From NCBI GenBank assembly GCA_041937175.2, contig CP166615.1, positions 1,120,001 to 1,184,000 of the forward strand: DNA of 64,000 bases, read 5' to 3'. The position numbers and the translations under genes were made by a program. Shown here piece by piece: positions 1-64,000 of the stretch (the first letter of the stretch is position 1; every line of letters starts with the position of its first letter). The notes beneath the pieces were generated by a model, which searched no databases, had not been told where the DNA came from, and was given only the letters and a program-made list of their open reading frames with translations. Source of the stretch: Limnothrix sp. BL-A-16. GTDB taxonomy: Bacteria; Cyanobacteriota; Cyanobacteriia; CACIAM-69d.

Positions 1-181
1 TGCCGCGATGTGCCAGCAGCTTTTGAAAGCTCATGATCTCCATCCCAGCAATTTTGCTGGCGCGGCCGAGAGAAATTCGCTCTTGCTGAAATAGGGCGAT
101 TGCAATTTCTCGAAGCCAATCGCTCTGGTTAAAGGTTTCTGCCTGACTAAGGCTATCAGGTAGATTTAGGGTAATTTGCAT
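1..181 (-). CDS. UPF0175 family protein (putative antitoxin), 3' end runs off the window
   Basis: Manual translation from the ATG at 181-179 gives MQITLNLPDSLSQAETFNQSDWLREIAIALFQQERISLGRASKIAGMEIMSFQKLLAHRG. The 'EIAIALFQQERISLGRASKIAG...FQKLLAHRG' segment fits the UPF0175 pattern. Not in the ORF track. Confidence 0.85.
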   Translation of the reverse strand, partial: MQITLNLPDSLSQAETFNQSDWLREIAIALFQQERISLGRASKIAGMEIMSFQKLLAHRG

Positions 182-404
182 CGAATTTCCCTCATGGGTC
201 ATCTACGATCTGATTTACCTTTGTCTGCTAGCCTAAACCGTCTCTAGTTTGTAGAGTAAGCATTGTTTACCTACACCTAATAGCCGATCACCAAAGTAAT
301 TTGATCGCATTGTGACAAGCCGAGATCATTGTCTTGAGCATGGATACTACTTGTCTAGATAGTGGTAATTATTGCCCACCTTACTTGCTTTATTGCAAAG
401 TATT

Positions 405-1637
405 TTAATAGCTCTGGGCATTATCAATCAGAGTCTTAAGTTGTTCCTTGCTGTATGAGGTGCTTAAAAGTGGAATTAGACGATCAGGATCAAAGTATAC
501 ATTGTGGGATTTGCATACATGAACGAGGCGATTAACCATTACAGCGTCTACCTTCTCTGACATTACTTGCTCAGATTCGGGTAAAACAGCAATTAGTATA
601 GGCTCATCGTCTTGTTGCTGTAGTTGTTTCTGGCACACAAAACCCGCCTTATAAAGGATGTAGGTAACTGCTCGTAACTCTCCACGAGTCCTATTATGAC
701 CAAGCAACTCAATTAAATATTCAAACTCTTCACTCCTTGTAAAACCATCTGGAAAGCGTATTTTTAGCTGATTTAAAGAGTTCCACAAGAAAGATGGCTC
801 ACACGGTCTCCAACCACTTTTACGTAGGAAACGTCTATAAAGGTCAGTTGAAGGCTCTGCTAGAGTAGATTCTTTGCTATTATGATCAGATGGGTTTTCG
901 TTTTGCTCTTTTCCTGCTTCTACTGCTTTTGCATACCAAACTTGTTTGACTTGATCTTGATACACTGTAACTATTTCAGGCGTACTCTGGAGGAACTTCA
1001 TAAATCCAGAAAATCCTAGATTTTGCTCGTCGAATGCTGAATCAAGTTCAAGCATTTCATTCTTTAATGCTGAGAGGCTAACACCATCTGGAAATTTATC
1101 AAGGACACGCTCTAGCAAGTCTAGTGCATCCTCACGTAGTTGGGTGGTTTTTAAGAAATTGGATGAACTATCGAGTGTAGATTCTTCATCAATATAAATA
1201 AATCGATTACAAGACTTTTTGACAGCTTCACTGAGAGCCGATCTTGGTCCAACACCTACTACAGATTTACCTAATTCTCTTAAGCGTCTAAATAGAGGTG
1301 AAAAATCAGAATCTCCCGTAGCAAGAACAACCCACTCTAAATCAGGGACACGGGCTAAATACTCCATGACATCAACGACAATTTGGATGTCAGCAGAGTT
1401 TTTACCTTTCACTGGATGATAAACATGGACAAATTCAAATCCGAGCAAATTTAGCTCTGGCTGGCGTACACTGACCGATTGAATACTAAAATCTCCGTAA
1501 GCTCGACGCACTACAACACGTCCTAACTCGTTGGCGCGCTCCAGAAGTGTTTCTCCTCCGTCTGCTTTTAACCAGCCTGATAAGTTCTCGACATCCAAGA
1601 AAATGGCAACTTTATCTGCTATTGCTTTATCCGTCAT
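405..1637 (-). CDS. NYN (LabA/DUF88, PIN-like) domain protein with a LOTUS/OST-HTH domain and a C-terminal extension
   Basis: NYN motifs VAIFLDVEN, RRAYGDF, GKNSADIQIVVD and LATGDSDFSPL...GKSVVGVG. LOTUS-like segment LSALKNEMLELDSAFDEQNLGFSGFMKFL. Lies in AT-rich DNA. Confidence 0.9.
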   Translation of the reverse strand: MTDKAIADKVAIFLDVENLSGWLKADGGETLLERANELGRVVVRRAYGDFSIQSVSVRQPELNLLGFEFVHVYHPVKGKNSADIQIVVDVMEYLARVPDLEWVVLATGDSDFSPLFRRLRELGKSVVGVGPRSALSEAVKKSCNRFIYIDEESTLDSSSNFLKTTQLREDALDLLERVLDKFPDGVSLSALKNEMLELDSAFDEQNLGFSGFMKFLQSTPEIVTVYQDQVKQVWYAKAVEAGKEQNENPSDHNSKESTLAEPSTDLYRRFLRKSGWRPCEPSFLWNSLNQLKIRFPDGFTRSEEFEYLIELLGHNRTRGELRAVTYILYKAGFVCQKQLQQQDDEPILIAVLPESEQVMSEKVDAVMVNRLVHVCKSHNVYFDPDRLIPLLSTSYSKEQLKTLIDNAQSY

Positions 1638-2151
1638 TGGTTGTTCTGTCAGGGTACTAGTAATCTAATTGCATAACATCAACAAACATACTAGTCGTGC
1701 TCACAGGAATTCTCTAAGATTTTCGCTGGTTACAGCATAGATGTTGATCACCGTCTCCAAAGATAGATTAAGGAAATAGAACCATGCCTTAGACACAATC
1801 TTCTTATCTAAGATCAATTTGAATGGAACTCAACAAGGACTGGACTAAGCGCCAGCGATCGCTAATTGGTAACTGTAGCGCCTGATTCTGCAATTCTAGT
1901 AGCGTCATCACCGCCCTCCCAATAACTCTCTATCAATTGTAATCAATTCTAGAGTGCTGCTGCCCTTGGTTCCAGTCGACCGACCAATCATCACCTCACA
2001 TCACCTGGTGGGGCCACAGCCCCCGAATGGCCAGTGCGGTGATCCCAAGGGCGATCGGTTAAACCTGAATAAGTCGCGATCGGGTGGCTTCCACAGAGTA
2101 GCGATTCCAAACGCGATCGAACTCACAAAGACCCGGGGGGGGGGAATTTTT

Positions 2152-3186
2152 ATGGATGGTCTCTACACGTTAGCCAACGATGTGGTTCTGGATCAGCTCA
2201 TCGCCTTTTTGAACAGCGTTGAAGCCAACGGCGGCCGCTTGCCTGATGGCAGTCCTTATCCGGTGCTGGTTTGTCCCTATGACCATCGGATCGATCGCCT
2301 AAGAACCGTCTTGGCCGACTGGCCCCATGTGCGGATTTTGGAAGATTGGGACTTAATGGCCCGCTGGGATCAGTTTTCCAAATCCGTCATTGAAGCCACC
2401 CCCCTGGCCTTGCAACTTTATGAGCAAGAACCGAACCTTTACGGGCGCACCATGGGTGGGCGACGGCGGTTGGCGGCCTTTGAGGGCCCGTTCGATCGAT
2501 TCATTTATCTGGATGCGGATACCTTAGTGCTCCAGCCCCTCGCGCCCCTGTTTGCGGCCTTGGAAACCGCCGATTGGGTCACCTACGATTTTCAGTACAA
2601 AGACCCGGCCCATGTGTATCGGGTGGCGAGTCCTTTGTTGAAATCGCTGTTTTCACCGGAGCAAATGCAGCAATCGCTGTTTTGTTCGGGGCTGTATGCC
2701 ACCAAGCGAGGCGTGCTGACACTCGATCGCTGCGATGAGTTGTTGAAACAGCTTCAGGCCGGCGAGTCAGATGTGCTCTATCCCCGATCGGCCGATCAGG
2801 CACTGTTGAACTATTTGGTGATGCGATCGAACCTCAAGGTTCATAACTGTGCGCACCATTGGCCCAAGGAACAGGTCACGGGCAATAGCGTCACTTCAAG
2901 ACATTTTGTGGAGCGATCGGGGCAAGTGTTCGATCGCGATCGCCCTCTGCTTTATTTGCACTATATCGGCCTATCGTCGTCCCTCTTTTCCAGGGTTTGC
3001 GCAGGTGAAAATATCACCTTCCCCTATCGCGACACCTTCTTGCACTACCGCTACCTCAAGCATCCGCAGCAGCGCCCCCGCTTGGTTGGTCGCCCCCGGG
3101 CCCATAATGCGCCTCCAAGTTTGTGGGAGCGGGCCCAACGGAAGTTTAAGCAGAAATTCAAGCAATGGATTCGCAAGTCTGCCTAG
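2152..3186 (+). CDS. Npun_R2821/R2822-like glycosyltransferase (GT-A fold, GT8-like)
   Basis: N-terminus MDGLYTLANDVVLDQLIAFLNS, DxD motif FIYLDADT, and DQALLNY and YLHYIG motifs. Start moved to the ATG at 2152. Confidence 0.8.
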   Translation: MDGLYTLANDVVLDQLIAFLNSVEANGGRLPDGSPYPVLVCPYDHRIDRLRTVLADWPHVRILEDWDLMARWDQFSKSVIEATPLALQLYEQEPNLYGRTMGGRRRLAAFEGPFDRFIYLDADTLVLQPLAPLFAALETADWVTYDFQYKDPAHVYRVASPLLKSLFSPEQMQQSLFCSGLYATKRGVLTLDRCDELLKQLQAGESDVLYPRSADQALLNYLVMRSNLKVHNCAHHWPKEQVTGNSVTSRHFVERSGQVFDRDRPLLYLHYIGLSSSLFSRVCAGENITFPYRDTFLHYRYLKHPQQRPRLVGRPRAHNAPPSLWERAQRKFKQKFKQWIRKSA

Positions 3187-3280
3187 TGCATTGTGGGGTT
3201 GATGAGCGGGGGTTAATGACAGGGTTGATGCACTGTTTCTCAACGGGTAAATGATCGCAATTGCCCAGTGAATTACCTCA

Positions 3281-4087
3281 TTAATCGTTTGGCAAATCGT
3301 TCGGCAAATCGTTCGGCAAATCGTTCGGCAAATTACTGGGTAAATCGCTAGGCAAATCATCCCGATCGCACAGCCAGAGGAATGCTTCCTGGGCCGCGGC
3401 CTGTTCCGCTAATTTGCGCGATCGACCGCGGCCTTGGCCCAAACAACGGCCATGGAACCAAACCTGGGCCTCAAAGCGCTGCACGTCCCCATGAACGGCG
3501 CTCAGTTCCCGCACTCGATATTCCGGCAAGGATTTGTAGCGCCCTTGGGTCCATTCCTGGAGGGCCGCCTTGTAGTTTTGGCGGGCCGGGTCGTTGCGCA
3601 CCTGGTGGGCGATCGCCCGAAAATGGTCATCGAGCCAAGGCCGCACCAAATCCAGCGATCGCACCGAAAGATACAAAGCCCCGATGGTTGCTTCCAGGGC
3701 ATCGGCCAAGCGCGATTGCCGCCCTTCCAGATCCCGGGCCGCGCTGCCGCCCATGATCAGGTAGCGCTCCAGATTATAGGTGTCGGCAATTCGCGCCAAC
3801 ATGCGATCGCTCACCAAAATGGCCCGCGCCGCCGCCATTTCGCCCACGGGCCAATCGGGATAGGTTTCCCACAGCAATTCGGCCGCCGCCGTCCGCACGA
3901 TCGCATCCCCCACAAATTCCAACTGTTCGTAGTTGGTTTGGGAATCCGCCGTGGGGTGAGTCAGGGCCCGATCGAGCAACACCCAATCAACATTTGCACC
4001 CTCATTCAACCCCATGCGCGATAACAGGGCTTCGAGATCCCGTTGTCGGCGGGGATAGCTTAGTACGGTTGATGCCAACGAACCCAT
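3281..4087 (-). CDS. rnc: Ribonuclease III
   Basis: Signature NYEQLEFVGDA, LADALEATIGA, and a C-terminal dsRBD (NYKAALQEWTQ...GRSRKLAEQAAA). Confidence 0.96.
   Translation of the reverse strand: MGSLASTVLSYPRRQRDLEALLSRMGLNEGANVDWVLLDRALTHPTADSQTNYEQLEFVGDAIVRTAAAELLWETYPDWPVGEMAAARAILVSDRMLARIADTYNLERYLIMGGSAARDLEGRQSRLADALEATIGALYLSVRSLDLVRPWLDDHFRAIAHQVRNDPARQNYKAALQEWTQGRYKSLPEYRVRELSAVHGDVQRFEAQVWFHGRCLGQGRGRSRKLAEQAAAQEAFLWLCDRDDLPSDLPSNLPNDLPNDLPNDLPND
3284..3360. repeat. 12-bp tandem repeat encoding (DLPS/DLPN)n at the RNase III C-terminus
   Basis: GGCAAATCGTTC-like unit repeated about 6 times. Confidence 0.9.
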
Positions 4088-4113
4088 GAACGCTTCTGGA
4101 CAACAAATTAAAA

Positions 4114-4638
4114 GGAGAGGCAGGACGTAAGCCGGGTTCTGTCCTCAATTGGCCTCGGAGCACAGCAAGCCGCACGCCAAGGGCCAATCAATGGGCGGTT
4201 ATCTATCTGGGACGATCGTTACCGATCGCCTCAAGCGGTTCTCAAAGCGGGACAGGAAAAAGACCAACCCTCGTCCCTCACCTTGCTTCCGGCCGGGGTT
4301 TACCGAGCCAGCACCTCTCGATGCTGCTGGTGCGCTCTTACCGCACCTTTGCACCCTTACCGAGCCAGAGCCGTTAACAATTCAGTCACCGAAAACAATC
4401 TTCTGCCGCAGCAAAGTGGGACAGTTTGGGTGGGGAATTTTTAAGCGGCTCGGTGGCTCGGCGGTATTTTTCTGTGGCACTATCCTCACGATCGCTCGCA
4501 CTGGGCGTTACCCAGCAAGCCTGGTCTTTCGGAAGCCCGGACTTTCCTCAGATGACCACCGATCGTCCCTTGAACCAGCCAGAGCTAGCCCAAGCAAGAT
4601 CCGGCTGATCATCCGCAACCGCCTCGCCTACACTCTCC
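4114..4638 (-). ncRNA. rnpB: RNase P RNA (type A)
   Basis: The reverse strand contains GAGGAAAGTCCGGGCT, GTGCCACAGAAA, GGTGCAAAGGTGCGGTAAGAGCGCACC, GGTAAACCCCGG and ACAGAACCCGGCTTA. The 5' and 3' ends are complementary (P1). Ends are approximate. Confidence 0.97.
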
Positions 4639-4884
4639 GTCTATCCAGTTTATCGCTTGGTCGCAAAACTGACTCGTGGCCCCGGATGAATGCCCGTCCC
4701 CCATGGATCTCGCACCCCCAAGGGCGATCGCCGTTGCCCCCAAACCGGTTCCCAAAGCCTTAGGCTAGGGCCGCGCTGATGGGCAAACCGTTACTCGACA
4801 ACGGCAAGCCACTCTCAGACTCAGTTACAATCGACTCGGATTCCAACGGATGCGCTGCGATCGCCTCCCGCGACCCCCTCGCCT

Positions 4885-5940
4885 ATGTTGTTTAACGCCA
4901 CGGAAATTCTGATTGATGCATTTGTCGATCGCCTCAAAGAGGGCTATCGGCGTACCTACGGCGGCTGGAAACCGGAGTACGAAGACATCATTGGCTGGGC
5001 CGGCAACATGGCCCTCGAAAACATTGCCAACAGTGACGCGCTTTACCACGACGTGGAACACACCATCCTGGTCACCCTGGTGGGCCAGGAAGTGATCCGG
5101 GGCAAACATATTCGCGAAGGGGGCGTGTCGCCAGAAGATTGGCTGCATTTCATCATCTCCCTGCTCTGTCACGACATTGGCTATGTCAAAGGGGTTTGTC
5201 GCCTGGACAATGGCCGCTACTACGCCACCGGACGCGGAGACGAGTTGGTGAAGCTGCGGCCGGGGGCTTCCGATGCCAGCCTCACGCCCTACCATGTCGA
5301 TCGCGCCAAAATGTTTATAAAGGAACGCTTTGGGGGGCACAAATTAATTGATTCCGAGGCGATCGAGCGCAACATTGAACTCACCCGCTTCCCGGTTCCC
5401 AAGGAAGAAGATCACCAAGACACCCTGAACTATCCAGGCATGGTGCGAGCTTCAGATTTAATTGGCCAATTGTCCGATCCGCGCTATCTGAATAAAATCA
5501 GCGCCCTTTATTACGAATTTGAAGAAACTGGCACCAATCAATATTTAGGCTATGCTCACCCGGGCGATCTGCGCAAAAACTATCCCAAATTCTATTGGAA
5601 TGGTGTTTTTCCCTATGTGAAAGATGCCTTGGAATATTTGCGCCTGACTCAGCAGGGCAAGCAAGTGATTGCAAATCTTTATTCCAATGTGTTTGTGGTG
5701 GAACATGAACCGGAAGATTCAGTGGTTCCGCCCGATGCCGGCGATCGCAAAGAGGATCAAAGCAGTCATCGCAGTGGCGATCGAACCCCTGACCGCAATC
5801 CTGACCGCAATGATGATTTAAATCAGAATTTGGATCATGCCTTGAATGGCGATCTCGCCGAGCTGAAACGAGAAGAACGCACTGAAGAAGCCCTAGAGGC
5901 GTTGAATAGTGCTGCAAAAATTCCGGTGATTCAAACCTAA
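4885..5940 (+). CDS. Npun_R2479-family HD-domain metal-dependent phosphohydrolase
   Basis: YHDVEHT, LCHDIGY, YHVDR and ASDLIGQL motifs, with a low-complexity C-terminal tail. Confidence 0.88.
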   Translation: MLFNATEILIDAFVDRLKEGYRRTYGGWKPEYEDIIGWAGNMALENIANSDALYHDVEHTILVTLVGQEVIRGKHIREGGVSPEDWLHFIISLLCHDIGYVKGVCRLDNGRYYATGRGDELVKLRPGASDASLTPYHVDRAKMFIKERFGGHKLIDSEAIERNIELTRFPVPKEEDHQDTLNYPGMVRASDLIGQLSDPRYLNKISALYYEFEETGTNQYLGYAHPGDLRKNYPKFYWNGVFPYVKDALEYLRLTQQGKQVIANLYSNVFVVEHEPEDSVVPPDAGDRKEDQSSHRSGDRTPDRNPDRNDDLNQNLDHALNGDLAELKREERTEEALEALNSAAKIPVIQT

Positions 5941-6069
5941 GGCCAGGTCTGAAATAGGCCAAGAATTCCGGTTCCAATGGGTGGCGTAACTCCCTCGAAT
6001 CCGCTAGGACAATCAGGGTAGGATGGCCCCAATCGATCGCCCCCACAATAGCCCCAACAGAGGAGGTGA

Positions 6070-6321
6070 ATGGCAATGTTTGTCGGTACGCGCATATTCA
6101 TGGGTGTGGTGTCTTATCTGATCGTGTTGCAGTTGCTGTCACCGGCTTTGCAGGAATGCCCGGATGGCTCCTGCCTGTGGCGGCCGCTGTTGTGGGCTTC
6201 TGAATGCTGGCGGCCCAACAATTGCTATGCGCCCTGCGATGCCTATGAATACCGGAGCTGCGGCCCCACGGTGGTGACGGAGCGGCCCCAACCGGTGCGG
6301 CCGGTGATGGTGGGTAAATAG
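6070..6321 (+). CDS. Small putative exported or membrane-anchored cysteine-rich protein (83 aa)
   Basis: AGGAGG at 6061-6066 precedes the ATG. Hydrophobic N-terminal helix, six Cys. Stops 17 nt before ruvA. Confidence 0.55.
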   Translation: MAMFVGTRIFMGVVSYLIVLQLLSPALQECPDGSCLWRPLLWASECWRPNNCYAPCDAYEYRSCGPTVVTERPQPVRPVMVGK

Positions 6322-6338
6322 GCGCGAATGAGGCGCAA

Positions 6339-6968
6339 ATGATTGGATCGTTGCGTGGGCAGGTTTTGGCCCTTCAGGTGCAGGGCAATCGGGCGATCGG
6401 GCTGTTGGATGTGGCGCAGGTGGGCTATGAAGTGCAACTGTTGCCCCGATCGGCTATGGAATGGGTCATTGGCGAAACGGTGCAGGTTTTTACCCATTTG
6501 CAACTGCGAGACGATCGATGGTTGTTGTTTGGGTTTGCCACGGTGGCGGAGCGGGATCTGTTTCGGCAACTGATTGCCGTGAATGGTGTGGGGCCACAGT
6601 TGGCGATCGCCCTGCTCGATCGCCTGGAATTACCGGTGCTGATCCAAGCGATCGTCAGCGGCAACGCCAACCTGCTGGCAAAAACCCCCGGCATTGGCCC
6701 CAAAACCGCCGGCCGAATTGCCCTTGAACTGAAAACCAAGTTGGCGGAATGGCGCGATCAGTCGGGGCTATCCACCACGCCCGCGGCCGGGCCGGTGGGG
6801 CTGGTGCGGGAAGATGTGGAAATGACCCTTTTGGCTTTGGGCTACAGCGATCGGGAGGTGACCCAAGCCCTGGAGACCGTGGGCCAGCAAACCGCCCTCA
6901 GCAAGGAAGGCGATCCGGAACGTTGGATTCGCGAGGCGATCGCCTGGCTGAGTCAATCGGCCCTTTGA
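6339..6968 (+). CDS. ruvA: Holliday junction branch migration protein RuvA
   Basis: MIGSLRG, VGYEV, LFGF, HhH motifs VNGVGPQLA and PGIGPKTAGRIALEL, and C-terminal LLALGY. Confidence 0.96.
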   Translation: MIGSLRGQVLALQVQGNRAIGLLDVAQVGYEVQLLPRSAMEWVIGETVQVFTHLQLRDDRWLLFGFATVAERDLFRQLIAVNGVGPQLAIALLDRLELPVLIQAIVSGNANLLAKTPGIGPKTAGRIALELKTKLAEWRDQSGLSTTPAAGPVGLVREDVEMTLLALGYSDREVTQALETVGQQTALSKEGDPERWIREAIAWLSQSAL

Positions 6969-7123
6969 GGTATTTGAGGCGATCGGGTGGCGCGATCGAA
7001 GAATTCGATCATCCTGCCGCCCACAGTGCCCCCAAGGGGCAATTGGTTGATCAACCCATTCGCAAAGGCTAGGTTGGAGCAGTCTCCCCGATCGGGCAGA
7101 TTTCCACTCTTCCTCAGCCCCCC

Positions 7124-8551
7124 ATGAGCCATTCCGTCACCTACCTGGAGCTGTCAGAAGCCGACGGCGGATCCCACAAGTTTTATGAAGTCACGGTGCA
7201 AGACAACACCGTCAGCATCCGCTACGGGCGAATCGGGGATTCTGGACGGCTGCAAACCCAGGACTATCCCACCCCCGAAAAAGCCCAGGCCGCTGCCCAA
7301 AAAAAGATTCAAGAAAAACTGCGCAAGGGCTATGAACCCGCCGTGCAAGGGGGCCGGCCCAAGCGTTCCGTCACGCGCCGCCAGGTCACCAGCAGCCGTT
7401 CCACCGCTCGATCGGCCCCCGTTCTTTGGCAATTCAACTCCGGAGCTGCCGCCTTTGGCATTTTCATCGGCCCCACCGCCTGTTGGGTGGGCAATCAATC
7501 GGGGCAAGTGTTTGCCCTTGACCAGCAAGGCCAAGTTCTCAATCAATTTCAGCTACCCGACGGCGTGAAATGTTTGGTAGCCGATGACCTGTGGTTCTAT
7601 GCCGGGTGCGATGACGGCAATGTCTATGACTTGTCGGGAAAACTGCCGCGATTGGCCTATGAAATTGAAGAAAATATTGACATTTATTGGCTCGATATCT
7701 ATGACGGATGGCTAGGCGTTTCCGATCAAAATGGTCAGGTGGCGCTGTTTCACCCGGAAGAGGAAGAGCGCAATTGGACGAGGCTTTCCACGGGCCAAGC
7801 CGGTTGGATGGTGCGCTGCGACGACCAAGGAATCTATCACGGCCACAGCAATGGCATCACCTGCTATGACTTTTTGGAAGGGCGCGTGCAATGGCAACAA
7901 ACCACCAAAGGCTCTGTGCTATTTGGTTGGCAAGGGCGCTCCACGGTTTATGCAGGCACGAGCAGTAAATTGGTTTATGAATTCAGCAAACAGGGCGAAT
8001 TATTAACCCAATGCCAGTGCGATTCAGCGGTTTATTCTTGTGCGGCTGATGCGGAGGGGCAATATATTTTTGCGGGGGATAATTGCTCGTCAGTTTATTG
8101 CTTCGATCGCACTGGAACGCGGCTTTGGAAGTTAGCCAGCGGCTGTGGATCCGCCCTGTCGATGCAGTGGCATGATCACCGGCTGTATTTGGTGACGACC
8201 AATGGCTATTTGGCTTGTTTGGATGTGACTCCCGGGGCGATCGAGGCGGCCCAGCAGGGGCAAATTCCCGCACCGGCTGAAATTCTTGCACCCAAAGGGG
8301 AAGGCACGGCGGTTTCGGATGTGGTGGAACGGGTCAGCAGTCCCGGCGAAGGCATCGTGGTGCAATGTGTGCGCGATCGGGACAAGTTGCGAGTGCGAGT
8401 TCTGTCCCCCGGTTATCATTCCGATTGGAACGTGCAGTTTCCCCGCAATGTGCGCGAAGAGGGCGCTAAGTATGTGGTGAGCGAGTTGCGGGAATCGGCT
8501 CGGGGGCAGTTTTATCGCGTTTGCGGGGAAATTAAGCGGCTGGTGGACTAG
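7124..8551 (+). CDS. WGR-domain protein with a PQQ/WD-like beta-propeller
   Basis: N-terminal WGR domain (HKFYEV...IRYGRIG...EKLRKGY), then repeated beta-rich blades (VLWQF, RVQWQ, RLWKL). Confidence 0.85.
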   Translation: MSHSVTYLELSEADGGSHKFYEVTVQDNTVSIRYGRIGDSGRLQTQDYPTPEKAQAAAQKKIQEKLRKGYEPAVQGGRPKRSVTRRQVTSSRSTARSAPVLWQFNSGAAAFGIFIGPTACWVGNQSGQVFALDQQGQVLNQFQLPDGVKCLVADDLWFYAGCDDGNVYDLSGKLPRLAYEIEENIDIYWLDIYDGWLGVSDQNGQVALFHPEEEERNWTRLSTGQAGWMVRCDDQGIYHGHSNGITCYDFLEGRVQWQQTTKGSVLFGWQGRSTVYAGTSSKLVYEFSKQGELLTQCQCDSAVYSCAADAEGQYIFAGDNCSSVYCFDRTGTRLWKLASGCGSALSMQWHDHRLYLVTTNGYLACLDVTPGAIEAAQQGQIPAPAEILAPKGEGTAVSDVVERVSSPGEGIVVQCVRDRDKLRVRVLSPGYHSDWNVQFPRNVREEGAKYVVSELRESARGQFYRVCGEIKRLVD

Positions 8552-8606
8552 GAGCCGTGGCCTAATGCCCCAAGTCCCTGTTCTGTCGCTGCAAAATCGT
8601 GAGGGG

Positions 8607-8694
8607 CAAGGGGCTTGGGGTCTGTCGTCAAATCGTCCAAAACCCTGACATTGCCGTTGCGAAGTCGTGAGGGACAAGGGGCTTAAGCCCCTTG
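8607..8694. repeat. Half palindrome + IS-like end (GGGTCTGTCGTCAAAT) + full REP-like palindrome CAAGGGGCTTAAGCCCCTTG
   Basis: Full 20-bp palindrome at 8675-8694. The segment is homologous to about 30815-30890. Confidence 0.8.
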
Positions 8695-8741
8695 CCTAGG
8701 GCGATCGGGTTAAGAGCAGCAATCGATCCAGCGATAACTTA

Positions 8742-8828
8742 AGGGGCGATCGAGCCTTGGATCCAGACTTCAAAAAATGCGCCCTATGGGGGCTGAATTT
8801 TCTGATTTTGGATCGCTCGATCGCCCCT
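8742..8828. terminator. Long imperfect inverted repeat between the convergent WGR gene and rpmA (possible terminator or stability hairpin)
   Basis: AGGGGCGATCGAGC (8742-8755) pairs with GCTCGATCGCCCCT (8815-8828). Confidence 0.4.
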
Positions 8829-8872
8829 CAAAGGTCAATCTAATTAGCGATGCTGAGAGACGGAAAAAGCCC

Positions 8873-9139
8873 CTAGGCTTCGGCAGCAGCAGGATAAACA
8901 CTGACCTTTTTGCCGCTCTTGCCGCGACGCTCGAAGGTCACCACGCCATCCACCAAGGCGAACAGGGTGTCATCGTTGCCGCGACCCACGTTGTTGCCGG
9001 GGTGAACCTGAGTGCCCCGTTGACGCACCAGGATATTTCCAGCGCGGACGATCTGACCGCCGTAGCGCTTCACACCCAAGCGCTTGGAATTAGAGTCGCG
9101 ACCGTTACGAGTACTACCTGTCCCTTTTTTGTGAGCCAT
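8873..9139 (-). CDS. rpmA: 50S ribosomal protein L27
   Basis: [24 protein letters not shown]. Confidence 0.99.
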
Positions 9140-9397
9140 GACGAGCTACCTCTAAAAACTTCGGTTGAATTTCGTTACTGTGGGGGTTACCGCTCGATCG
9201 CGCCCTGATCCATGTAACCACAGACGGGCTAATGGCAATCAACCAAGGCAGTCTCCGATCGAGGGAGGGTTGGCGAGTTGGGCAATACAGGTTTTCAGGA
9301 TCGGCTGTTGGTTTGGGCATCTGGGAGAACCCGTTGAGATGATTCACCTGAAATGCTTCACCAATGCCCGATCGCCCCCTTTGCCCAAGTCCCAAAT

Positions 9398-9736
9398 TTA
9401 CTCCGCCGCAACGGTCTTGCCACCGTAGGTGATCGACTCAATCACCAAGCGGGTCAATTCTTGGCGATGACCTTGCTTTTTGCGGGTTTTCTTTTTGGGG
9501 CGCATCTTATAAACAATAATCTTCCGGCCGCGGAAGTGACGCAGCACTTTGGCGGTGACGGTGGCCCCTTCGAGGGTGGGTGCGCCGATGTCGATCGTTT
9601 CGCCGTCGCGAACCAACAGAACGCGATCGAGCGTAACGGTTTCGTCTACGTCGGCGAACACGCGGTTCACGTCATAGAAACGACCCGGTTCGACACAAAG
9701 TTGTGTGCCGCTGGTTTCAACAATTGCGTAGGCCAT
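9398..9736 (-). CDS. rplU: 50S ribosomal protein L21
   Basis: MAYAIVETSG...KKQGHRQELTRL. Start moved to the ATG at 9736. Confidence 0.98.
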   Translation of the reverse strand: MAYAIVETSGTQLCVEPGRFYDVNRVFADVDETVTLDRVLLVRDGETIDIGAPTLEGATVTAKVLRHFRGRKIIVYKMRPKKKTRKKQGHRQELTRLVIESITYGGKTVAAE

Positions 9737-10222
9737 GAAAGTTCCGAAAATGAGGGTTGCCGTACGGGTAGCTGGCGCGGAGGCTGGCTTTTGCTCGACC
9801 CGATCCGAGCAAGATTGCAACGCGACTCGATCACAGCCGTTTCAAACAAGCGGGGCGATCGGGGGTCGCTAGGTCGTCGTTGGCTGACTAAGCGCCGATT
9901 TACCATCATCCCCAAGGCTTGGTGTTCTGTCAACTTGTTCTGTTAACCATTTGTTCTATTAGCCATGACTGAACTTAGGCATTGAACTTAGGCATTGAAC
10001 TCATGGCAGATCTGAGCGATCGGCCAATTTCTATTCCCCAATCCATGACCTGACCGGTTCGTGACTGCGCCATTCATGAACTCATCACCCTTCTCCCGAT
10101 TTCCCAGCGCCGGCCTTGATCGATGCTTCAGCGTTTCTCGCATTAGGATCTCCATTAGCATCGCGTCCGATCCAACCTCGATCGCTCCCCACTAGGCTCC
10201 CCAAGCAAGCGCCCAACGGATT

Positions 10223-11935
10223 TTGAATCATCGCTGGCTGGTCAAATTTGGGAACATTGCGCAACCCGGCTCCCGAGGAGAACTGGTCGGGGCCATTATT
10301 TTTGTGGCGATCGCCTACGGACTTGCGGCCTATGTGGCCGTCTCCCTACCAGGTCTGCACCAAATTGGCACAGCGGTTTGGCCGGCGGCCGGCATTGCCC
10401 AAGCGGCCCTGATGTTGGGTGGTTTTCGGCTGTGGCCGGCGATCGCCATTGGCATCAATTTCTATGACCTGATCCACCCGGGAATCACGATTCCCCTGTT
10501 GGGACTGTTTGGCTGCACGGGTGCAACGGTTCAGGCTGTCCTGGGAGTGTGGCTATTTCGGCGGCTGGGGGGCAGCAATGTGTTCGATCGGGTGTCGAAT
10601 GTGCTGAAGTTTTTGGTCAGCAGCGTGCTGATTGCCCCCCAAATTAATTGCACCTGCGGTGTGTTGGCCCTGTGCTTGACCGGTAACTTGCCTTGGTCGG
10701 AGTTTGCAACGGTGCGTTGGGGCTGGTTTTTGGGCGATGCCATGGGCGTATTGGTCTTTGTGCCGCTGATTTTGATGGTGGCCCAACTCCAGCGGCAAGA
10801 TTGGCAACGAATCACGCAACTGCGCCCACATAAAAGCACGCGTCGATCGCTGCTGCGCACCCTCTGGCTCGGGCTATTACTCGGCAGCAGCGGCATCGTC
10901 TTTTGGGCCCAAACGGAGGCGGATATTGCCCGCTATCCTTTGGAATATTTGCCTTTTCCCCTGGTGGTGTGGGCGGGGATGCAGTTTGGGCCAAGGGCCG
11001 CAGCGGTGGGGTCATTTCTGATTTCAGCGATCGCGATCGGGGGCACGGCCTTTGGGATGGGCCCCTTTGTGGCCAAAGCCAGCAGCACCCAACAGGCGGT
11101 GCTGTTTTTGCAGGCCTTTTTGGGTGTAATCACGATTACTTCGATGGTGTTGTCGGCGGCGGAATCCGAGCGCTCCCGCTCGGCGCGATCGCTCGCCGCT
11201 CTCAACCGTGAACTAGAGCAGCGCGTGGCTCGCCGTACCGCCCAACTGGCGGCCCAGACCGAGCGGATCAACGACCTGTTACACAACATCTTGCCCGCTG
11301 GCGTGGCGGAACAACTGGCCAGCGGCTCCCAAACCGTGGCGGAAACCTTTAACGATGTGACTGTTTTGTTTGCGGACATCGTGGATTTCACCAGCTTTGC
11401 CGCCCAGCATCCGCCCACGGTGGTGGTGCAATTCCTGAATGATGTGTTTTGCACCTTCGATGACTTGGTGGAGCAATATGGCCTGGAAAAAATCAAGACG
11501 ATCGGGGATGCCTACATGGTAGTGGGCGGTGTGCCCAAGCCCCGATCGAACAGTGCCTTTGCGATCGCCCATTTAGCCCTGGCCATGCAACAGGCGATCG
11601 GGCAATATCGCAAGCCCGATGGCAGCCCCTTTCGGTTGCGGATCGGGATCCACAGCGGCAGCGCCGTGGCTGGAGTGATTGGCATGAAAAAGCTGGTCTA
11701 TGACCTGTGGGGCGACACGGTGAATGTGGCCAGCCGGATGGAAACCCTGGGGCAGCCGGGCCGAATCCAGGTCAGCCAAGCCGCCTTCGATCGCCTGCAC
11801 AGCTATTTCCACTTGGAGCAACGGGGCACAATTGCTGTGAAGGGCAAAGGCGAAATGATCACCTATTGGTTAATCGGTGAACTCAGCAGCCACCAAGAGT
11901 CAGATCCTGATTTGCATCCACATCCCCCGTCATGA
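10223..11935 (+). CDS. MASE1-domain class III adenylate/guanylate cyclase
   Basis: Multi-TM MASE1 domain (VWPAAGIA, WFLGDAMGVL), a coiled coil, and cyclase motifs VLFADIVDFT, EKIKTIGDAYM and YDLWGDTVNVASRME. Confidence 0.92.
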   Translation: MNHRWLVKFGNIAQPGSRGELVGAIIFVAIAYGLAAYVAVSLPGLHQIGTAVWPAAGIAQAALMLGGFRLWPAIAIGINFYDLIHPGITIPLLGLFGCTGATVQAVLGVWLFRRLGGSNVFDRVSNVLKFLVSSVLIAPQINCTCGVLALCLTGNLPWSEFATVRWGWFLGDAMGVLVFVPLILMVAQLQRQDWQRITQLRPHKSTRRSLLRTLWLGLLLGSSGIVFWAQTEADIARYPLEYLPFPLVVWAGMQFGPRAAAVGSFLISAIAIGGTAFGMGPFVAKASSTQQAVLFLQAFLGVITITSMVLSAAESERSRSARSLAALNRELEQRVARRTAQLAAQTERINDLLHNILPAGVAEQLASGSQTVAETFNDVTVLFADIVDFTSFAAQHPPTVVVQFLNDVFCTFDDLVEQYGLEKIKTIGDAYMVVGGVPKPRSNSAFAIAHLALAMQQAIGQYRKPDGSPFRLRIGIHSGSAVAGVIGMKKLVYDLWGDTVNVASRMETLGQPGRIQVSQAAFDRLHSYFHLEQRGTIAVKGKGEMITYWLIGELSSHQESDPDLHPHPPS

Positions 11936-11980
11936 GCTACTGCTTAAACCCCCGTTGCACTGCCCCCGAAAATGGCGATG

Positions 11981-12442
11981 CTAGTTCAGCGTTGCGGCCC
12001 CAAAGGTGGCATTGAACTGTTGGCACCAAATGGCCACGGATTGGTACTGCGCCAAATTGAGATTGTTGGGGATCACGTAACGTTGGGAACCGGAGGTTTT
12101 TTGCAACGCACTCAACACCACGTACTGGCCTTCCGTCAGTTGCATTCCCGGTCGAGCGGATCGATGCAACACCACCTTCAGAGCTGGGCCATTGTCACTG
12201 CGGAAGTTGTTGCCAAATTCCAAAATCTTCTGAGAGCCTTCCATGACGATTCGGGCTGTGCCTTGGGTGGGATGCTCCAGGGCCATGAAGTTTCCGGACT
12301 TGAGCACCCTTGCTGATTGCTTGGGCAGGGTGATGCGGCTTTGCTGGGCTAGGGTGGCAGAGGGGCTTTGTGCAACGGCCATGGAAGCAACCGGGGCGAT
12401 CGCGCTCATAGCCAAAACCAACGCTACAACAGTCCGTTTCAT
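11981..12442 (-). CDS. Secreted DM13-domain protein
   Basis: Signal peptide; HPTQGTA, GPALKVVL and QYQSVAIWCQQFNATFG. Confidence 0.88.
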   Translation of the reverse strand: MKRTVVALVLAMSAIAPVASMAVAQSPSATLAQQSRITLPKQSARVLKSGNFMALEHPTQGTARIVMEGSQKILEFGNNFRSDNGPALKVVLHRSARPGMQLTEGQYVVLSALQKTSGSQRYVIPNNLNLAQYQSVAIWCQQFNATFGAATLN

Positions 12443-12522
12443 AACGATTCAGTCCTCGGAACCTAAAGATTGGGTCGCTGAAAAATCTGGCGTGGCGGCG
12501 GCAAGGTAGCAATCCTGAGGAA

Positions 12523-12579
12523 TCCACAGGGTCTCTACACAACACCCGTGCAACATTTCCACAGGATCTCTACACAACA
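12523..12579. promoter_or_regulatory. 22-bp direct repeat upstream of the DM13 gene (candidate operator or promoter duplication)
   Basis: TCCACAGG(G/A)TCTCTACACAACA at 12523-12544 and 12558-12579. Confidence 0.45.
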
Positions 12580-12768
12580 AGGTTTGAGGCGATCGCGCTG
12601 GTTGGGGTTGCTGGGTTGCCTGTCCACATTTACCAAGGTAGACGGGCAAGATGAGTCCCAGATGAGTGGGAAATGAGGCGCGGCGATCGGGTCGATCGAG
12701 TGGTTGATTGCTCTGCAAATTCGCTAGTGCTCAATGCGGCCAGCCCATCACCCTCGAGGTCTTAAGCC

Positions 12769-13947
12769 TCAAACCTTCAGGAACCAGCCCCGGCGATAGA
12801 ACCCATACATGGCCAGCCACCACAGCAGCACCATGGCGATCGCAAATAGCAACGAGCCGCTCATGGGGCCTGCCCAGGAAGCAAACAGGGTTTGATAGAG
12901 CCATTGATAGGTGCTGGGGGCATCGGGGCCACTGCCAATGTGGGTGCGGTTCAGCAGCCGCCCCACCAACCCGGAACCCACAAAAGCCGCGATCGCGTTC
13001 ATTCCAAAAATTTCAAAGGGGCGGCTAATGCCGTGGGCGCGCCGAATTTCCGTGAGAGCATAGCACCCCGCAAGCAAGACGATCGACCAACCGGCGGCAT
13101 AGAGCGCATAGGAACTGGTCCAAAGTTGCTTATTTAGCGGTAATGCCAAATCCCAAAGCCGACCCAGGGCGATCGCCCCTACGCCGGCCCCCGTCAAGCG
13201 CCAGGCGGTTAGGGCTTTGATGGGCTGGGTTTTCAGCCACTGCACCGCCCAATAGCCCGCGAGGGTGGATCCGATCGCGGGGATGGTGCTCAACAGCCCT
13301 TCCGGGTCAAAGGCCACGGTTTGTTGATTCAGGGTGAGTTGGTAAAGATGACTTGCGCCGAGCAGGGTTCGATCGACCCAACCGACGATCGACCCATCGG
13401 GCGTGAGCGGCGTGGTGCTCAACAGGGCCCAATAGCCCAACCACAGGCCCGCCACGGCGATCGCTTGGGCCCGTCGAGAGCAGTGCAAAACCAGGAGCGC
13501 CGAAGCACCATAGGCCAGGGCAATTCGCTGCAAAACGCCCAAAATTCGCCACTTTTCCCACAGGAGCGGGGCCCCTTCAAACCAAGTTCGCATCAACAGG
13601 GTGGAGGCATTCAGGGCTAAACCTAAGCCAAATAAAATCAGTACCCGTTGCAGCAATTTGCGATGGATTTGTCGCTGCTGGGGGCGATCGAGTGGGGCCT
13701 TTTCCGCCACACGCCCCAAGGAGAAGGCCATGGCTCCCCCAATCACGAACAAAAACAGCGGAAAGACCAAATCCGTGGGCGTGAATCCGTGCCACTCGGC
13801 GTGGAGCAGGGGGGGATAAACCTGGGCCCAACTGCCCGGATTGTTCACCAAAATCATGGCGGCGATCGCCAGGCCCCGCAGCAGGTCTAAGCATCGAAAC
13901 CTTGGGGGTTTGGTAGGTTCGGCGGGCAAAGGGCGATCGACCGTCAT
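12769..13947 (-). CDS. DUF5009/NagX-like membrane acyltransferase (heparan-alpha-glucosaminide N-acetyltransferase family)
   Basis: LDLLRGLAIAAMILVNNPG, TPTDLVFPLFLF, GVLQRIA, FDPEGLLST and NKQLWTSSY. Start uncertain. Confidence 0.88.
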   Translation of the reverse strand: MTVDRPLPAEPTKPPRFRCLDLLRGLAIAAMILVNNPGSWAQVYPPLLHAEWHGFTPTDLVFPLFLFVIGGAMAFSLGRVAEKAPLDRPQQRQIHRKLLQRVLILFGLGLALNASTLLMRTWFEGAPLLWEKWRILGVLQRIALAYGASALLVLHCSRRAQAIAVAGLWLGYWALLSTTPLTPDGSIVGWVDRTLLGASHLYQLTLNQQTVAFDPEGLLSTIPAIGSTLAGYWAVQWLKTQPIKALTAWRLTGAGVGAIALGRLWDLALPLNKQLWTSSYALYAAGWSIVLLAGCYALTEIRRAHGISRPFEIFGMNAIAAFVGSGLVGRLLNRTHIGSGPDAPSTYQWLYQTLFASWAGPMSGSLLFAIAMVLLWWLAMYGFYRRGWFLKV

Positions 13948-14238
13948 AGCAAAACCGGTGGGCAATCAACCGGCGCAAACAACTGAAAGCAAGAATACAA
14001 ACTTGCGATACCAGCTTGCGATACTGGCTTGCGATACCGGTTAGGGGCGATTCATTAGCAATGGATCAGCCACTGAAAGCCGGGTGCTAGGCTGGACGGG
14101 AGGAATGGGCGATCGGGCCCCGGTTGAGCTTTCATTCAGCCATCCCAATTGGCCAGTTCCCGATTCAAATCCCGATTCAAATTCCAACCCCAGTCCCGAC
14201 CCGCGTGCAAACCCGCGTCCTCACCTGATTTCCAACCT

Positions 14239-14484
14239 ATGAGCGAATTGCAAGACTCTGACCGTTTCACCCTGGCCGCGGGCGATCGGGTGCGGCTTGT
14301 GGCCCTGCCGCCCTACGTCAAAACGGCGGAACCGCTGCCAATGTTGCGGCCGCCATCGGTTTTGGCGATCGGGGATTTGGGGACGGTGCTGGGTTGTCGG
14401 CCCGGGAACTGTTGGGCCATTCGGTTTGCCAATGGGGCTTATCTGCTGACGGCGCAATATCTGGAACGGGTACAGACCCCCTGA
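14239..14484 (+). CDS. sipA: NblS-interacting regulatory protein SipA (DUF3148)
   Basis: GDRVRLVALPPYVKTAEPLPMLRPP...WAIRFANGAYLL. Start at the ATG at 14239. Confidence 0.88.
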   Translation: MSELQDSDRFTLAAGDRVRLVALPPYVKTAEPLPMLRPPSVLAIGDLGTVLGCRPGNCWAIRFANGAYLLTAQYLERVQTP

Positions 14485-14528
14485 ATGCTGAATCCCAATT
14501 CCTGAAGTAAATTTGCTGAATCTTCTGA

Positions 14529-14720
14529 GAGGATGTCTGAGAAGTCACTTGGGGGACTTGCGAAGGTGTTCGTAACCTTGGGGGCAAGGGGCTTAAGCCC
14601 CTTGTCTTCGTCGCTCGATGCAACGTTGCTTGATGCAACGTCGCTTGATGCAACGTCGCTTGATGCAACGTCGCTCGATGCAATCCACAAAGTAGTAGTT
14701 TGGGCTTTTCAGACATCCTC
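14529..14720. mobile_element. MITE (family 1, about 192 bp) with GAGGATGTCTGA(G/A)AAG terminal inverted repeats and TGA target duplication
   Basis: TGA|GAGGATGTCTGAGAAG ... CTTTTCAGACATCCTC|TGA. Contains the 20-bp palindrome (14585-14604) and five 15-bp repeats TCGCTTGATGCAACG (14611-14683). Confidence 0.85.
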
Positions 14721-14758
14721 TGAATTTTCTGATCCAATTGAGCTAGAGCAGAGACCAT

Positions 14759-15268
14759 ATGGGTGTCAGGGCGATCTATCCGGGGAGTTTTGACCCCATC
14801 ACCTTGGGGCATTTGGATATCATTGAGCGAGGCTGCCAACTGTTTGATCAGGTGATTGTGGCGGTGTTGCGCAATCCCAACAAACAACCCCTGTTCGAGG
14901 TGGCCCAACGGATTGAACTGATTGAGCGATCGACCAACCATTTAAGCAATGTTAAGGTCGATACCTTCAATGGTTTGACGGTGGAGTACGCTCGACAGCA
15001 AAAGGCAACCGTATTATTACGGGGATTGCGCGTGTTGTCGGATTTTGAGTACGAGCTGCAAATGGCCCATACCAACAAGACGCTCTCCGAGGCGATCGAG
15101 ACCGTCTTTTTGGCAACGCGCAATGAGTATAGTTTTTTGAGTAGTAGCTTGGTGAAAGAGATCGCCCGCTTTGGTGGCCCGGTCGATCGCCTCGTTCCCG
15201 ATCCTGTTGTTGCGGAGATTCAGCGATGTTTTCCTCAGATGCCTCTGGTTTCGCCCCCCAGCCCGTAG
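14759..15268 (+). CDS. coaD: Pantetheine-phosphate adenylyltransferase
   Basis: [22 protein letters not shown] and SSSLVKEIA. Confidence 0.97.
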
Positions 15269-15921
15269 CGGATTCGGCAGCTTCGGCGGCGGAACCGGCA
15301 GCGAATGAGACGCAATCGGCGGCGAATTCCCAGGGGCGATCGAGCGGCTTTGATGTGCAACGGGCCCTCGATCGGCTTGAAGAAATCGTGCTGGACAGTC
15401 CCCGCATTCCCTTTGGGCGACGCACGTTGGTGGATGAGGAAGTGTTGCTGGATCAACTGGATTCGGTGCGGCTGAATTTGCCCGCCGCCTTCCGGGAGGC
15501 CGAGGCGATCGTGCGGCAACGGGAGCAAATTCTCTTTGAAGCCCAGCAGCAGGCCAAAGACATCATCGAAGGGGCCAAACAGCAGGCCGCCCGCGCCATT
15601 TCCGAAACGGAGCTGGTGCGCCACGCCCAACTGGAGGCAGACTCGATTCGGCAGCAAGTGGAAGAAGAATGCCAGGCCGCGCGCGATCGGCTGCTGAATG
15701 AATTAGACCAAACGCGCCAGGCCGCCGCCGCTGAGCTGGAAGAAATGCGGCGGGCCGCCATTTCGGAATGCGAAGCGATTCAGGATGGGGCCGATGATTA
15801 TGCCGATCGGGTCTTGGGCAGCATTGAGCGGCAACTGGGCGACATGCTGCGGGTGATTCGCAACGGTCGCCAACAGTTACAGCAGGAAGCCGATCGCGCC
15901 ATGGGCAAATTGGGCAAATAG
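15226..15921 (+). CDS. cdv3: DivIVA-like coiled-coil cell division protein (Cdv3-like)
   Basis: [15 protein letters not shown]...LPAAFREA...GADDYAD coiled coil. Its position directly after coaD matches cyanobacterial cdv3. Confidence 0.75.
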
Positions 15922-15944
15922 CCAAAACCCGTGCGGAGTTGCCC

Positions 15945-16718
15945 CTAATTGCTCAGCTCGCCGTCTTCCAGGTGGGCCACCCGATCGGCAATGTCTATAA
16001 TCCGGGGATCGTGGGTCACAATCACGATCGTGCTGCCATCTTCCTTGGCCAAACTCCGCAACAGTTCCATCACCCCGTGACCATTGCGGGAGTCCAACGC
16101 GGCCGTTGGTTCATCGGCCAAAATCAGCGGTGGATGGCCCGCCAAGGCCCGGGCGATCGCCACCCGTTGTTTTTCCCCACCCGACATCACCTTGGGCAGA
16201 TGATCCGCTCGATGGCTCAAGGCCACGCGATCGAGCAATTTGCGTGCCATCTTCTTAGCCTGGGGGCCGCGAATGCCCTTTAAATTCAGGGCCACTTCCA
16301 CGTTTTCCGCCGCCGACAGGGCCGGAAACAGATTGAACCCCTGAAACACAAATCCAATATTTTGGAGCCGGAAATTAGCCAACTGCTTGGGAGACAACTG
16401 GGTAATCGTCTGGCCCAGCAAATCCACATGGCCGCTGGTGGGGGTCAAAATGCCCGCCAAAATTGACAGCAGCGTGGTTTTGCCCGACCCCGACGGCCCC
16501 ATCAGCAATTGAATGTCCCCCCGCTTCACCCGCAGGCTCACATCCTTCAGCACATGGATGGCTTCATCGCCACCGCTGTAGCGCATGTCAACATGCCGCG
16601 CGTCGATCGCCCAAGTACAATCGCCTTTGCCCTCGTGGCAGCGATCGCGACGGATCAGGGGTGGCGACACCGGAGCGGTTAAAGCGGGCGCAGTCGTGAA
16701 ATTGGTAGACGCGGTCAT
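15945..16718 (-). CDS. ABC transporter ATP-binding protein (DevA/LolD-like)
   Basis: Walker A GPSGSGKT, signature MSGGEKQR, ILADEPT and VTHD. Confidence 0.93.
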   Translation of the reverse strand: MTASTNFTTAPALTAPVSPPLIRRDRCHEGKGDCTWAIDARHVDMRYSGGDEAIHVLKDVSLRVKRGDIQLLMGPSGSGKTTLLSILAGILTPTSGHVDLLGQTITQLSPKQLANFRLQNIGFVFQGFNLFPALSAAENVEVALNLKGIRGPQAKKMARKLLDRVALSHRADHLPKVMSGGEKQRVAIARALAGHPPLILADEPTAALDSRNGHGVMELLRSLAKEDGSTIVIVTHDPRIIDIADRVAHLEDGELSN

Positions 16719-17533
16719 GGGGGAAACGGCTGGTTTAAGGATGGGAGATGATACCGATTCGATCGAGGTGGGTGGTGGGGGTAGAGCTTAGTGTAAGCGG
16801 TTAACCGACCTAGCCGAGGTGACTAATCGATCAGTTCTTGGCGATCGGGAACAGGAGGCCCATTAACCACTTCATTAATTGTCTATAGCTCTCCATTTTA
16901 GAATTGTCTATTTTCAAGGTTGCCCAGGATTGGGGGAAACTTTGGGAATTCGCGACCCCAGGCGATCGATATTCCCAGTTTCAGCCACAGGGATCTGGTT
17001 ATTTCCGTCCATGACAGACAATTTCAGAAGCGGCTACAAAAATAGCCCAATGAGAAAAGCAAGCCAAAAGCAGGTCAAAAATCACTCACAGGCGACTCAA
17101 AAGCAAAGTTAATCAAAACATAGAGTAATCCTCAATTGCCGGAAGACACGAGATAAATAACTAAAATGATGACCAATAAAACAACCAGAGAAAGCATTGC
17201 ATTACAGGGCAGAAACGAGAAAATATAGAAATAATATTAAAGCAATCTTAAGTTGATTTTCAAAGAATGAGAAAACGATAATAAAACAAAGATTAGGCAA
17301 TGGGGCGATCGATTAGTTCCTGGTTGATTTTCTAATTGATTTACTCTGATTGACTCAAAAATGCTGATTGATATGAATTGCGAATCATTAAAACCGCAAA
17401 CACCTACGAATGACCGATCAGCAACTCATGCAAAACCAGTTCATGATTAATAAATCACTCATGAATGGCTAAGGATGGGGCACAGACTGATTGATCGCAT
17501 CTTAGCGCAATCGCCGGATCATGATGACTCTTT

Positions 17534-18775
17534 CTAAGCCTTGAAAACCACAGCGGGGTCAATGCGATTAACCTTTTGAATGGCAAACAGGGCCGAACTG
17601 ACGCACATCACCACCGTCACGCCAAAGGTCAAAAAGGCGCTAAGGGGCGTAATGGCAATGACAACACCGGCTGTGGTGGCAAATTGCGCCACACCCACGC
17701 AGAGGCCGATGCCGGGTAAGTATCCCAAGACTGCCATCCAAAGGGACTGTTCAACAATAATGCCGCGCAAAACCCAACTGGAAGCGCCCATGGCCTTGAG
17801 GGTGGCGAATTCGCGGACGCGCTCGCTGGCGGAGGCGTAAAGAATTTGGCCCACGATCGCGATGCCCACGATCGCCCCGACGATCGCCCCGAGGGTCAAG
17901 ATAAACCCCACCCCCGTGCGATCGCGCCAGTAGGTTTGCGAGAGGCGGGATAATTCCGCGCGGGTGAAGGCTCGGGAGTCTGGCAAGGCTGCTTCAATGC
18001 GGTGTTGGAGATCTGGGATCGAGCTGCCCGGCTTGGCCCGCACCAAAATAAAGTTCACCGGGTCGGACGCATTGAGCGATCGAGGTGGTACGGGGCGATC
18101 GGCTCCGGTGGGCTTGGGGCTGACCCGATTCACACAATCCAGCCCCCCATCGGGCTGCACACTACAGGTCAACCGCGATTCCCGTCCGGCACTCAGCAGA
18201 CTGTTGGCCGACACGGTGGACATAAACAAAAACGGGCTGAACACGATCGATTGCAACCCTTGACCCACCGCGCCCACTTGCAATGGGGTGGAACCCACCG
18301 TGCCCCGATCGCCCACCCGCGACAGCCCCAACTTCCGAAGGTTCGTCACGTCAGTGATCACTCGGTAGGGTTGTTGAACTTCGGTTGCCCGGCCCTGGGT
18401 CAGGTTCCAGGGTTGAAATAACACCCCATCCGGTTGATAGCCCAAGGTAATCACCGACTCAATCCGATTGTTGGGGGCGCGCCACAGCACTTTGCCAAAA
18501 ATCAACGGTTCCGCCCGTTCCACCCCCGCCAACCGCTGGACACGGCTCAGGTGGTCAAAGGACAGGGGCAGGGTCAGTTCCAAATGCACCAAGTCCTTGG
18601 ATGTGACCCAAATATCGGCCTTGGAGCGATCGACCAGCAGCGATGTGGATTCCGTGAAACCGCGAAACACGCCCGTTTGGATGGTCACCAGGCTCACGGC
18701 AAACAGAATTCCCGCTTGGGCCACCAACAGGCGCGGAATATCTTCAAAGAGGTTTTTACGGGCGATCGAGGGCAT
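17534..18775 (-). CDS. ABC transporter permease (DevC/FtsX/MacB-like)
   Basis: MPSIARKNL...ADIWV periplasmic core, EFATLKAMGA and C-terminal IDPAVVFKA. Confidence 0.9.
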   Translation of the reverse strand: MPSIARKNLFEDIPRLLVAQAGILFAVSLVTIQTGVFRGFTESTSLLVDRSKADIWVTSKDLVHLELTLPLSFDHLSRVQRLAGVERAEPLIFGKVLWRAPNNRIESVITLGYQPDGVLFQPWNLTQGRATEVQQPYRVITDVTNLRKLGLSRVGDRGTVGSTPLQVGAVGQGLQSIVFSPFLFMSTVSANSLLSAGRESRLTCSVQPDGGLDCVNRVSPKPTGADRPVPPRSLNASDPVNFILVRAKPGSSIPDLQHRIEAALPDSRAFTRAELSRLSQTYWRDRTGVGFILTLGAIVGAIVGIAIVGQILYASASERVREFATLKAMGASSWVLRGIIVEQSLWMAVLGYLPGIGLCVGVAQFATTAGVVIAITPLSAFLTFGVTVVMCVSSALFAIQKVNRIDPAVVFKA

Positions 18776-19109
18776 AGACCACCTAAAAAAGAATCGCCAA
18801 GCAGTTCATCGCCTGTGAAATCAATCATCGATCAGAGTGCCGCCAGAATGCCGCCAAAGTGCCGCCAGCTCCGGTCAATAATCCCGATGGAATTGGAACC
18901 GGTTAGGGGCGCAGGTTAGCAGCGTGACTTGTGGGCACGGGTTAGCGGCAATCCGCCCAATCCGCTCAATCAACCTCATCCGACAACCTCATCAGACCCA
19001 GCAATCAGCGCCATCAGAATCAAGAGATGCGCGCCAACGACCGGAGCGGATAAGCTAGGTGTTCTAGTCAGTTTTTTGTATTGCAGTTTTGACGGTTCAT
19101 CGACAGCAG

Positions 19110-19625
19110 ATGCGTCCCAAATTAACAGATTTAAACGATTGGTATCGGGCTGAGTTACTGATGCAGCCAGCCTTCCTGCGAACGATCGACAACATTCGCA
19201 AGCAACTGGAATCTTCCGGCTGGAAAGGAACCTACGAAGAATTTCCCGTCTTTCCCTACGGCACGTCTGAAGAAATCCAAACCCGCGTTACCCTTTTGCA
19301 GCAAGAGTTAACCACCGCCAGCGGCGAACGAGCAGCGGAAATTACGGCGGCGTTGGATGACTTGCCGCAACCCTATCCGGGCTATTGGTTCACCCTGGAG
19401 CACGATGGCCAGTCCACCCGCGTTGACGTGTGGGAACTGTGCTACAGCATTTGCTTCCGCGACTACCAAGCCCTCAGTACCCTCAGCGCGGGCGATGAGG
19501 TGATAGTCACCATTGATTTGGACTTGATTGGGGAGGATGGGGATGTGGACTGGCATCGGCTGGATGAAAAAGCCCAACGGGTGGTGGCGCAAGTGTTCGA
19601 TCGCCTAGCGAGCGCAATCAACTAG
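19110..19625 (+). CDS. Conserved cyanobacterial hypothetical protein
   Basis: ELLMQPAFLRTIDNIRKQLE...WELCYSICF...VDWHRLD. Typical codon pattern and HIP1 content. Confidence 0.75.
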   Translation: MRPKLTDLNDWYRAELLMQPAFLRTIDNIRKQLESSGWKGTYEEFPVFPYGTSEEIQTRVTLLQQELTTASGERAAEITAALDDLPQPYPGYWFTLEHDGQSTRVDVWELCYSICFRDYQALSTLSAGDEVIVTIDLDLIGEDGDVDWHRLDEKAQRVVAQVFDRLASAIN

Positions 19626-19713
19626 CCCTGGATCCGCAATCGATCTGCAATCAATTCGCAATCAACTCGTTGCTGGCTGCGTGGGTTTCATGGGGTGGCA
19701 GGCTCCTTTGGCC

Positions 19714-20085
19714 CTAGCGCAACGAGTTCAGGTCGATCGCCCCCACGCCGCCCCGTTGAATTTGGCGCAAAATAATCCCAAACTGCCACCAAACCGTGAA
19801 CGCTCCGCCCACCGCCACCGGCAGGGAAAGTTTATAGGACAGGGCGATCGGAAACGCGAAGCACTGCAACGTGGCCGCCAAAAAAAAGCCAGCCCCGCCG
19901 GCCATTCCCACAAACGGGAGCCACAATTCAGGCCCTTTCATGGCCGCCGGATCCCGATCGGGCGACTTGAGCCAAACCCGGCCCTGCTCGCGCAAACTCC
20001 TAGCAAAGGCCAACCCCGACAGCGCTCCCGCCGCAACCCCGGCCGCCAACAACACGTAGGGCGATCCGCCGCTGGTGTAATCCAT
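19714..20085 (-). CDS. Hypothetical membrane protein (about 3 TM helices)
   Basis: Three hydrophobic segments. PYVLL N-terminus and AIDL C-terminus resemble a conserved cyanobacterial family. Confidence 0.7.
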   Translation of the reverse strand: MDYTSGGSPYVLLAAGVAAGALSGLAFARSLREQGRVWLKSPDRDPAAMKGPELWLPFVGMAGGAGFFLAATLQCFAFPIALSYKLSLPVAVGGAFTVWWQFGIILRQIQRGGVGAIDLNSLR

Positions 20086-20481
20086 TGTTTCTATTAATGA
20101 CGTTCAAAGCTTATATTCCAAGGCGTTTATTCTATCGTCTCTATTGCCAATGTAGACTAGATGAGAACGATGGGTGTTATCTCCAACCGAATGGGTTCAG
20201 GCTCACGGAACCCAACCCAACCAGCATGGCCCCACAGACCACAAGTCTCGCAATTCTCAACGTTGCCAGTGGTCACGGTGGGGGGTAACTTTGTGCTTGT
20301 CTGCGTCTAGTAAGTTTTGGCCCCACCCGATCGCACGGAAGCTACGGTGATTGGCTCAGGGGGAAAGTTACCGTTGACTAACAGCGGGGGAAGCGGGAAA
20401 TTTTCTAAATTCATCGAAAAATTCATCGAATTCAACAAATTCACCGATCGCCCGTGAGGATTCGTATCTGTGAGTTGCCCA

Positions 20482-21288
20482 ATGAGTCATTCAATGACAC
20501 CATTGCCTGTCATGACGACCCCCATTATTCCGGTCATTAGCTTGCCTGCTGGGCCCATTGCCCAGTCCCCAACCACCCCGGCTCCTGCTAATAATTTGTG
20601 GTTCATGAGCAGTGGCGCTTTGGCAGTGTTACTGGTCGCTGGTGGTGTTTATTTCAAGCTAGAAACAGACAAGCTCCAAAAGAGAATTCGTGCAGAAGAA
20701 TTCCGAGTTCGTGAACTCAAAAAACGCCTTGATTTAGCCCTTAAAAGCATTCACAAGATGGAAGCAAACCCCGATCTTGTGAATTCTCGTGAGTTCAACT
20801 TGGATTACTTGCGAATGCGGATGCAGGAGGAGATCTTCCACTTCGCGATCGTGAACCAGATCAAGATGAAGATCAAAACCATGGTGTCCGTGGCCCTGCG
20901 GCCGACCCAACAACAGGCCGGCAATCAAAACAACGCGCAAACCAACCAAGGCCGCCAAGTGGATCAGCTCTTTGATGTGGAGTATGAAACTTGCACCGAT
21001 GGCGTGAAGCGGGTGAAGCGGGTGTTGTTTCGAGTGCAGGTACGCATCACCAAATTGCCCACCCAGCCCACGTCCCGGACGATCGAGGAAATTATCAATT
21101 GCCTGGAGCGCTACCTCAGTTTGGCGGATGACGATGACGATCGGTGGCAACCGACGATCCAGGGCCGCATCGTCACCATCAGTTGGGATCAAAAGGCCAA
21201 ACCCACGCCGTTGCTGGTGTTGGAGCAGTCCGGCGAGGGCATGAATGTCACCCTGAAGACGCGGCGGGCGGCCGGTGCGGCTAAGTAG
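20482..21288 (+). CDS. Conserved cyanobacterial membrane-anchored hypothetical protein
   Basis: TM segment, coiled coil, NPDLVNSREFNLDYLRMRM and WDQKAKPTPLLVLEQ. Start uncertain. Confidence 0.75.
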   Translation: MSHSMTPLPVMTTPIIPVISLPAGPIAQSPTTPAPANNLWFMSSGALAVLLVAGGVYFKLETDKLQKRIRAEEFRVRELKKRLDLALKSIHKMEANPDLVNSREFNLDYLRMRMQEEIFHFAIVNQIKMKIKTMVSVALRPTQQQAGNQNNAQTNQGRQVDQLFDVEYETCTDGVKRVKRVLFRVQVRITKLPTQPTSRTIEEIINCLERYLSLADDDDDRWQPTIQGRIVTISWDQKAKPTPLLVLEQSGEGMNVTLKTRRAAGAAK

Positions 21289-21331
21289 GCCGGTTGCTGT
21301 GTTTTGGCCTTGAGGAGTCTAATTGGAGCCT

Positions 21332-21745
21332 ATGGCGGTTTATTTGGGGTTTGATCCGGGCAGCGCTAAATGTGGATTGGCGGTGCTGCGATCGAGTGGC
21401 GAGATTTTGGCCCATGAGGTGGTGCAATCGGACGGGGCGATCGAGCAATTGCGCCAATGGCAGCAGCAGTACCAAGCAGCGATCATCATTATGGGTGACC
21501 AAACCACGTCCAAGGCCTGGGTCAGCCGTCTGCAACAGGGTTGGCCCGATGCACCCCCGATCCAACAGGTTGATGAACGCTACAGCACGCTGGCCGCGCG
21601 CGATCGCTATTGGGAACTCTATCCGCCTCGGGGTTGGCGTAAGTTGCTGCCTCAGGGGCTGCGCCAGCCGCCCCGCCCGGTGGATGACATTGCGGCGATC
21701 GTACTGGTGGAGCGGTTTTTAGCAACTTTCCCTGCCAAAGGCTAA
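21332..21745 (+). CDS. YqgF/RuvX-like RNase H-fold nuclease
   Basis: YLGFDPGSAKCGLA, VDERYST and VDDIAAIVLVERF. Confidence 0.88.
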   Translation: MAVYLGFDPGSAKCGLAVLRSSGEILAHEVVQSDGAIEQLRQWQQQYQAAIIIMGDQTTSKAWVSRLQQGWPDAPPIQQVDERYSTLAARDRYWELYPPRGWRKLLPQGLRQPPRPVDDIAAIVLVERFLATFPAKG

Positions 21746-22788
21746 ATTCCGCGTGGCAGATGCCGAACGGCGCGTTTGGCGCGATCGGACACGGGCCAGC
21801 GCCACACATCTTCAAAGAGCCAAACCAAATTGTGCTGGGTGGTTTCGCTGAGGGCAATGATCCAGTTGTCTACCGCCGCTTGGGTGCTAGTGGCATCGGG
21901 GCGATCGCGCACGGCGGCCCATAGTCGCTTGGCAAAGGTGGGATCGTTGGGACTGTAGCGATCGCGCACTTCCAGCAACATGGCCGCCCACAATTCCGGC
22001 GCACCAATGCAAATTCCCCGCTCGGAACAGAGGGGGTTTTTGGGAGCTTGACCCGATCGCAAGGTGTTGTGCCAATTCAAGGTGCGATCGGCTTGATAAC
22101 GCCACAGGAGCGATCGCAAATCCTGGCGATAAATTTCAAACGGTGTGCCATACACCGATCCCGGTTCAATTTGCAGCACATCCAGCACTTCTAAACGCAT
22201 GAAAGCCGCAAACCCGGTGCGTACCGTGACACTGGCATCGGCTCCCTGATATTCCAGTTTTTTGGCATAGGATTTCAGCCAAAAATTGCGACCCAATTCA
22301 TAAATGGGCAGGGTCTCAAATTCACCGGTTTTCTGATAGGTCTTGTAAAGATCTTGGAAATAAGGCGCTTTTACCTCAATGCCGGTGCTGGAGATGTAGC
22401 CACAGCCACCACCACAGGTTTTCGGAACAATGGCCACCGTTCCCAATTGATCGCGAACGGTGGGGCCGTAGGGAGTGGGCTTGCCGGCCATGGCTTCGGC
22501 ATAGAAATCGTAGGCGTGATCGACCAGTTCAATTAGGGGTTGCAATCGTTCCGGTTCCCAAGTTCCCTCCGGCAACAGCCACACCAAGTTGCGGCCGCGA
22601 TAGGGATAGAGCTGCAACTCGGTTCGATCGAACGTCACATAGGGAATGGGAACTGGCCGGGTTGGTTGGGATGGCTCGATCGCCCCGGCCACCCCCGCCG
22701 CCAACCACAACAGCCCCGCCCCCAGTCCGCCCAGCCAAACCCGCCGGACTGCTCCCCGCCGAGGACTACGCCCGCCGAATCCAGCCAT
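21742..22788 (-). CDS. Secreted hypothetical protein with a gluzincin-like degenerate motif
   Basis: Arg-rich plus hydrophobic signal region, TCGGGCGY, and IYELGRNFW followed by TGFAAFMR. Start uncertain; overlaps the end of the upstream gene. Confidence 0.65.
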   Translation of the reverse strand: MAGFGGRSPRRGAVRRVWLGGLGAGLLWLAAGVAGAIEPSQPTRPVPIPYVTFDRTELQLYPYRGRNLVWLLPEGTWEPERLQPLIELVDHAYDFYAEAMAGKPTPYGPTVRDQLGTVAIVPKTCGGGCGYISSTGIEVKAPYFQDLYKTYQKTGEFETLPIYELGRNFWLKSYAKKLEYQGADASVTVRTGFAAFMRLEVLDVLQIEPGSVYGTPFEIYRQDLRSLLWRYQADRTLNWHNTLRSGQAPKNPLCSERGICIGAPELWAAMLLEVRDRYSPNDPTFAKRLWAAVRDRPDATSTQAAVDNWIIALSETTQHNLVWLFEDVWRWPVSDRAKRAVRHLPRGI

Positions 22789-23743
22789 TGAGCGTGAACC
22801 GGCCATGGTCAAATTGGCGCGACGGACAAACAACGGGCAGCACTTCATGTTTACAGCGACTATCAAAAAAGACAATCCGATTATTCAGCGGCTCAATGGT
22901 CTCGAAGCGATCGGAAGCGGTCACCATGGGCCCGCTGATATCCGTTTCATACATTCGCAATTCGCCACCCGAAAACCGCTTGGGTTCTTGATAGAAATAG
23001 TAAACATAGGTCAGGACGCGCGTGGCTGTTTCTGGACTGCCTGAATCGTTGTGAATTTTATAAAAACAGCCATCGTTGTGAGCCGTTAGCTGCATCTCCA
23101 CTTGTCCCGGCTCAAAGCCAGGCATTCCCAATTGCTGCATAACCGTCGGCAATAGGCCAATTAACCTTTGGCGCAAGAGTTCGTAGAGATCTGGATAGAG
23201 CGTGGCATACAAAATGCTGGAACGACGATAATCGCTAGCGTTGGTGGTGGTTTTGGAACCAACAAATTGATCGGCCTTATTCAAGGCTGTTCTGAGAGCA
23301 AACTGATGTTCTTCGTGGCTTAGAAAGTTGTCAATTTCTAAAACCGTTGGCTCCAAAATTTGGGTATTGCTAACCGATACAGGAGCCACCGCCACGGGGT
23401 ACGAAAAGGCCTGCTGTTGGGCGGTGGTGCTGCCTGCATGGGGCCGATCGGGGCCGGTGGCGGGCTGGCCGTTGGGGGCGAACCTCAATCTTGCGTCAAG
23501 GTGCGATTCTGGTCGCGGTTTTGGGCGCTGATTGGTTGGGTTTGTCAAGCGTTGGGTCAGTTGCGGCAATTCCCAACCATCGGTGTTTAGACCTTCGATC
23601 GGGTCGATCCCATGGGCCAATTCCAAAACACGCAGGGCCACCAAGGTTCGATCGCGCAATGACAGCTCAGAAGAGTCCAGCGCTTCATTGAGGGTGCTCA
23701 CTGCTCGATCGAGCAGGCCCTCCATTCCATCTGATTGAGTCAC
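22766..23743 (-). CDS. 2OG-Fe(II) oxygenase (prolyl-4-hydroxylase-like) with an N-terminal extension
   Basis: HxD motif YKIHNDSG, GGEL, distal HEV and RFTLNGW. Confidence 0.88.
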   Translation of the reverse strand: MTQSDGMEGLLDRAVSTLNEALDSSELSLRDRTLVALRVLELAHGIDPIEGLNTDGWELPQLTQRLTNPTNQRPKPRPESHLDARLRFAPNGQPATGPDRPHAGSTTAQQQAFSYPVAVAPVSVSNTQILEPTVLEIDNFLSHEEHQFALRTALNKADQFVGSKTTTNASDYRRSSILYATLYPDLYELLRQRLIGLLPTVMQQLGMPGFEPGQVEMQLTAHNDGCFYKIHNDSGSPETATRVLTYVYYFYQEPKRFSGGELRMYETDISGPMVTASDRFETIEPLNNRIVFFDSRCKHEVLPVVCPSRQFDHGRFTLNGWIRRA

Positions 23744-23950
23744 CGTTTATGGGGGAAAGTAAATGGCAAGGGATTCGACCAGGAATCAACGAGAGGCGTT
23801 AATTCCTGCTGATTCCTTCCGTCTTATCAAATCGATCGGGAATCTGAGAACTGATTGCGGCGGTCATCTTGATTCCCTAGAGGAAAAGCCATGGCGATCG
23901 GTCTTGCCCAAATTTCTGACCAGATTTCTGGCCATGCTCCTAAGAAGAGG

Positions 23951-24154
23951 TCTGAGACATCACTTGGGGTACTGGTAAAGCACTAGTAGTCGTGGGGGAC
24001 AAGGGGCTTAAGCCCCTTGTTACGACGATTAGGGTATGGAAGATCAACCGTTTCTGAGACATCACTTGGGGTACTGGTAAAGCACTAGTAGTCGTGGGGG
24101 ACAAGGGGCTTAAGCCCCTTGTTACGACGATTAGGGTATGGAAGATCAACCGTT
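23951..24154. repeat. Perfect 102-bp tandem duplication derived from MITE family 1, each copy carrying the 20-bp palindrome
   Basis: Copies at 23951-24052 and 24053-24154; palindromes at 24000-24019 and 24102-24121. Confidence 0.92.
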
Positions 24155-24170
24155 TCAGCATCACCTTGAA

Positions 24171-24197
24171 AAATGACGACACCCCCTAAGTCCCTTG
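24171..24197 (-). mobile_element. Isolated IS5-like end (AAATGACGACACCCCC) abutting half of the REP-like palindrome
   Basis: Exact reverse complement of the IS end at 30891-30906, followed by TAAGTCCCTTG. Confidence 0.75.
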
Positions 24198-24207
24198 TCT
24201 TAGTTGA

Positions 24208-24852
24208 TTAAGTGGAAGGAAGGGCCCGCAATCGTTCATCCAAATAACTACGATCGGCCACACTGTGGAACAGGGGCCCCCGATCGCTCATTTCCACCAC
24301 ATTCAACCCCGCCACCGGCAACGAGAAGCGATCGCGATAGCGACCCACATCAATGCCCATCAACACACAAAGCAAGATCCGAATCGTCGCCTTATGGGAC
24401 ACCAACAGCACTGAACCCGTGGGGTGACGACGCTCAATTTCGTCCAGAACCAATGAAGCCCGGCGGGCAATGTCCACCCCCCGCTCGCCTCCCGTGGGCG
24501 CATTCCAAGCCGGATCCGTCAGCCACCGCACATAGTCATCGTGATAGATCCGATCGACCTCGCGGGGGTGCAACCCTTCCCATTTCCCGTAGGCAATTTC
24601 CCTTAGCCCATCTCGCAATTGCATATTCAGCCCCGTCATTTCGCACAGCGGCGTTGCCGTTTGGATGGCGCGGCGCAGCGGACTGGTGTAAATGGCTGTC
24701 CACTCAAGGGAGGCATAGGCGATCGCGAACTTCTCAGCCATTTCATGCCCCTCGGGCGTGAGGCCGGGATCATTTTCAGGCGTGCCGCAATAACCACCGG
24801 ATGCACTGTAGGCCGTCTGAGCATGACGCAAAAAGAAGAGCTTAAGAGCCAT
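24208..24852 (-). CDS. Histidine phosphatase (phosphoglycerate mutase) family protein
   Basis: FLRHAQT, SPLRRAIQT, EIAYGKWEG and VSHKAT. Confidence 0.92.
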   Translation of the reverse strand: MALKLFFLRHAQTAYSASGGYCGTPENDPGLTPEGHEMAEKFAIAYASLEWTAIYTSPLRRAIQTATPLCEMTGLNMQLRDGLREIAYGKWEGLHPREVDRIYHDDYVRWLTDPAWNAPTGGERGVDIARRASLVLDEIERRHPTGSVLLVSHKATIRILLCVLMGIDVGRYRDRFSLPVAGLNVVEMSDRGPLFHSVADRSYLDERLRALPST

Positions 24853-25030
24853 GGTGGAGTTCGATCGACATGGAGCTTCAATGGTTCAATCCTAGATTCC
24901 ATCCTAGGACTGAACAGGAGCAGTGGGAAAATTGGCTGGTTGCCATGAAGGCACTTTTCAGACATCTTCTCGGGTTGGTTCAATCCGGAGATAAGCTAAA
25001 TCCGGCAATTTAGGGCCCATCAACAGCGCT

Positions 25031-25402
25031 ATGGCTAACGATCGAATCTTGAAGTCTGGCCCAGGATGGCGACTGGGCTGGCAGCCTTCGTCCGCAAAAT
25101 TTTCGGGATTGGTGGGCAGTGATGATTGGGCCGTGGAGCTGACGGAGCCGGAGTTAACCGACTTTTGCCGACTGCTCGATCGCCTGGTGGATTCAGTACG
25201 GGCGATCGCCGATGAGTTGATGCCCGAGGAAAAAATTGCTTGCGAGGTGGAGAGCGATCGGCTCTGGATGGGGGCCGAGGGCTATACAGATGCCTTTGGG
25301 GTGCGGTTTGTGTTGCTGTCGGGGCGGGGGGCCGAAGGGGGCTGGCCGCCGGAGGCGGTGGATGGTCTGGTGCAGGCGGCCCGCACGATCGGGCTGTTTT
25401 AG
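25031..25402 (+). CDS. DUF1818 family protein
   Basis: GPGWRLGW, LVGSDDWAVELT and GRGAEGGW. Confidence 0.85.
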   Translation: MANDRILKSGPGWRLGWQPSSAKFSGLVGSDDWAVELTEPELTDFCRLLDRLVDSVRAIADELMPEEKIACEVESDRLWMGAEGYTDAFGVRFVLLSGRGAEGGWPPEAVDGLVQAARTIGLF

Positions 25403-25490
25403 GGTCTTCTAATCACACTCTCTCTCAACGCGATCCCTGAGCAAGACTCTCAAGGCCAGGGTCTCTCAAGGCCAGGTGTTGAATGATGGC

Positions 25491-25946
25491 TCAATGTTCA
25501 GAGCCGATCGCGGCCTTGGGTGGCGGGAGTTGGGCTTGAAGGCGCAACAGTTCGATCGGCATTCCATCCGGGTCTGCGATGAATGCCACCTCATAGACCC
25601 GATCGCCGATCATCTGCTGGCAAGGAGCCAACAACAGGGGCAAGGGCTGCGGAGCCAGGCGATCGCCCATCAGGTTCAGCCAATCCATTAGGGTTTCTGG
25701 GCGATCGGGCGATTGGGCCAAATCTAGCGACAAATGGTAGTAGCCCACATAATGCTCGTTGCCGAAGGGATCGGGCGGGGATTGAGGCTCCGGCACTTGC
25801 AGCAGCTCAATCCGTCCCCCCCAACCTTCCATCCAACAGGCCAGGGTCATGCCCGCCGTGAACCGTTCGGCCATCCCAAACCCGATCGCCTCATAAAACG
25901 CGATCGCCCGGTGAATATCCGCCGTTTTTAAGGAAATATGGTGCAT
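25491..25946 (-). CDS. VOC (glyoxalase-like) family protein
   Basis: MHHISLKTADIHRAIAFYE, GYYHLSLD and AFIADPDGMPIE. Confidence 0.88.
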   Translation of the reverse strand: MHHISLKTADIHRAIAFYEAIGFGMAERFTAGMTLACWMEGWGGRIELLQVPEPQSPPDPFGNEHYVGYYHLSLDLAQSPDRPETLMDWLNLMGDRLAPQPLPLLLAPCQQMIGDRVYEVAFIADPDGMPIELLRLQAQLPPPKAAIGSEH

Positions 25947-25971
25947 TGGGCCGCTGCCTACCAACCTTGGG

Positions 25972-26478
25972 CTACTCAAACAGCCGGAAATAGGGATAGC
26001 GCACCGGCACACCGGGTTCCTTGTCCAACACAAAATTAATCACATCCCAACAGGGATCCGCCGCTTCCGTGGCGCTGAATTCCACCGGCAAGCCATAAAG
26101 CCGCGGCCGACCGTCGGAACTGGGATTGCGGGGATTTGCCCGATCGAGATAGGACGCAATGAGGGTTTGGTAACGATGGGCAACCGTCACCTTCGTGGCC
26201 CGAAAACCTTGGGTATAGAGCCGATCGAGCGCTTCATGAATCTCAAAGCGAATCCCGTCAGGGTGCGTATGCTGGCGATACCATTCACCTTCCCACTGCC
26301 GCCAATGGCGACTGGATTGCAAATGCACCAGTTCTTTGGTGTTGGGGTCGGCTTCAAAGGCCCCATGCCGAGGGCAAAGGTACGTGTCCGTAAGGGTCAG
26401 GGCCGGGATCGGCTGCCGACAATGGGGACACAAAATTTCTGGGCCAAAGATGGGATATTGCAACGTCGGATTCAGCAT
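25972..26478 (-). CDS. TIGR02652/DUF2396 family protein
   Basis: YPIFGPEILCPHCRQ...CPRHGAFEADP and C-terminal RYPYFRLFE. Confidence 0.85.
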   Translation of the reverse strand: MLNPTLQYPIFGPEILCPHCRQPIPALTLTDTYLCPRHGAFEADPNTKELVHLQSSRHWRQWEGEWYRQHTHPDGIRFEIHEALDRLYTQGFRATKVTVAHRYQTLIASYLDRANPRNPSSDGRPRLYGLPVEFSATEAADPCWDVINFVLDKEPGVPVRYPYFRLFE

Positions 26479-26625
26479 GGGTTCGATCGAAACCTCGTGC
26501 AGGACGGCGGTGGGAGCGGGGGTTCGATCGCGGGCCGTCGCCTCGCTACCCTATTATAGCGATGGCATTTTGGCGGTCTGGACAAAACAAACGCTTCTTG
26601 AAATATTTAAATATTTGTCACGTTT

Positions 26626-27180
26626 ATGTCACGTCTAGAGGCAACAGGGGCGATCGCCCATCCCATTTTGGGCACACCGGACATCGCGGCCGCGGCCTTT
26701 GTCGCTCCCAACGCCACCATTATCGGCCGGGTCACCCTGGCCACCGGGGCCAACATTTGGTATGGCGCGGTGCTGCGGGGGGATGTGGAGCGAATTGACA
26801 TTGGCGAAAACACCAATGTTCAAGACGGTGCAGTAATCCATGGTGACCCGGGCCAGCCCACGATCCTTGAGGCCGATGTGACCGTGGGCCACCGGGCCAT
26901 CATCCACTCCGCCCACATTGAACGGGGCTGCACGATCGGGATGGGAGCCATCATTCTCAACGGTGTGCGCGTGGGGGCGGGTAGCATCGTGGGAGCTGGG
27001 GCCGTGGTCACCAAAGAGGTGCCACCCCGATCGCTCGTGGTGGGAATTCCGGGCAAGGTCGTGCGATCGCTCAGTGATCAAGAAGTGGCGGAACAAATTG
27101 AACATGCGGCCCGCTACGTGAAGTTGGCCCTGGTGCATGGCGGCCAGGGCACGGATCTGGGTTTTCACGGGGCACAATAG
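26626..27180 (+). CDS. Gamma carbonic anhydrase family (left-handed beta-helix) protein
   Basis: IWYGAVLRGD, NVQDGAVIH, TVGHRAIIH and hexapeptide repeats. Confidence 0.92.
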   Translation: MSRLEATGAIAHPILGTPDIAAAAFVAPNATIIGRVTLATGANIWYGAVLRGDVERIDIGENTNVQDGAVIHGDPGQPTILEADVTVGHRAIIHSAHIERGCTIGMGAIILNGVRVGAGSIVGAGAVVTKEVPPRSLVVGIPGKVVRSLSDQEVAEQIEHAARYVKLALVHGGQGTDLGFHGAQ

Positions 27181-27327
27181 GTAACTTGGCCTACCCCAAT
27201 GCCCGCCCAGGGCCCAGTTCCTCGGATTCCGATCGACTGGTCGCGTTCGGGAGGCCCCAAATGCCCGACAATGGCATTTAATTAAATTGGCTCGCCTGTT
27301 TTTAGAACTGTTACGGGAGATCAAGAT

Positions 27328-27441
27328 ATGGATTGGCGCGTTTTGGTTGTGGTGTCTCCGCTGCTGCTGGCTGCTGGCTGGGCTGTTTTCAACATTGGTA
27401 AGGCAGCTCTCGAACAATTGCGTCGTCAGCTAGACAGCTAG
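27328..27441 (+). CDS. psbY: Photosystem II protein Y
   Basis: Manual translation [37 protein letters not shown] (37 aa), with a GGGAGA RBS upstream. Not in the ORF track. Confidence 0.95.
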
Positions 27442-27596
27442 GTTCGTAAACTCTGGCGGTTTTGTCGCGATCGCCCACAATCGATACCCAATCGCAGAAT
27501 GGTAGGGGCGCTTTGATGGCGCTCCTACTTGTTTTTGGGTATTTTTTTGGGCATTTTTTGTCCCTCGCAAGGCGCAATAGGCTAAGGAGCAACACC

Positions 27597-29039
27597 ATGA
27601 CCCCGGCGATCGAGCCATCAAACCCAGGGCCGCTAGATTCAACGAATTTGGTCAGTCCAGCTCATCCGGCAGCCCCGGATCACCAGAGCCACCAGGGCAA
27701 TCAGGCCAATCACGCTTACCAGGCCAATCAGGATCATCAGACCAATCAGGTAGGCCAACTAGACCAGCAATTAGCCAGTTTCCAACCCCTGGGCGTGCAG
27801 TTGGACTTAGAGCGGATGCTAGGGGTGCTGGCGGCTTTGGGGAATCCTCAGCAACAGGTGCCGATCGTCCATGTGGCGGGAACCAATGGCAAAGGCTCCG
27901 TTTGTGCTTACCTATCCAGCATTCTGACGGCGGCGGGCTATCGCACCGGGCGCTACACTTCACCGCACCTGGTGGATTGGACGGAGCGAATCACGGTGAA
28001 TCAAGTCCCGATCGAGCCTCCAGTGTTGGCTGAGTTGCTGCGCGAGGGGGAACAGGCGATCGCCCAAACCGGCATTTCCTTGACCCAATTTGAGCTGGTG
28101 ACCGTGGCCGCTTGGCTATATTTTGCGCGCCAGCGGGTGGATTTGGCGGTGATGGAAGTGGGGCTAGGAGGACGGTTGGATGCGACCAATGTGGTGGATG
28201 AGCCGATCGCCTGTGCCATCACCTCAATCGGGCGGGATCATTGGCAGGTTTTGGGCGACAGTTTGGGACAAATTGCCGGGGAAAAGGCCGGCATCCTGAA
28301 ACCGGGGCGGCCGCTGGTGGTGGCTCCCCTGCCGCCCGAGGCCCGGGCCGTGGTGACCGAGCGTGCGGCCCAACTGGCCTGCCCGATCGATTGGGTGGAG
28401 CCGGCCGAGCCGATCGCCCCGCCGTCTGAATCTTGGCCCCACTTATCTTGGGTGCGATCGGGCGATTTGACCTATCCGTTGCCCCTGGCTGGCCAGATCC
28501 AGCGCACCAATGCGGCCGTGGCGATCGGACTGGTGCAACGGTTGCGATCGGCCGGCTGGGCCATTGCCACCCCCGCCATTCAAACCGGCATGGCCAATGC
28601 CCGCTGGCCGGGCCGGTTGCAGTGGACAACCTATCAAAGCCGATCGCTGCTGGTCGATGGGGCCCACAACGATGACTCAGCCCGCGTGCTGCGGGACTAT
28701 GTGGATCAGCAAAATTTGGGGCCCGTGACCTGGGTGATGGGCATGTTGAGCACCAAGGACGCGGCCGCCGTGTTGCGGATTCTGTTGCGATCGGGCGATC
28801 GGCTCTACACCGTGCCTGTTCCAGATCCCCAGTCGATCAACCCCGAAGCATTGGTGCATCTGGCTCCCGAGGCGATCGCCCTGACGGAAACTCGCCCCTT
28901 CATGGAACTGTCGTCGGCCTTGGAGGTGGCCCTGCGGGGCGATCGGCCCGTGGTGCTCTGTGGCTCCCTGTATCTTTTGGGGCAATTCTTCCGGATCAGC
29001 ACCCCCACCCTTTTCCCAGCCCTATCGGCCAAAAGCTGA
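27597..29039 (+). CDS. folC: Bifunctional folylpolyglutamate synthase/dihydrofolate synthase
   Basis: HVAGTNGKGS, YTSPHL, EVGLGGRLDATN, WPGRL, DGAHN and CGSLYL. Low-complexity N-terminus. Confidence 0.96.
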   Translation: MTPAIEPSNPGPLDSTNLVSPAHPAAPDHQSHQGNQANHAYQANQDHQTNQVGQLDQQLASFQPLGVQLDLERMLGVLAALGNPQQQVPIVHVAGTNGKGSVCAYLSSILTAAGYRTGRYTSPHLVDWTERITVNQVPIEPPVLAELLREGEQAIAQTGISLTQFELVTVAAWLYFARQRVDLAVMEVGLGGRLDATNVVDEPIACAITSIGRDHWQVLGDSLGQIAGEKAGILKPGRPLVVAPLPPEARAVVTERAAQLACPIDWVEPAEPIAPPSESWPHLSWVRSGDLTYPLPLAGQIQRTNAAVAIGLVQRLRSAGWAIATPAIQTGMANARWPGRLQWTTYQSRSLLVDGAHNDDSARVLRDYVDQQNLGPVTWVMGMLSTKDAAAVLRILLRSGDRLYTVPVPDPQSINPEALVHLAPEAIALTETRPFMELSSALEVALRGDRPVVLCGSLYLLGQFFRISTPTLFPALSAKS

Positions 29040-29184
29040 CAAGTCCCTTGGTTTTGGATTAGAAACAAAGGGAGCCTGATCCGCAAAATCACGGAGTTCA
29101 GGGGAACCCTCTTTCCGGTTTCCCAGTTCCCCAGTAGCAGGCAGGTATGGGTGGGTCAGGCTGAATGCAAGGGCTTTCGACCAT

Positions 29185-29367
29185 GGGCCAAACTGTGGAT
29201 TGAAAATCGATCGCGGCTGAAACGGGGCGATTCATCTCGAAACGGCGGCCAGTCCGGTCTTGTCAGCCTGGGTTACGGATGAACCGGACTTCGCCGTGAT
29301 GAAGCAGGAAGCCTCCCGATTGCGGCCTTCGTGAGCGAAGGGTGGCAATTGCTAGTGAAGTAGTGAC
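29185..29367 (+). pseudogene. Decayed IS200/IS605 tnpB 3' end with right-end/reRNA-like hairpins
   Basis: Frame from 29188 reads PNCGLKIDRG*NGAIHLETAASPVLSAW...MKQEA, resembling the TnpB zinc-finger/RuvC-III tail (CG..IDRD.NAA.NL). Hairpins ACGGCG/AGTCCGGT...ACCGGACT/CGCCGT and ATTGC..CCTTCG-CGAAGG..GCAAT. Confidence 0.65.
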
Positions 29368-29386
29368 GGATTTTGGAGGTTTCTCA

Positions 29387-30811
29387 ATGAAAATTGTTCA
29401 GGCTCCCAGCCAACCTGTGCGCCCGCTCCAGCGGTTTGTGGTGGCCGGTGTGGCAACGCCCGATGATGCGGGCAAACCGTTGGTCGTCAGTCTGAATAAT
29501 GACTTCAAGATGACAGGGCCGATCGTGGCCAAGGACGGCACTTGGCGCTTAGACCTGGTGTTTCCCAAGCCCGGCAACCATCACCTGAGTGTGAATTTGG
29601 GCGATCGGCGGGCGGACTGGTCGTTTCAGGTGATTGGGGAAAATGGCGAAACGGCCCCACCGGGCCCGATCGTCCCAGAAGCCAGCCCTGTCAACGGCCG
29701 TCGTCCCCTCCCTCGGGCGAAGGCCGCAGAAGGTGCGCCCACCCTGCGGCAGTTGGTGGAAGAAGCCTTCCGCAACAACTATTCCGATGTGCATTTGGCT
29801 GTGGGCCGAGAACCGCGCTTCCGCAGCCGGGGGCAAATGCAGCCCACCACCTACCCCACCACCGATGACAACACCTTCATGGCCTGGATGCAGGAAGTGT
29901 TGAGTGATCTGGAAATTCAGCAGTTTCAAGAACATTTGGACTTTGACGGCGCGGCCCAATATCCCTTTGCACGGGTGCGGATCAATTTGTTTGAAACCCT
30001 GAACGGGCCGGCGATGGTGTTGCGCTTGATTCCGATGGAAATCAAGACCTTTGAGCAGCTTTGTTTACCGGCGGCCTTTGCCAATGTTTGCCATGCCCAC
30101 AAGGGGTTGATTTTGGTGACGGGGCCCACCGGCTCCGGGAAGTCCACCACCTTGGCGGCCATGATTGACTACATCAACCGCAACATGACCCGGCACATCA
30201 TCACGATCGAAGACCCGATCGAGTTTGTCCACCAAAGCCGCAGGTCGGTGATCAATCAGCGGGAGGTGGGGATTCACTCCCTACGGTTTGACAATGCGTT
30301 GCGGGCTTCCTTGCGGGAAGATCCAGACGTGATTCTGATTGGGGAAATGCGCGATCGGGAAACGGTGGAAACCGCCCTGAAGGCCGCCCAAACCGGTCAC
30401 TTGGTGTTCGGAACCCTGCACACCAACGGGGCCGTCAAGACGATCGAGCGGATTTTGGCCCTCTATTCACCGGAAGATCGCGAGGCCGTGCGCACCCAAA
30501 TTGCGGAAGCGATGGTGGCTTGCATTTCCCAAGCCCTCGTGCCCACCACCGACGGCAAACGGGCCCCGGTTTTTGAAGTGCTGATCAACACCGATGCGGT
30601 GCGGGATTACATCAAGAAAGGTCAGATTGACGAGGTGGAGGACATCATCCCCCGATCGGAATACGAGGGCATGTGTACGATGAACCAAATTCTCTACAAG
30701 CTCTATTTGGAAGGGCGAATCAACGAGGAGATTGCCCTCGCCAATTCGCCCCGCGAGAACGAAATGGCGATTATGTTGCGAGGTGGCTCTCTCTACAGCT
30801 CTGCGGTCTAG
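29387..30811 (+). CDS. pilT: Type IV pilus retraction ATPase PilT/PilU family, with a long N-terminal extension
   Basis: SDVHL, GPTGSGKST, TIEDPIE, LREDPDVILIGEMRD and GHLVFGTLH. GGAGG RBS before the ATG at 29387. Confidence 0.92.
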   Translation: MKIVQAPSQPVRPLQRFVVAGVATPDDAGKPLVVSLNNDFKMTGPIVAKDGTWRLDLVFPKPGNHHLSVNLGDRRADWSFQVIGENGETAPPGPIVPEASPVNGRRPLPRAKAAEGAPTLRQLVEEAFRNNYSDVHLAVGREPRFRSRGQMQPTTYPTTDDNTFMAWMQEVLSDLEIQQFQEHLDFDGAAQYPFARVRINLFETLNGPAMVLRLIPMEIKTFEQLCLPAAFANVCHAHKGLILVTGPTGSGKSTTLAAMIDYINRNMTRHIITIEDPIEFVHQSRRSVINQREVGIHSLRFDNALRASLREDPDVILIGEMRDRETVETALKAAQTGHLVFGTLHTNGAVKTIERILALYSPEDREAVRTQIAEAMVACISQALVPTTDGKRAPVFEVLINTDAVRDYIKKGQIDEVEDIIPRSEYEGMCTMNQILYKLYLEGRINEEIALANSPRENEMAIMLRGGSLYSSAV

Positions 30812-30890
30812 GTCGGGGCTTGGGGCTTGTCGTCAAATGGTCTGAAACCCTGATTTCACCGTTAGCAGATCGGGGGGGACAAGGGGCTTA

Positions 30891-31105
30891 GGGGGTGTCG
30901 TCATTTCAGCGTGGATAGCAGAGGAGAGAGTATCCTTAGCCGAAGTACTGCGCGTTCCTCTGGGTTATAAACCCTGATTGCACCATCGTGACCGATGACC
31001 AATGGGAACGAATTCGCCCCCTGCTCCCCCCACCTCGATGCCCCATTGGCAAGCAAGGACGGAATGATCGATGGTTCATTGAAGCGGCGCTTCATCACTA
31101 TCGGA
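30891..31105 (+). mobile_element. Truncated IS5-family element: left end plus the N-terminal transposase fragment
   Basis: End GGGGGTGTCGTCATTT follows TA. From 30988: VTDDQWERIRPLLP...GRNDRWFIEAALHHYR, a DUF4096-like IS5 OrfA start, after which similarity is lost. Confidence 0.8.
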
Positions 31106-31226
31106 GAAGCGGTGCTTCATCAATATCGGACAGGGGCCCCTTGGCGCGATTGACCGCCCCAGTTTTGCTCCCGCAATTGGCCCCTGAAATTCAGTATGTT
31201 TAGGGTGGCGGCGCAAAACCCAGATC

Positions 31227-33059
31227 ATGCAGCGATCGAACCTAACCAAACGGAGCCGAACCCTCCTGGCCCAACGGGCCATGACGGGCGAGCGGATCAC
31301 GCTGCGCACCACGGGAAAAGCGGGCGGCGAAGGGGAAATTTATCAGGTTGCGGAAGAACCGAGCCTGCTGGCCAAGATTTATCACCCCGACCAACGATCG
31401 CCCGATCGGGCGGCCAAACTGGCCGCCATGTTGAACGATCCGCCGCTAGATCCGTTGGAACCACCGATTACGATCGCCTGGCCAGTGGATGCGGTGGTGG
31501 TGGATGGGGCGATTGTTGGGTTTTTGATGCCCAAAGCACCCGAAACCCGCCCCCTGCACGAGGTTTACACGCCCAAGATGCGACGGCGCGAGTTGCCGGG
31601 TCTCACCTATCGCTACCTGGTGCGGATGGCTCGCAACCTGGCCCAAGCCGTTGATGTGCTCCATGAACGGGGCTACACGATTGGGGATGTGAACGAGTCC
31701 AACGTGCTGGCCGCGTCCAATGCCCTGGTGACCCTGGTGGATACGGATTCGTTTCAGGTGGTCGATCGCCAACAGCGGCGCACTTTCCGTTGTCCCGTGG
31801 GCAAGCCAGAATATACGCCCCCGGAACTGCAAGGGCGCAACTTTCGAGAGGTCGATCGCACGGCGGCCCAAGACTGCTTTGGGTTGGCGGTGTTGCTCTT
31901 TCAGTTGTTGATGGAGGGAACCCACCCCTTTGACGGCGCTTTTCTGGGATCCGGTGACCCGCCCCTGATTGACCAACGGATTGCGGCCGGGGAATTTCCC
32001 TACAGTGCCCGATCGCCCCGTTGGAAACCCAAGCCGATCGCGCCGCCTTTCGCGGGCCTCGATCCGCAATTGCAAAATCTCTTTCGCCAGGCCTTTGAAA
32101 CCCGCCACCCGGCTGATCGGCCCAGCGCCCGTCAGTGGTTCACCGTTTTGGACAGCGCCGAAAACAACCTCGTGACCTGTAGCGCCAATCCTCACCATAT
32201 CTACTTTGGCCATCAGGGTTCCTGTCCCTGGTGCGATCGGGCGCGACAGTTCCGAGGGCGCGATCCCTTTCCCTCTCCGGCCGCCATCCGGCGCGGCGAG
32301 CATATCCAACTGGCCAAAACGCACCGCAAGGCTCCCCGGGTGGTGACCCCGCCGCCCATCGCCGCCAGCATCCAAACGATTCCCCTGCGCCCCCTGCCGC
32401 CCACCGTCACCGCCCGCAACTATTGGCTGGCTCCCGGCTATTCCCGATCGAGCGCTTGGGTCTCTGCCATTGGGTTGGGCTGCTGTTTTTTGGTCTCCGC
32501 CGCCATCATTGCCAGCCGAGAGGCCCTCGACTTTTCCACCCCCGGAGTCCCCGCCCTCATTCCCCGCGTTCTGACGGCTCGCCCCCCTGTCCTTAGCCCA
32601 GAACAGCAGCGCCTGGCCCTGATCCAATTTGACAGCACCCGCAGCCAAATCGAAGGCCTCACCAATCAACTCACTCAAGAAATGGTGACCCTGATGCAGG
32701 ATCCCGATCGGCCCCTTGTGCGGCTTTCCCGATCGGCCCTCACGGAGCGATCCCAACGGGCGATCGCCTCCGCTCTGGGTAAGCCGGGCCTGTTTTATGG
32801 CAATGGAACCATTTCCGGCTCCTTGCCCCCGGACGGGGAGGCCACCCAAACGGTGCTGCAAATTCAATGGATTGAAGCCATTTCCGAATATCAACGGCGG
32901 ATTTTGGGCGACCAATACGCTTGGGGCTATCTGGATTCCGCCACCGTCCGCCACCTCACGGCCGACTCTCGCCAAATTTTGCTGGACTCGCTCACGCCCG
33001 TGCCCGTGGCGGTTCCCAGCACGCTCACCCAGCCCGATCGCCCCGCCAATCAACCCTAG
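31227..33059 (+). CDS. YegI-like Ser/Thr protein kinase with a Cys-rich knuckle, one TM helix and a C-terminal extracytoplasmic domain
   Basis: GGEGEIY, AKIYH, IAWP, GFLMP, GDVNESN, DTDSFQ, GKPEYTPPELQG, DCFGLA, and CSANPHH...CPWC. TM segment WVSAIGLGCCFLVSAAII. Confidence 0.85.
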   Translation: MQRSNLTKRSRTLLAQRAMTGERITLRTTGKAGGEGEIYQVAEEPSLLAKIYHPDQRSPDRAAKLAAMLNDPPLDPLEPPITIAWPVDAVVVDGAIVGFLMPKAPETRPLHEVYTPKMRRRELPGLTYRYLVRMARNLAQAVDVLHERGYTIGDVNESNVLAASNALVTLVDTDSFQVVDRQQRRTFRCPVGKPEYTPPELQGRNFREVDRTAAQDCFGLAVLLFQLLMEGTHPFDGAFLGSGDPPLIDQRIAAGEFPYSARSPRWKPKPIAPPFAGLDPQLQNLFRQAFETRHPADRPSARQWFTVLDSAENNLVTCSANPHHIYFGHQGSCPWCDRARQFRGRDPFPSPAAIRRGEHIQLAKTHRKAPRVVTPPPIAASIQTIPLRPLPPTVTARNYWLAPGYSRSSAWVSAIGLGCCFLVSAAIIASREALDFSTPGVPALIPRVLTARPPVLSPEQQRLALIQFDSTRSQIEGLTNQLTQEMVTLMQDPDRPLVRLSRSALTERSQRAIASALGKPGLFYGNGTISGSLPPDGEATQTVLQIQWIEAISEYQRRILGDQYAWGYLDSATVRHLTADSRQILLDSLTPVPVAVPSTLTQPDRPANQP

Positions 33060-33101
33060 GGAGCAAGGCCATAGAGTTATGAAAGGGAGTCACGAAAGGA
33101 T

Positions 33102-33276
33102 TAGACCTCTTGCGCGAATCAGCTAATAGCCCTCATCCCCCAACCCCTTCTCCCAAGGGGGGCGAAGGGGAGCCAGAAATCGGGAGTTACGGCGATTTCG
33201 TTGTTGATTTTCAAGTCCCTCTCCCGACTTGGGAGAGGGATTTAGGGTGAGGGTCTTAATTGATGCAAGAGATCTA
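33102..33276 (+). mobile_element. MITE family 2 (about 175 bp), copy A
   Basis: TAGACCTCTTGC ... GCAAGAGATCTA ends, with internal CCCTTCTCCC/CCCTCTCCC...GGGAGAGGG hairpins. Near-identical copies at 48601 and 58634. Confidence 0.9.
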
Positions 33277-34008
33277 TTGATGGATGCTCCCATGCACCGA
33301 GAATGGAGCGCGGCCCAACCGATCGGGAATGGTCGTGAATCCGGGACGGGCGATCGCACCGTGGCCCATGATATCGATCGCCCCATTGCCCCCCAAATCC
33401 CGTAGGGGCGCATCGCCATGCGCCCTCCGGTACGCGAGATCTCCGAGGGCCAATTCGTTTCGATCGATCCTGGCGGAGGGTGTACAGCGGTACGCCCCTA
33501 CCCGATCGCCCCATTGACGGGGAAAACCCGATGCATGATCCCGAGGCGCGATCGCACCGTGGCCCATGATATCGATCGGCCCATTGCCCCCCAAATCCCG
33601 TAGGGGCGCATCGCCATGCGCCCTCCGGTACGCGAGATCTCCGAGGGCCAATTCGTTTCGATCGATCCTGGCGGAGGGCGTACAGCGGTACGCCCCTACC
33701 CGATCGCCCCATTGACGGGGAAACCCCGATGCATGATCCCGAGGCGCGATCGCGCCGCGTCCCATGAATCGATCGGCTGTAGGGTGCATGGGAGTACGGC
33801 CACAGAGTCACGAAACGTTTGATGGATGCTCCCATGCACCGAGAATTGAGCGCGGCCCAACCGATCGGGGATGGTCGTTGAATGCGGGGTGGGTGGCGGT
33901 GCGTGGGAGATCACCGGGAGATGGTTGTTGAATGCGGCATGGGTGGCGGTGCATGGGAGATGAGGGGCAATGGTTATTGACAGCCGAGCGTGCTCCCATG
34001 CACCCTAC
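33277..34008. repeat. GTAG-type REP/REPIN cluster including a 198-bp tandem duplication
   Basis: Tandem units start at 33351 and 33549. Each has GTAGGGGCGCATCGCCATGCGCCC and GGG(T/C)GTACAGCGGTACGCCCCTAC. A second type is GTAGGGTGCATGGGAG (33779) ... CTCCCATGCACCCTAC (to 34008). A 60-bp repeat lies at 33277 and 33819. Confidence 0.85.
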
Positions 34009-37000
34009 GCCTGTCCGTTTGTTTGTTGGTTTCGGATTTGATCAATGGCCCGACGTGAGGTTGCGGCTGATGGTGAACCGATGCGTTCTAGGATTTCGAG
34101 GGAGATTGATAGATCGACCAGACCGGCTTCAATTTGCCCGAGCTTGGTGGCCTTGAGCCAGCCCAGCCATTGCAGCGTCATGGCTTTGCCCTGGGCATTG
34201 CCGATTTGCTCTTTGATTTCCAAGGATTGCTGAAAGAGGGCGATCGCCTGCTCGATCTCCCCCCGGTTGGCGTAGATCCTGCCCAGTTCGTGCAGGGTGG
34301 TGGCTTTGCCCCCGATATTGCCGATTTGCTCTTCGATTTCCAGGGATTGCTGATAGAGGGCGATCGCCTGCTCGATCTCGCCCCGGTTGGCGTAGATCCT
34401 GCCCAGTTCGTGCAGGGTGGCGGCTTTGCCCTGGGCATTGCCGATTTGCTCCTCGATTTCCAGGGATTGCTGATAGAGGGCGATCGCCTGCTCGATCTCC
34501 CCCCGGTTGGCGTAGAGGGTGGCAAGGTTGTGCAGGGTGGTGGCTTTGCCCCCGATATTGCCGATTTGCTCTTCGATTTCCAGGGATTGCTGATAGAGGG
34601 CGATCGCCTGCTCGATCTCGCCCCGGTTGGCGTAGATCCTGCCCAGTTCGTGCAGGGTGGCGGCTTTGCCCTGGGCATTGCCGATTTGCTCCTCGATTTC
34701 CAGGGATTGCTGATAGAGGGCGATCGCCTGCTCGATCTCCCCCCGGTTGGCGTAGAGGGTGGCAAGGTTGTGGATAATCGTGGCTCGGTCGCGGATTTCG
34801 GCTTCGGTGCTGGTAGGGCAGCGATCGAGGGCGGTTTGGTAGTTCGCCAAGGCTGCGGCCACATCCCCGAGTTCTTGTTGCGATCGGGCTAGATTGTGAA
34901 TCACTCGATAATCTGCCGTTAGGGTCAGGTTTTTTTGGCAGAGATCGCGGGCTTCCCGAAAGCGACTGCGTTTAATCCATTGATTGGTAACAGCTTTCGA
35001 GATCGTGGTAGAAATCTCTGATTCTTGGCCCAACAGCGCCAGCCGGTGAATTTCTAGGCGCTGTTCCTCTGTGGAACTGTCCGATTCTTCCCACCAAAGG
35101 CGATAGAGCGTTTGGCAAGCCAGGGCCGCCAACTCCTGGGGCGGGGGGCTGGGCAGATCCAGCGGCAAAATGCGCGGCACTCGCAACTCCCCAGCGGGCG
35201 ATTGCTCCAACAACCCCAGGGCTTGGGCCCGAGCCAGGCGGCTGGCCGCCGCTGGGATGTCCGTCAACAGGGGGTCGATCGCCGCTGGTGGCACGGGCAA
35301 CTCATAGATCGCCGCCCGCTGCAACAGGTGGTGCAAATCTTGATCCACCCAATCCCAGAGGGTGGCGGCCAACACTTGCTCCCGTAGCTCGTCCGGCTGT
35401 TGGGCCAGGCGATCGAGCAGGGCGCTCAGGGTGTCCGGGTCGGGGCGCTCGCTCGCTCCTTGGGGGTCGATCGTGATTTTGCCCGACTCATCCAGCCGAC
35501 CCAAGCCGCTCAGGAGCTGATCGAGCCAGCGCCACAGCCGGGGGTTGCCATCGCCCAACTGCCAAGCCCGCTCCACCAGCGATCGGGGCAACGTCGCGGC
35601 GGGGTTGCTGAAACCCGGCAGCCGTTCCCGCAACTTGCGCGCATCCCCATCCCGAAACCCATCAATCCCCAAGTGCCGCAACCGCAACCGATCGCGCAGG
35701 GCCGGGTCAATGTCGTAGCGGGTGGTGATCAGCAGCTTGTGGGGCTGGTCAAAGGCTTGCCGATCGATGGCCGTGGCGATCGCCTCCAAAATTTCCGCCG
35801 CCGCCGGTTGGAGTTGATAAGTGCCGTTTCGCAGTTCCAGGCAGTTTTCAAAATCATCAAACACCCACAAAAAGGGCGGTTGACCCAGGCGAGCTTGCTG
35901 GTCAAACACACGGACAAGTCGATAAGCCAAGGGATTGCGATCGTCTTCCAGAATTTCCCGTTGCTCTGGGGGAAAATCCCACGCCGTTTCCCGCACAAAC
36001 CGAGGCAAATCCAACCGCCCCACAATCACCACCCGCTGGAATTGGTCGAGCCGATCGCACAGCCGGGCCGCGATGCTGCTTTTGCCCAGGCCGCCCATGC
36101 CCTGGAGCCACACCCCCACCGAGTCGCGATCGCGCAACACCCGCAAGCCCCGCTGCAACCAGCGCCGCCGCCCCACAAACTCCCGCCGGGTCGGCACTTG
36201 CACCGTCTGCCGATTTGGATCGAGAAATTGCCCCACCAGGCTGGCCTTGGGCGCACGCAACCGGCCGGGCGATCGGGGAGCCGTCACCAAGGGGCCGATC
36301 GCCGGGGTCAGGTCGCCCCCCACAAACAACCGCAACAAATACCACTCGGGCGATCGACCCGTTTCCAAGGGCCGCGTCAGCTCCCCATAGGCCACCCGCA
36401 ACGCATCCACGAGCGATCGCCCCTCCGCCAACCCGCGATAGATCGCCGCCGCCGCCGCCGTGGCATCGGTGTCATAGACCGGTCGCCCCCAACCCAACAC
36501 GGCCCGTGCCCCCGCTTGCACCAGCGATCGGGCCATGGCGGGCATCCCGTTGCGCCCTTCCCCGGTCTGACAGCCGGACAAAAACACCAAGGGCGGAAAC
36601 TGTCGCCCCAAGGCTTGGGCAATGTCGGCAGCGGTCGCATCGTGGCGATCGCCCGTTTCCGTTTCCGTAATGAACACCGGCACGGGCGGTTGTTGGCGCT
36701 GATCAATGCCCGCATGGCCGGTCAGGTGCAACAAATCCAACTCGCTGGGATCAAACTGCCCCACCAACCAGCCCAAATCCTCCAGACAGCCGGTTTCTTC
36801 CACGGTCAACCGCATATCCAGGCGATCGGTCGCATCCAAAATCGCCTGCTCTTCGGTTTCAAACCCCAGGGCCACGCCGCCCCCGGTGGGAGCCGCCGCC
36901 ATAAACAGCCCATGCAACGCCCGGTTGCGCCGCTCGATCGGGGTCAGGGGCCGCGCCTCCGCACAAACCCGCACCGGCACAATCCCCGCCGCCACCAAAA

Positions 37001-37361
37001 AGCGATCGCCATCGTGCAGCAACTCCCAAGGCAACCGCCCCAAGTCGGGCCAGCTCGGATCGGTTGGCGCGATCAAGTCGATCGCCAATACCTCGGGCCG
37101 CTGATCCGCCAACTGCCGACTCAACAGCCGATCGCTCCCATCCAGCCAAGCAAACAACTGCCGCCCCAAGGCCAACGCCTCGGCCGGCCCCTGCCGAGGA
37201 TCGAGCGTTCGGTCAAAGAGGCGATCGGCCTGGTCGATCGCCTGGCCCAACTCCGCCACCGGGAGCGATCGGCTCTCGTAGCGATTGGGATTCTCAAAAA
37301 ACCAGCGGAATTCCACCGTATCCGCCGTCAGCGATCGCAACCAAAGGGAGAGCGTCGTCAT
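34005..37361 (-). CDS. CHAT (caspase-like protease) - STAND/NB-ARC-like NTPase - TPR repeat protein
   Basis: CHAT motifs LPWELL, LLHLTGHAG (His) and VFLSGCQTG (Cys). NTPase motifs FVGRR, Walker A GMGGLGKS, Walker B WVFDDFE, LLITTR and GNPR. C-terminal 40-aa TPR repeats. Confidence 0.92.
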   Translation of the reverse strand: MTTLSLWLRSLTADTVEFRWFFENPNRYESRSLPVAELGQAIDQADRLFDRTLDPRQGPAEALALGRQLFAWLDGSDRLLSRQLADQRPEVLAIDLIAPTDPSWPDLGRLPWELLHDGDRFLVAAGIVPVRVCAEARPLTPIERRNRALHGLFMAAAPTGGGVALGFETEEQAILDATDRLDMRLTVEETGCLEDLGWLVGQFDPSELDLLHLTGHAGIDQRQQPPVPVFITETETGDRHDATAADIAQALGRQFPPLVFLSGCQTGEGRNGMPAMARSLVQAGARAVLGWGRPVYDTDATAAAAAIYRGLAEGRSLVDALRVAYGELTRPLETGRSPEWYLLRLFVGGDLTPAIGPLVTAPRSPGRLRAPKASLVGQFLDPNRQTVQVPTRREFVGRRRWLQRGLRVLRDRDSVGVWLQGMGGLGKSSIAARLCDRLDQFQRVVIVGRLDLPRFVRETAWDFPPEQREILEDDRNPLAYRLVRVFDQQARLGQPPFLWVFDDFENCLELRNGTYQLQPAAAEILEAIATAIDRQAFDQPHKLLITTRYDIDPALRDRLRLRHLGIDGFRDGDARKLRERLPGFSNPAATLPRSLVERAWQLGDGNPRLWRWLDQLLSGLGRLDESGKITIDPQGASERPDPDTLSALLDRLAQQPDELREQVLAATLWDWVDQDLHHLLQRAAIYELPVPPAAIDPLLTDIPAAASRLARAQALGLLEQSPAGELRVPRILPLDLPSPPPQELAALACQTLYRLWWEESDSSTEEQRLEIHRLALLGQESEISTTISKAVTNQWIKRSRFREARDLCQKNLTLTADYRVIHNLARSQQELGDVAAALANYQTALDRCPTSTEAEIRDRATIIHNLATLYANRGEIEQAIALYQQSLEIEEQIGNAQGKAATLHELGRIYANRGEIEQAIALYQQSLEIEEQIGNIGGKATTLHNLATLYANRGEIEQAIALYQQSLEIEEQIGNAQGKAATLHELGRIYANRGEIEQAIALYQQSLEIEEQIGNIGGKATTLHELGRIYANRGEIEQAIALFQQSLEIKEQIGNAQGKAMTLQWLGWLKATKLGQIEAGLVDLSISLEILERIGSPSAATSRRAIDQIRNQQTNGQA
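34180..34772. repeat. Five near-identical 120-bp intragenic TPR repeats containing an exact 240-bp higher-order duplication
   Basis: CCGATTTGCTC recurs at 34201, 34321, 34441, 34561 and 34681. About 34290-34532 is identical to 34530-34772. Confidence 0.95.
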
Positions 37362-37515
37362 GGGGAGCGATCCAAACCCAAAATGCTGGCCAAATTCTCT
37401 CCAGTCTAGCCCTCGGTTTTGGGCGATCGCTATGCCCGCAAGGCTTCCGCGATTTTGGTTTGTAGCGTGTTGACCCCATCGGCTAACCGATCAGCTTCGG
37501 TTGTTTACCTAGGGC

Positions 37516-37553
37516 CGGGATCCCCGCTCTTTCTAGGCGGGGAGGTTAATCAA
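37516..37553. mobile_element. IS200/IS605-type end hairpin remnant (or terminator) downstream of 6S RNA
   Basis: GGGATCCCCGCTCTTTCTAGGCGGGGAGGTTAA, resembling the CCCCGC-loop-GCGGGG subterminal hairpins of IS605-group ends. Confidence 0.5.
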
Positions 37554-37579
37554 CAATTGGTTGAAGCAAATTCTGAGGA

Positions 37580-37793
37580 GTTGGGTTAACCGCAAATGCC
37601 GTCTTGCCTCAGCTTCCGACCTGGAAAAACCAGGTGGGTACTCTTGTCTCCGTTTAAAGTTTCTGAGTTAACAAAGCGCCGAAACGCTCGCTCAGTCTAC
37701 TGCCACTAAGACGTTCGGTGAGTCCCCGAATTGGAACAAACATAGATCGCAAAACAATTATTGGCAGTCACCAACATTGCAGCAAAACCCAAC
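37580..37793 (-). ncRNA. ssrS: 6S RNA (SsrS/SsaA)
   Basis: On the minus strand 5' GTTGGGTTTTGCTGCAATGTTG pairs with 3' CGGCATTTGCGGTTAACCCAAC (closing stem). Contains GAAACTTTAAACGG..GTACCCACCTGG, a 6S-like 3' central bubble, and has an upstream extended -10. Confidence 0.85.
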
Positions 37794-37797
37794 CGGA

Positions 37798-37806
37798 ATT
37801 ATAGCA
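37798..37806 (-). promoter_or_regulatory. Extended -10 promoter (TGCTATAAT) for 6S RNA
   Basis: Consensus TGnTATAAT a few nt upstream of the predicted 5' end. Confidence 0.75.
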
Positions 37807-37954
37807 AACAGTTTTAGGATTACGATCGCCCCGGGAGCACTAGTTTTGGCCCTGAGTCGATCGCCCGCAGGGCCCCATGAAGCGAGCCAGTAACCCCTAG
37901 CCAGAACCACTCAGGAACCGGATCAGGGCGATCGCCCCGATCTGCGGCTAGTTC

Positions 37955-39757
37955 TCAAGAAGGCTCCGTCAAAAGCTTCACCAACTCTAGTTCTTGGGCG
38001 CGGTGGCCATCTTGGAAAATGGGTACTGGCCGTTCAATGCCCTTGAACCGAAATTCTCCCATTTGCACCCAATTCATTTTGCGCGACACCAAGTCATAGG
38101 TATTGGCGCTGATGATGCATTGACCCACCGGACAAATCGCCTCCATCCGGGCCGCCAGGTTCACCGCGCCGCCCAAGACTGTGTAATCCATCCGTTGGGA
38201 GCTGCCCACATCCCCCACCACGGCCCGACCGCTGTTGATGGCAATCCGTAGTTGCAAATGCTCGCCCAACACGTTTCGTTTATTTAGATCGTCCAAGCGC
38301 TCCAGCATTCGCCGGGCCGCAATCACAGCGCGATCGGCATGATCCGGTTGTGGTTCCGGCGCACCAAAAAAGGCCATGATGCAATCGCCAATGAACTTAT
38401 CGAGGGTTCCTCCAAGGGCAAACACCTCTTGCAGCATTTCTTCAAAAAAGCGGTTCAACAGATCCGCCACCTCCGCCGGACTCAGGCGCTCCGAAAGGGC
38501 CGTAAACCCGACAATATCCGCAAACAAAATGCTGAGTTCCCCGTCAGTGGTGGGAATCCGGCCATCCTCGTGGGTGCCAGCAGCGATCATCTGTTGCACC
38601 ACCGCAGGCGAGTGATAGCGCTCTAGCTTTTGGCACAGGCGCTCTTCTTCCTGAAGCTTGCGGGTGAGCAACCACCGTTGAACACTGGCAGCCACGAGGT
38701 TGGCCAACGCCGAAAAGAAACTGAGATCGTCTTCGCCCTCTTGCACCCAACTTTCGGAGGACAGGTTGGCATCGGCGTAGAGTACGCCGACCACTTTGTC
38801 TTCGTTCCAAAGGGGCACGGCCATGGCGCTGCGGATGCCCTTATAGAGAATGCTTTGTTCTGCGCCAAACCGTTCGTCGGCTTGGGCATCGGCCGTTTGC
38901 AGGGCAATTTTTTCCTTGAAAACTTTTTGGCAGATGCTTTGGCTGATCCAACCGCTGTTGAGGGTGAGGTCGCGGGCCCGTTCGGTTTCGCGGGCGGCCG
39001 CGTTCAGCAGTTGCAGTTGGCCATTGCCTTCCACATCCACCAACAGGGCCAGGCGCTCAATGTTGGTGAGATAGCGAAACACCACTTCTTGCACTTGGGA
39101 GAAGATGGCGTTGCTGCTGGCGGCGGAGGTGAGGCCTTTGGCGATTTCTACGAGATCGCGCAGGCGGGCAATGGTGCGATCGCGCTCATAAAGACTGTCG
39201 CCGCTGCCTTCGCTGGTGCGGAGCCACTGTTCTTTGAGGTCACTGGCATCGCGTGAAATTCGCATTTTGCCATCGGCCGTGGCATCAATCAGGGGCAGCT
39301 TGACCAGATTGGGCCGCACCACGGAAACGGTGGGCGGCAAAACCTCGGGGTTTAAGGGAACCTGCACCCGCTGGGAATAGACGGCTTTGGGCCCTTGGGG
39401 CGATTGGCGCGATCGGGTGATGGTGGGATTCGTGACCGCGCTGGCCGTGCCCACCCCTGCCAGCAGAATCGTGATACAAACATTTTCGATATAGATTCGA
39501 TCGCCGTGGGCGATGGGGGTTGGCTGTTGGAGGGGGGTTTGGTTCAGGCGTGTGCCGTTTTTGCTTTGCAGGTCTTCAACCATCCAGGGACTAGCCCGAT
39601 CGACGCGGCTAATTCGGGCATGGTGTCGCGACACGCCATAGGGAGAAAGGGGCAGCTCGCAATCACTGGCCCGCCCGATCGTCACGGAGTCGGTTTCCAC
39701 GGGAATCAGTCGATCGGGGCTACCGGGAACCTGAAGGCGTAATTGGATCTCAGCCAT
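37955..39757 (-). CDS. FHA-GAF-class III adenylate cyclase (CyaD-like architecture)
   Basis: FHA (IGRASDC, VSRHHA, DLQSKNGT), GAF (IRSAMAVPL...GVLYAD) and cyclase (LFADIVGFT, DKFIGDCIMA, YTVLGGAVNLAARME). Confidence 0.93.
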   Translation of the reverse strand: MAEIQLRLQVPGSPDRLIPVETDSVTIGRASDCELPLSPYGVSRHHARISRVDRASPWMVEDLQSKNGTRLNQTPLQQPTPIAHGDRIYIENVCITILLAGVGTASAVTNPTITRSRQSPQGPKAVYSQRVQVPLNPEVLPPTVSVVRPNLVKLPLIDATADGKMRISRDASDLKEQWLRTSEGSGDSLYERDRTIARLRDLVEIAKGLTSAASSNAIFSQVQEVVFRYLTNIERLALLVDVEGNGQLQLLNAAARETERARDLTLNSGWISQSICQKVFKEKIALQTADAQADERFGAEQSILYKGIRSAMAVPLWNEDKVVGVLYADANLSSESWVQEGEDDLSFFSALANLVAASVQRWLLTRKLQEEERLCQKLERYHSPAVVQQMIAAGTHEDGRIPTTDGELSILFADIVGFTALSERLSPAEVADLLNRFFEEMLQEVFALGGTLDKFIGDCIMAFFGAPEPQPDHADRAVIAARRMLERLDDLNKRNVLGEHLQLRIAINSGRAVVGDVGSSQRMDYTVLGGAVNLAARMEAICPVGQCIISANTYDLVSRKMNWVQMGEFRFKGIERPVPIFQDGHRAQELELVKLLTEPS

Positions 39758-40244
39758 GCCATCTACTCTGCTTCACAGCAATCGAATCAATATCGCCAAA
39801 TCCGCATCGACTGGAACGCTGAGAATAGCACCGGGAACAGCGCCGAGAACGTTAACCGATCGATGCATTACACCCTATTCGACAGCGTTTAGGCTCACAA
39901 GCGTTGAGGGGCCAGACCAGTTTTTCAGAACGCCCATGCCCCAGTCCGGTTAACCCATCCCGCCGCAGCCCCATTACTGCCTCGCTGTTTTCGTGGTTAG
40001 GCTGTGGTTAAGCCGTATAACCTTGATTAAAGCCTGGTTTAAGCCCCTTGCCCGATCGCCCTGAACGCAATCGGTTTGTTCGAGATGTCCCCTGCGATCG
40101 CCCTCCTCTCGCGACCAATTGGCTAAGCGTCCCCCGATCGCCCGTTCCCATACCCAAATCCAGAACCGGCACTGCAAAAGCACCGCTCCTTCCCATTTTT
40201 CTCGCTGGATGCGAGTTGAGTTGATCTGTGGTGATGCGTTGTTG

Positions 40245-40338
40245 GTGACCAATTGCAGTGACAAGTTGCAGTGACCAATTACGGTCATGAACTGCAATCA
40301 CGAACTGCGATCGAGAGCTGCGGTCACGAACTGCGATG
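40245..40338. repeat. Degenerate 13-bp tandem array
   Basis: About 7 units grading from GTGACCAATTGCA to GTCACGAACTGCG. Confidence 0.7.
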
Positions 40339-41001
40339 AAAACAGAATTCCCGCAAAGTTCCCGCAAATCAACAAGCCGGTATCGCACCCAAGACAGCCT
40401 GCCAAAATCTCACCTGACCCAACGCTAGCACTTGAACCTAGACAATGACGCAATTGCCTTCCACGTTGTGTTCCGTGGCATTCTTCATCCTGTCTAAGTT
40501 CAGTCCAGATTAGCCCCGATCGCCCCAATTAGGCGACTTCCGGCAACCTCAATTCAATTAGCGATTAAAGCGATCAAGGCGCTTGAATCTGCCTTCAACC
40601 CGCCTTTGGCTAGCCTTTAACCAGTTTTCAGTCTTTAAACAGTCTTTAAATAGTCTTCAATAAATAGTCTTCAATGTTGTCCCGATGGTTCTTGGGCAGA
40701 CTTTTAACGGAATCTTCCAGTCCGTCCCCAGGGGATCGGGCTAATCTGAGGCAAGTTGTCATCAAGGATGACGGTGCTGAGTGGTTGGCCCCTGTTGTGG
40801 CCTCGGGTGTTGCGATTCCGTCCCCCTAATCCGAATAGCCTGTGCTTCCTCGGCCAGCCCATTGCAACATCCACGACAGCGCCCGCAACAGTGCTTGAGC
40901 TAAAAACTTTGAACTGCGACTCCCGTGATGTTGGTTGGGGCCTGCATGATTGGCCCGCCAGCCGCAACTCAGCCGATTGTTAGCCGACCCAGATTTTTCC
41001 T

Positions 41002-42423
41002 ATGGCTCAAAGTTTCGGACTCATCGGTCTTGCTGTGATGGGCGAAAATCTTGCCCTGAACATTGAACGGAATGGATTCCCGATCGCGGTGTATAACCGC
41101 AGCCGCGATAAAACCGACACATTCATGGCCACCCGGGCCCAGGGCAAGCAGGTGCAACCCACCTACAGCTTGGAAGAATTTGTGGCTGCCCTTGAACCGC
41201 CACGCAAAATCTTGATCATGGTCAAGGCGGGCGGCCCCGTGGATGCGGTGATTGAACAGCTCAAGCCCCTGCTGGCCCCGGGCGATATTTTGATTGACGG
41301 TGGCAACTCGCTGTATGAGGACACAGAACGCCGCACCCAAGATCTCGAAGCCTTGGGCCTGACCTACATTGGCATGGGCGTGAGCGGCGGCGAGGAGGGG
41401 GCGCTGAATGGCCCCAGCTTGATGCCCGGTGGTACTCGATCGGCCTATGAAAAAATTGAGCCGATCGTCACGAAGATCGCCGCCCAAGTGGATAACGGCC
41501 CCTGCGTTACCTACATCGGCCCCGGCGGATCTGGACACTACGTCAAGATGGTTCACAACGGCATTGAGTATGGCGATATGCAGCTCATTGCCGAAGCCTA
41601 CGACTTGCTGAAAACCGTGGGCGGCCTGAACCAAGCGCAGTTGCAAGCCACCTTCGCGGCTTGGAACCAAACGGACGAACTCAACTCCTTTTTGATTGAA
41701 ATTACCGCTGAAATCTTTAAGGTCAGTGATCCCGACACTCAAGAGCCGTTGGTGGAGCTGATTCAAGACGCGGCGGGGCAAAAAGGAACCGGCCGATGGA
41801 CGGTGATGAGCGCTCTGGAGTTGGGGGTTTCGATCCCAACTATCATCGCGGCGGTGAATGCCCGGATTATGTCGTCCATTAAGGCCGAGCGGACGGCGGC
41901 GGCCCAAGAGCTGAGCGGCCCCGGCCCGATCGCCCCGGTGGATCAAGCCACGTTCATTGACCAAGTGCGGGATGCGCTCTACTGCTCCAAAATCTGTTCC
42001 TATGCCCAAGGGATGGCCCTGTTGGCAAAGGCTTCCGCTGAATTTGGCTATGGCTTAAATTTGGCGGAAATGGCCAGAATTTGGAAAGGCGGCTGCATCA
42101 TTCGCGCGGGCTTCCTGAGCAAGATTGAGCGAGCTTTTACGGATAACCCGCAGTTGCCGAATTTGCTGCTGGCTCCGGAGTTTAAGCAAACCATTCTCGA
42201 TCGCCAGGCCGCTTGGCGATCGGTGGTGGCGACGGCGGCCCAAACGGGGATCGCGGTTCCGGCCTTCAGCGCCTCCCTGGACTATTTCGATAGCTACCGG
42301 CGCGATCGACTGCCCCAAAACCTCACCCAAGCCCAGCGCGACTTCTTCGGCGCACATACCTACGAGCGGATCGACAAACCGGGCACGTTCCACACGGAAT
42401 GGGCCGCATTGGCGAACGGTTAG
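41002..42423 (+). CDS. gndA: 6-phosphogluconate dehydrogenase (NADP-dependent, decarboxylating)
   Basis: GLIGLAVMGENLA, GVSGGEEGA, VKMVHNGIEYGDMQ, QKGTG and QAQRDFFGAHTY. Confidence 0.98.
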   Translation: MAQSFGLIGLAVMGENLALNIERNGFPIAVYNRSRDKTDTFMATRAQGKQVQPTYSLEEFVAALEPPRKILIMVKAGGPVDAVIEQLKPLLAPGDILIDGGNSLYEDTERRTQDLEALGLTYIGMGVSGGEEGALNGPSLMPGGTRSAYEKIEPIVTKIAAQVDNGPCVTYIGPGGSGHYVKMVHNGIEYGDMQLIAEAYDLLKTVGGLNQAQLQATFAAWNQTDELNSFLIEITAEIFKVSDPDTQEPLVELIQDAAGQKGTGRWTVMSALELGVSIPTIIAAVNARIMSSIKAERTAAAQELSGPGPIAPVDQATFIDQVRDALYCSKICSYAQGMALLAKASAEFGYGLNLAEMARIWKGGCIIRAGFLSKIERAFTDNPQLPNLLLAPEFKQTILDRQAAWRSVVATAAQTGIAVPAFSASLDYFDSYRRDRLPQNLTQAQRDFFGAHTYERIDKPGTFHTEWAALANG

Positions 42424-42720
42424 TTAGGCCGCGATCGCCCAAGGCTGTTGAGCGGCGGCAAGGGAAGATTAGGGCGCATTTGGTGAGATTCCTGTGGATT
42501 CGGGAGGCCAAATGGCCCGTAAATCTAACCGAAATTCCGGTATCACCGGATCGCCGCTCAACTCCAAACGTAGGGTTCATGGGAGTACGGCCCCATGATG
42601 ACGGAATGGTTGGCTTGTTCTTCCACGCCCCCGAGAATTAAGCGCCACTAAGGCAATACGACCACTCGAAAGCCAAAGTTGAGACCAATGGGGCCAGCAT
42701 CTGCATTCCAAAAAATACAT

Positions 42721-43683
42721 CTAAAGACCCACGGGCCGCAGCGCAAAAAATGTTTCATTCATGCGCTCGCCAATCACATTGAGTTCTTGCTGCAAATTGT
42801 CAATGAACTCATGGAGACCCCGATCGATCACTTCATCCACCGAAAAATAGCTGAGTTCTGCTAACAATCGTCCCAAGGGCCGCTCCACAGGATTGCTCCA
42901 AGTGCCCGTCGGTGTTCCGGTAATTTCATGCAAGGATTTTTGGGACTGCAACAGGCAAAATTGCACCGCGCGGGGAAACTGTCGATCGAGCAATAAAAAC
43001 TCCACAACTCCCGTGGGCGAAATGCGGTGATTGCGCCACTTTTGATACATTTCATAGGCGCTGGCGGACTTCAACAATGCAATCCATTGGAGGCGATCGA
43101 GCGTTGTGCCCACATCCTGCACCGAAGGCAGCAGAATGTAATATTTCACATCCAAAATTCGCGATGTTTTATCCGCCCGCTCCAGAAATCGGCCCACCTG
43201 TCCAAAGTGCCAGCCTTCGCCGTGGGTCATGGTGGCATCGGTCACGCCATAGAGCAAATGACTCGCCAACTTCACTTCATTAAAAAACTTATCTAGGTCA
43301 ACGGCTCCCGCGCTGTAGCTGGCGGCCGCTTCCTGAACCATTAAATAAAACGCATTAATTTGTTCCCAGACTTCCGTAGACAGAATTTCTCGGATCGATC
43401 GAGCGTTTTCCCGCGCTGATTTTAAACAAGACAAAATCGAATTGGGATAATTCGCATCAAATGTTAGAAACTGAATCACATTTTCAGCGGAAGCTTCCCC
43501 ATAATTGGCCTGAAAAAGTGCTAAGTCTCCCGTGGTCATCAACAGAGGTTTCCATTGTTGAGTCACACCCGCAGGGGAATCTAAACTCAGCTTGAGATTG
43601 ACATCAATAAATCGGGCCACATTTTCCGCCCGTTCCACATAGCGATTGAGCCAATAAATCGAGTCCGCAACGCGACTGAGCAT
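42721..43683 (-). CDS. Alpha-E domain protein (DUF403)
   Basis: MLSRVADSIYWLNRYVERAEN, ARENARSIRE and GRFLERADKTSRILD. Confidence 0.92.
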   Translation of the reverse strand: MLSRVADSIYWLNRYVERAENVARFIDVNLKLSLDSPAGVTQQWKPLLMTTGDLALFQANYGEASAENVIQFLTFDANYPNSILSCLKSARENARSIREILSTEVWEQINAFYLMVQEAAASYSAGAVDLDKFFNEVKLASHLLYGVTDATMTHGEGWHFGQVGRFLERADKTSRILDVKYYILLPSVQDVGTTLDRLQWIALLKSASAYEMYQKWRNHRISPTGVVEFLLLDRQFPRAVQFCLLQSQKSLHEITGTPTGTWSNPVERPLGRLLAELSYFSVDEVIDRGLHEFIDNLQQELNVIGERMNETFFALRPVGL

Positions 43684-43857
43684 GGTGATTTAAAGGATGA
43701 ATTCCAAGGGGTGATTCCGCAAGAAGCCTTGATCGGGGAAAGTTGCCTAGAGCATACCTTAAACATCCCAGTCGGTTCCAGGATTGCTTCAGTTTGAGCT
43801 GTGGCCGCCATTCCCCAATCAACACATTCCTCAACCATCCCCCTTGGCGATCTCGCC

Positions 43858-45255
43858 CTACAAACGAGCAACACCATCTAGGCGAGCGGCCGCTTGCACC
43901 GCAGCGGCCACCGCTGGAGCCACGCGCGGATCAAAAACTGAAGGGACGATCGTTTCGGGGCCCAACTGCTCATCGTCCACCAATGAGGCGATCGCCAAGG
44001 CCGCATCCAAGAACATGCGTTGGGTGAGTTTGTTGGCCCGGCTGTCGAGGGCCCCCCGAAACAGGCCCGGAAATGCCAACACATTGTTGATTTGGTTGGG
44101 ATAGTCACTGCGGCCGGTGGCGATGATGGCCGCTTTGCCGATGATCAGTTCCGGTTGAATTTCCGGAACCGGGTTGGCCATGGCAAAGACGATCGGGTCT
44201 TTGGCCATGGATTCCACCATGGGCACGGACACCACCCCGGGCGCACTGACCCCCAGGAAAATATCAGCACCGACCATCGCATCGGCCAGGGTGAGCGGCC
44301 CGGGGCGATCGACCGCAAAATCCTGCTTTTGGGGGTTCAAATCGGTGCGATCGAGCGTCAGCAGCCCCTTCGAGTCGCAAATGGCAATGTCGGTGGCTCC
44401 GGCCGTGCGCAGCAGTTGGGCGATCGCGATCCCCGCCGCCCCTGCCCCATTGATCACGATTTTGACCGCCGATAGGGTTTTACCCACATATTTCAGGGCA
44501 TTGGTCAGGGCCGCCAAGGAGACGATCGCCGTGCCGTGTTGATCGTCGTGGAACACGGGGATATCCAGTTCCTCCTTCAGCCGCTTTTCCACTTCAAAAC
44601 AGCGCGGCGCGGCGATATCCTCCAGGTTCACCCCCCCAAAAACCGGCGCAATCCGCTTCACGGTTTCCACAATTTCATCGGCATCTTGGGTGGCCAAGCA
44701 AATGGGAAAAGCATCCACCCCGCCAAATTCCTTGAACAGCATGGCCTTGCCTTCCATTACCGGCAACGCCCCTTCGGGCCCCAAATTGCCCAACCCCAGC
44801 ACGGCGCTGCCATCGGTGACGATCGCCACCATGTTTTGCTTCACCGTCAGCTCATAGACCCGATCGGGCTGGTCAGCAATGGCCCGACAAACGCGACCCA
44901 CCCCCGGCGTGTAAGCCATGGCCAAATCCGCCTGGCGATCGAGCGAAATCTTGCTGTTGACGGTGATTTTGCCGCCCTGGTGCAAGGCGAAGGTGCGATC
45001 GGCTGCTGCCAACACCAATACCTCCGGAATTGCCTTCACGGCTGCCACAATGGCCTCCGCGCCCTCGGTGCTGGCCGCATCCACTGACAAATCCCGGATG
45101 GTCTGTTGGCGATTTTGCTCCACGAGGGTGATATCACCCAAGTTGCCCCCAGCGTCCGCGATCGCCTGAATGACCCGGGAAAGCATTCCCACCTGGTTGG
45201 GCAACTGAAGACGCAACGAAACACTGAAACTGGGATTTGGCGTTAGTTTAACCAC
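43858..45255 (-). CDS. NAD(P)-dependent malic enzyme with an N-terminal ACT domain
   Basis: AYTPGV, DGSAVLGLG, NLEDI, FHDDQHGT, GAGAAG and NNVLAFPG. Confidence 0.95.
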   Translation of the reverse strand: MVKLTPNPSFSVSLRLQLPNQVGMLSRVIQAIADAGGNLGDITLVEQNRQQTIRDLSVDAASTEGAEAIVAAVKAIPEVLVLAAADRTFALHQGGKITVNSKISLDRQADLAMAYTPGVGRVCRAIADQPDRVYELTVKQNMVAIVTDGSAVLGLGNLGPEGALPVMEGKAMLFKEFGGVDAFPICLATQDADEIVETVKRIAPVFGGVNLEDIAAPRCFEVEKRLKEELDIPVFHDDQHGTAIVSLAALTNALKYVGKTLSAVKIVINGAGAAGIAIAQLLRTAGATDIAICDSKGLLTLDRTDLNPQKQDFAVDRPGPLTLADAMVGADIFLGVSAPGVVSVPMVESMAKDPIVFAMANPVPEIQPELIIGKAAIIATGRSDYPNQINNVLAFPGLFRGALDSRANKLTQRMFLDAALAIASLVDDEQLGPETIVPSVFDPRVAPAVAAAVQAAARLDGVARL

Positions 45256-45476
45256 GAACCGATCCTTCCCGAATAGCAGGTTAATGAGTTAGAAGCTGAC
45301 AAGACAGGGATAACTAAAGCTCTATAATCTACCACCCATGAGCCGTTGGCCTTGGGCGATCGGTCAGGAATTGCTGAAGATTTTTGCTCAGGTCTGAGGG
45401 AATGTCTGAACAGTCAAAGCCCTTACCTTAGTAGGTCTCATTAGCTTTCGAGTATCATTAATCGACAAGAAGATGA

Positions 45477-45878
45477 TCAATCTTGATGATTAATTCGGTA
45501 AATGACTTGGGCAGTTCCTAAAATGTTGTTACGCCGAATGGGATTATGGCTTTGCTCAATGGCGCGTCGAGTCACCAAGTCCACGGGGCGGTTCTGAAAG
45601 AGCTTGCTAAATTCACATTCAATTGTGTATAGATCCAGCAGTGTAACCTTAGCGATCGGGGAAAAGCTAATTAATAAATCCACATCGCTATCGTCCCGAA
45701 ATCGATCGCCAAGAATTGATCCGAATAATGCAACTTCAGTGATCTGCCAATCACCACACAACAACATCAGTTTTTGACAATCCACGGTGAGACCTGGCTG
45801 AAGCGTAATTGAGCGACACAGAGGCTTCGCTTGATCGCACTCAACACCATCAAGGCAGTTGGTCATGGAGTGAGTCAT
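45477..45878 (-). CDS. Minimal nucleotidyltransferase (MNT, HEPN-MNT antitoxin type)
   Basis: LFGSIL..FRDDSDVDLLI, RPVDLVT and NPIRRNNIL. Confidence 0.85.
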   Translation of the reverse strand: MTHSMTNCLDGVECDQAKPLCRSITLQPGLTVDCQKLMLLCGDWQITEVALFGSILGDRFRDDSDVDLLISFSPIAKVTLLDLYTIECEFSKLFQNRPVDLVTRRAIEQSHNPIRRNNILGTAQVIYRINHQD

Positions 45879-45914
45879 GGCAGATCGCAATTGAACTGAA
45901 GTTTTGATTGTGTT

Positions 45915-46649
45915 TCAACTGAATTTGACGCGATAGAGGGCAAATACATCGCCTTCGCGCGTGGCGGTCACTTTGCCACCGGCTGCCTGAATAAGTTTTT
46001 TCCAGGCGATCGGCTCTTCCAAGAAAACCTCCGCCCCCAAATAGGTTTCCAAAATTGCCCAATTTTCCGCTAAGGGCAATTCGGGCAAAATGGCATCGAA
46101 GACGAATAACCCACCGGGCTTCAGGAGGGGCTTGACCCGATCGACCACGGCGGCCCAATAGTCGATCGGGTAATAACAGCTCACCCCCGTGGCAATCACC
46201 AAATCAAAGAACCCTGGCTCATAGTTCAGTTCATGGGCCGGCTGACAATGCACGCCCTTAAACAGTTTGGAGTTCAGTTGCGGCCCCCGCGCTGTTAACA
46301 AATCGCAGGCGACGCGAGCCACATCTTGTCCATAGAAAAAGGCTTGCCAATCGCGCCAGGGATAAAACAAAAAACTGCCCCCACAACCCAAATCTAAACA
46401 GCGCCAACCTTTTTGGGGCTTTGCCAATTCCCAAAAGGGGGATGTGATGCGACTGGTGAGGGATCCAGTCGCGAATTCAGGATAGAGCGGCAAGGCGGCC
46501 ACTTCGTCGGGGACTTCAAAGGCCTCACCGCGATATTCTTGGTTATATCGAGCGGCAACGGCTTGGATTTGGGCCTGTAGTTCAGGGGTATTCCAATCAC
46601 GAGATTGAAGTTCGGCAATGCTCCAGTTAACCAATGAATGCGCCCTCAA
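45915..46649 (-). CDS. Class I SAM-dependent methyltransferase
   Basis: CLDLGCG, FDLVIATG and LKPGG. Start uncertain. Confidence 0.88.
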   Translation of the reverse strand: MRAHSLVNWSIAELQSRDWNTPELQAQIQAVAARYNQEYRGEAFEVPDEVAALPLYPEFATGSLTSRITSPFWELAKPQKGWRCLDLGCGGSFLFYPWRDWQAFFYGQDVARVACDLLTARGPQLNSKLFKGVHCQPAHELNYEPGFFDLVIATGVSCYYPIDYWAAVVDRVKPLLKPGGLFVFDAILPELPLAENWAILETYLGAEVFLEEPIAWKKLIQAAGGKVTATREGDVFALYRVKFS

Positions 46650-46691
46650 AAATTGGGGTTGAATGTTGCTCTAGAAACAGGGAAATAATGA

Positions 46692-46871
46692 TTAACCTTT
46701 GAGAGCCTTTTGGAAGTTTTTGCGATAGGAGCCATTAATTAGCAAAACTGGCCAAAGTAGGGTTAGAAAAATTCGATTTTGGGTGAAGTTGGTTCGCTGA
46801 AAGCCGTTCCAAAATTTCACCCCAAAGAAGATGTAAGCACCAAGAATAGCGAGAATTGCCAGCTTAGCCAT
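46692..46871 (-). CDS. Small conserved cyanobacterial membrane protein
   Basis: MAKLAIL...KFWNGFQRTNF...LLWPVL...YRKNFQKALKG (59 aa). Confidence 0.75.
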   Translation of the reverse strand: MAKLAILAILGAYIFFGVKFWNGFQRTNFTQNRIFLTLLWPVLLINGSYRKNFQKALKG

Positions 46872-47058
46872 CGATCGAGCCTCTAGATACAACGGTTAAA
46901 TGCGACTGAATGCCTTTGGATGCACTTGGGTGCTAATGATGCCAGCCAACGGCGATGGGAAGGGAGTGACTCCCGGGGCTTCCGGGTTCACCCTGTCTAT
47001 CAGTGTAGCCAAACCGTTAGAGTAGAAAGCGGCAAAACGCAACCATCACAAGGCAATC

Positions 47059-48564
47059 ATGGAATTTCGAGCAAGTGTCAGCAGCCCGATCGAATGGACG
47101 GGCGCTGGTTTGGCGATCGGGCTGTTTGAGTCGGAACTGGAAACCCTGGCGGGTGACTTGGCGGCCTTGAACGATCGACTGGGTGGGGCCCTGCGCGAGG
47201 CGATCGATGAGGCCGAATTTAAGGGCAAGCCCGGCAACACTGCAACCCTGCGCGTGGGCAGCAGCACACCCGTTCGTAAATTGATCTTGATTGGGTTGGG
47301 CAGTGCCGAGAATCTGCCGCTCGATCGCCTGCGCCAAGGGGCCGCCGCCGCCGCCAAAGCTGCCCGGGCCCAAAAGTGCGATCGCCTGGCCATTGCGTTC
47401 CCGCTGGCCAACCAAGAGGCGGCCGCCGCTGCCCAAGCGATCACCGAGGGGGTGCATTTGTCGCTCTATCGCGATCGCCGCTTCAAGTCCGACAGCGAAG
47501 AAAACAGCAAAACCCCCAAGCCGGAGACGATCGAGCTGTTGCCATTCCGAAATGGAACCACGGATGCAGCGGCGATCGCCCAAGGGATCGATCGGGGTGA
47601 AAAAATCGCTGCCGGAACCATTTTGGCCCGCGAGTTAGTGGCCGCTCCGGCCAACGTGGTCACCCCCATCACCATGGCCGAAACGGCTCAGGCGATCGCC
47701 GCCAACCCCGGCTGGGAGCTGACCATTTTGGAACAGGAAGATTGCGAAAAACTAGGTATGGGTAGCTTTTTGGGGGTTGCCCAAGCGTCTGACCTGCCGC
47801 CGAAGTTTATCCATTTGGTTTACAAGCCCCCAGGCACGCCCCGCAAAAAGTTGGCGATCGTTGGCAAGGGGCTGACCTTCGACAGTGGTGGCTTAAACAT
47901 CAAGGCCGGCGCAGGCAGCAGCATTGAGATGATGAAAACCGACATGGGCGGCGCGGGCGCAACCTTTGGTGCGGCCCAGGCGATCGCCCTATTGCAACCG
48001 GATGTGGAAGTGCATTTCATTTCCGCCGTCACCGAAAACATGATCAGCGGGCGAGCCATGCACCCGGGCGACATCCTCACCGCCTCCAATGGCAAAACGA
48101 TCGAAGTGGGCAACACCGACGCAGAAGGCCGCCTGACCCTGGCCGATGCGCTCGTCTATGCGGACAAGCTGGGTGTGGAGGCGATCGTGGACTTGGCCAC
48201 CCTCACGGGCGCTTGCGTGGTGGCCTTGGGGGATGAGATTGCGGGTCTGTGGGCCACCGATGAAGCCCTGGCCAACGGTTTGAAAGCCGCCGCCGCCAAG
48301 GCCGGTGAAAAGCTGTGGCAAATGCCCCTCGAAGAACCCTACTTCGACAAGATGAAATCCGTGGTGGCTGACATGAAAAACATCGGCGGCCGCGCGGGTG
48401 GCTCAATCACTGCCGCCCTGTTCCTGAAGCAGTTTGTGAAGGACACGCCTTGGGCGCATTTAGATGTGGCGGGGCCCGTTTGGAGTGACAAGGATTCAGC
48501 CCTAAATCCCGCCGGGGCTACCGGTTATGGGGTTCGTACCTTGGTGGAGTGGATTTTGGCTTAA
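47059..48564 (+). CDS. pepA: Leucyl aminopeptidase (M17)
   Basis: [32 protein letters not shown] and WAHLDVAG. Confidence 0.97.
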
Positions 48565-48600
48565 TGGCTAGCTCAATGATCGGCTGAATCGCTGGTTCAA

Positions 48601-48775
48601 GAGACCTCTGGCGCAAATTAGCTAACAGCCCTCATCCCCCAACCCCTTCTCCCAAGGAGGGCGAAGGGGAGCCAGAAATCGGGAATAGCGGCGATTTCGT
48701 TGTTGGTTGTCAAGTCCCTCTCCCAAGTCGGGAGAGGGATTTAGGGTGAGGGTTTTGATTGATGCAAGAGGTCTA
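48601..48775 (+). mobile_element. MITE family 2, copy B
   Basis: AGACCTCTGGC ... TGCAAGAGGTCTA, near-identical to 33102-33276. Confidence 0.9.
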
Positions 48776-49082
48776 AGAGCTGGATCTGTCTGGATCAGCA
48801 ACGGCCGCTCCCGGTCAGGGCGCTGCGAGGACGTATGAGGCCCGCAGCGCCGACCAACGGTGAATCCATCAGATCTCCTAGCGTTTGACGAACTGGCGAC
48901 GATTCAATAGAATCGGCCCCAACTCCGTAGCCTTGTCCAGGGTCAATCTTTCGGTGGTTCGGCCGAGTTGAAAGTCTGGCCGTTGCGAAATTTGCCCCCT
49001 GCAAGCAACCCAACGTTGTGTCTGGGCAAGGCGGTGCTTGGGGATGGCGGCCGCGTCCCTTGCCCATATTTGGTGTGGTGGT

Positions 49083-50159
49083 ATGAATTTGTCTATTGAG
49101 CCTCGCGAATCCAACCCGACGATCGCCCCCCGATCGACCTCGGCCGCTGACTGGTATGCCGACCAGCTCATGGATGACTTGTTTGGGGATTTGGAGCGAT
49201 CGCTCGAGGAGGGCGTGGAACTGTTGACCCCACCCCCGGAACCCTCGCCCCCGATCGCCCTGCAATCGATCGCCGTGCCGCCCTTGGTGTTGCCAGCGGA
49301 GGTGTTGCCGCCCCCGCCGCCGCCCAAAATTCAAGAACCGGATCCAGAGCTGATCGAAGCGGTGGCCGACGCGGAGCGGGCCCGGCAATCGGTGCGCCTG
49401 TTCGATCGCCTAACCATCGGCGCGGCGGCCCTGTCCCTATTGGCCACCGTGGGCCTGTGGTTCGCCAATCGCAACGAACCGGCAGCGGTGACGGCCGACG
49501 GCTCCCCGGCGGCTCCCGTTGCTTCCGTGGCCAACGACGGCAGCAGCACCCCCGACGATACGGAATTTGCTGCCTATATCTCCCGTTCTTTGGATGCGAT
49601 CGAGCGGCGCACCAATGGCGGCGGCCCCGCTGCTCAGTTGCCCCAGCCCCCTGCGATCGCGCCAGTGCCCTCGCAATTGCCCAACGTTGTCACCCTCAAT
49701 CCTCCAAACCCCAGCCCCGCGCCGCCGGCCTCCAGCGCTGCCGTCACGCCTGCGGCCCCGGTTGGGTTTCCCTTGTCCAGCAATTTGGTGGATGCGATCG
49801 AGCGCTTAACCCGCTTGCTGGAACGGAATCCCAACTTGGCCACCAACTTACCCCAACCCAACGGAGCCGCCACCCGCCCCAGCCCCGCGCCGGCCGCTTC
49901 CCCTCAACCGACCGCCAGCCCAGCCGCGTCACCGGGGCCCGTTGCGGTTGCTCCCAGCATGACCTACGTTCTGGTGGGGGTTTTGGAATTGGGCGATCGC
50001 TCCTCGGCCTTGGTTTCCGTGAACGGCGTGACCAGGCGGGTCAGCATGGGCGAGGCGATCGGGGCCAGTGGTTGGACTTTGGTGGAAGTGGCCAACCAAG
50101 CGGCGACTCTCCGACGAGATGGCGAAACACGCTCTGTGTTTGTGGGTCAGCAGTTTTAG
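49083..50159 (+). CDS. Membrane-anchored Pro-rich protein with a C-terminal GspC/PilP-like beta domain
   Basis: YADQLMDDLF N-terminal motif, TM helix, Pro-rich linker and LVGVLELGDRSSAL...GEAIGASGWTL. Confidence 0.75.
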   Translation: MNLSIEPRESNPTIAPRSTSAADWYADQLMDDLFGDLERSLEEGVELLTPPPEPSPPIALQSIAVPPLVLPAEVLPPPPPPKIQEPDPELIEAVADAERARQSVRLFDRLTIGAAALSLLATVGLWFANRNEPAAVTADGSPAAPVASVANDGSSTPDDTEFAAYISRSLDAIERRTNGGGPAAQLPQPPAIAPVPSQLPNVVTLNPPNPSPAPPASSAAVTPAAPVGFPLSSNLVDAIERLTRLLERNPNLATNLPQPNGAATRPSPAPAASPQPTASPAASPGPVAVAPSMTYVLVGVLELGDRSSALVSVNGVTRRVSMGEAIGASGWTLVEVANQAATLRRDGETRSVFVGQQF

Positions 50160-50254
50160 GACGCTTTCAAGTCCTGGTCACAACGCGAAATCCTGGCAGC
50201 AAGGGACTTCAGCCCCTTGTCTATGAGGGGTTTGGCGAAAAATGGATGGCGGGT

Positions 50255-51061
50255 CTAATCTGCCAAGGTACTCGGAAAGCCAGCAGTGTTATAGCCAGGA
50301 ATCTCGATCGGATCGCCCCATAGCAAGTAATAATCCTCCGCATAAATCGGGAAGCGACAAAGGTCGATCGGGGTTGTTTCCGATGGGTTAACCCCCTGAA
50401 TTAACCCAGCCGCTTGGAAGGCTGCTGCAATTAATTCAGAGCAGAAAAAACTAGAGTGATCTTCCTGAGCGCAGGTTAATCCCGCTTCGTCCAGGAAGTC
50501 TAAGCCTGCCAAAGCAGCTTGCACAAAATCGTAGGCACGCTTTTCGCTTTGGCGCATGAAATCCGTGAACTTTTGCAGATCCAATCGGGAGCGATGTTGC
50601 TCTCCCAAAGGTAGCCACCAAATTTGGCCATCATAGCCATCCATCAGGGCGCTTAATTTATTGATTTGTACGCCACTTTTGGCAATTCCCGTGTCTTGGT
50701 CAAAGCAAAGGGGATGGGATTCAATAATATAAATTTCCGGCTGATCCGTGGTCAGCATATCAATTTCGAGCAGGGAGGAAGCTAGCTCTAAACTGATATG
50801 TTCCTGATCCTCCGTTGCGCTTGCACTAGGATTTTGGTCACCCTTGGCATCTGAATCAACTTCGCTATCTGGCTTGCTATCAACGTTGATCCTGCTGGGC
50901 CCATTGATCATGAATTCTGGCTGGAACACAGCACCCACATGGGAAACCGTGGATTGGGTTGAAAGGCGCACCGTTCCCGACAGGATATCGGCCCCAGCAA
51001 AGGCAATCACATCTCCCGATCGCATCTGATGACAAACTTCGTGATATTGCACAATATTCAT
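50255..51061 (-). CDS. Permuted papain-like NlpC/P60 enzyme (YaeF/YiiX family)
   Basis: SGDVIAF, SHVG (His), YDF and FFCSELIA (Cys after His, the permuted order). Confidence 0.8.
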   Translation of the reverse strand: MNIVQYHEVCHQMRSGDVIAFAGADILSGTVRLSTQSTVSHVGAVFQPEFMINGPSRINVDSKPDSEVDSDAKGDQNPSASATEDQEHISLELASSLLEIDMLTTDQPEIYIIESHPLCFDQDTGIAKSGVQINKLSALMDGYDGQIWWLPLGEQHRSRLDLQKFTDFMRQSEKRAYDFVQAALAGLDFLDEAGLTCAQEDHSSFFCSELIAAAFQAAGLIQGVNPSETTPIDLCRFPIYAEDYYLLWGDPIEIPGYNTAGFPSTLAD

Positions 51062-51311
51062 GATGTTTCGGGCTGTGGCTATAGTGGGTGTGTTTCAGTT
51101 TTAAACGCTGATTTATAAGAAAATTATTGCTCAGCGAATAACCGTTTTGCCACTATTAAAGCTGTAGACTGCCCTCTTCTTTCCGTGTTGCTCAAGTCGC
51201 TAAGATACGCTTTTCGAGTGAGGTTAGCAATGGCGGGGATTGGAGGATGAGTGCTGCCTTGGTTAGAGAGTCGTGGGTAGTGTCAACTCTATAGACTACT
51301 TACCACTAAAC

Positions 51312-52406
51312 CTATAACCAAAAAGCAACTCCTTCATTTTGAGCTACAGAACGTTCCGTAACATACTGATAAAGAGCAAAATCTAAAGCAATTTTTCTGT
51401 GCAGAAGTTCCCCTCCAAATTCCTCAACCACCTTTTTGAGTAAAATCTGGAAAGGTTTATCTAGAAGTGTCAGAGGATAGCCACCTGACAGCTTAATTTG
51501 ATCTAGTGTTACTCCTTGACGAAGCATTTTTTCTAGTAACTGACCGAGATAACAATCATTTCTATTGAAACCTAAGTTTTCTTGTTGTTTTAGATTGATT
51601 GAGAATTTACATAAATTCCTGATTTTTTCTTGCAAAATTTGAAGCTGAGACAAAGAATATACATGTATAGGGAAGCAATGACATTCCCTCTGTCTTTCAT
51701 CTACTTCATTCCATGGATATAAATGATCACCTTTTAAAATTTCCAGAAACGCCTTGAATCGATGGATTTCTGTAAAAGATATTAAATCTGTTTTTTTAAA
51801 AGATTTGTAGGAATCAAAAAAAGAATCATAATCTTTTTGACTAGTCGAATATTTTTGAGCCAATTTTAGACACTGACTGTCGGGGAACCAATGTCTGACT
51901 TCTTGGATAAAGTCTTTAGTCTCTTGAGAATTAATTAAAACTTCATTTAAGGAAACAGAATTTCCTCCAAAAAAATAATTATTAAACCATTTAATATAAA
52001 AATCTTCAATATTTTCATCCAAGGTTCTCCAAACCAATTCTCGATTAATTAGCTGTTGACCACCGCTGCTAATTGAAACCGCGCCATGCTCTAACCAATA
52101 AAAAATTTGTGATATTGCACGATCCAAAGGATCTCGCAAAATAGAAAATGTATAACATTCAGCATCTATTTTTGACTTCAAATATGATTCAATCCACTTT
52201 ACAGGTAAATGCCCATAAATGAAGCGAATTTTCTTTAATTGATCAGAATTCATTCTCAATAGCTGATTAAAAGCTTGACTGAAATTATGGGTGTAGTTGA
52301 GATTTAAACAACTTTCTTTTCCAAAAAAATTTACCAACTGGCTATTGATTGTTGTTCCAGCACACTTGGGTATATGGCTATGAATTAAGACTGGGGTGTT
52401 TTTCAT
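51312..52406 (-). CDS. Sulfotransferase family 2-like protein
   Basis: PAPS-binding motifs HIPKCAGTT and FSILRDPLDRAISQ, YGHL, and C-terminal LDFALY. Very AT-rich. Confidence 0.8.
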   Translation of the reverse strand: MKNTPVLIHSHIPKCAGTTINSQLVNFFGKESCLNLNYTHNFSQAFNQLLRMNSDQLKKIRFIYGHLPVKWIESYLKSKIDAECYTFSILRDPLDRAISQIFYWLEHGAVSISSGGQQLINRELVWRTLDENIEDFYIKWFNNYFFGGNSVSLNEVLINSQETKDFIQEVRHWFPDSQCLKLAQKYSTSQKDYDSFFDSYKSFKKTDLISFTEIHRFKAFLEILKGDHLYPWNEVDERQRECHCFPIHVYSLSQLQILQEKIRNLCKFSINLKQQENLGFNRNDCYLGQLLEKMLRQGVTLDQIKLSGGYPLTLLDKPFQILLKKVVEEFGGELLHRKIALDFALYQYVTERSVAQNEGVAFWL

Positions 52407-53312
52407 GATTTCACCTTGGTTTTCAAAAATCAGAGTTCATTAAATCATTGAGCTATATGAACTTATTAAGTCTACTGATGATTTTCTTTATTCAGAAAAT
52501 CTTGCTTGATGATTTTAAGAATATTCTTCAAAGTTATCCAAAACGAGATAATCGGAGAAATTCAGAACTCTAAAAGATATTTCAAAAGTAGTTTAGTTAT
52601 CTTGAAGTTGTCAATCTCTTGGTTGTCGATAATACAGCGTAACAAAATATCAAGATTTTCAATTTTTTGGTTTTTGCAAGAACTTGAGTCATGGAGAAAT
52701 TTTTTACATGAGAAAGAATAGTTTTCATTGCAAATTCAACATTCTTGACTGTAGGTCAATAGAATGTTTGAGCTAAAAAGATCAACTGATCTAGTTTGAT
52801 GCTGTTAGGAAAAATTTTCCTTTCTAAGTTCATTAGGCTTTATCTAATGAATTTAGAAAGAAAAACGAATCTTGGTAGTGCCGTAGTTCAGTAATGATGA
52901 GCTGGTGAAAGCCTTGCGGTGTAAGCGGTCAGTTATAGAAGATGGTAATTTTTGTAAAATTACCCAAATTCTTAAAATGTTGCTTTTTATGCCTTTTGAG
53001 AAGTATTCACTTAAACTATTATCACGAAAAGCCCTAAAAGTCAAGAAAGTGCTGTCGATTTAACAAAATGTCCTTGTGGGGTCTTATACAAGAATCTGAA
53101 CAGATACTGTAATTTAGTAATGATGAGTCAATAAACGTTTTGTAATGCAAGCAATTTTTTACTGAAAATCATTACTTCACAGAATTGGTCGAATTTGGTT
53201 AGCTTTAATAAAACTATGATCCCATCTGTATCGAGTTTTAACCAGACGATCGCCCGTCGCCCCGGCTCGTACTACATTCGACTGAGAGCAAACGCTGATC
53301 AGTTGAACTGTC

Positions 53313-55283
53313 ATGTCACAACCGACGATCGAATCGATCCTTCAAGAAAATCGCACCTTTGCGCCGCCTGCGGACTTGGCGGCCAATGCCGAAATTAAAA
53401 GCCTCGATGACTATCAAGCCCTATACGATCGCGCCGCCGCTGACCCCACCGCCTTTTGGGCCGAACTCGCCAAAAAAGAACTCGACTGGTTCCAAAACTG
53501 GGACACCACCCTCGACTGGCAGCCCCCCGTTGCCAAATGGTTTAGCGGCGGGAAAATCAACATTTCCCATAACTGTCTCGATCGCCACTTAACCACCTGG
53601 CGTAAAAACAAAGCCGCTCTGATTTGGGAAGGGGAACCCGGCGACTCGCGCACCCTCACCTATGCCCAACTGCATCGGGAAGTTTGCCAGTTTGCCAACG
53701 TCCTGAAATCCCTCGGCGCGCAAAAAGGCGACATCATTGGCATCTACATGCCGATGATCCCGGAAGCGGCGATCGCCATGCTGGCCTGTGCTCGAATTGG
53801 CGCGGCCCATAGCGTTGTGTTTGGTGGGTTCAGCGCCGAAGCCCTGCGCGATCGCCTGAACGATGCCAAGGCCAAGCTGGTAATCACCGCCGATGGGGGC
53901 TTCCGCAAAGATACCGCCGTGCCCCTGAAAGTGCAGGTCGATCGCGCCCTAGACAACAACGCCGCCCCCAGCGTCGAAAACGTGCTGGTCGTGAAGCGCA
54001 CCGGCCAAGACGTTCATATGGAGCCGGGCCGCGACCATTGGTGGCACGACCTGCAACAGAACGCCAGTGCCGATTGCCCCGCCGAGCCGATGGACAGCGA
54101 AGACCTGCTGTTTGTGCTCTACACCTCCGGCAGCACCGGCAAACCCAAGGGCGTGGTTCACTCCACGGCGGGCTACAACCTCTACACCCACATGACGTTC
54201 AAATGGACGTTCGACATCAAAGACACCGATGTCTATTGGTGTACCGCCGATGTGGGTTGGATTACGGGCCACAGCTACATCGTCTATGGGCCGCTCTCGA
54301 ACGGCGCAACAACGCTGATGTATGAGGGTGCGCCCCGATCGTCCAATCCCGGCTGCTTCTGGGATGTGATTGAAAAATACGGCGTGACGATTTTCTACAC
54401 CGCCCCTACGGCGATCCGCGCCTTCATCAAAATGGGCGAGCATCTGCCCAAGGCGCGCAATCTCAGTTCCCTGCGGCTGTTGGGAACCGTGGGCGAACCG
54501 ATTAACCCGGAAGCTTGGATGTGGTACTACCGGGTGATTGGTGGCGAGCGCTGCCCGATCGTCGATACCTGGTGGCAAACGGAAACCGGCGGGTTCATGA
54601 TCACGCCACTACCGGGGGCGATCCCCACCAAGCCCGGTTCCGCCTCCAAACCCTTCCCCGGCATTTTGGCGGATGTGGTGGATCTCGATGGCAACCCGGT
54701 CGGCGACGGCGAGGGCGGCTATCTGGTCGTGAAGCATCCCTGGCCGAGCATGATGCGGACGGTGTTTGGCGACGACGATCGCTTCCGCCGCACCTACTGG
54801 GAACACATCGCGCCCAAGGATGGTCAGCATTTCTACTTTGCGGGCGATGGCGCGCGCCGGGATGCCGATGGTTATTACTGGATCATGGGCCGCGTCGATG
54901 ACGTGGTGAACGTGTCCGGTCACCGCCTGGGGACGATGGAGGTGGAGTCGGCGCTGGTGTCGCACCCGGCGGTGGCAGAAGCGGCCGTGGTGGGCAAGCC
55001 GGACGACCTGAAGGGCGAAGACATTGTGGCGTTTGTCACCCTGGAAGGGACGGCAACGGCCAGCGAGGAGCTGATCAAGGAGCTGAAACAGCACGTGGTG
55101 AAGGAAATCGGGGCGATCGCCCGGCCCGGTGAAATTCGCTTCACAGATGCGCTACCGAAGACGCGATCGGGCAAAATCATGCGCCGTCTGTTGCGATCGC
55201 TCGCCTCGGGCCAAGAGGTTTCTGGGGACACTTCAACCCTCGAAGATCGCTCCGTCCTCGACAAACTCCGCGAAGGATCGTAA
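53313..55283 (+). CDS. acs: Acetyl-CoA synthetase
   Basis: [27 protein letters not shown] and [11 protein letters not shown]. Confidence 0.98.
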
Positions 55284-55359
55284 TTGCTAGACTATGGGCA
55301 GGGTGGAGAGTCTTCTACCCTGCCCAAAATACCAGTTCAATCCCAATCAGATCAGTCCT

Positions 55360-55932
55360 ATGTCCAGTAACAAAACTATGCTTTCGGTGGGCGCAATTAC
55401 AGTTGGAGAAATCGTACTGCCAACCTATCAGTTTTCACAAACTGAATATGCATTTCCTTTGCATACGATTTTGCAATTTTTAAAACTTGAGAATCATCAC
55501 TTCCCACAGGAACCAGAATTTTTTATCACAATTAATACTCAAACAGGCTCACCTGAAAAATTTATTTCTATTGAAACCCTTGTTAAATTCCTGATTGACC
55601 TATTGCAGAAAGAACACCATTCTCAAGCCACGGCAATATTGCAAAGTCTCGCAATTCATGGCTTTGAACTCTACTTACAGAACCGCTCTGATATGGTCTC
55701 TGATTCTGAATTTCAAGGACAGCCTGTATTCAAAACCCCCGATTCTGACAGATTCAGCACTGAACTCAAATTGAATACCTATGAAGCGTTTGAGACTGAA
55801 TCACCTGATCTAGACCACCTTCAGAAAATCAGAGAGCGAAATAGGAATCTTGTAAACCTACTCGATGAGTGGAATGTCAATCCTGATTACGAATTAGATC
55901 GCACCTGGAACGAGGTAATGGCTAACTTATAG
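55360..55932 (+). CDS. Hypothetical protein, putative antitoxin partner of the downstream PIN gene
   Basis: AT-rich ORF 53 nt upstream of the PIN gene. Acidic C-terminal segment RNRNLVNLLDEW...RTW. Confidence 0.55.
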   Translation: MSSNKTMLSVGAITVGEIVLPTYQFSQTEYAFPLHTILQFLKLENHHFPQEPEFFITINTQTGSPEKFISIETLVKFLIDLLQKEHHSQATAILQSLAIHGFELYLQNRSDMVSDSEFQGQPVFKTPDSDRFSTELKLNTYEAFETESPDLDHLQKIRERNRNLVNLLDEWNVNPDYELDRTWNEVMANL

Positions 55933-55985
55933 AGGTTTTTGGTGATTATTTATCTATTGAACTTTTTCACGTAATTTTAACAAAA

Positions 55986-56474
55986 ATGGAAATCATCAAC
56001 AAACTTACTATTGATACCAATATTTTAGGTCAGCTACTGAACCCTAATCCCACAAAATTTACTGAGTTAAAAAGCTGGTTTCGAGTAGTACTGATGTCTG
56101 ATACTGAAATTTTTCTTCCAGGAATTGTTGATTATGAAATGCGGCGATCTTTAGAATTACAGCGCCTTAAAGATCCGAATTACAGAGGTGTTGAGCGATT
56201 AAACCGATTTTTGCAATCGGTTCGATACCTACCCATCACGATGACTGATCTGAATCTTGCGGCGACTCTCTGGGCTGATGCACGTCGCCGGGGCCAAAAA
56301 ACAGAAAGCGATCGCGACTTGGGAGGCGATCCCATTTTGGCAGCTCAGGTGAGATCGCTCTTTTCGCCCTGGGCAAATGTGGTGTTGGTCACGGAAAATC
56401 GCAAGCACCTAACGCGCTATGGCATTGATGCTCGATCGTTCCAAGAAATCCTATTCCCAGAAATGAAATTATGA
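55986..56474 (+). CDS. PIN-domain (VapC-like) nuclease
   Basis: IDTNILG, IVDYEMRR, AATLWA, DPILAAQ and VTENRKHL. Confidence 0.87.
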   Translation: MEIINKLTIDTNILGQLLNPNPTKFTELKSWFRVVLMSDTEIFLPGIVDYEMRRSLELQRLKDPNYRGVERLNRFLQSVRYLPITMTDLNLAATLWADARRRGQKTESDRDLGGDPILAAQVRSLFSPWANVVLVTENRKHLTRYGIDARSFQEILFPEMKL

Positions 56475-56585
56475 ACAATAACCCCATACCTGAGCACTCA
56501 GAAAAGTCCTGAATTATCTAGCTGAGATGGGCTGCGATCGCCTGAACTTGCTTGAAATTCCAAAGATTGAGCTTGATTTTCAAGC

Positions 56586-57128
56586 TTAATCAGGTTTTCT
56601 TGAAGCTGCTTTTAGTTGCTGTTGGAGTTCATCAATCTGTTTTTGTTGCTCACGCAGCAGATGCAGAATTTCGCTCAACTCTGCCTCGCGTAGAAGATTG
56701 ATTTTGTCATGTAGCAGCTCAATTTCCAGTTCCGATTTCAAATTTACTTCATGATCGTGCTTAGCCTCTTGGCGATCAATTTCATTTTGCCGATTTTGGC
56801 TCATCATGATGATTGGTGCTGTGTATGCTGCTTGGAATGACAACATCAAATTCAGCAAAATGAATGGATAGGAATCCCAATGGATTGTCTTGTTGCTGAC
56901 ATTGCAAAAAATCCAGAAACCTAAACAAATGGACTGGATGATGACAAATTTCCAAGAGCCAACCGTTGAAGCCACCAGGTCAGCAAGATGCGAACCCAAA
57001 TCCGCTTTTTCTTTGGGTGGGTTCTCGGCGGGATTTCGTTCCCGTAGGCGCTGAATCAGCCGATATTGCTCAGGGGTAATATTGGCGCGGCTGGGGCGAC
57101 GAGGATAGCCAGGAGAATTGACGGGCAT
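56586..57128 (-). CDS. DUF1003 domain membrane protein
   Basis: VGSWKF, DSYPFILLNL, APIIMMSQNRQ and ELEIELLHDKI. Confidence 0.9.
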   Translation of the reverse strand: MPVNSPGYPRRPSRANITPEQYRLIQRLRERNPAENPPKEKADLGSHLADLVASTVGSWKFVIIQSICLGFWIFCNVSNKTIHWDSYPFILLNLMLSFQAAYTAPIIMMSQNRQNEIDRQEAKHDHEVNLKSELEIELLHDKINLLREAELSEILHLLREQQKQIDELQQQLKAASRKPD

Positions 57129-57321
57129 AACGCGATCTCGTGGGAGAAAGTTAGCACTAGGATATTGAGGCTTAAGGGGTTGTGGCTAAAAATAACCGCA
57201 GCGAAAGGGGGGAGTCTCTGGTCTTCACACCACTGTTGCACCACTCCCGTCTGATCGCTCTCGGTTGGTTAACAGCAGTAAACTCAACCCAATGTTTCTC
57301 TATGCCGGTTGCCCAACACCT

Positions 57322-58596
57322 GTGAAAGTTCCTCTTCCGTCACCCCTAGCCTCGATCGCTCGGTTGTTTCAACAGCCCAAGATGGCGGCCTTGCTGCTCT
57401 TGGGGTTTAGCTCGGGGTTGCCCTTGCTGTTAACCAGCCGTACCCTTCAGGCTTGGATGACGATGGAGCAGGTGAACCTGAGCGCGATCGGGGCTTTTAG
57501 CTTGGTGGGATTGCCCTACTCCTTGAAGTTTCTGTGGGCCCCCTTGCTCGATCGATTTGTCCCACCGTTTTTTGGGCGACGGCGGGGTTGGTTGGCCCTC
57601 AGCCAAGGGGCGATCGCCTTGGCCCTGTTGGCGTTGGGGGTGCAAAATCCCCAGCAGGGGCTACAGGGTGTGGCGATCGCGGCGGTGTTGGTGGCCCTGT
57701 TCAGCGCCACCCAGGACATTGCCGCCGATGCCTATCGCACAGATGTGTTGACTCCTCGGGAAATGGGAGCCGGAGCAGCGATCTTTGTGTTGGGCTATCG
57801 CGGGGCCCTGCTCATTGCGGGCGGAGCAGCGCTGGTGTTGGCCGATCGCTTCACCTGGCCGGTCACCTACAGCATGATGGCGGTTTTGATGGCCGGTTGC
57901 ATTCTGTTGAGTTGGCTGGCTCCAGAACCGACCACCGCCCAACAACCACCCGCCAGCCTGTCGGAGGCCGTTTGGTTGCCTTTCAAGGATTTCCTCGATC
58001 GCTACCATTGGCAGCGGGGCTTGGCCATTTTGGCCTTTATTGTGCTCTATCGCTTGGGCGATTCGATGGTGAACAACATGGCCCTGCCCTTTTTGCTGCA
58101 AACGGGCTTTAGCCAAACGGAAGTGGGAGCCATTCAAGGGGTAATGGGTCTGATTGCCACCATTGTTGGTTCCTTAACGGGCGGTGCAATTCTCAGCCAA
58201 ATTGGCATTGGCCGATCGCTCTGGGTCTTTGGAGGATTACAAGCCCTCAGCAATGTTGCCTATTTAATTTTGGCTTGGGTGGGGAAAAATGCCACCGCCA
58301 TGGTGTTAGCGATTAATGTGGAAAATTTCTGCGGCGGATTAGCAACAGCAGGATTTACGGCTTTTTTGATGAGTCTTTGTAATGCTCGTTTTTCCGCCAC
58401 CCAATATGCTTTGCTGTCTAGTTTGATGGCGGTTAGTCGCGATTTGTTTTCGGCTCCTTCCGGTGCTTTAGCCCAGCAATTGGGTTGGCCCGGCTTCTTT
58501 TTACTCACGATCGGGGCGGCGCTACCGGGGTTGGCATTGTTGCCCTGGTTTGCCCCTTGGCATCAGTCGAATTCGCCATCGGATCTTAATCAATAG
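57322..58596 (+). CDS. ampG: AmpG-family muropeptide MFS transporter
   Basis: LGFSSGLP, PYSLKFLWAPLLD, GRRRGW, SATQDIAADAY and SATQYALLSS. Start uncertain (57265-57382). Confidence 0.92.
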   Translation: MKVPLPSPLASIARLFQQPKMAALLLLGFSSGLPLLLTSRTLQAWMTMEQVNLSAIGAFSLVGLPYSLKFLWAPLLDRFVPPFFGRRRGWLALSQGAIALALLALGVQNPQQGLQGVAIAAVLVALFSATQDIAADAYRTDVLTPREMGAGAAIFVLGYRGALLIAGGAALVLADRFTWPVTYSMMAVLMAGCILLSWLAPEPTTAQQPPASLSEAVWLPFKDFLDRYHWQRGLAILAFIVLYRLGDSMVNNMALPFLLQTGFSQTEVGAIQGVMGLIATIVGSLTGGAILSQIGIGRSLWVFGGLQALSNVAYLILAWVGKNATAMVLAINVENFCGGLATAGFTAFLMSLCNARFSATQYALLSSLMAVSRDLFSAPSGALAQQLGWPGFFLLTIGAALPGLALLPWFAPWHQSNSPSDLNQ

Positions 58597-58624
58597 ACTG
58601 CAACCCCAGTTAACTTCAGCCTGA

Positions 58625-58933
58625 GAGGATCTTTAGACCTCTTGCATCAATCAAGACCCTCACCCTAAATCCCTCTCCCAAGTCGGGAGAGGGACTTGAA
58701 AATCAACAACGAAATCGCCGTAACTCCCTATTTCTGGCTCCCCTTCGCCCCCCCCTTGGGAGAAGGGGTTGGGGGATGAGGGCTGTTAGCTGATTCGTGC
58801 AGGAGGTCTATTGAAAGGCTGAAACTGCTAACTTTTGGTTCTCATCAACCAATAGAGACAAGGGGCTTAAGCCCCTTGCCCCCACGATCGCTAGTACTTT
58901 GTAAGTCCCCCAATTTGCTTTTCAGACATCCTC
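58625..58933. mobile_element. MITE family 1 copy whose left end is interrupted by a family 2 MITE
   Basis: TGA|GAGGATCTT-[insert]-TTGAAAGG ... palindrome at 58859-58878 ... CTTTTCAGACATCCTC|TAA. The reverse complement aligns with the first part of 14529-14720. Confidence 0.75.
58634..58810 (-). mobile_element. MITE family 2, copy C (inverted)
   Basis: TAGACCTCTTGCA ... TGCAGGAGGTCTA, the reverse complement of copies A and B. Confidence 0.9.
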
Positions 58934-58955
58934 TAAATCATTGGGTAGCCTTCCG

Positions 58956-60770
58956 CTAGGGCACGGTGCTAGCCAGGCGATCGACCAAATTCGCCACATA
59001 ATCTAGCGCTTGGGAAATGGTCGCCGGATCTTCCAAATCCACACCCACATAATGCTTAAGGGCAGCCATTTGGTTTTCGCTGCCCCCACTAGCCAGCAGT
59101 TGCAAATAGCCGGGTACAAAATCTCGGCCCTGCTGGCGATATTGTTGATAGCAAGCCAGGCTCACGATGTCCGAAGCGGCGTATTGGTAGCAGTAAAAGG
59201 GCTTGAAGAAAATGTGACCAATTCGGGCCCAGTCGTATTGGTGCTCCGGCAGAATTTCCACCGCATCGCCACACAAGTCTCGATAGAGACTATCCCAAAC
59301 TTCATTCACAAATTCAGCATCAAACCGTCCCTTTGCAGCCCGATCGTGCAAGGCCAATTCCAAGCGGCTGATGGTGGTTTGTCGGAAGAGCAAACTGAGT
59401 TGATCTTCTAGCTGGCGTGTAATTAAACTGCGCTGCATATTGGGATCGGCGTGGCGATCGAGCAAATAATCCAACAACAGCAGTTCATTAAAAGTGGAAG
59501 CCACTTCCGCCAACACCAAAGGCGGATTGCTGTTGAAATAGCGTTGATGATCGTTAATCCAGGCAAAGTGCAAGCCATGACCCATCTCATGGGCCAAGGT
59601 GAATAGAGAGCTGTAATCGTCGGTGTAGGACAAAAACAAATAGCTATGTTTGCCGTGGGTGTAGTTGCAAAATGCGCCGCCTCGCTTGCCCGGCCGCACG
59701 GACGCATCAACCCAACGGTTTAGGAAAAATTCTTCGGCCCGTCTTGCATAGGTTGCGTCGAATTGTTCCAGGGCCGCCAGCAGGGTTTGAATGCCGTCTT
59801 GGAATGGCAGCGGGGCGATCGGCTCGGTGCTCCAGGGAGCATAAACATCACAGGTGCGAATAGCGGCTCCGGTGGCTTTTGCTTTGATTCGGTAATAGTT
59901 TTGCCAAATTTCGGTGCGATCGCGCGTGCCATTCATCACGGCCCAAAACACCCCTTCGGGCACTTCGTCGCTAATTAACTGTTTTTCCAGGGTCGATCGA
60001 TAGCCGCGCATTTGGTTTTCGATCGCGTGATCCTGGGCGATCGTGCTCAGGATGTAGGCATAGAGGGTGTTGTGCTGTTGGCTGACGGCTCGCACCGAGT
60101 GATAGGCCCGTTCGCGCAGGGTGCGATCGCCCTGAAACAACAGAGCCGAAAGTTCGGCTTCCGTGGTGGCGGTTTTGCCATCGGCCATGGTGACGGGGGT
60201 GTAGGTTTGTTCGCCCAAATGGATCGATCGCAACTGGATAAAGGCTTGCCGCCCGGTCAGGCTGTCCCGATTGCGCGTTTGTTCCACTGCTTCCGGCAAC
60301 CGAAACGGTGCAAATCGCCCCACGGATTCCAGGTAATGGGCATAAAGCCGCAGTTCTGGGGCCTGTCGCAATTCCGCCAAGTGATCGGCGCACATGGCCT
60401 GAAGTTCCAAGTCAAAAAAGACCAGCTCGTTATTCACGGTGGTCAGGGCCGTTTGGATTCGATCGACCTCCGCTTGGGCGGTGGTGTCTCGGGTGTTGGC
60501 CGCAAAGGTGAGCGAGGGAAAGCTCCAAAGATAGCCCACCACCTGGTAGATGCCTTCTAGCTCTTCCAAGGCCTGGGCTAGCTCCTGGGCGGTCAGCGAG
60601 GCCGTGCGATCGCGGTAGGTGATCCGAAAGTTCTCTGCTCGATCGCTCACCCAGTGCAAATCAGCCTCATAGCGGGGATCATCAAATCCCGCGTATAGAT
60701 CGGCTAAATTCCAGGTCAATGGGTCGTTTTTGTCGGTGGCTTGGGCCGTCCCGATCGCACTTGCTACCAT
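58956..60770 (-). CDS. pepF: M3 family oligoendopeptidase F
   Basis: WNLADLY, GKRGGAFC, TLAHEMGH, AEVASTFNE and FYCYQYA. Confidence 0.92.
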   Translation of the reverse strand: MVASAIGTAQATDKNDPLTWNLADLYAGFDDPRYEADLHWVSDRAENFRITYRDRTASLTAQELAQALEELEGIYQVVGYLWSFPSLTFAANTRDTTAQAEVDRIQTALTTVNNELVFFDLELQAMCADHLAELRQAPELRLYAHYLESVGRFAPFRLPEAVEQTRNRDSLTGRQAFIQLRSIHLGEQTYTPVTMADGKTATTEAELSALLFQGDRTLRERAYHSVRAVSQQHNTLYAYILSTIAQDHAIENQMRGYRSTLEKQLISDEVPEGVFWAVMNGTRDRTEIWQNYYRIKAKATGAAIRTCDVYAPWSTEPIAPLPFQDGIQTLLAALEQFDATYARRAEEFFLNRWVDASVRPGKRGGAFCNYTHGKHSYLFLSYTDDYSSLFTLAHEMGHGLHFAWINDHQRYFNSNPPLVLAEVASTFNELLLLDYLLDRHADPNMQRSLITRQLEDQLSLLFRQTTISRLELALHDRAAKGRFDAEFVNEVWDSLYRDLCGDAVEILPEHQYDWARIGHIFFKPFYCYQYAASDIVSLACYQQYRQQGRDFVPGYLQLLASGGSENQMAALKHYVGVDLEDPATISQALDYVANLVDRLASTVP

Positions 60771-60819
60771 AGCTCCAACCTTCGCCTCAACCTTGGGTTC
60801 ACGCAGTAATTTCAGGCGT

Positions 60820-60970
60820 TCAAATTCAATTCAAGCGGGTTCAATCAAGCGGGTTCAATCAGGCCGGCTCGAGTGAGCCAGCTCGATCGATTTGGCTTGA
60901 TCAAGTCGGTTTGATCAACTCGATTTGATCAACTCGATTCGACTGGGTTCAATCAATTTGGCTCGATCGT
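60820..60970. repeat. Degenerate 14-bp tandem array upstream of pepF
   Basis: TTCAATCAAGCGGG and TTTGATCAACTCGA-like units repeated. Confidence 0.65.
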
Positions 60971-61261
60971 AAAACAATCCAGGGTACAGGAGTTGAACCT
61001 GTCTGAGGCGAATTATGAGTTCGCTGCCTAAACCGCTCGGCCAACCCTGGAAAATGTCGGAGACCCAATGCTCAGCGATAGGTTTTGAGGGTGGTCTATC
61101 GCTTTTGGAGAGTCGTGTGAGTTTACACTCGTCATTAATTTTGCCATTGGCCGCTAGTTTGGGCAATATTCTTGGATAGAGTTTGAATGGCTTGAGTGAT
61201 CAGCCAGCCGCCATCTGCTCTGGATCCCTCAACCTCTCTCAAGTAATCTTCATCAACTGCC

Positions 61262-61933
61262 GTGAATCCCAGCGCTGGTTTGACCATTCTGTTGTTGTTG
61301 TTGATGGCGGGCACGGGCATTGCCAGCACCTCCTGGGGCTATAACCTCGGACGGGAGGCGCTGAAGGGCATTGTGCAGCCGGACTTTCGCCCCACGGCGG
61401 ACTCCTCAGGGCGAGGCGGCAAGCGACCGGAACCGGCTCCCCTGAAACTGCTGAATGAGCAACAGTTGCTGGCCAAAACCAAGGCCATCACCCAAACGGC
61501 TCCCGTGGGCAATGCATCGCCAAAGCCGGTGGATCCGGCCCTGACCCAAACCCAACCTCAGGCCAAGCCTTTGTCACAAACGGCGGTGGCCAAGCTGCCC
61601 ATTTCGGCCAAGGCGGAAGGCGTGACCCTGACGGTGGTGGGAGCCAGCCGGGTGGGCGATTCGTTGGTGCTGGAGTTGACGCTGCGCAATCAGGGCGATC
61701 GGGCGGTGCAGTTTCTCTATAGCTTTTTGGAAATGGCGGACGATCGGGGTGATCCCCTGAGCGCGATCGTGGAAGATTTGCCCAGTGAGCTACCGGCCGA
61801 CGGAGCCACCGCTCGGGGCAAGGCGATTGTGCCGACGGTGTTGCTGGATGGGGTGAAGTCGTTGCAACTGTCCCTGACCGATTATCCCGATCAGCAATTA
61901 CAGCTTCAAATTCAGGGAATTCCGGTGCGTTAG
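61262..61933 (+). CDS. Conserved cyanobacterial membrane-anchored protein with an Ig-like C-terminal domain
   Basis: TM segment, GREALKGI, VQFLYSFL and LSLTDYPDQ. Confidence 0.75.
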   Translation: MNPSAGLTILLLLLMAGTGIASTSWGYNLGREALKGIVQPDFRPTADSSGRGGKRPEPAPLKLLNEQQLLAKTKAITQTAPVGNASPKPVDPALTQTQPQAKPLSQTAVAKLPISAKAEGVTLTVVGASRVGDSLVLELTLRNQGDRAVQFLYSFLEMADDRGDPLSAIVEDLPSELPADGATARGKAIVPTVLLDGVKSLQLSLTDYPDQQLQLQIQGIPVR

Positions 61934-62134
61934 GGTCGATCGCCCTTGGCCATACCCCCATCAGCCATGGATTCCAAGAGCATATTGATTCCGAGAGCAG
62001 GTTAACGGCTTTGAGAAAGCCCCGTCAGCAAGATGGCCGAGCCGGTCGTTTTTGAATAGAACCAAGCAAAATCCAGCAAGCTTAACCAGGATCAAGCAAA
62101 CTCGATCAAACTCAATCAAACGGAATTAGTAGCG

Positions 62135-63445
62135 GTGGATAGTCAAGGCTGGACGTTGAGCTTGTGGGTGCTGCTGTTGCCCATCACGCTGAATGCGTTC
62201 TTTGTGGCGGCAGAATTTTCCATGGTGGCTGTGCGACGATCGCGCATTGATCAACTCGTCGCAGATGGGGATCCGGCGGCCCGCAGCGTCCAGTATTTGC
62301 AACAACATGTCGATCGGCTGCTGTCCACAACCCAGTTGGGGATTACCCTGGCGGCCCTCACCCTGGGTTGGTTGGGTCAGTCGGTTTTGGCCGCGCCCTT
62401 AATCAGCGGCGCAATTTACTACTGGCCCGCTGCGGCCGATCGCCCTTTGGTGCAGGCGGCGGCCGTGGGGACGGCGTTTCTATTGGTGGCCTACCTGCAA
62501 ATTGTGTTTGGGGAATTGGGCCCCAAGTCGATCGCCCTGCGCCATGCAGAACAGGTGGCCTTGGTATTGGGGCCGCCCAGCGTCACAATCGGGCGATTTT
62601 TGCAGCCGATCGTTTGGTTTTTGGAACGTTCCACGCGGTGGGTGTTGCGGGCCTTGGGGTTGCGGCCCAGCGATCGCCATTGGGCCAGCCCGATCGCCCT
62701 GTCGGAGTTGCAACAAATTGTGGGCAATTCCACGGAGTCCCCAGACTTGGAAGCCGATGAGCGCCGCCTGCTGCAAAATGTTTTGGCCTTTCGAGCCGTG
62801 ACGGCCCGGGATGTGATGATTCCCCGCACTCAGATGGTGGTGTTGGAACAGTCCGATTCCGTGACGGATTTGCTGGCGGCCGTGGGCCAAACGGGCCACT
62901 TGCGCTACCCGGTGATGGGCGACTCGATCGATGACATTGTGGGCATGGTGCGATTTAAGGATTTGGCCACGCCCCTGGCCGTCGGGGAATTGAGCCTGGA
63001 CACGCCCCTGAGCGCTTGGATTCAGCCCGCTTGTTTTGTGCCGGAATTTGCCAACACAGCGGATTTGTTGCGATCGCTTCGGCGATCGGGACAACCCATG
63101 GCGATCGTGGTCGATGAATTTGGCAACACGGCGGGTTTAGTCACGCTCACCGATGTGGCGGAGGAAATTGTGGGGCCCCTGGCCGCCGACGACAGCTCGA
63201 TCGAGGCGATCGATGAGCAAACCGCCTGCGTGCCCGCCCAAATCACGATCGATGAAGTGAATGGCCGTCTGGGGCTAACCCTGCCCGAAGCCGACGATTA
63301 CCAAACCTTGGCCGGGTTTGTACTCTGTCATCTGCAACGAATTCCCCAAGTGGGCGAAAGCTTTCGTTACAACGGTTTGGAATTTGAAATTGAAGCGGCC
63401 AATGGGGCCCGAATCGATCGGATCCGCATTCGCCGCCTGCACTAG
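62135..63445 (+). CDS. Hemolysin/CNNM family protein (DUF21-CBS-CorC)
   Basis: NAFFVAAEFS, QLGIT, GELGPKS, VMIPR, VVDEFG and TLAGF. Confidence 0.93.
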   Translation: MDSQGWTLSLWVLLLPITLNAFFVAAEFSMVAVRRSRIDQLVADGDPAARSVQYLQQHVDRLLSTTQLGITLAALTLGWLGQSVLAAPLISGAIYYWPAAADRPLVQAAAVGTAFLLVAYLQIVFGELGPKSIALRHAEQVALVLGPPSVTIGRFLQPIVWFLERSTRWVLRALGLRPSDRHWASPIALSELQQIVGNSTESPDLEADERRLLQNVLAFRAVTARDVMIPRTQMVVLEQSDSVTDLLAAVGQTGHLRYPVMGDSIDDIVGMVRFKDLATPLAVGELSLDTPLSAWIQPACFVPEFANTADLLRSLRRSGQPMAIVVDEFGNTAGLVTLTDVAEEIVGPLAADDSSIEAIDEQTACVPAQITIDEVNGRLGLTLPEADDYQTLAGFVLCHLQRIPQVGESFRYNGLEFEIEAANGARIDRIRIRRLH

Positions 63446-63496
63446 ATTCTCAGATCTCCCCATCGAGAATCTTTAAGCTTTGGCCGAAATCAAGCC

Positions 63497-64000
63497 CTAA
63501 ACGCCCACCAGATGGTGGTGATAGGCCGCCCCAAGACCAGCCGCCATTTCAGCGGGGGTGATTTTGCCATCTCGGTTGGAATCTAGGGCATCAAAAACCG
63601 CATCGCTCCCAGCCCATTCTTCACGGGTAATGAAGCCATCCCCGTCCAAATCGTAGACATGGAAAATGTCATCGGCCGCATGGCTGAGGGCTTCTTGGCC
63701 TTCCAGTTGAGCCAGGCGATTTTTTAACAGCAACTCCAGGGATTCTAGGGCTTTCGAGAAGCCTTCAATCCCCTCCGTGAGCTTTTCGGAAGCCATTGCA
63801 TCGTCTTGGTGCATTTGATCGAAAACTTCGCGATTCATTTCGATTTTTTCGATCGGCTCTGCACCGGCCAAGTCAGGACTCAGCTTGCGCACCAGCTCGC
63901 CCTGATTGCTTTCCAGCTCATCCAGGAGGGCCGGCGAAATGGTCAGCAAGTCACAACCGGCCAGTTCCACAATTTCGCCCATATTGCGGAAACTCGCCCC
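63497..64000 (-). CDS. tal: Transaldolase with a C-terminal EF-hand domain (5' part outside the window)
   Basis: GASFRNMGEI, LAGCDLLTISPALL, EKLTEGI, and EF hands DLDGDGFIT and DSNRDGKIT. Confidence 0.93.
   Translation of the reverse strand, partial: GASFRNMGEIVELAGCDLLTISPALLDELESNQGELVRKLSPDLAGAEPIEKIEMNREVFDQMHQDDAMASEKLTEGIEGFSKALESLELLLKNRLAQLEGQEALSHAADDIFHVYDLDGDGFITREEWAGSDAVFDALDSNRDGKITPAEMAAGLGAAYHHHLVGV

Follow-up and report, generated by a model that had tools for sequence, protein, structure and literature searches.

The window analysed here is a stretch of 64,000 nucleotides from Limnothrix sp. BL-A-16, and its minus strand carries, at 34005..37361, an ORF of 1118 aa with an ATG start and no internal stops (ORF list and translation), which encodes a CHAT protease, an NB-ARC-like STAND NTPase and a TPR sensor in one protein. 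The initial annotation had proposed this effector-STAND-TPR make-up from six motifs, and a motif search of the protein found each of them once in the intact frame: HLTGH (residue 212), LSGC (261), GMGGLGKS (421), FDDFE (501), ITTR (545) and GNPR (605). In an alignment of 37 homologues, the residues H212, G215, H216, S262, G263 and C264 are invariant, and so are G421-S428, D502-E505, T546, R548 and D604-L609. Homologues at E<=1e-3 numbered 520 among 8000 scored candidates, so the likeness is far beyond chance; those listed span residues 1-800 almost fully, and their alignments begin at residue 1-4 of the window protein.

The AlphaFold2 model of the whole protein (mean pLDDT 81.9) has as its top Foldseek match the STAND-TPR protein PH0952 (6mfv_A, E 8.4e-15), and this match, together with the caspase-like fold predicted for the CHAT module, agrees with the proposed domains. 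Pfam, the alignment, Foldseek and the family profile likewise support the NLR/Avs-like logic of a CHAT effector, a STAND NTPase and a TPR sensor. The HMM and PADLOC searches that had been suggested returned CHAT and TPR but no Avs or NLR model: in the scan with PADLOC-DB v2.0.0, a library from 2023 that predates Avs7-21, the sole matches were TPR, a weak SAVED_CHAT (1.7e-5), BovA and C3a156.

Protease, NTPase and sensor modules

The CHAT (caspase-fold) protease module covers residues 1-375 (36237..37361, minus strand), as delimited by Pfam, the domain model and Foldseek, and includes a conserved N-terminal subdomain, residues 1-95. The Pfam profile PF12770 matches residues 96-332 with an E value of 4.1e-19 and 69.6 bits (cut-off 24), and the domain model has a pLDDT of 84.4 and a pTM of 0.89. 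Its best Foldseek match is Csx29 TPR-CHAT of Craspase (7zoq_A, E 9.7e-10, TMq 0.61), followed by separase, DdvA CHAT and SAVED-CHAT, and then by caspases. The likeness to the first four is one of fold (E 1e-9 to 3e-8, TMq up to 0.61, about 373 columns), whereas sequence identity is 10-17%; what switches these proteins on is Cas7-11/RNA, securin release, a membrane signal or a cyclic nucleotide rather than a fused STAND NTPase.

Within 36570..36728 of the minus strand lie the codons of His212 (36726-36728), His216 (36714-36716) and Cys264, the catalytic Cys (36570-36572), all three invariant in the two alignments (37 of 37 and 21 of 21 sequences). By the caspase/CHAT motif, H216, which follows the invariant G215, is the likely catalytic His. 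With a profile match above cut-off, a predicted caspase-like fold and conserved His and Cys, the protein can be placed among the CHAT/clan CD peptidases. Of the 72 CHAT positions invariant in 19 relatives, 12 are altered in the window clade, and three of these (271, 274 and 275) sit close after the catalytic Cys. The clade-specific changes comprise G271N, S275A and P274L, the last confined to one member of this two-member clade, and also affect W79 and W132; they could reflect either re-targeting of the protease or the onset of decay.

The STAND NTPase (NB-ARC-like) occupies residues 386-800 (34962..36206, minus strand) and was recognised by motifs, family profile and fold match. Its motifs are Walker A GMGGLGKS (421), Walker B DDFE (502-505), TTR (545-548) and GNPRL (605-609), and a helical/winged-helix part closes the region, a helical region 572-800 being visible in the model. 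Searched alone, residues 368-794 gave P-loop matches that were all sub-threshold (NACHT E 4.6e-4, AAA_16 4.4e-3, NB-ARC 0.11), and the window protein falls below the Pfam cut-offs of both NB-ARC (12.2 bits vs 23.5) and NACHT (20.5 vs 26.7), so the STAND identity rests on the family. Among the aligned homologues, 32 of 37 match NB-ARC and 33 of 37 match AAA_16 at E<=1e-3, and the best PDB matches for a profile built from the STAND region are Apaf-1 (E 2.6e-4) and four plant NLRs (ADR2, Sr35, Roq1 and NRC1), all of them weak and confined to the P-loop core (profile positions about 8-120). The NB-ARC shortfall of the window protein would therefore reflect divergence of its clade, and the protein has what characterises the STAND NB-ARC clade: Walker A, Walker B with the acidic DDxE, the sensor-1 Arg and the GxP-like motif, then a helical/winged-helix region and repeats as sensor. 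These repeats form a TPR array instead of a beta-propeller. According to the portion of a preprint that deals with cyanobacterial caspase-Apaf-1-like proteins (bioRxiv 10.64898/2026.01.04.697583), a caspase-like domain stands in place of the CARD in these bacterial variants, and the caspase-like domain of the window protein takes the same place.

The TPR sensor array, residues 801-1118 (34008..34961, minus strand), was delimited by Pfam TPR families and model helices. It consists of about nine TPR pairs, or about 19 helices; many Pfam TPR families match across about 820-1060 (TPR_12 E 1e-39), and the model helices of residues 742-1117 have a pLDDT of about 90-96. Tandem Repeats Finder detected near-identical DNA repeats at 34181..34756 (minus strand), corresponding to five 40-aa TPR units, with periods of 120 nt (4.8 copies, 90% matches) and 240 nt (2.5 copies, 96% matches). 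Compared with near relatives, identity is 45-85% in the TPR part vs 86-95% in residues 1-798, the TPR part contains 3-123 gap columns and differs in repeat number, and its dN/dS is 0.49. The array is, as far as such comparisons tell, hypervariable between close relatives, in the manner of receptor-like diversification. The window protein combines an all-in-one effector-NOD-repeat architecture with near-identical internal repeats whose number varies between strains, and its repeat dynamics may be comparable to those of fungi.

The small upstream gene of relatives and the orphan copy

The initial annotation considered the target of the protease unclear, as no substrate gene adjoins it. This was correct for the window and its lineage, but relatives carry a candidate directly upstream: the proposed comparison of homologue neighbourhoods revealed a same-strand EACC1-like gene of ~107 aa in 28 of the 32 related cyanobacterial genomes examined, and no such partner at the window locus. 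Of the long loci, 18 of 20 have the partner gene; the gaps range from -130 to 1442 nt and are at most 309 nt in 15 of these 18. The small proteins contain one hydrophobic helix in a central position, Gly-rich in its middle and set between short segments; this agrees with the description of EACC1 itself in Kaur et al. 2020 (PMC7159879), where short alpha+beta flanks enclose a lone TM helix whose centre is Gly-rich.

None of 12 aligned partners reaches the curated Pfam cut-off of EACC1 (PF19953, 23.6 bits), although two match weakly (best E 0.026), and the top 120 database matches of the partner profile carry no precomputed Pfam domain. Among 51 distant representatives of the profile, PF19953 occurs at E<0.01 in 11, as the sole family listed for each, and two exceed the cut-off; in one ESM-Atlas neighbour cluster it is found in 10% of members. 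Because all but 2 of the 63 partner sequences scanned (12 + 51) lie below the cut-off, "EACC1-like" denotes a transitive, sub-threshold link. The small-protein family comprises 776 matches at E<=1e-3 among 8000 scored candidates and 241 representatives at 50% identity.

An EACC1-caspase two-gene conflict system was described as "System 4" by Kaur, Burroughs, Iyer and Aravind (2020, eLife, PMC7159879); as their section on it has it, an N-terminal caspase-superfamily peptidase is followed by a variable region that may include STAND NTPases and superstructure-forming repeats, and the system is common among actinobacteria and occurs sporadically in proteobacteria. The window protein resembles it in its N-terminal caspase-superfamily peptidase with a His/Cys dyad (the CHAT match of 69.6 bits) and in its variable C-terminal region, here an NB-ARC-like NTPase with TPRs, and in its relatives the 5' gene encodes a short protein whose one helix is Gly-rich at its centre. 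It differs in that the 5' EACC1 gene is missing from locus and genome, and the cyanobacterial small-protein family lies mostly below the Pfam EACC1 cut-off. The family appears to be the cyanobacterial branch of this system, and the window copy is of this known kind, newly seen as an orphan. The gene can thus no longer be regarded as the best candidate in the window for an uncharacterised system, as the initial annotation had it, since the family was already described and a Ktedonobacter representative has been dissected in a preprint.

That representative is KrAvs12 of Ktedonobacter racemifer. In the account given by the preprint's summary of the system (Evans et al., bioRxiv 10.1101/2025.11.14.688446), a phage protein acts as trigger, the KrAvs12 caspase domain cuts EACC1 in a Cys-dependent manner, and the C-terminal fragment, which forms a pore, permeabilises membranes; this serves as the mechanistic model for the family. 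The window protein is like KrAvs12, which has EACC1 upstream, in its architecture, both joining a caspase-like protease to a STAND sensor; it has its catalytic Cys at 264 rather than at the 152 given there, an extra N-terminal subdomain and no EACC1 to cut. By analogy, the upstream small protein of the relatives is a candidate protease substrate, and the ancestral systems would have been two-gene cell-suicide systems of the abortive-infection type.

In the window and the 4.56-Mb genome, the partner-family profile found no EACC1-like gene (six-frame pieces, n=63,375, best E 1.1), and a PF19953 search of the whole genome gave nothing above cut-off (best 13.1 bits vs 23.6). Nor is there an EACC1 beside L063 (90% identity) or L062 (96%), the nearest relatives from metagenomes, where the 3' end of proS lies upstream instead. 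Because the protease tree is unrooted and the window clade sits on its longest internal branch (1.03), it is something we infer that the partner was lost and not that it was never there.

A two-component system could nonetheless persist, with a substrate or effector encoded elsewhere or belonging to a gene family beyond the profiles used. Trans partners are conceivable because 16 CHAT-domain matches and several further STAND-TPR genes occur in the genome; purifying selection in a gene that has no visible partner would fit, and the substitutions after the catalytic Cys could mark a new substrate. We consider this very improbable, given that both genome searches came back empty and that no candidate emerged beside the gene: across Limnothrix redekei (L011), L062, L063 and the window, what is conserved beside the gene is confined to the end of proS, which the window no longer has upstream, and to the kinase or repeats downstream.

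Rearrangement, distribution and selection

Upstream of the window gene lie a proS remnant and 6S RNA. The remnant, at 37430..37483 (minus strand, by alignment to L011), corresponds to the final ~50 nt of proS, a prolyl-tRNA synthetase-like gene, and shows that a rearrangement broke the DNA immediately upstream of the promoter region. Positions 9872-10129 of L011 match window 37483-37233, and in both L011 and L063 the directly upstream position is taken by a 600-aa proS-like ORF or the 3' end of one; the proS copy of the window genome is 258 kb away and has a changed 3' end. On the 3' side, repeat comparison identified a non-coding mosaic of dispersed repeats (33060..34004, unstranded). A 197-aa "ORF" at 33242-33835 is spurious, a reading of these repeats. 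The mosaic is missing from L. redekei together with the gene body, the first 43 codons being retained and followed by TGA.

The gene was matched at E<=1e-30 in 53 of the 401 genomes of the class and in none of the seven other genomes of its own family. The initial annotation had named strict vertical conservation across the genus in a housekeeping setting as evidence against its proposal; such conservation is contradicted by this distribution and by the presence/absence polymorphism among close relatives, with its 43-codon stub in a congener.

The neighbourhood itself, with 6S RNA, an FHA-GAF-cyclase and a Ser/Thr kinase, is of a chromosomal housekeeping and signalling kind and contains no defence island, and the high HIP1 density and host-like GC3 argue for long residence. 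These features would suit a regulated protease that, in a filamentous cyanobacterium, serves endogenous signalling or a cell death tied to stress or development, and whose TPRs bind an endogenous ligand; such systems correlate with the multicellular habit in Table 1 of Kaur et al. 2020 (PMC7159879), and stress-response roles are raised for EACC1-DnaK fusions in the corresponding part of the preprint (bioRxiv 10.1101/2025.11.14.688446). However, the adjacency of cyclase and 6S RNA arose by rearrangement in this genome, since proS occupies the site in L011 and L063; the quick, indel-rich turnover of the TPRs, against 86-95% identity elsewhere, is more in keeping with an arms race than with a fixed endogenous ligand; and the distribution is patchy. 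A non-defence role is rather unlikely in our estimation.

Is the gene then a relic, functionless after loss of the EACC1-like effector and about to leave the lineage? The absent partner, the deletion in L. redekei, the rearrangement scars and dispersed repeats on its flanks and the twelve altered, otherwise invariant CHAT positions would all be expected of one, as would the split or stop-containing orthologues in other genomes (G059, G340, G357, G219 and G298). Yet the window, L063 (1152 aa) and four database relatives (995-1117 aa) all have an unbroken reading frame, every catalytic residue is kept, and the TPR array has been remodelled in frame rather than degraded. Furthermore, two pairwise comparisons gave a dN/dS of 0.23 for CHAT, 0.22 for STAND and 0.22 for codons 1-800 (dS 0.34) against L063, and of 0.19 against L062. 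Protease and NTPase thus appear to be under purifying selection (dN/dS about 0.2 in these two comparisons), and a decaying relic seems quite unlikely.

Proposed mechanism and its meaning

The protein is probably a functional NLR-like sensor-protease that descends from an EACC1-caspase two-gene cell-suicide system and has become separated from the EACC1-like, pore-forming protein that was its substrate. The hypervariable TPR array would bind a ligand, with an invader protein as the most likely one, and free the NB-ARC-like NTPase for nucleotide exchange and oligomerisation, which would gather the N-terminal CHAT domains and activate their His/Cys protease. Where relatives have the EACC1-like protein encoded upstream, cleavage by the protease would release from it a membrane-permeabilising fragment. 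Since this partner is gone in the window lineage, the protease must there have another substrate, which may be unlinked, host-wide or the protease itself; both the immune role and the present substrate of the window protein are those we infer.

A more specific proposal can be put forward tentatively: in the Limnothrix-type clade, the NLR-like caspase may have lost its pore-forming substrate, been kept by selection together with its arms-race-type sensor, and now act by a different route, with the substitutions after the Cys and at W79 and W132 marking the re-targeting. If this is true, the protease either cleaves host proteins promiscuously or has recruited a new, unlinked substrate.

Bacterial immunity is now seen to make common use of modules that pair a protease with an effector, a pairing described as conserved. 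A sensor-protease clade that is intact and under selection without the effector raises the question of what else such proteases cut, and the orphan and its EACC1-linked relatives offer a simple comparative system. Furthermore, cyanobacteria hold a large family of EACC1-like small proteins that the current Pfam model mostly misses, and annotation of such systems would benefit from recognising it. The window gene itself moves from an "uncharacterised system" to a defined, testable case.

The protease gene and its family

The longest ORF of the region, at 34005-37361 on the reverse strand, has an ATG start and a stop-free translation of 1118 aa, in which the six motifs listed in the initial annotation occur once each, at residues 212, 261, 421, 501, 545, and 605. 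Pfam places a CHAT domain at residues 96-332 (E 4.1e-19, over the cut-off) and TPR families crowd residues about 820-1060; thus, the earlier observation of a motif-bearing ORF of this length was confirmed. The middle third alone gave sub-threshold P-loop matches only (NACHT, 4.6e-4; AAA_16, 4.4e-3; NB-ARC, 0.11), and among solved structures, a profile of the NTPase part built from 20 sequences matched Apaf-1 (E 2.6e-4) and a number of plant NLRs best, over the P-loop core only. A 669-aa ORF on the strand opposite to the protease gene (35400-37409) presumably arises from high GC alone.

The AlphaFold2 model of the whole protein has a mean pLDDT of 81.9 and about 19 helices from 742 to 1117, and its domain arrangement is uncertain because the pTM is 0.49. 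The top Foldseek match of this model is the archaeal STAND-TPR protein PH0952 (6mfv_A, E 8.4e-15), and nearly all of the remaining matches listed are TPR proteins. Residues 1-375, modelled apart from an alignment of 21 sequences, reached a pLDDT of 84.4 and a pTM of 0.89, and matched the TPR-CHAT protein Csx29 (7zoq_A, E 9.7e-10, TMq 0.61), followed by separase, the DdvA CHAT domain, and SAVED-CHAT, and more weakly by caspases and gingipain. Against solved structures, the whole-protein profile found TPR proteins only among the best 60 listed, residues 1-800 as a single sequence gave no meaningful match, and the CHAT profile returned only 8rot_B (E 0.061).

Of 8000 candidates scored in a database search with residues 1-800, 520 proteins matched at E≤1e-3. 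Four close relatives (94, 90, 88, and 86% identity; 1117, 995, 1030, and 1075 aa) stand above a gap, below which identity drops to about 41-45%. The named homologues among the matches listed are cyanobacterial (Nostoc, Calothrix, Coleofasciculus, Scytonema, and others) and are annotated as tetratricopeptide repeat, CHAT domain-containing, or NB-ARC domain-containing proteins. In an alignment of 37 homologues, the invariant CHAT residues are H212, G215, H216, S262, G263, and C264, and those of the NTPase are the Walker A stretch G421-S428, D502-D503-F504-E505, T546, R548, and D604-L609. Of the two invariant histidines, H216 (in G-H-A) is presumably the likelier catalytic residue, judging from the caspase/CHAT motif. 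Scanned singly at E≤1e-3, the 37 members matched CHAT in every case, AAA_16 in 33, NB-ARC in 32, and nSTAND1 in 11.

With the same 1-800 query, matches at E≤1e-30 came from 53 of the 401 genomes sampled from the class, in 38 of 169 genera, and from none of the seven other genomes of the window's own family. The window genome itself has 16 CHAT matches and 14 TPR loci resembling the array of the protease gene.

An EACC1-like gene beside the relatives' proteases

About 13-19 kb around 20 orthologues was taken and the neighbouring genes were clustered, and the outstanding neighbour family was an ORF of ~107 aa that precedes the protease gene in the same orientation. A search of all related loci with a profile built from 12 of these small partners located the gene in 28 of 32 related genomes and in 18 of the 20 long loci, where its spacing from the protease gene is -130 to 1442 nt, with 15 loci at ≤309 nt. 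The same profile did not find it in G388, G251, G017, and G040, and its absence from the last two of these genomes is weak because their upstream DNA was covered for only about 1.4-1.5 kb.

A hydrophobic helix, rich in Gly at its centre (consensus ATIVGIVGGTxAIAEQIRKWY), forms the middle of the small partner, with a short N-terminal segment before it and a C-terminal one after it. None of the 12 reached a Pfam cut-off, and two gave weak matches to EACC1 (PF19953). The family has 776 database matches at E≤1e-3 among 8000 scored candidates, the best 120 of which are without a precomputed Pfam domain, and an exhaustive profile search returned 241 representatives (50% identity) at E≤1e-3. Among 51 more distant representatives, PF19953 matched 11 at E<0.01, as the sole family listed for each and with most of the model covered; two of the 51 exceeded its curated cut-off. 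In one ESM-Atlas neighbour cluster, PF19953 occurs in 10% of the members, which is a lead only. The partner is named EACC1-like because of these distant matches and the Atlas cluster, by a link that is transitive and mostly sub-threshold; the cyanobacterial family lies mostly under the PF19953 cut-off. A predicted complex of a relative's CHAT domain with its own EACC1-like protein (score 0.01, mark 0.32) weighs neither way. In the databases, the cyanobacterial genes (loci L013-L060, e.g., L041:7784-8110) are unannotated, appearing as 'hypothetical protein' and at times mislabelled.

A two-gene system of this kind, with a 5' EACC1 gene and a 3' gene for a caspase-superfamily peptidase, was defined by Kaur et al. 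in 2020 (PMC7159879), who describe EACC1 as having one conserved transmembrane helix, an unusual small-residue patch, and short alpha+beta flanks. The peptidase is N-terminal and precedes as many as 50 alternative domains, STAND NTPases and repeats among them; according to the authors, the system is prevalent among actinobacteria and goes with a multicellular habit. Dyrka et al. (bioRxiv 10.1101/2020.01.06.895854) list CHAT as a frequent N-terminal domain in the NLR-like proteins of multicellular bacteria. Evans et al. (bioRxiv 10.1101/2025.11.14.688446) studied the EACC1 and protease of Ktedonobacter racemifer: toxicity arises when a phage tail connector is co-expressed, and depends on EACC1 and the catalytic Cys; the protease splits EACC1 into two fragments, of which the C-terminal one is toxic, and cleaved EACC1 permeabilises liposomes. 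The same preprint places EACC1-caspase modules in cyanobacteria as well. A 2026 preprint (10.64898/2026.01.04.697583) gives phage-protein triggers for Avs7-21 and mentions that cyanobacteria have Apaf-1-like proteins bearing a caspase domain.

The proposal in the initial annotation that the gene represents an uncharacterised system therefore does not hold, because the family matches the EACC1-caspase two-gene kind. In the literature searched, neither the cyanobacterial EACC1-like small-protein family as such nor the clade lacking the partner, made up of the window protein and its close relatives, is described, although the supplements of Evans et al. may list family members. A non-defence role in cell death or signalling is an unlikely reading of the window's gene. 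PADLOC, run on the protease and 48 other ORFs of the window, gave generic domain-level matches only.

The orphan locus and its surroundings

The small-partner profile found no match in the six frames of the window or in the whole 4.56-Mb genome (E≤1), its best hit against 63,375 six-frame genome pieces with the HMMER filters off had E 1.1, and PF19953 gave nothing over 13.1 bits in the whole genome. A hidden, unlinked partner is very improbable, and loss of the partner is the reading preferred here.

Upstream of the protease gene, at 37430-37483, is a 3'-end remnant of roughly 50 nt of a prolyl-tRNA-synthetase-like gene (proS), which marks a rearrangement breakpoint. The genome's own proS lies 258 kb away (G000:C1:1415450-1417243) with an altered 3' end, being 96% identical over residues 1-598 with an ORF of 629 aa instead of 600. 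A related-loci search of genome contigs returned a sole locus, that of Limnothrix redekei (L011), in which a 600-aa proS-like ORF immediately precedes the same promoter region and the gene's first 43 codons, which are followed by TGA, 136 unrelated bases, and a convergent kinase gene; window positions 33060-37232 are absent there. In the 90% identical metagenomic locus L063, an intact 1152-aa gene comes immediately after the proS 3' end, and in L062, the closest metagenomic relative (96% identical), an inserted SDR-type ORF of 254 aa on the opposite strand (L062:147-1093) separates the proS end from the promoter of the CHAT gene. These loci and those of the window's own genome show that in this lineage proS was followed by the protease gene, without the small partner; a rearrangement in the window genome and a deletion in L. 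redekei came later.

Three neighbours were rejected as partners. The 197-aa ORF at 33242-33835 reads through 198-nt tandem repeats and dispersed elements; the FHA-GAF-cyclase gene (37955-39757, reverse strand) does not adjoin in L011 and L063, where proS is upstream; and the convergent Ser/Thr kinase gene (31227-33059) remains where the protease gene is deleted. The FHA-GAF-cyclase and a second class III nucleotide cyclase (10223-11935, forward strand) share only the cyclase domain with the PADLOC PycC models that they match, and neither has a Pycsar effector next to it. Between the FHA-GAF-adenylate cyclase and the CHAT gene, a 6S RNA gene (37583-37788, reverse strand; full model of Rfam RF00013, 79.7 bits) sits about 220 nt upstream of the start on the same strand, and read-through into the CHAT gene is possible. 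Other surrounding genes encode a Mur ligase-like protein, a T2SSE-family (type II/IV secretion) ATPase, a kinase, 6PGD, malic enzyme, and leucyl aminopeptidase. Recent horizontal acquisition is unsupported by composition, since the gene has 62.5% GC against 55.2% for the genome, yet its neighbours reach 61-62%; HIP1 density is 3.3 per kb in the gene against 1.15.

A MITE-like element at 33345-33740 has a conserved core of ~125 nt and terminal inverted repeats of ~31 nt, each with a GC-rich hairpin, and occurs at seven genome loci, this one and those on G000:C1 near 610468, 745607, 3189105/3189738, 2485578, 4319713/4320457, and 4475393. Four of the seven copies, that of the window and three by NB-ARC/TPR genes, sit at distances of 29-1412 nt from the 3' end of a TPR-like locus, of which the genome has only 14, and chance seems too weak an explanation for this association with NLR-like genes. 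A second dispersed repeat of ~180 nt has about 20 genome copies (76-99% identity, most 88-99%), three of them in the window at 33102-33279, about 48602-48775, and about 58634-58810. Elsewhere in the window are a tRNA gene (60978-61050, reverse strand) and the RNase P RNA gene (4113-4635, reverse strand; RF00010, 239.6 bits), which is overlapped by a naively called and probably spurious 204-aa ORF (4149-4763, forward strand).

Constraint, change, and the role of the orphan protease

Nei-Gojobori dN/dS between the window gene and L063 is 0.17 for the N-terminal subdomain, 0.23 for CHAT, 0.22 for STAND, and 0.22 over codons 1-800 (dS 0.34), as opposed to 0.49 in the TPR part, with 42 gap columns; against L062 it is 0.19 (430 codons). 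Identity to five clade members is 86-95% over residues 1-798 and 45-85% in the TPR part, with 3-123 gap columns; for P0002 the values are 94.8% and 60.3%. The window's TPR array contains five nearly identical 40-aa units, with DNA periods of 120 nt (90% matches) and 240 nt (96%). Low dN/dS, the conserved first 798 residues, the variable TPR part, and its repeat units together argue for a maintained enzyme with a rapidly changing sensor. One contig of run X9 is about 96% alike over 35339-38000, and another contig connects the two sides of the TPR region over a dissimilar middle part. Parts of the coding region and the 6S RNA are also covered by contigs from a single RNA-seq metatranscriptome (X2; 95-99% alike), which is not proof of transcription, and no meaning is drawn from the stretches without such cover, most of the TPR part included.

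Against the maintained-enzyme reading count the changed positions and the long branch of the clade. Of 72 CHAT positions at which 19 relatives all agree, the clade alters 12 (L18F, I38L, E46D, W79L, A95D/E, W132V, V161G, G271N, P274L in one member, S275A, T324A, and Y346F), along with 5 of 50 such positions in the NTPase, and it stands on the longest internal branch of a quick, unrooted tree (1.03 substitutions per site). Elsewhere in the protease family, split or in-frame-stop orthologues of other cyanobacteria (G059:C1:3989749-3991924, G340:C1:6014020-6016109, G357:C67:64916-67601, G219:C256, and G298:C545) suggest recurrent pseudogenisation or split-gene forms. That the window's gene, with its intact frame and low dN/dS, is a relic on its way out is nevertheless quite unlikely.

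The window gene probably encodes a functional NLR-like sensor-protease that arose from a two-gene suicide system of the EACC1 type, and whose pore-forming substrate was lost and replaced by some other target. By analogy with the family and the cited work, its TPRs would bind a ligand, nucleotide-dependent oligomerisation would follow, and the CHAT domain would be activated by proximity. It is the missing substrate that makes the window's copy of interest.
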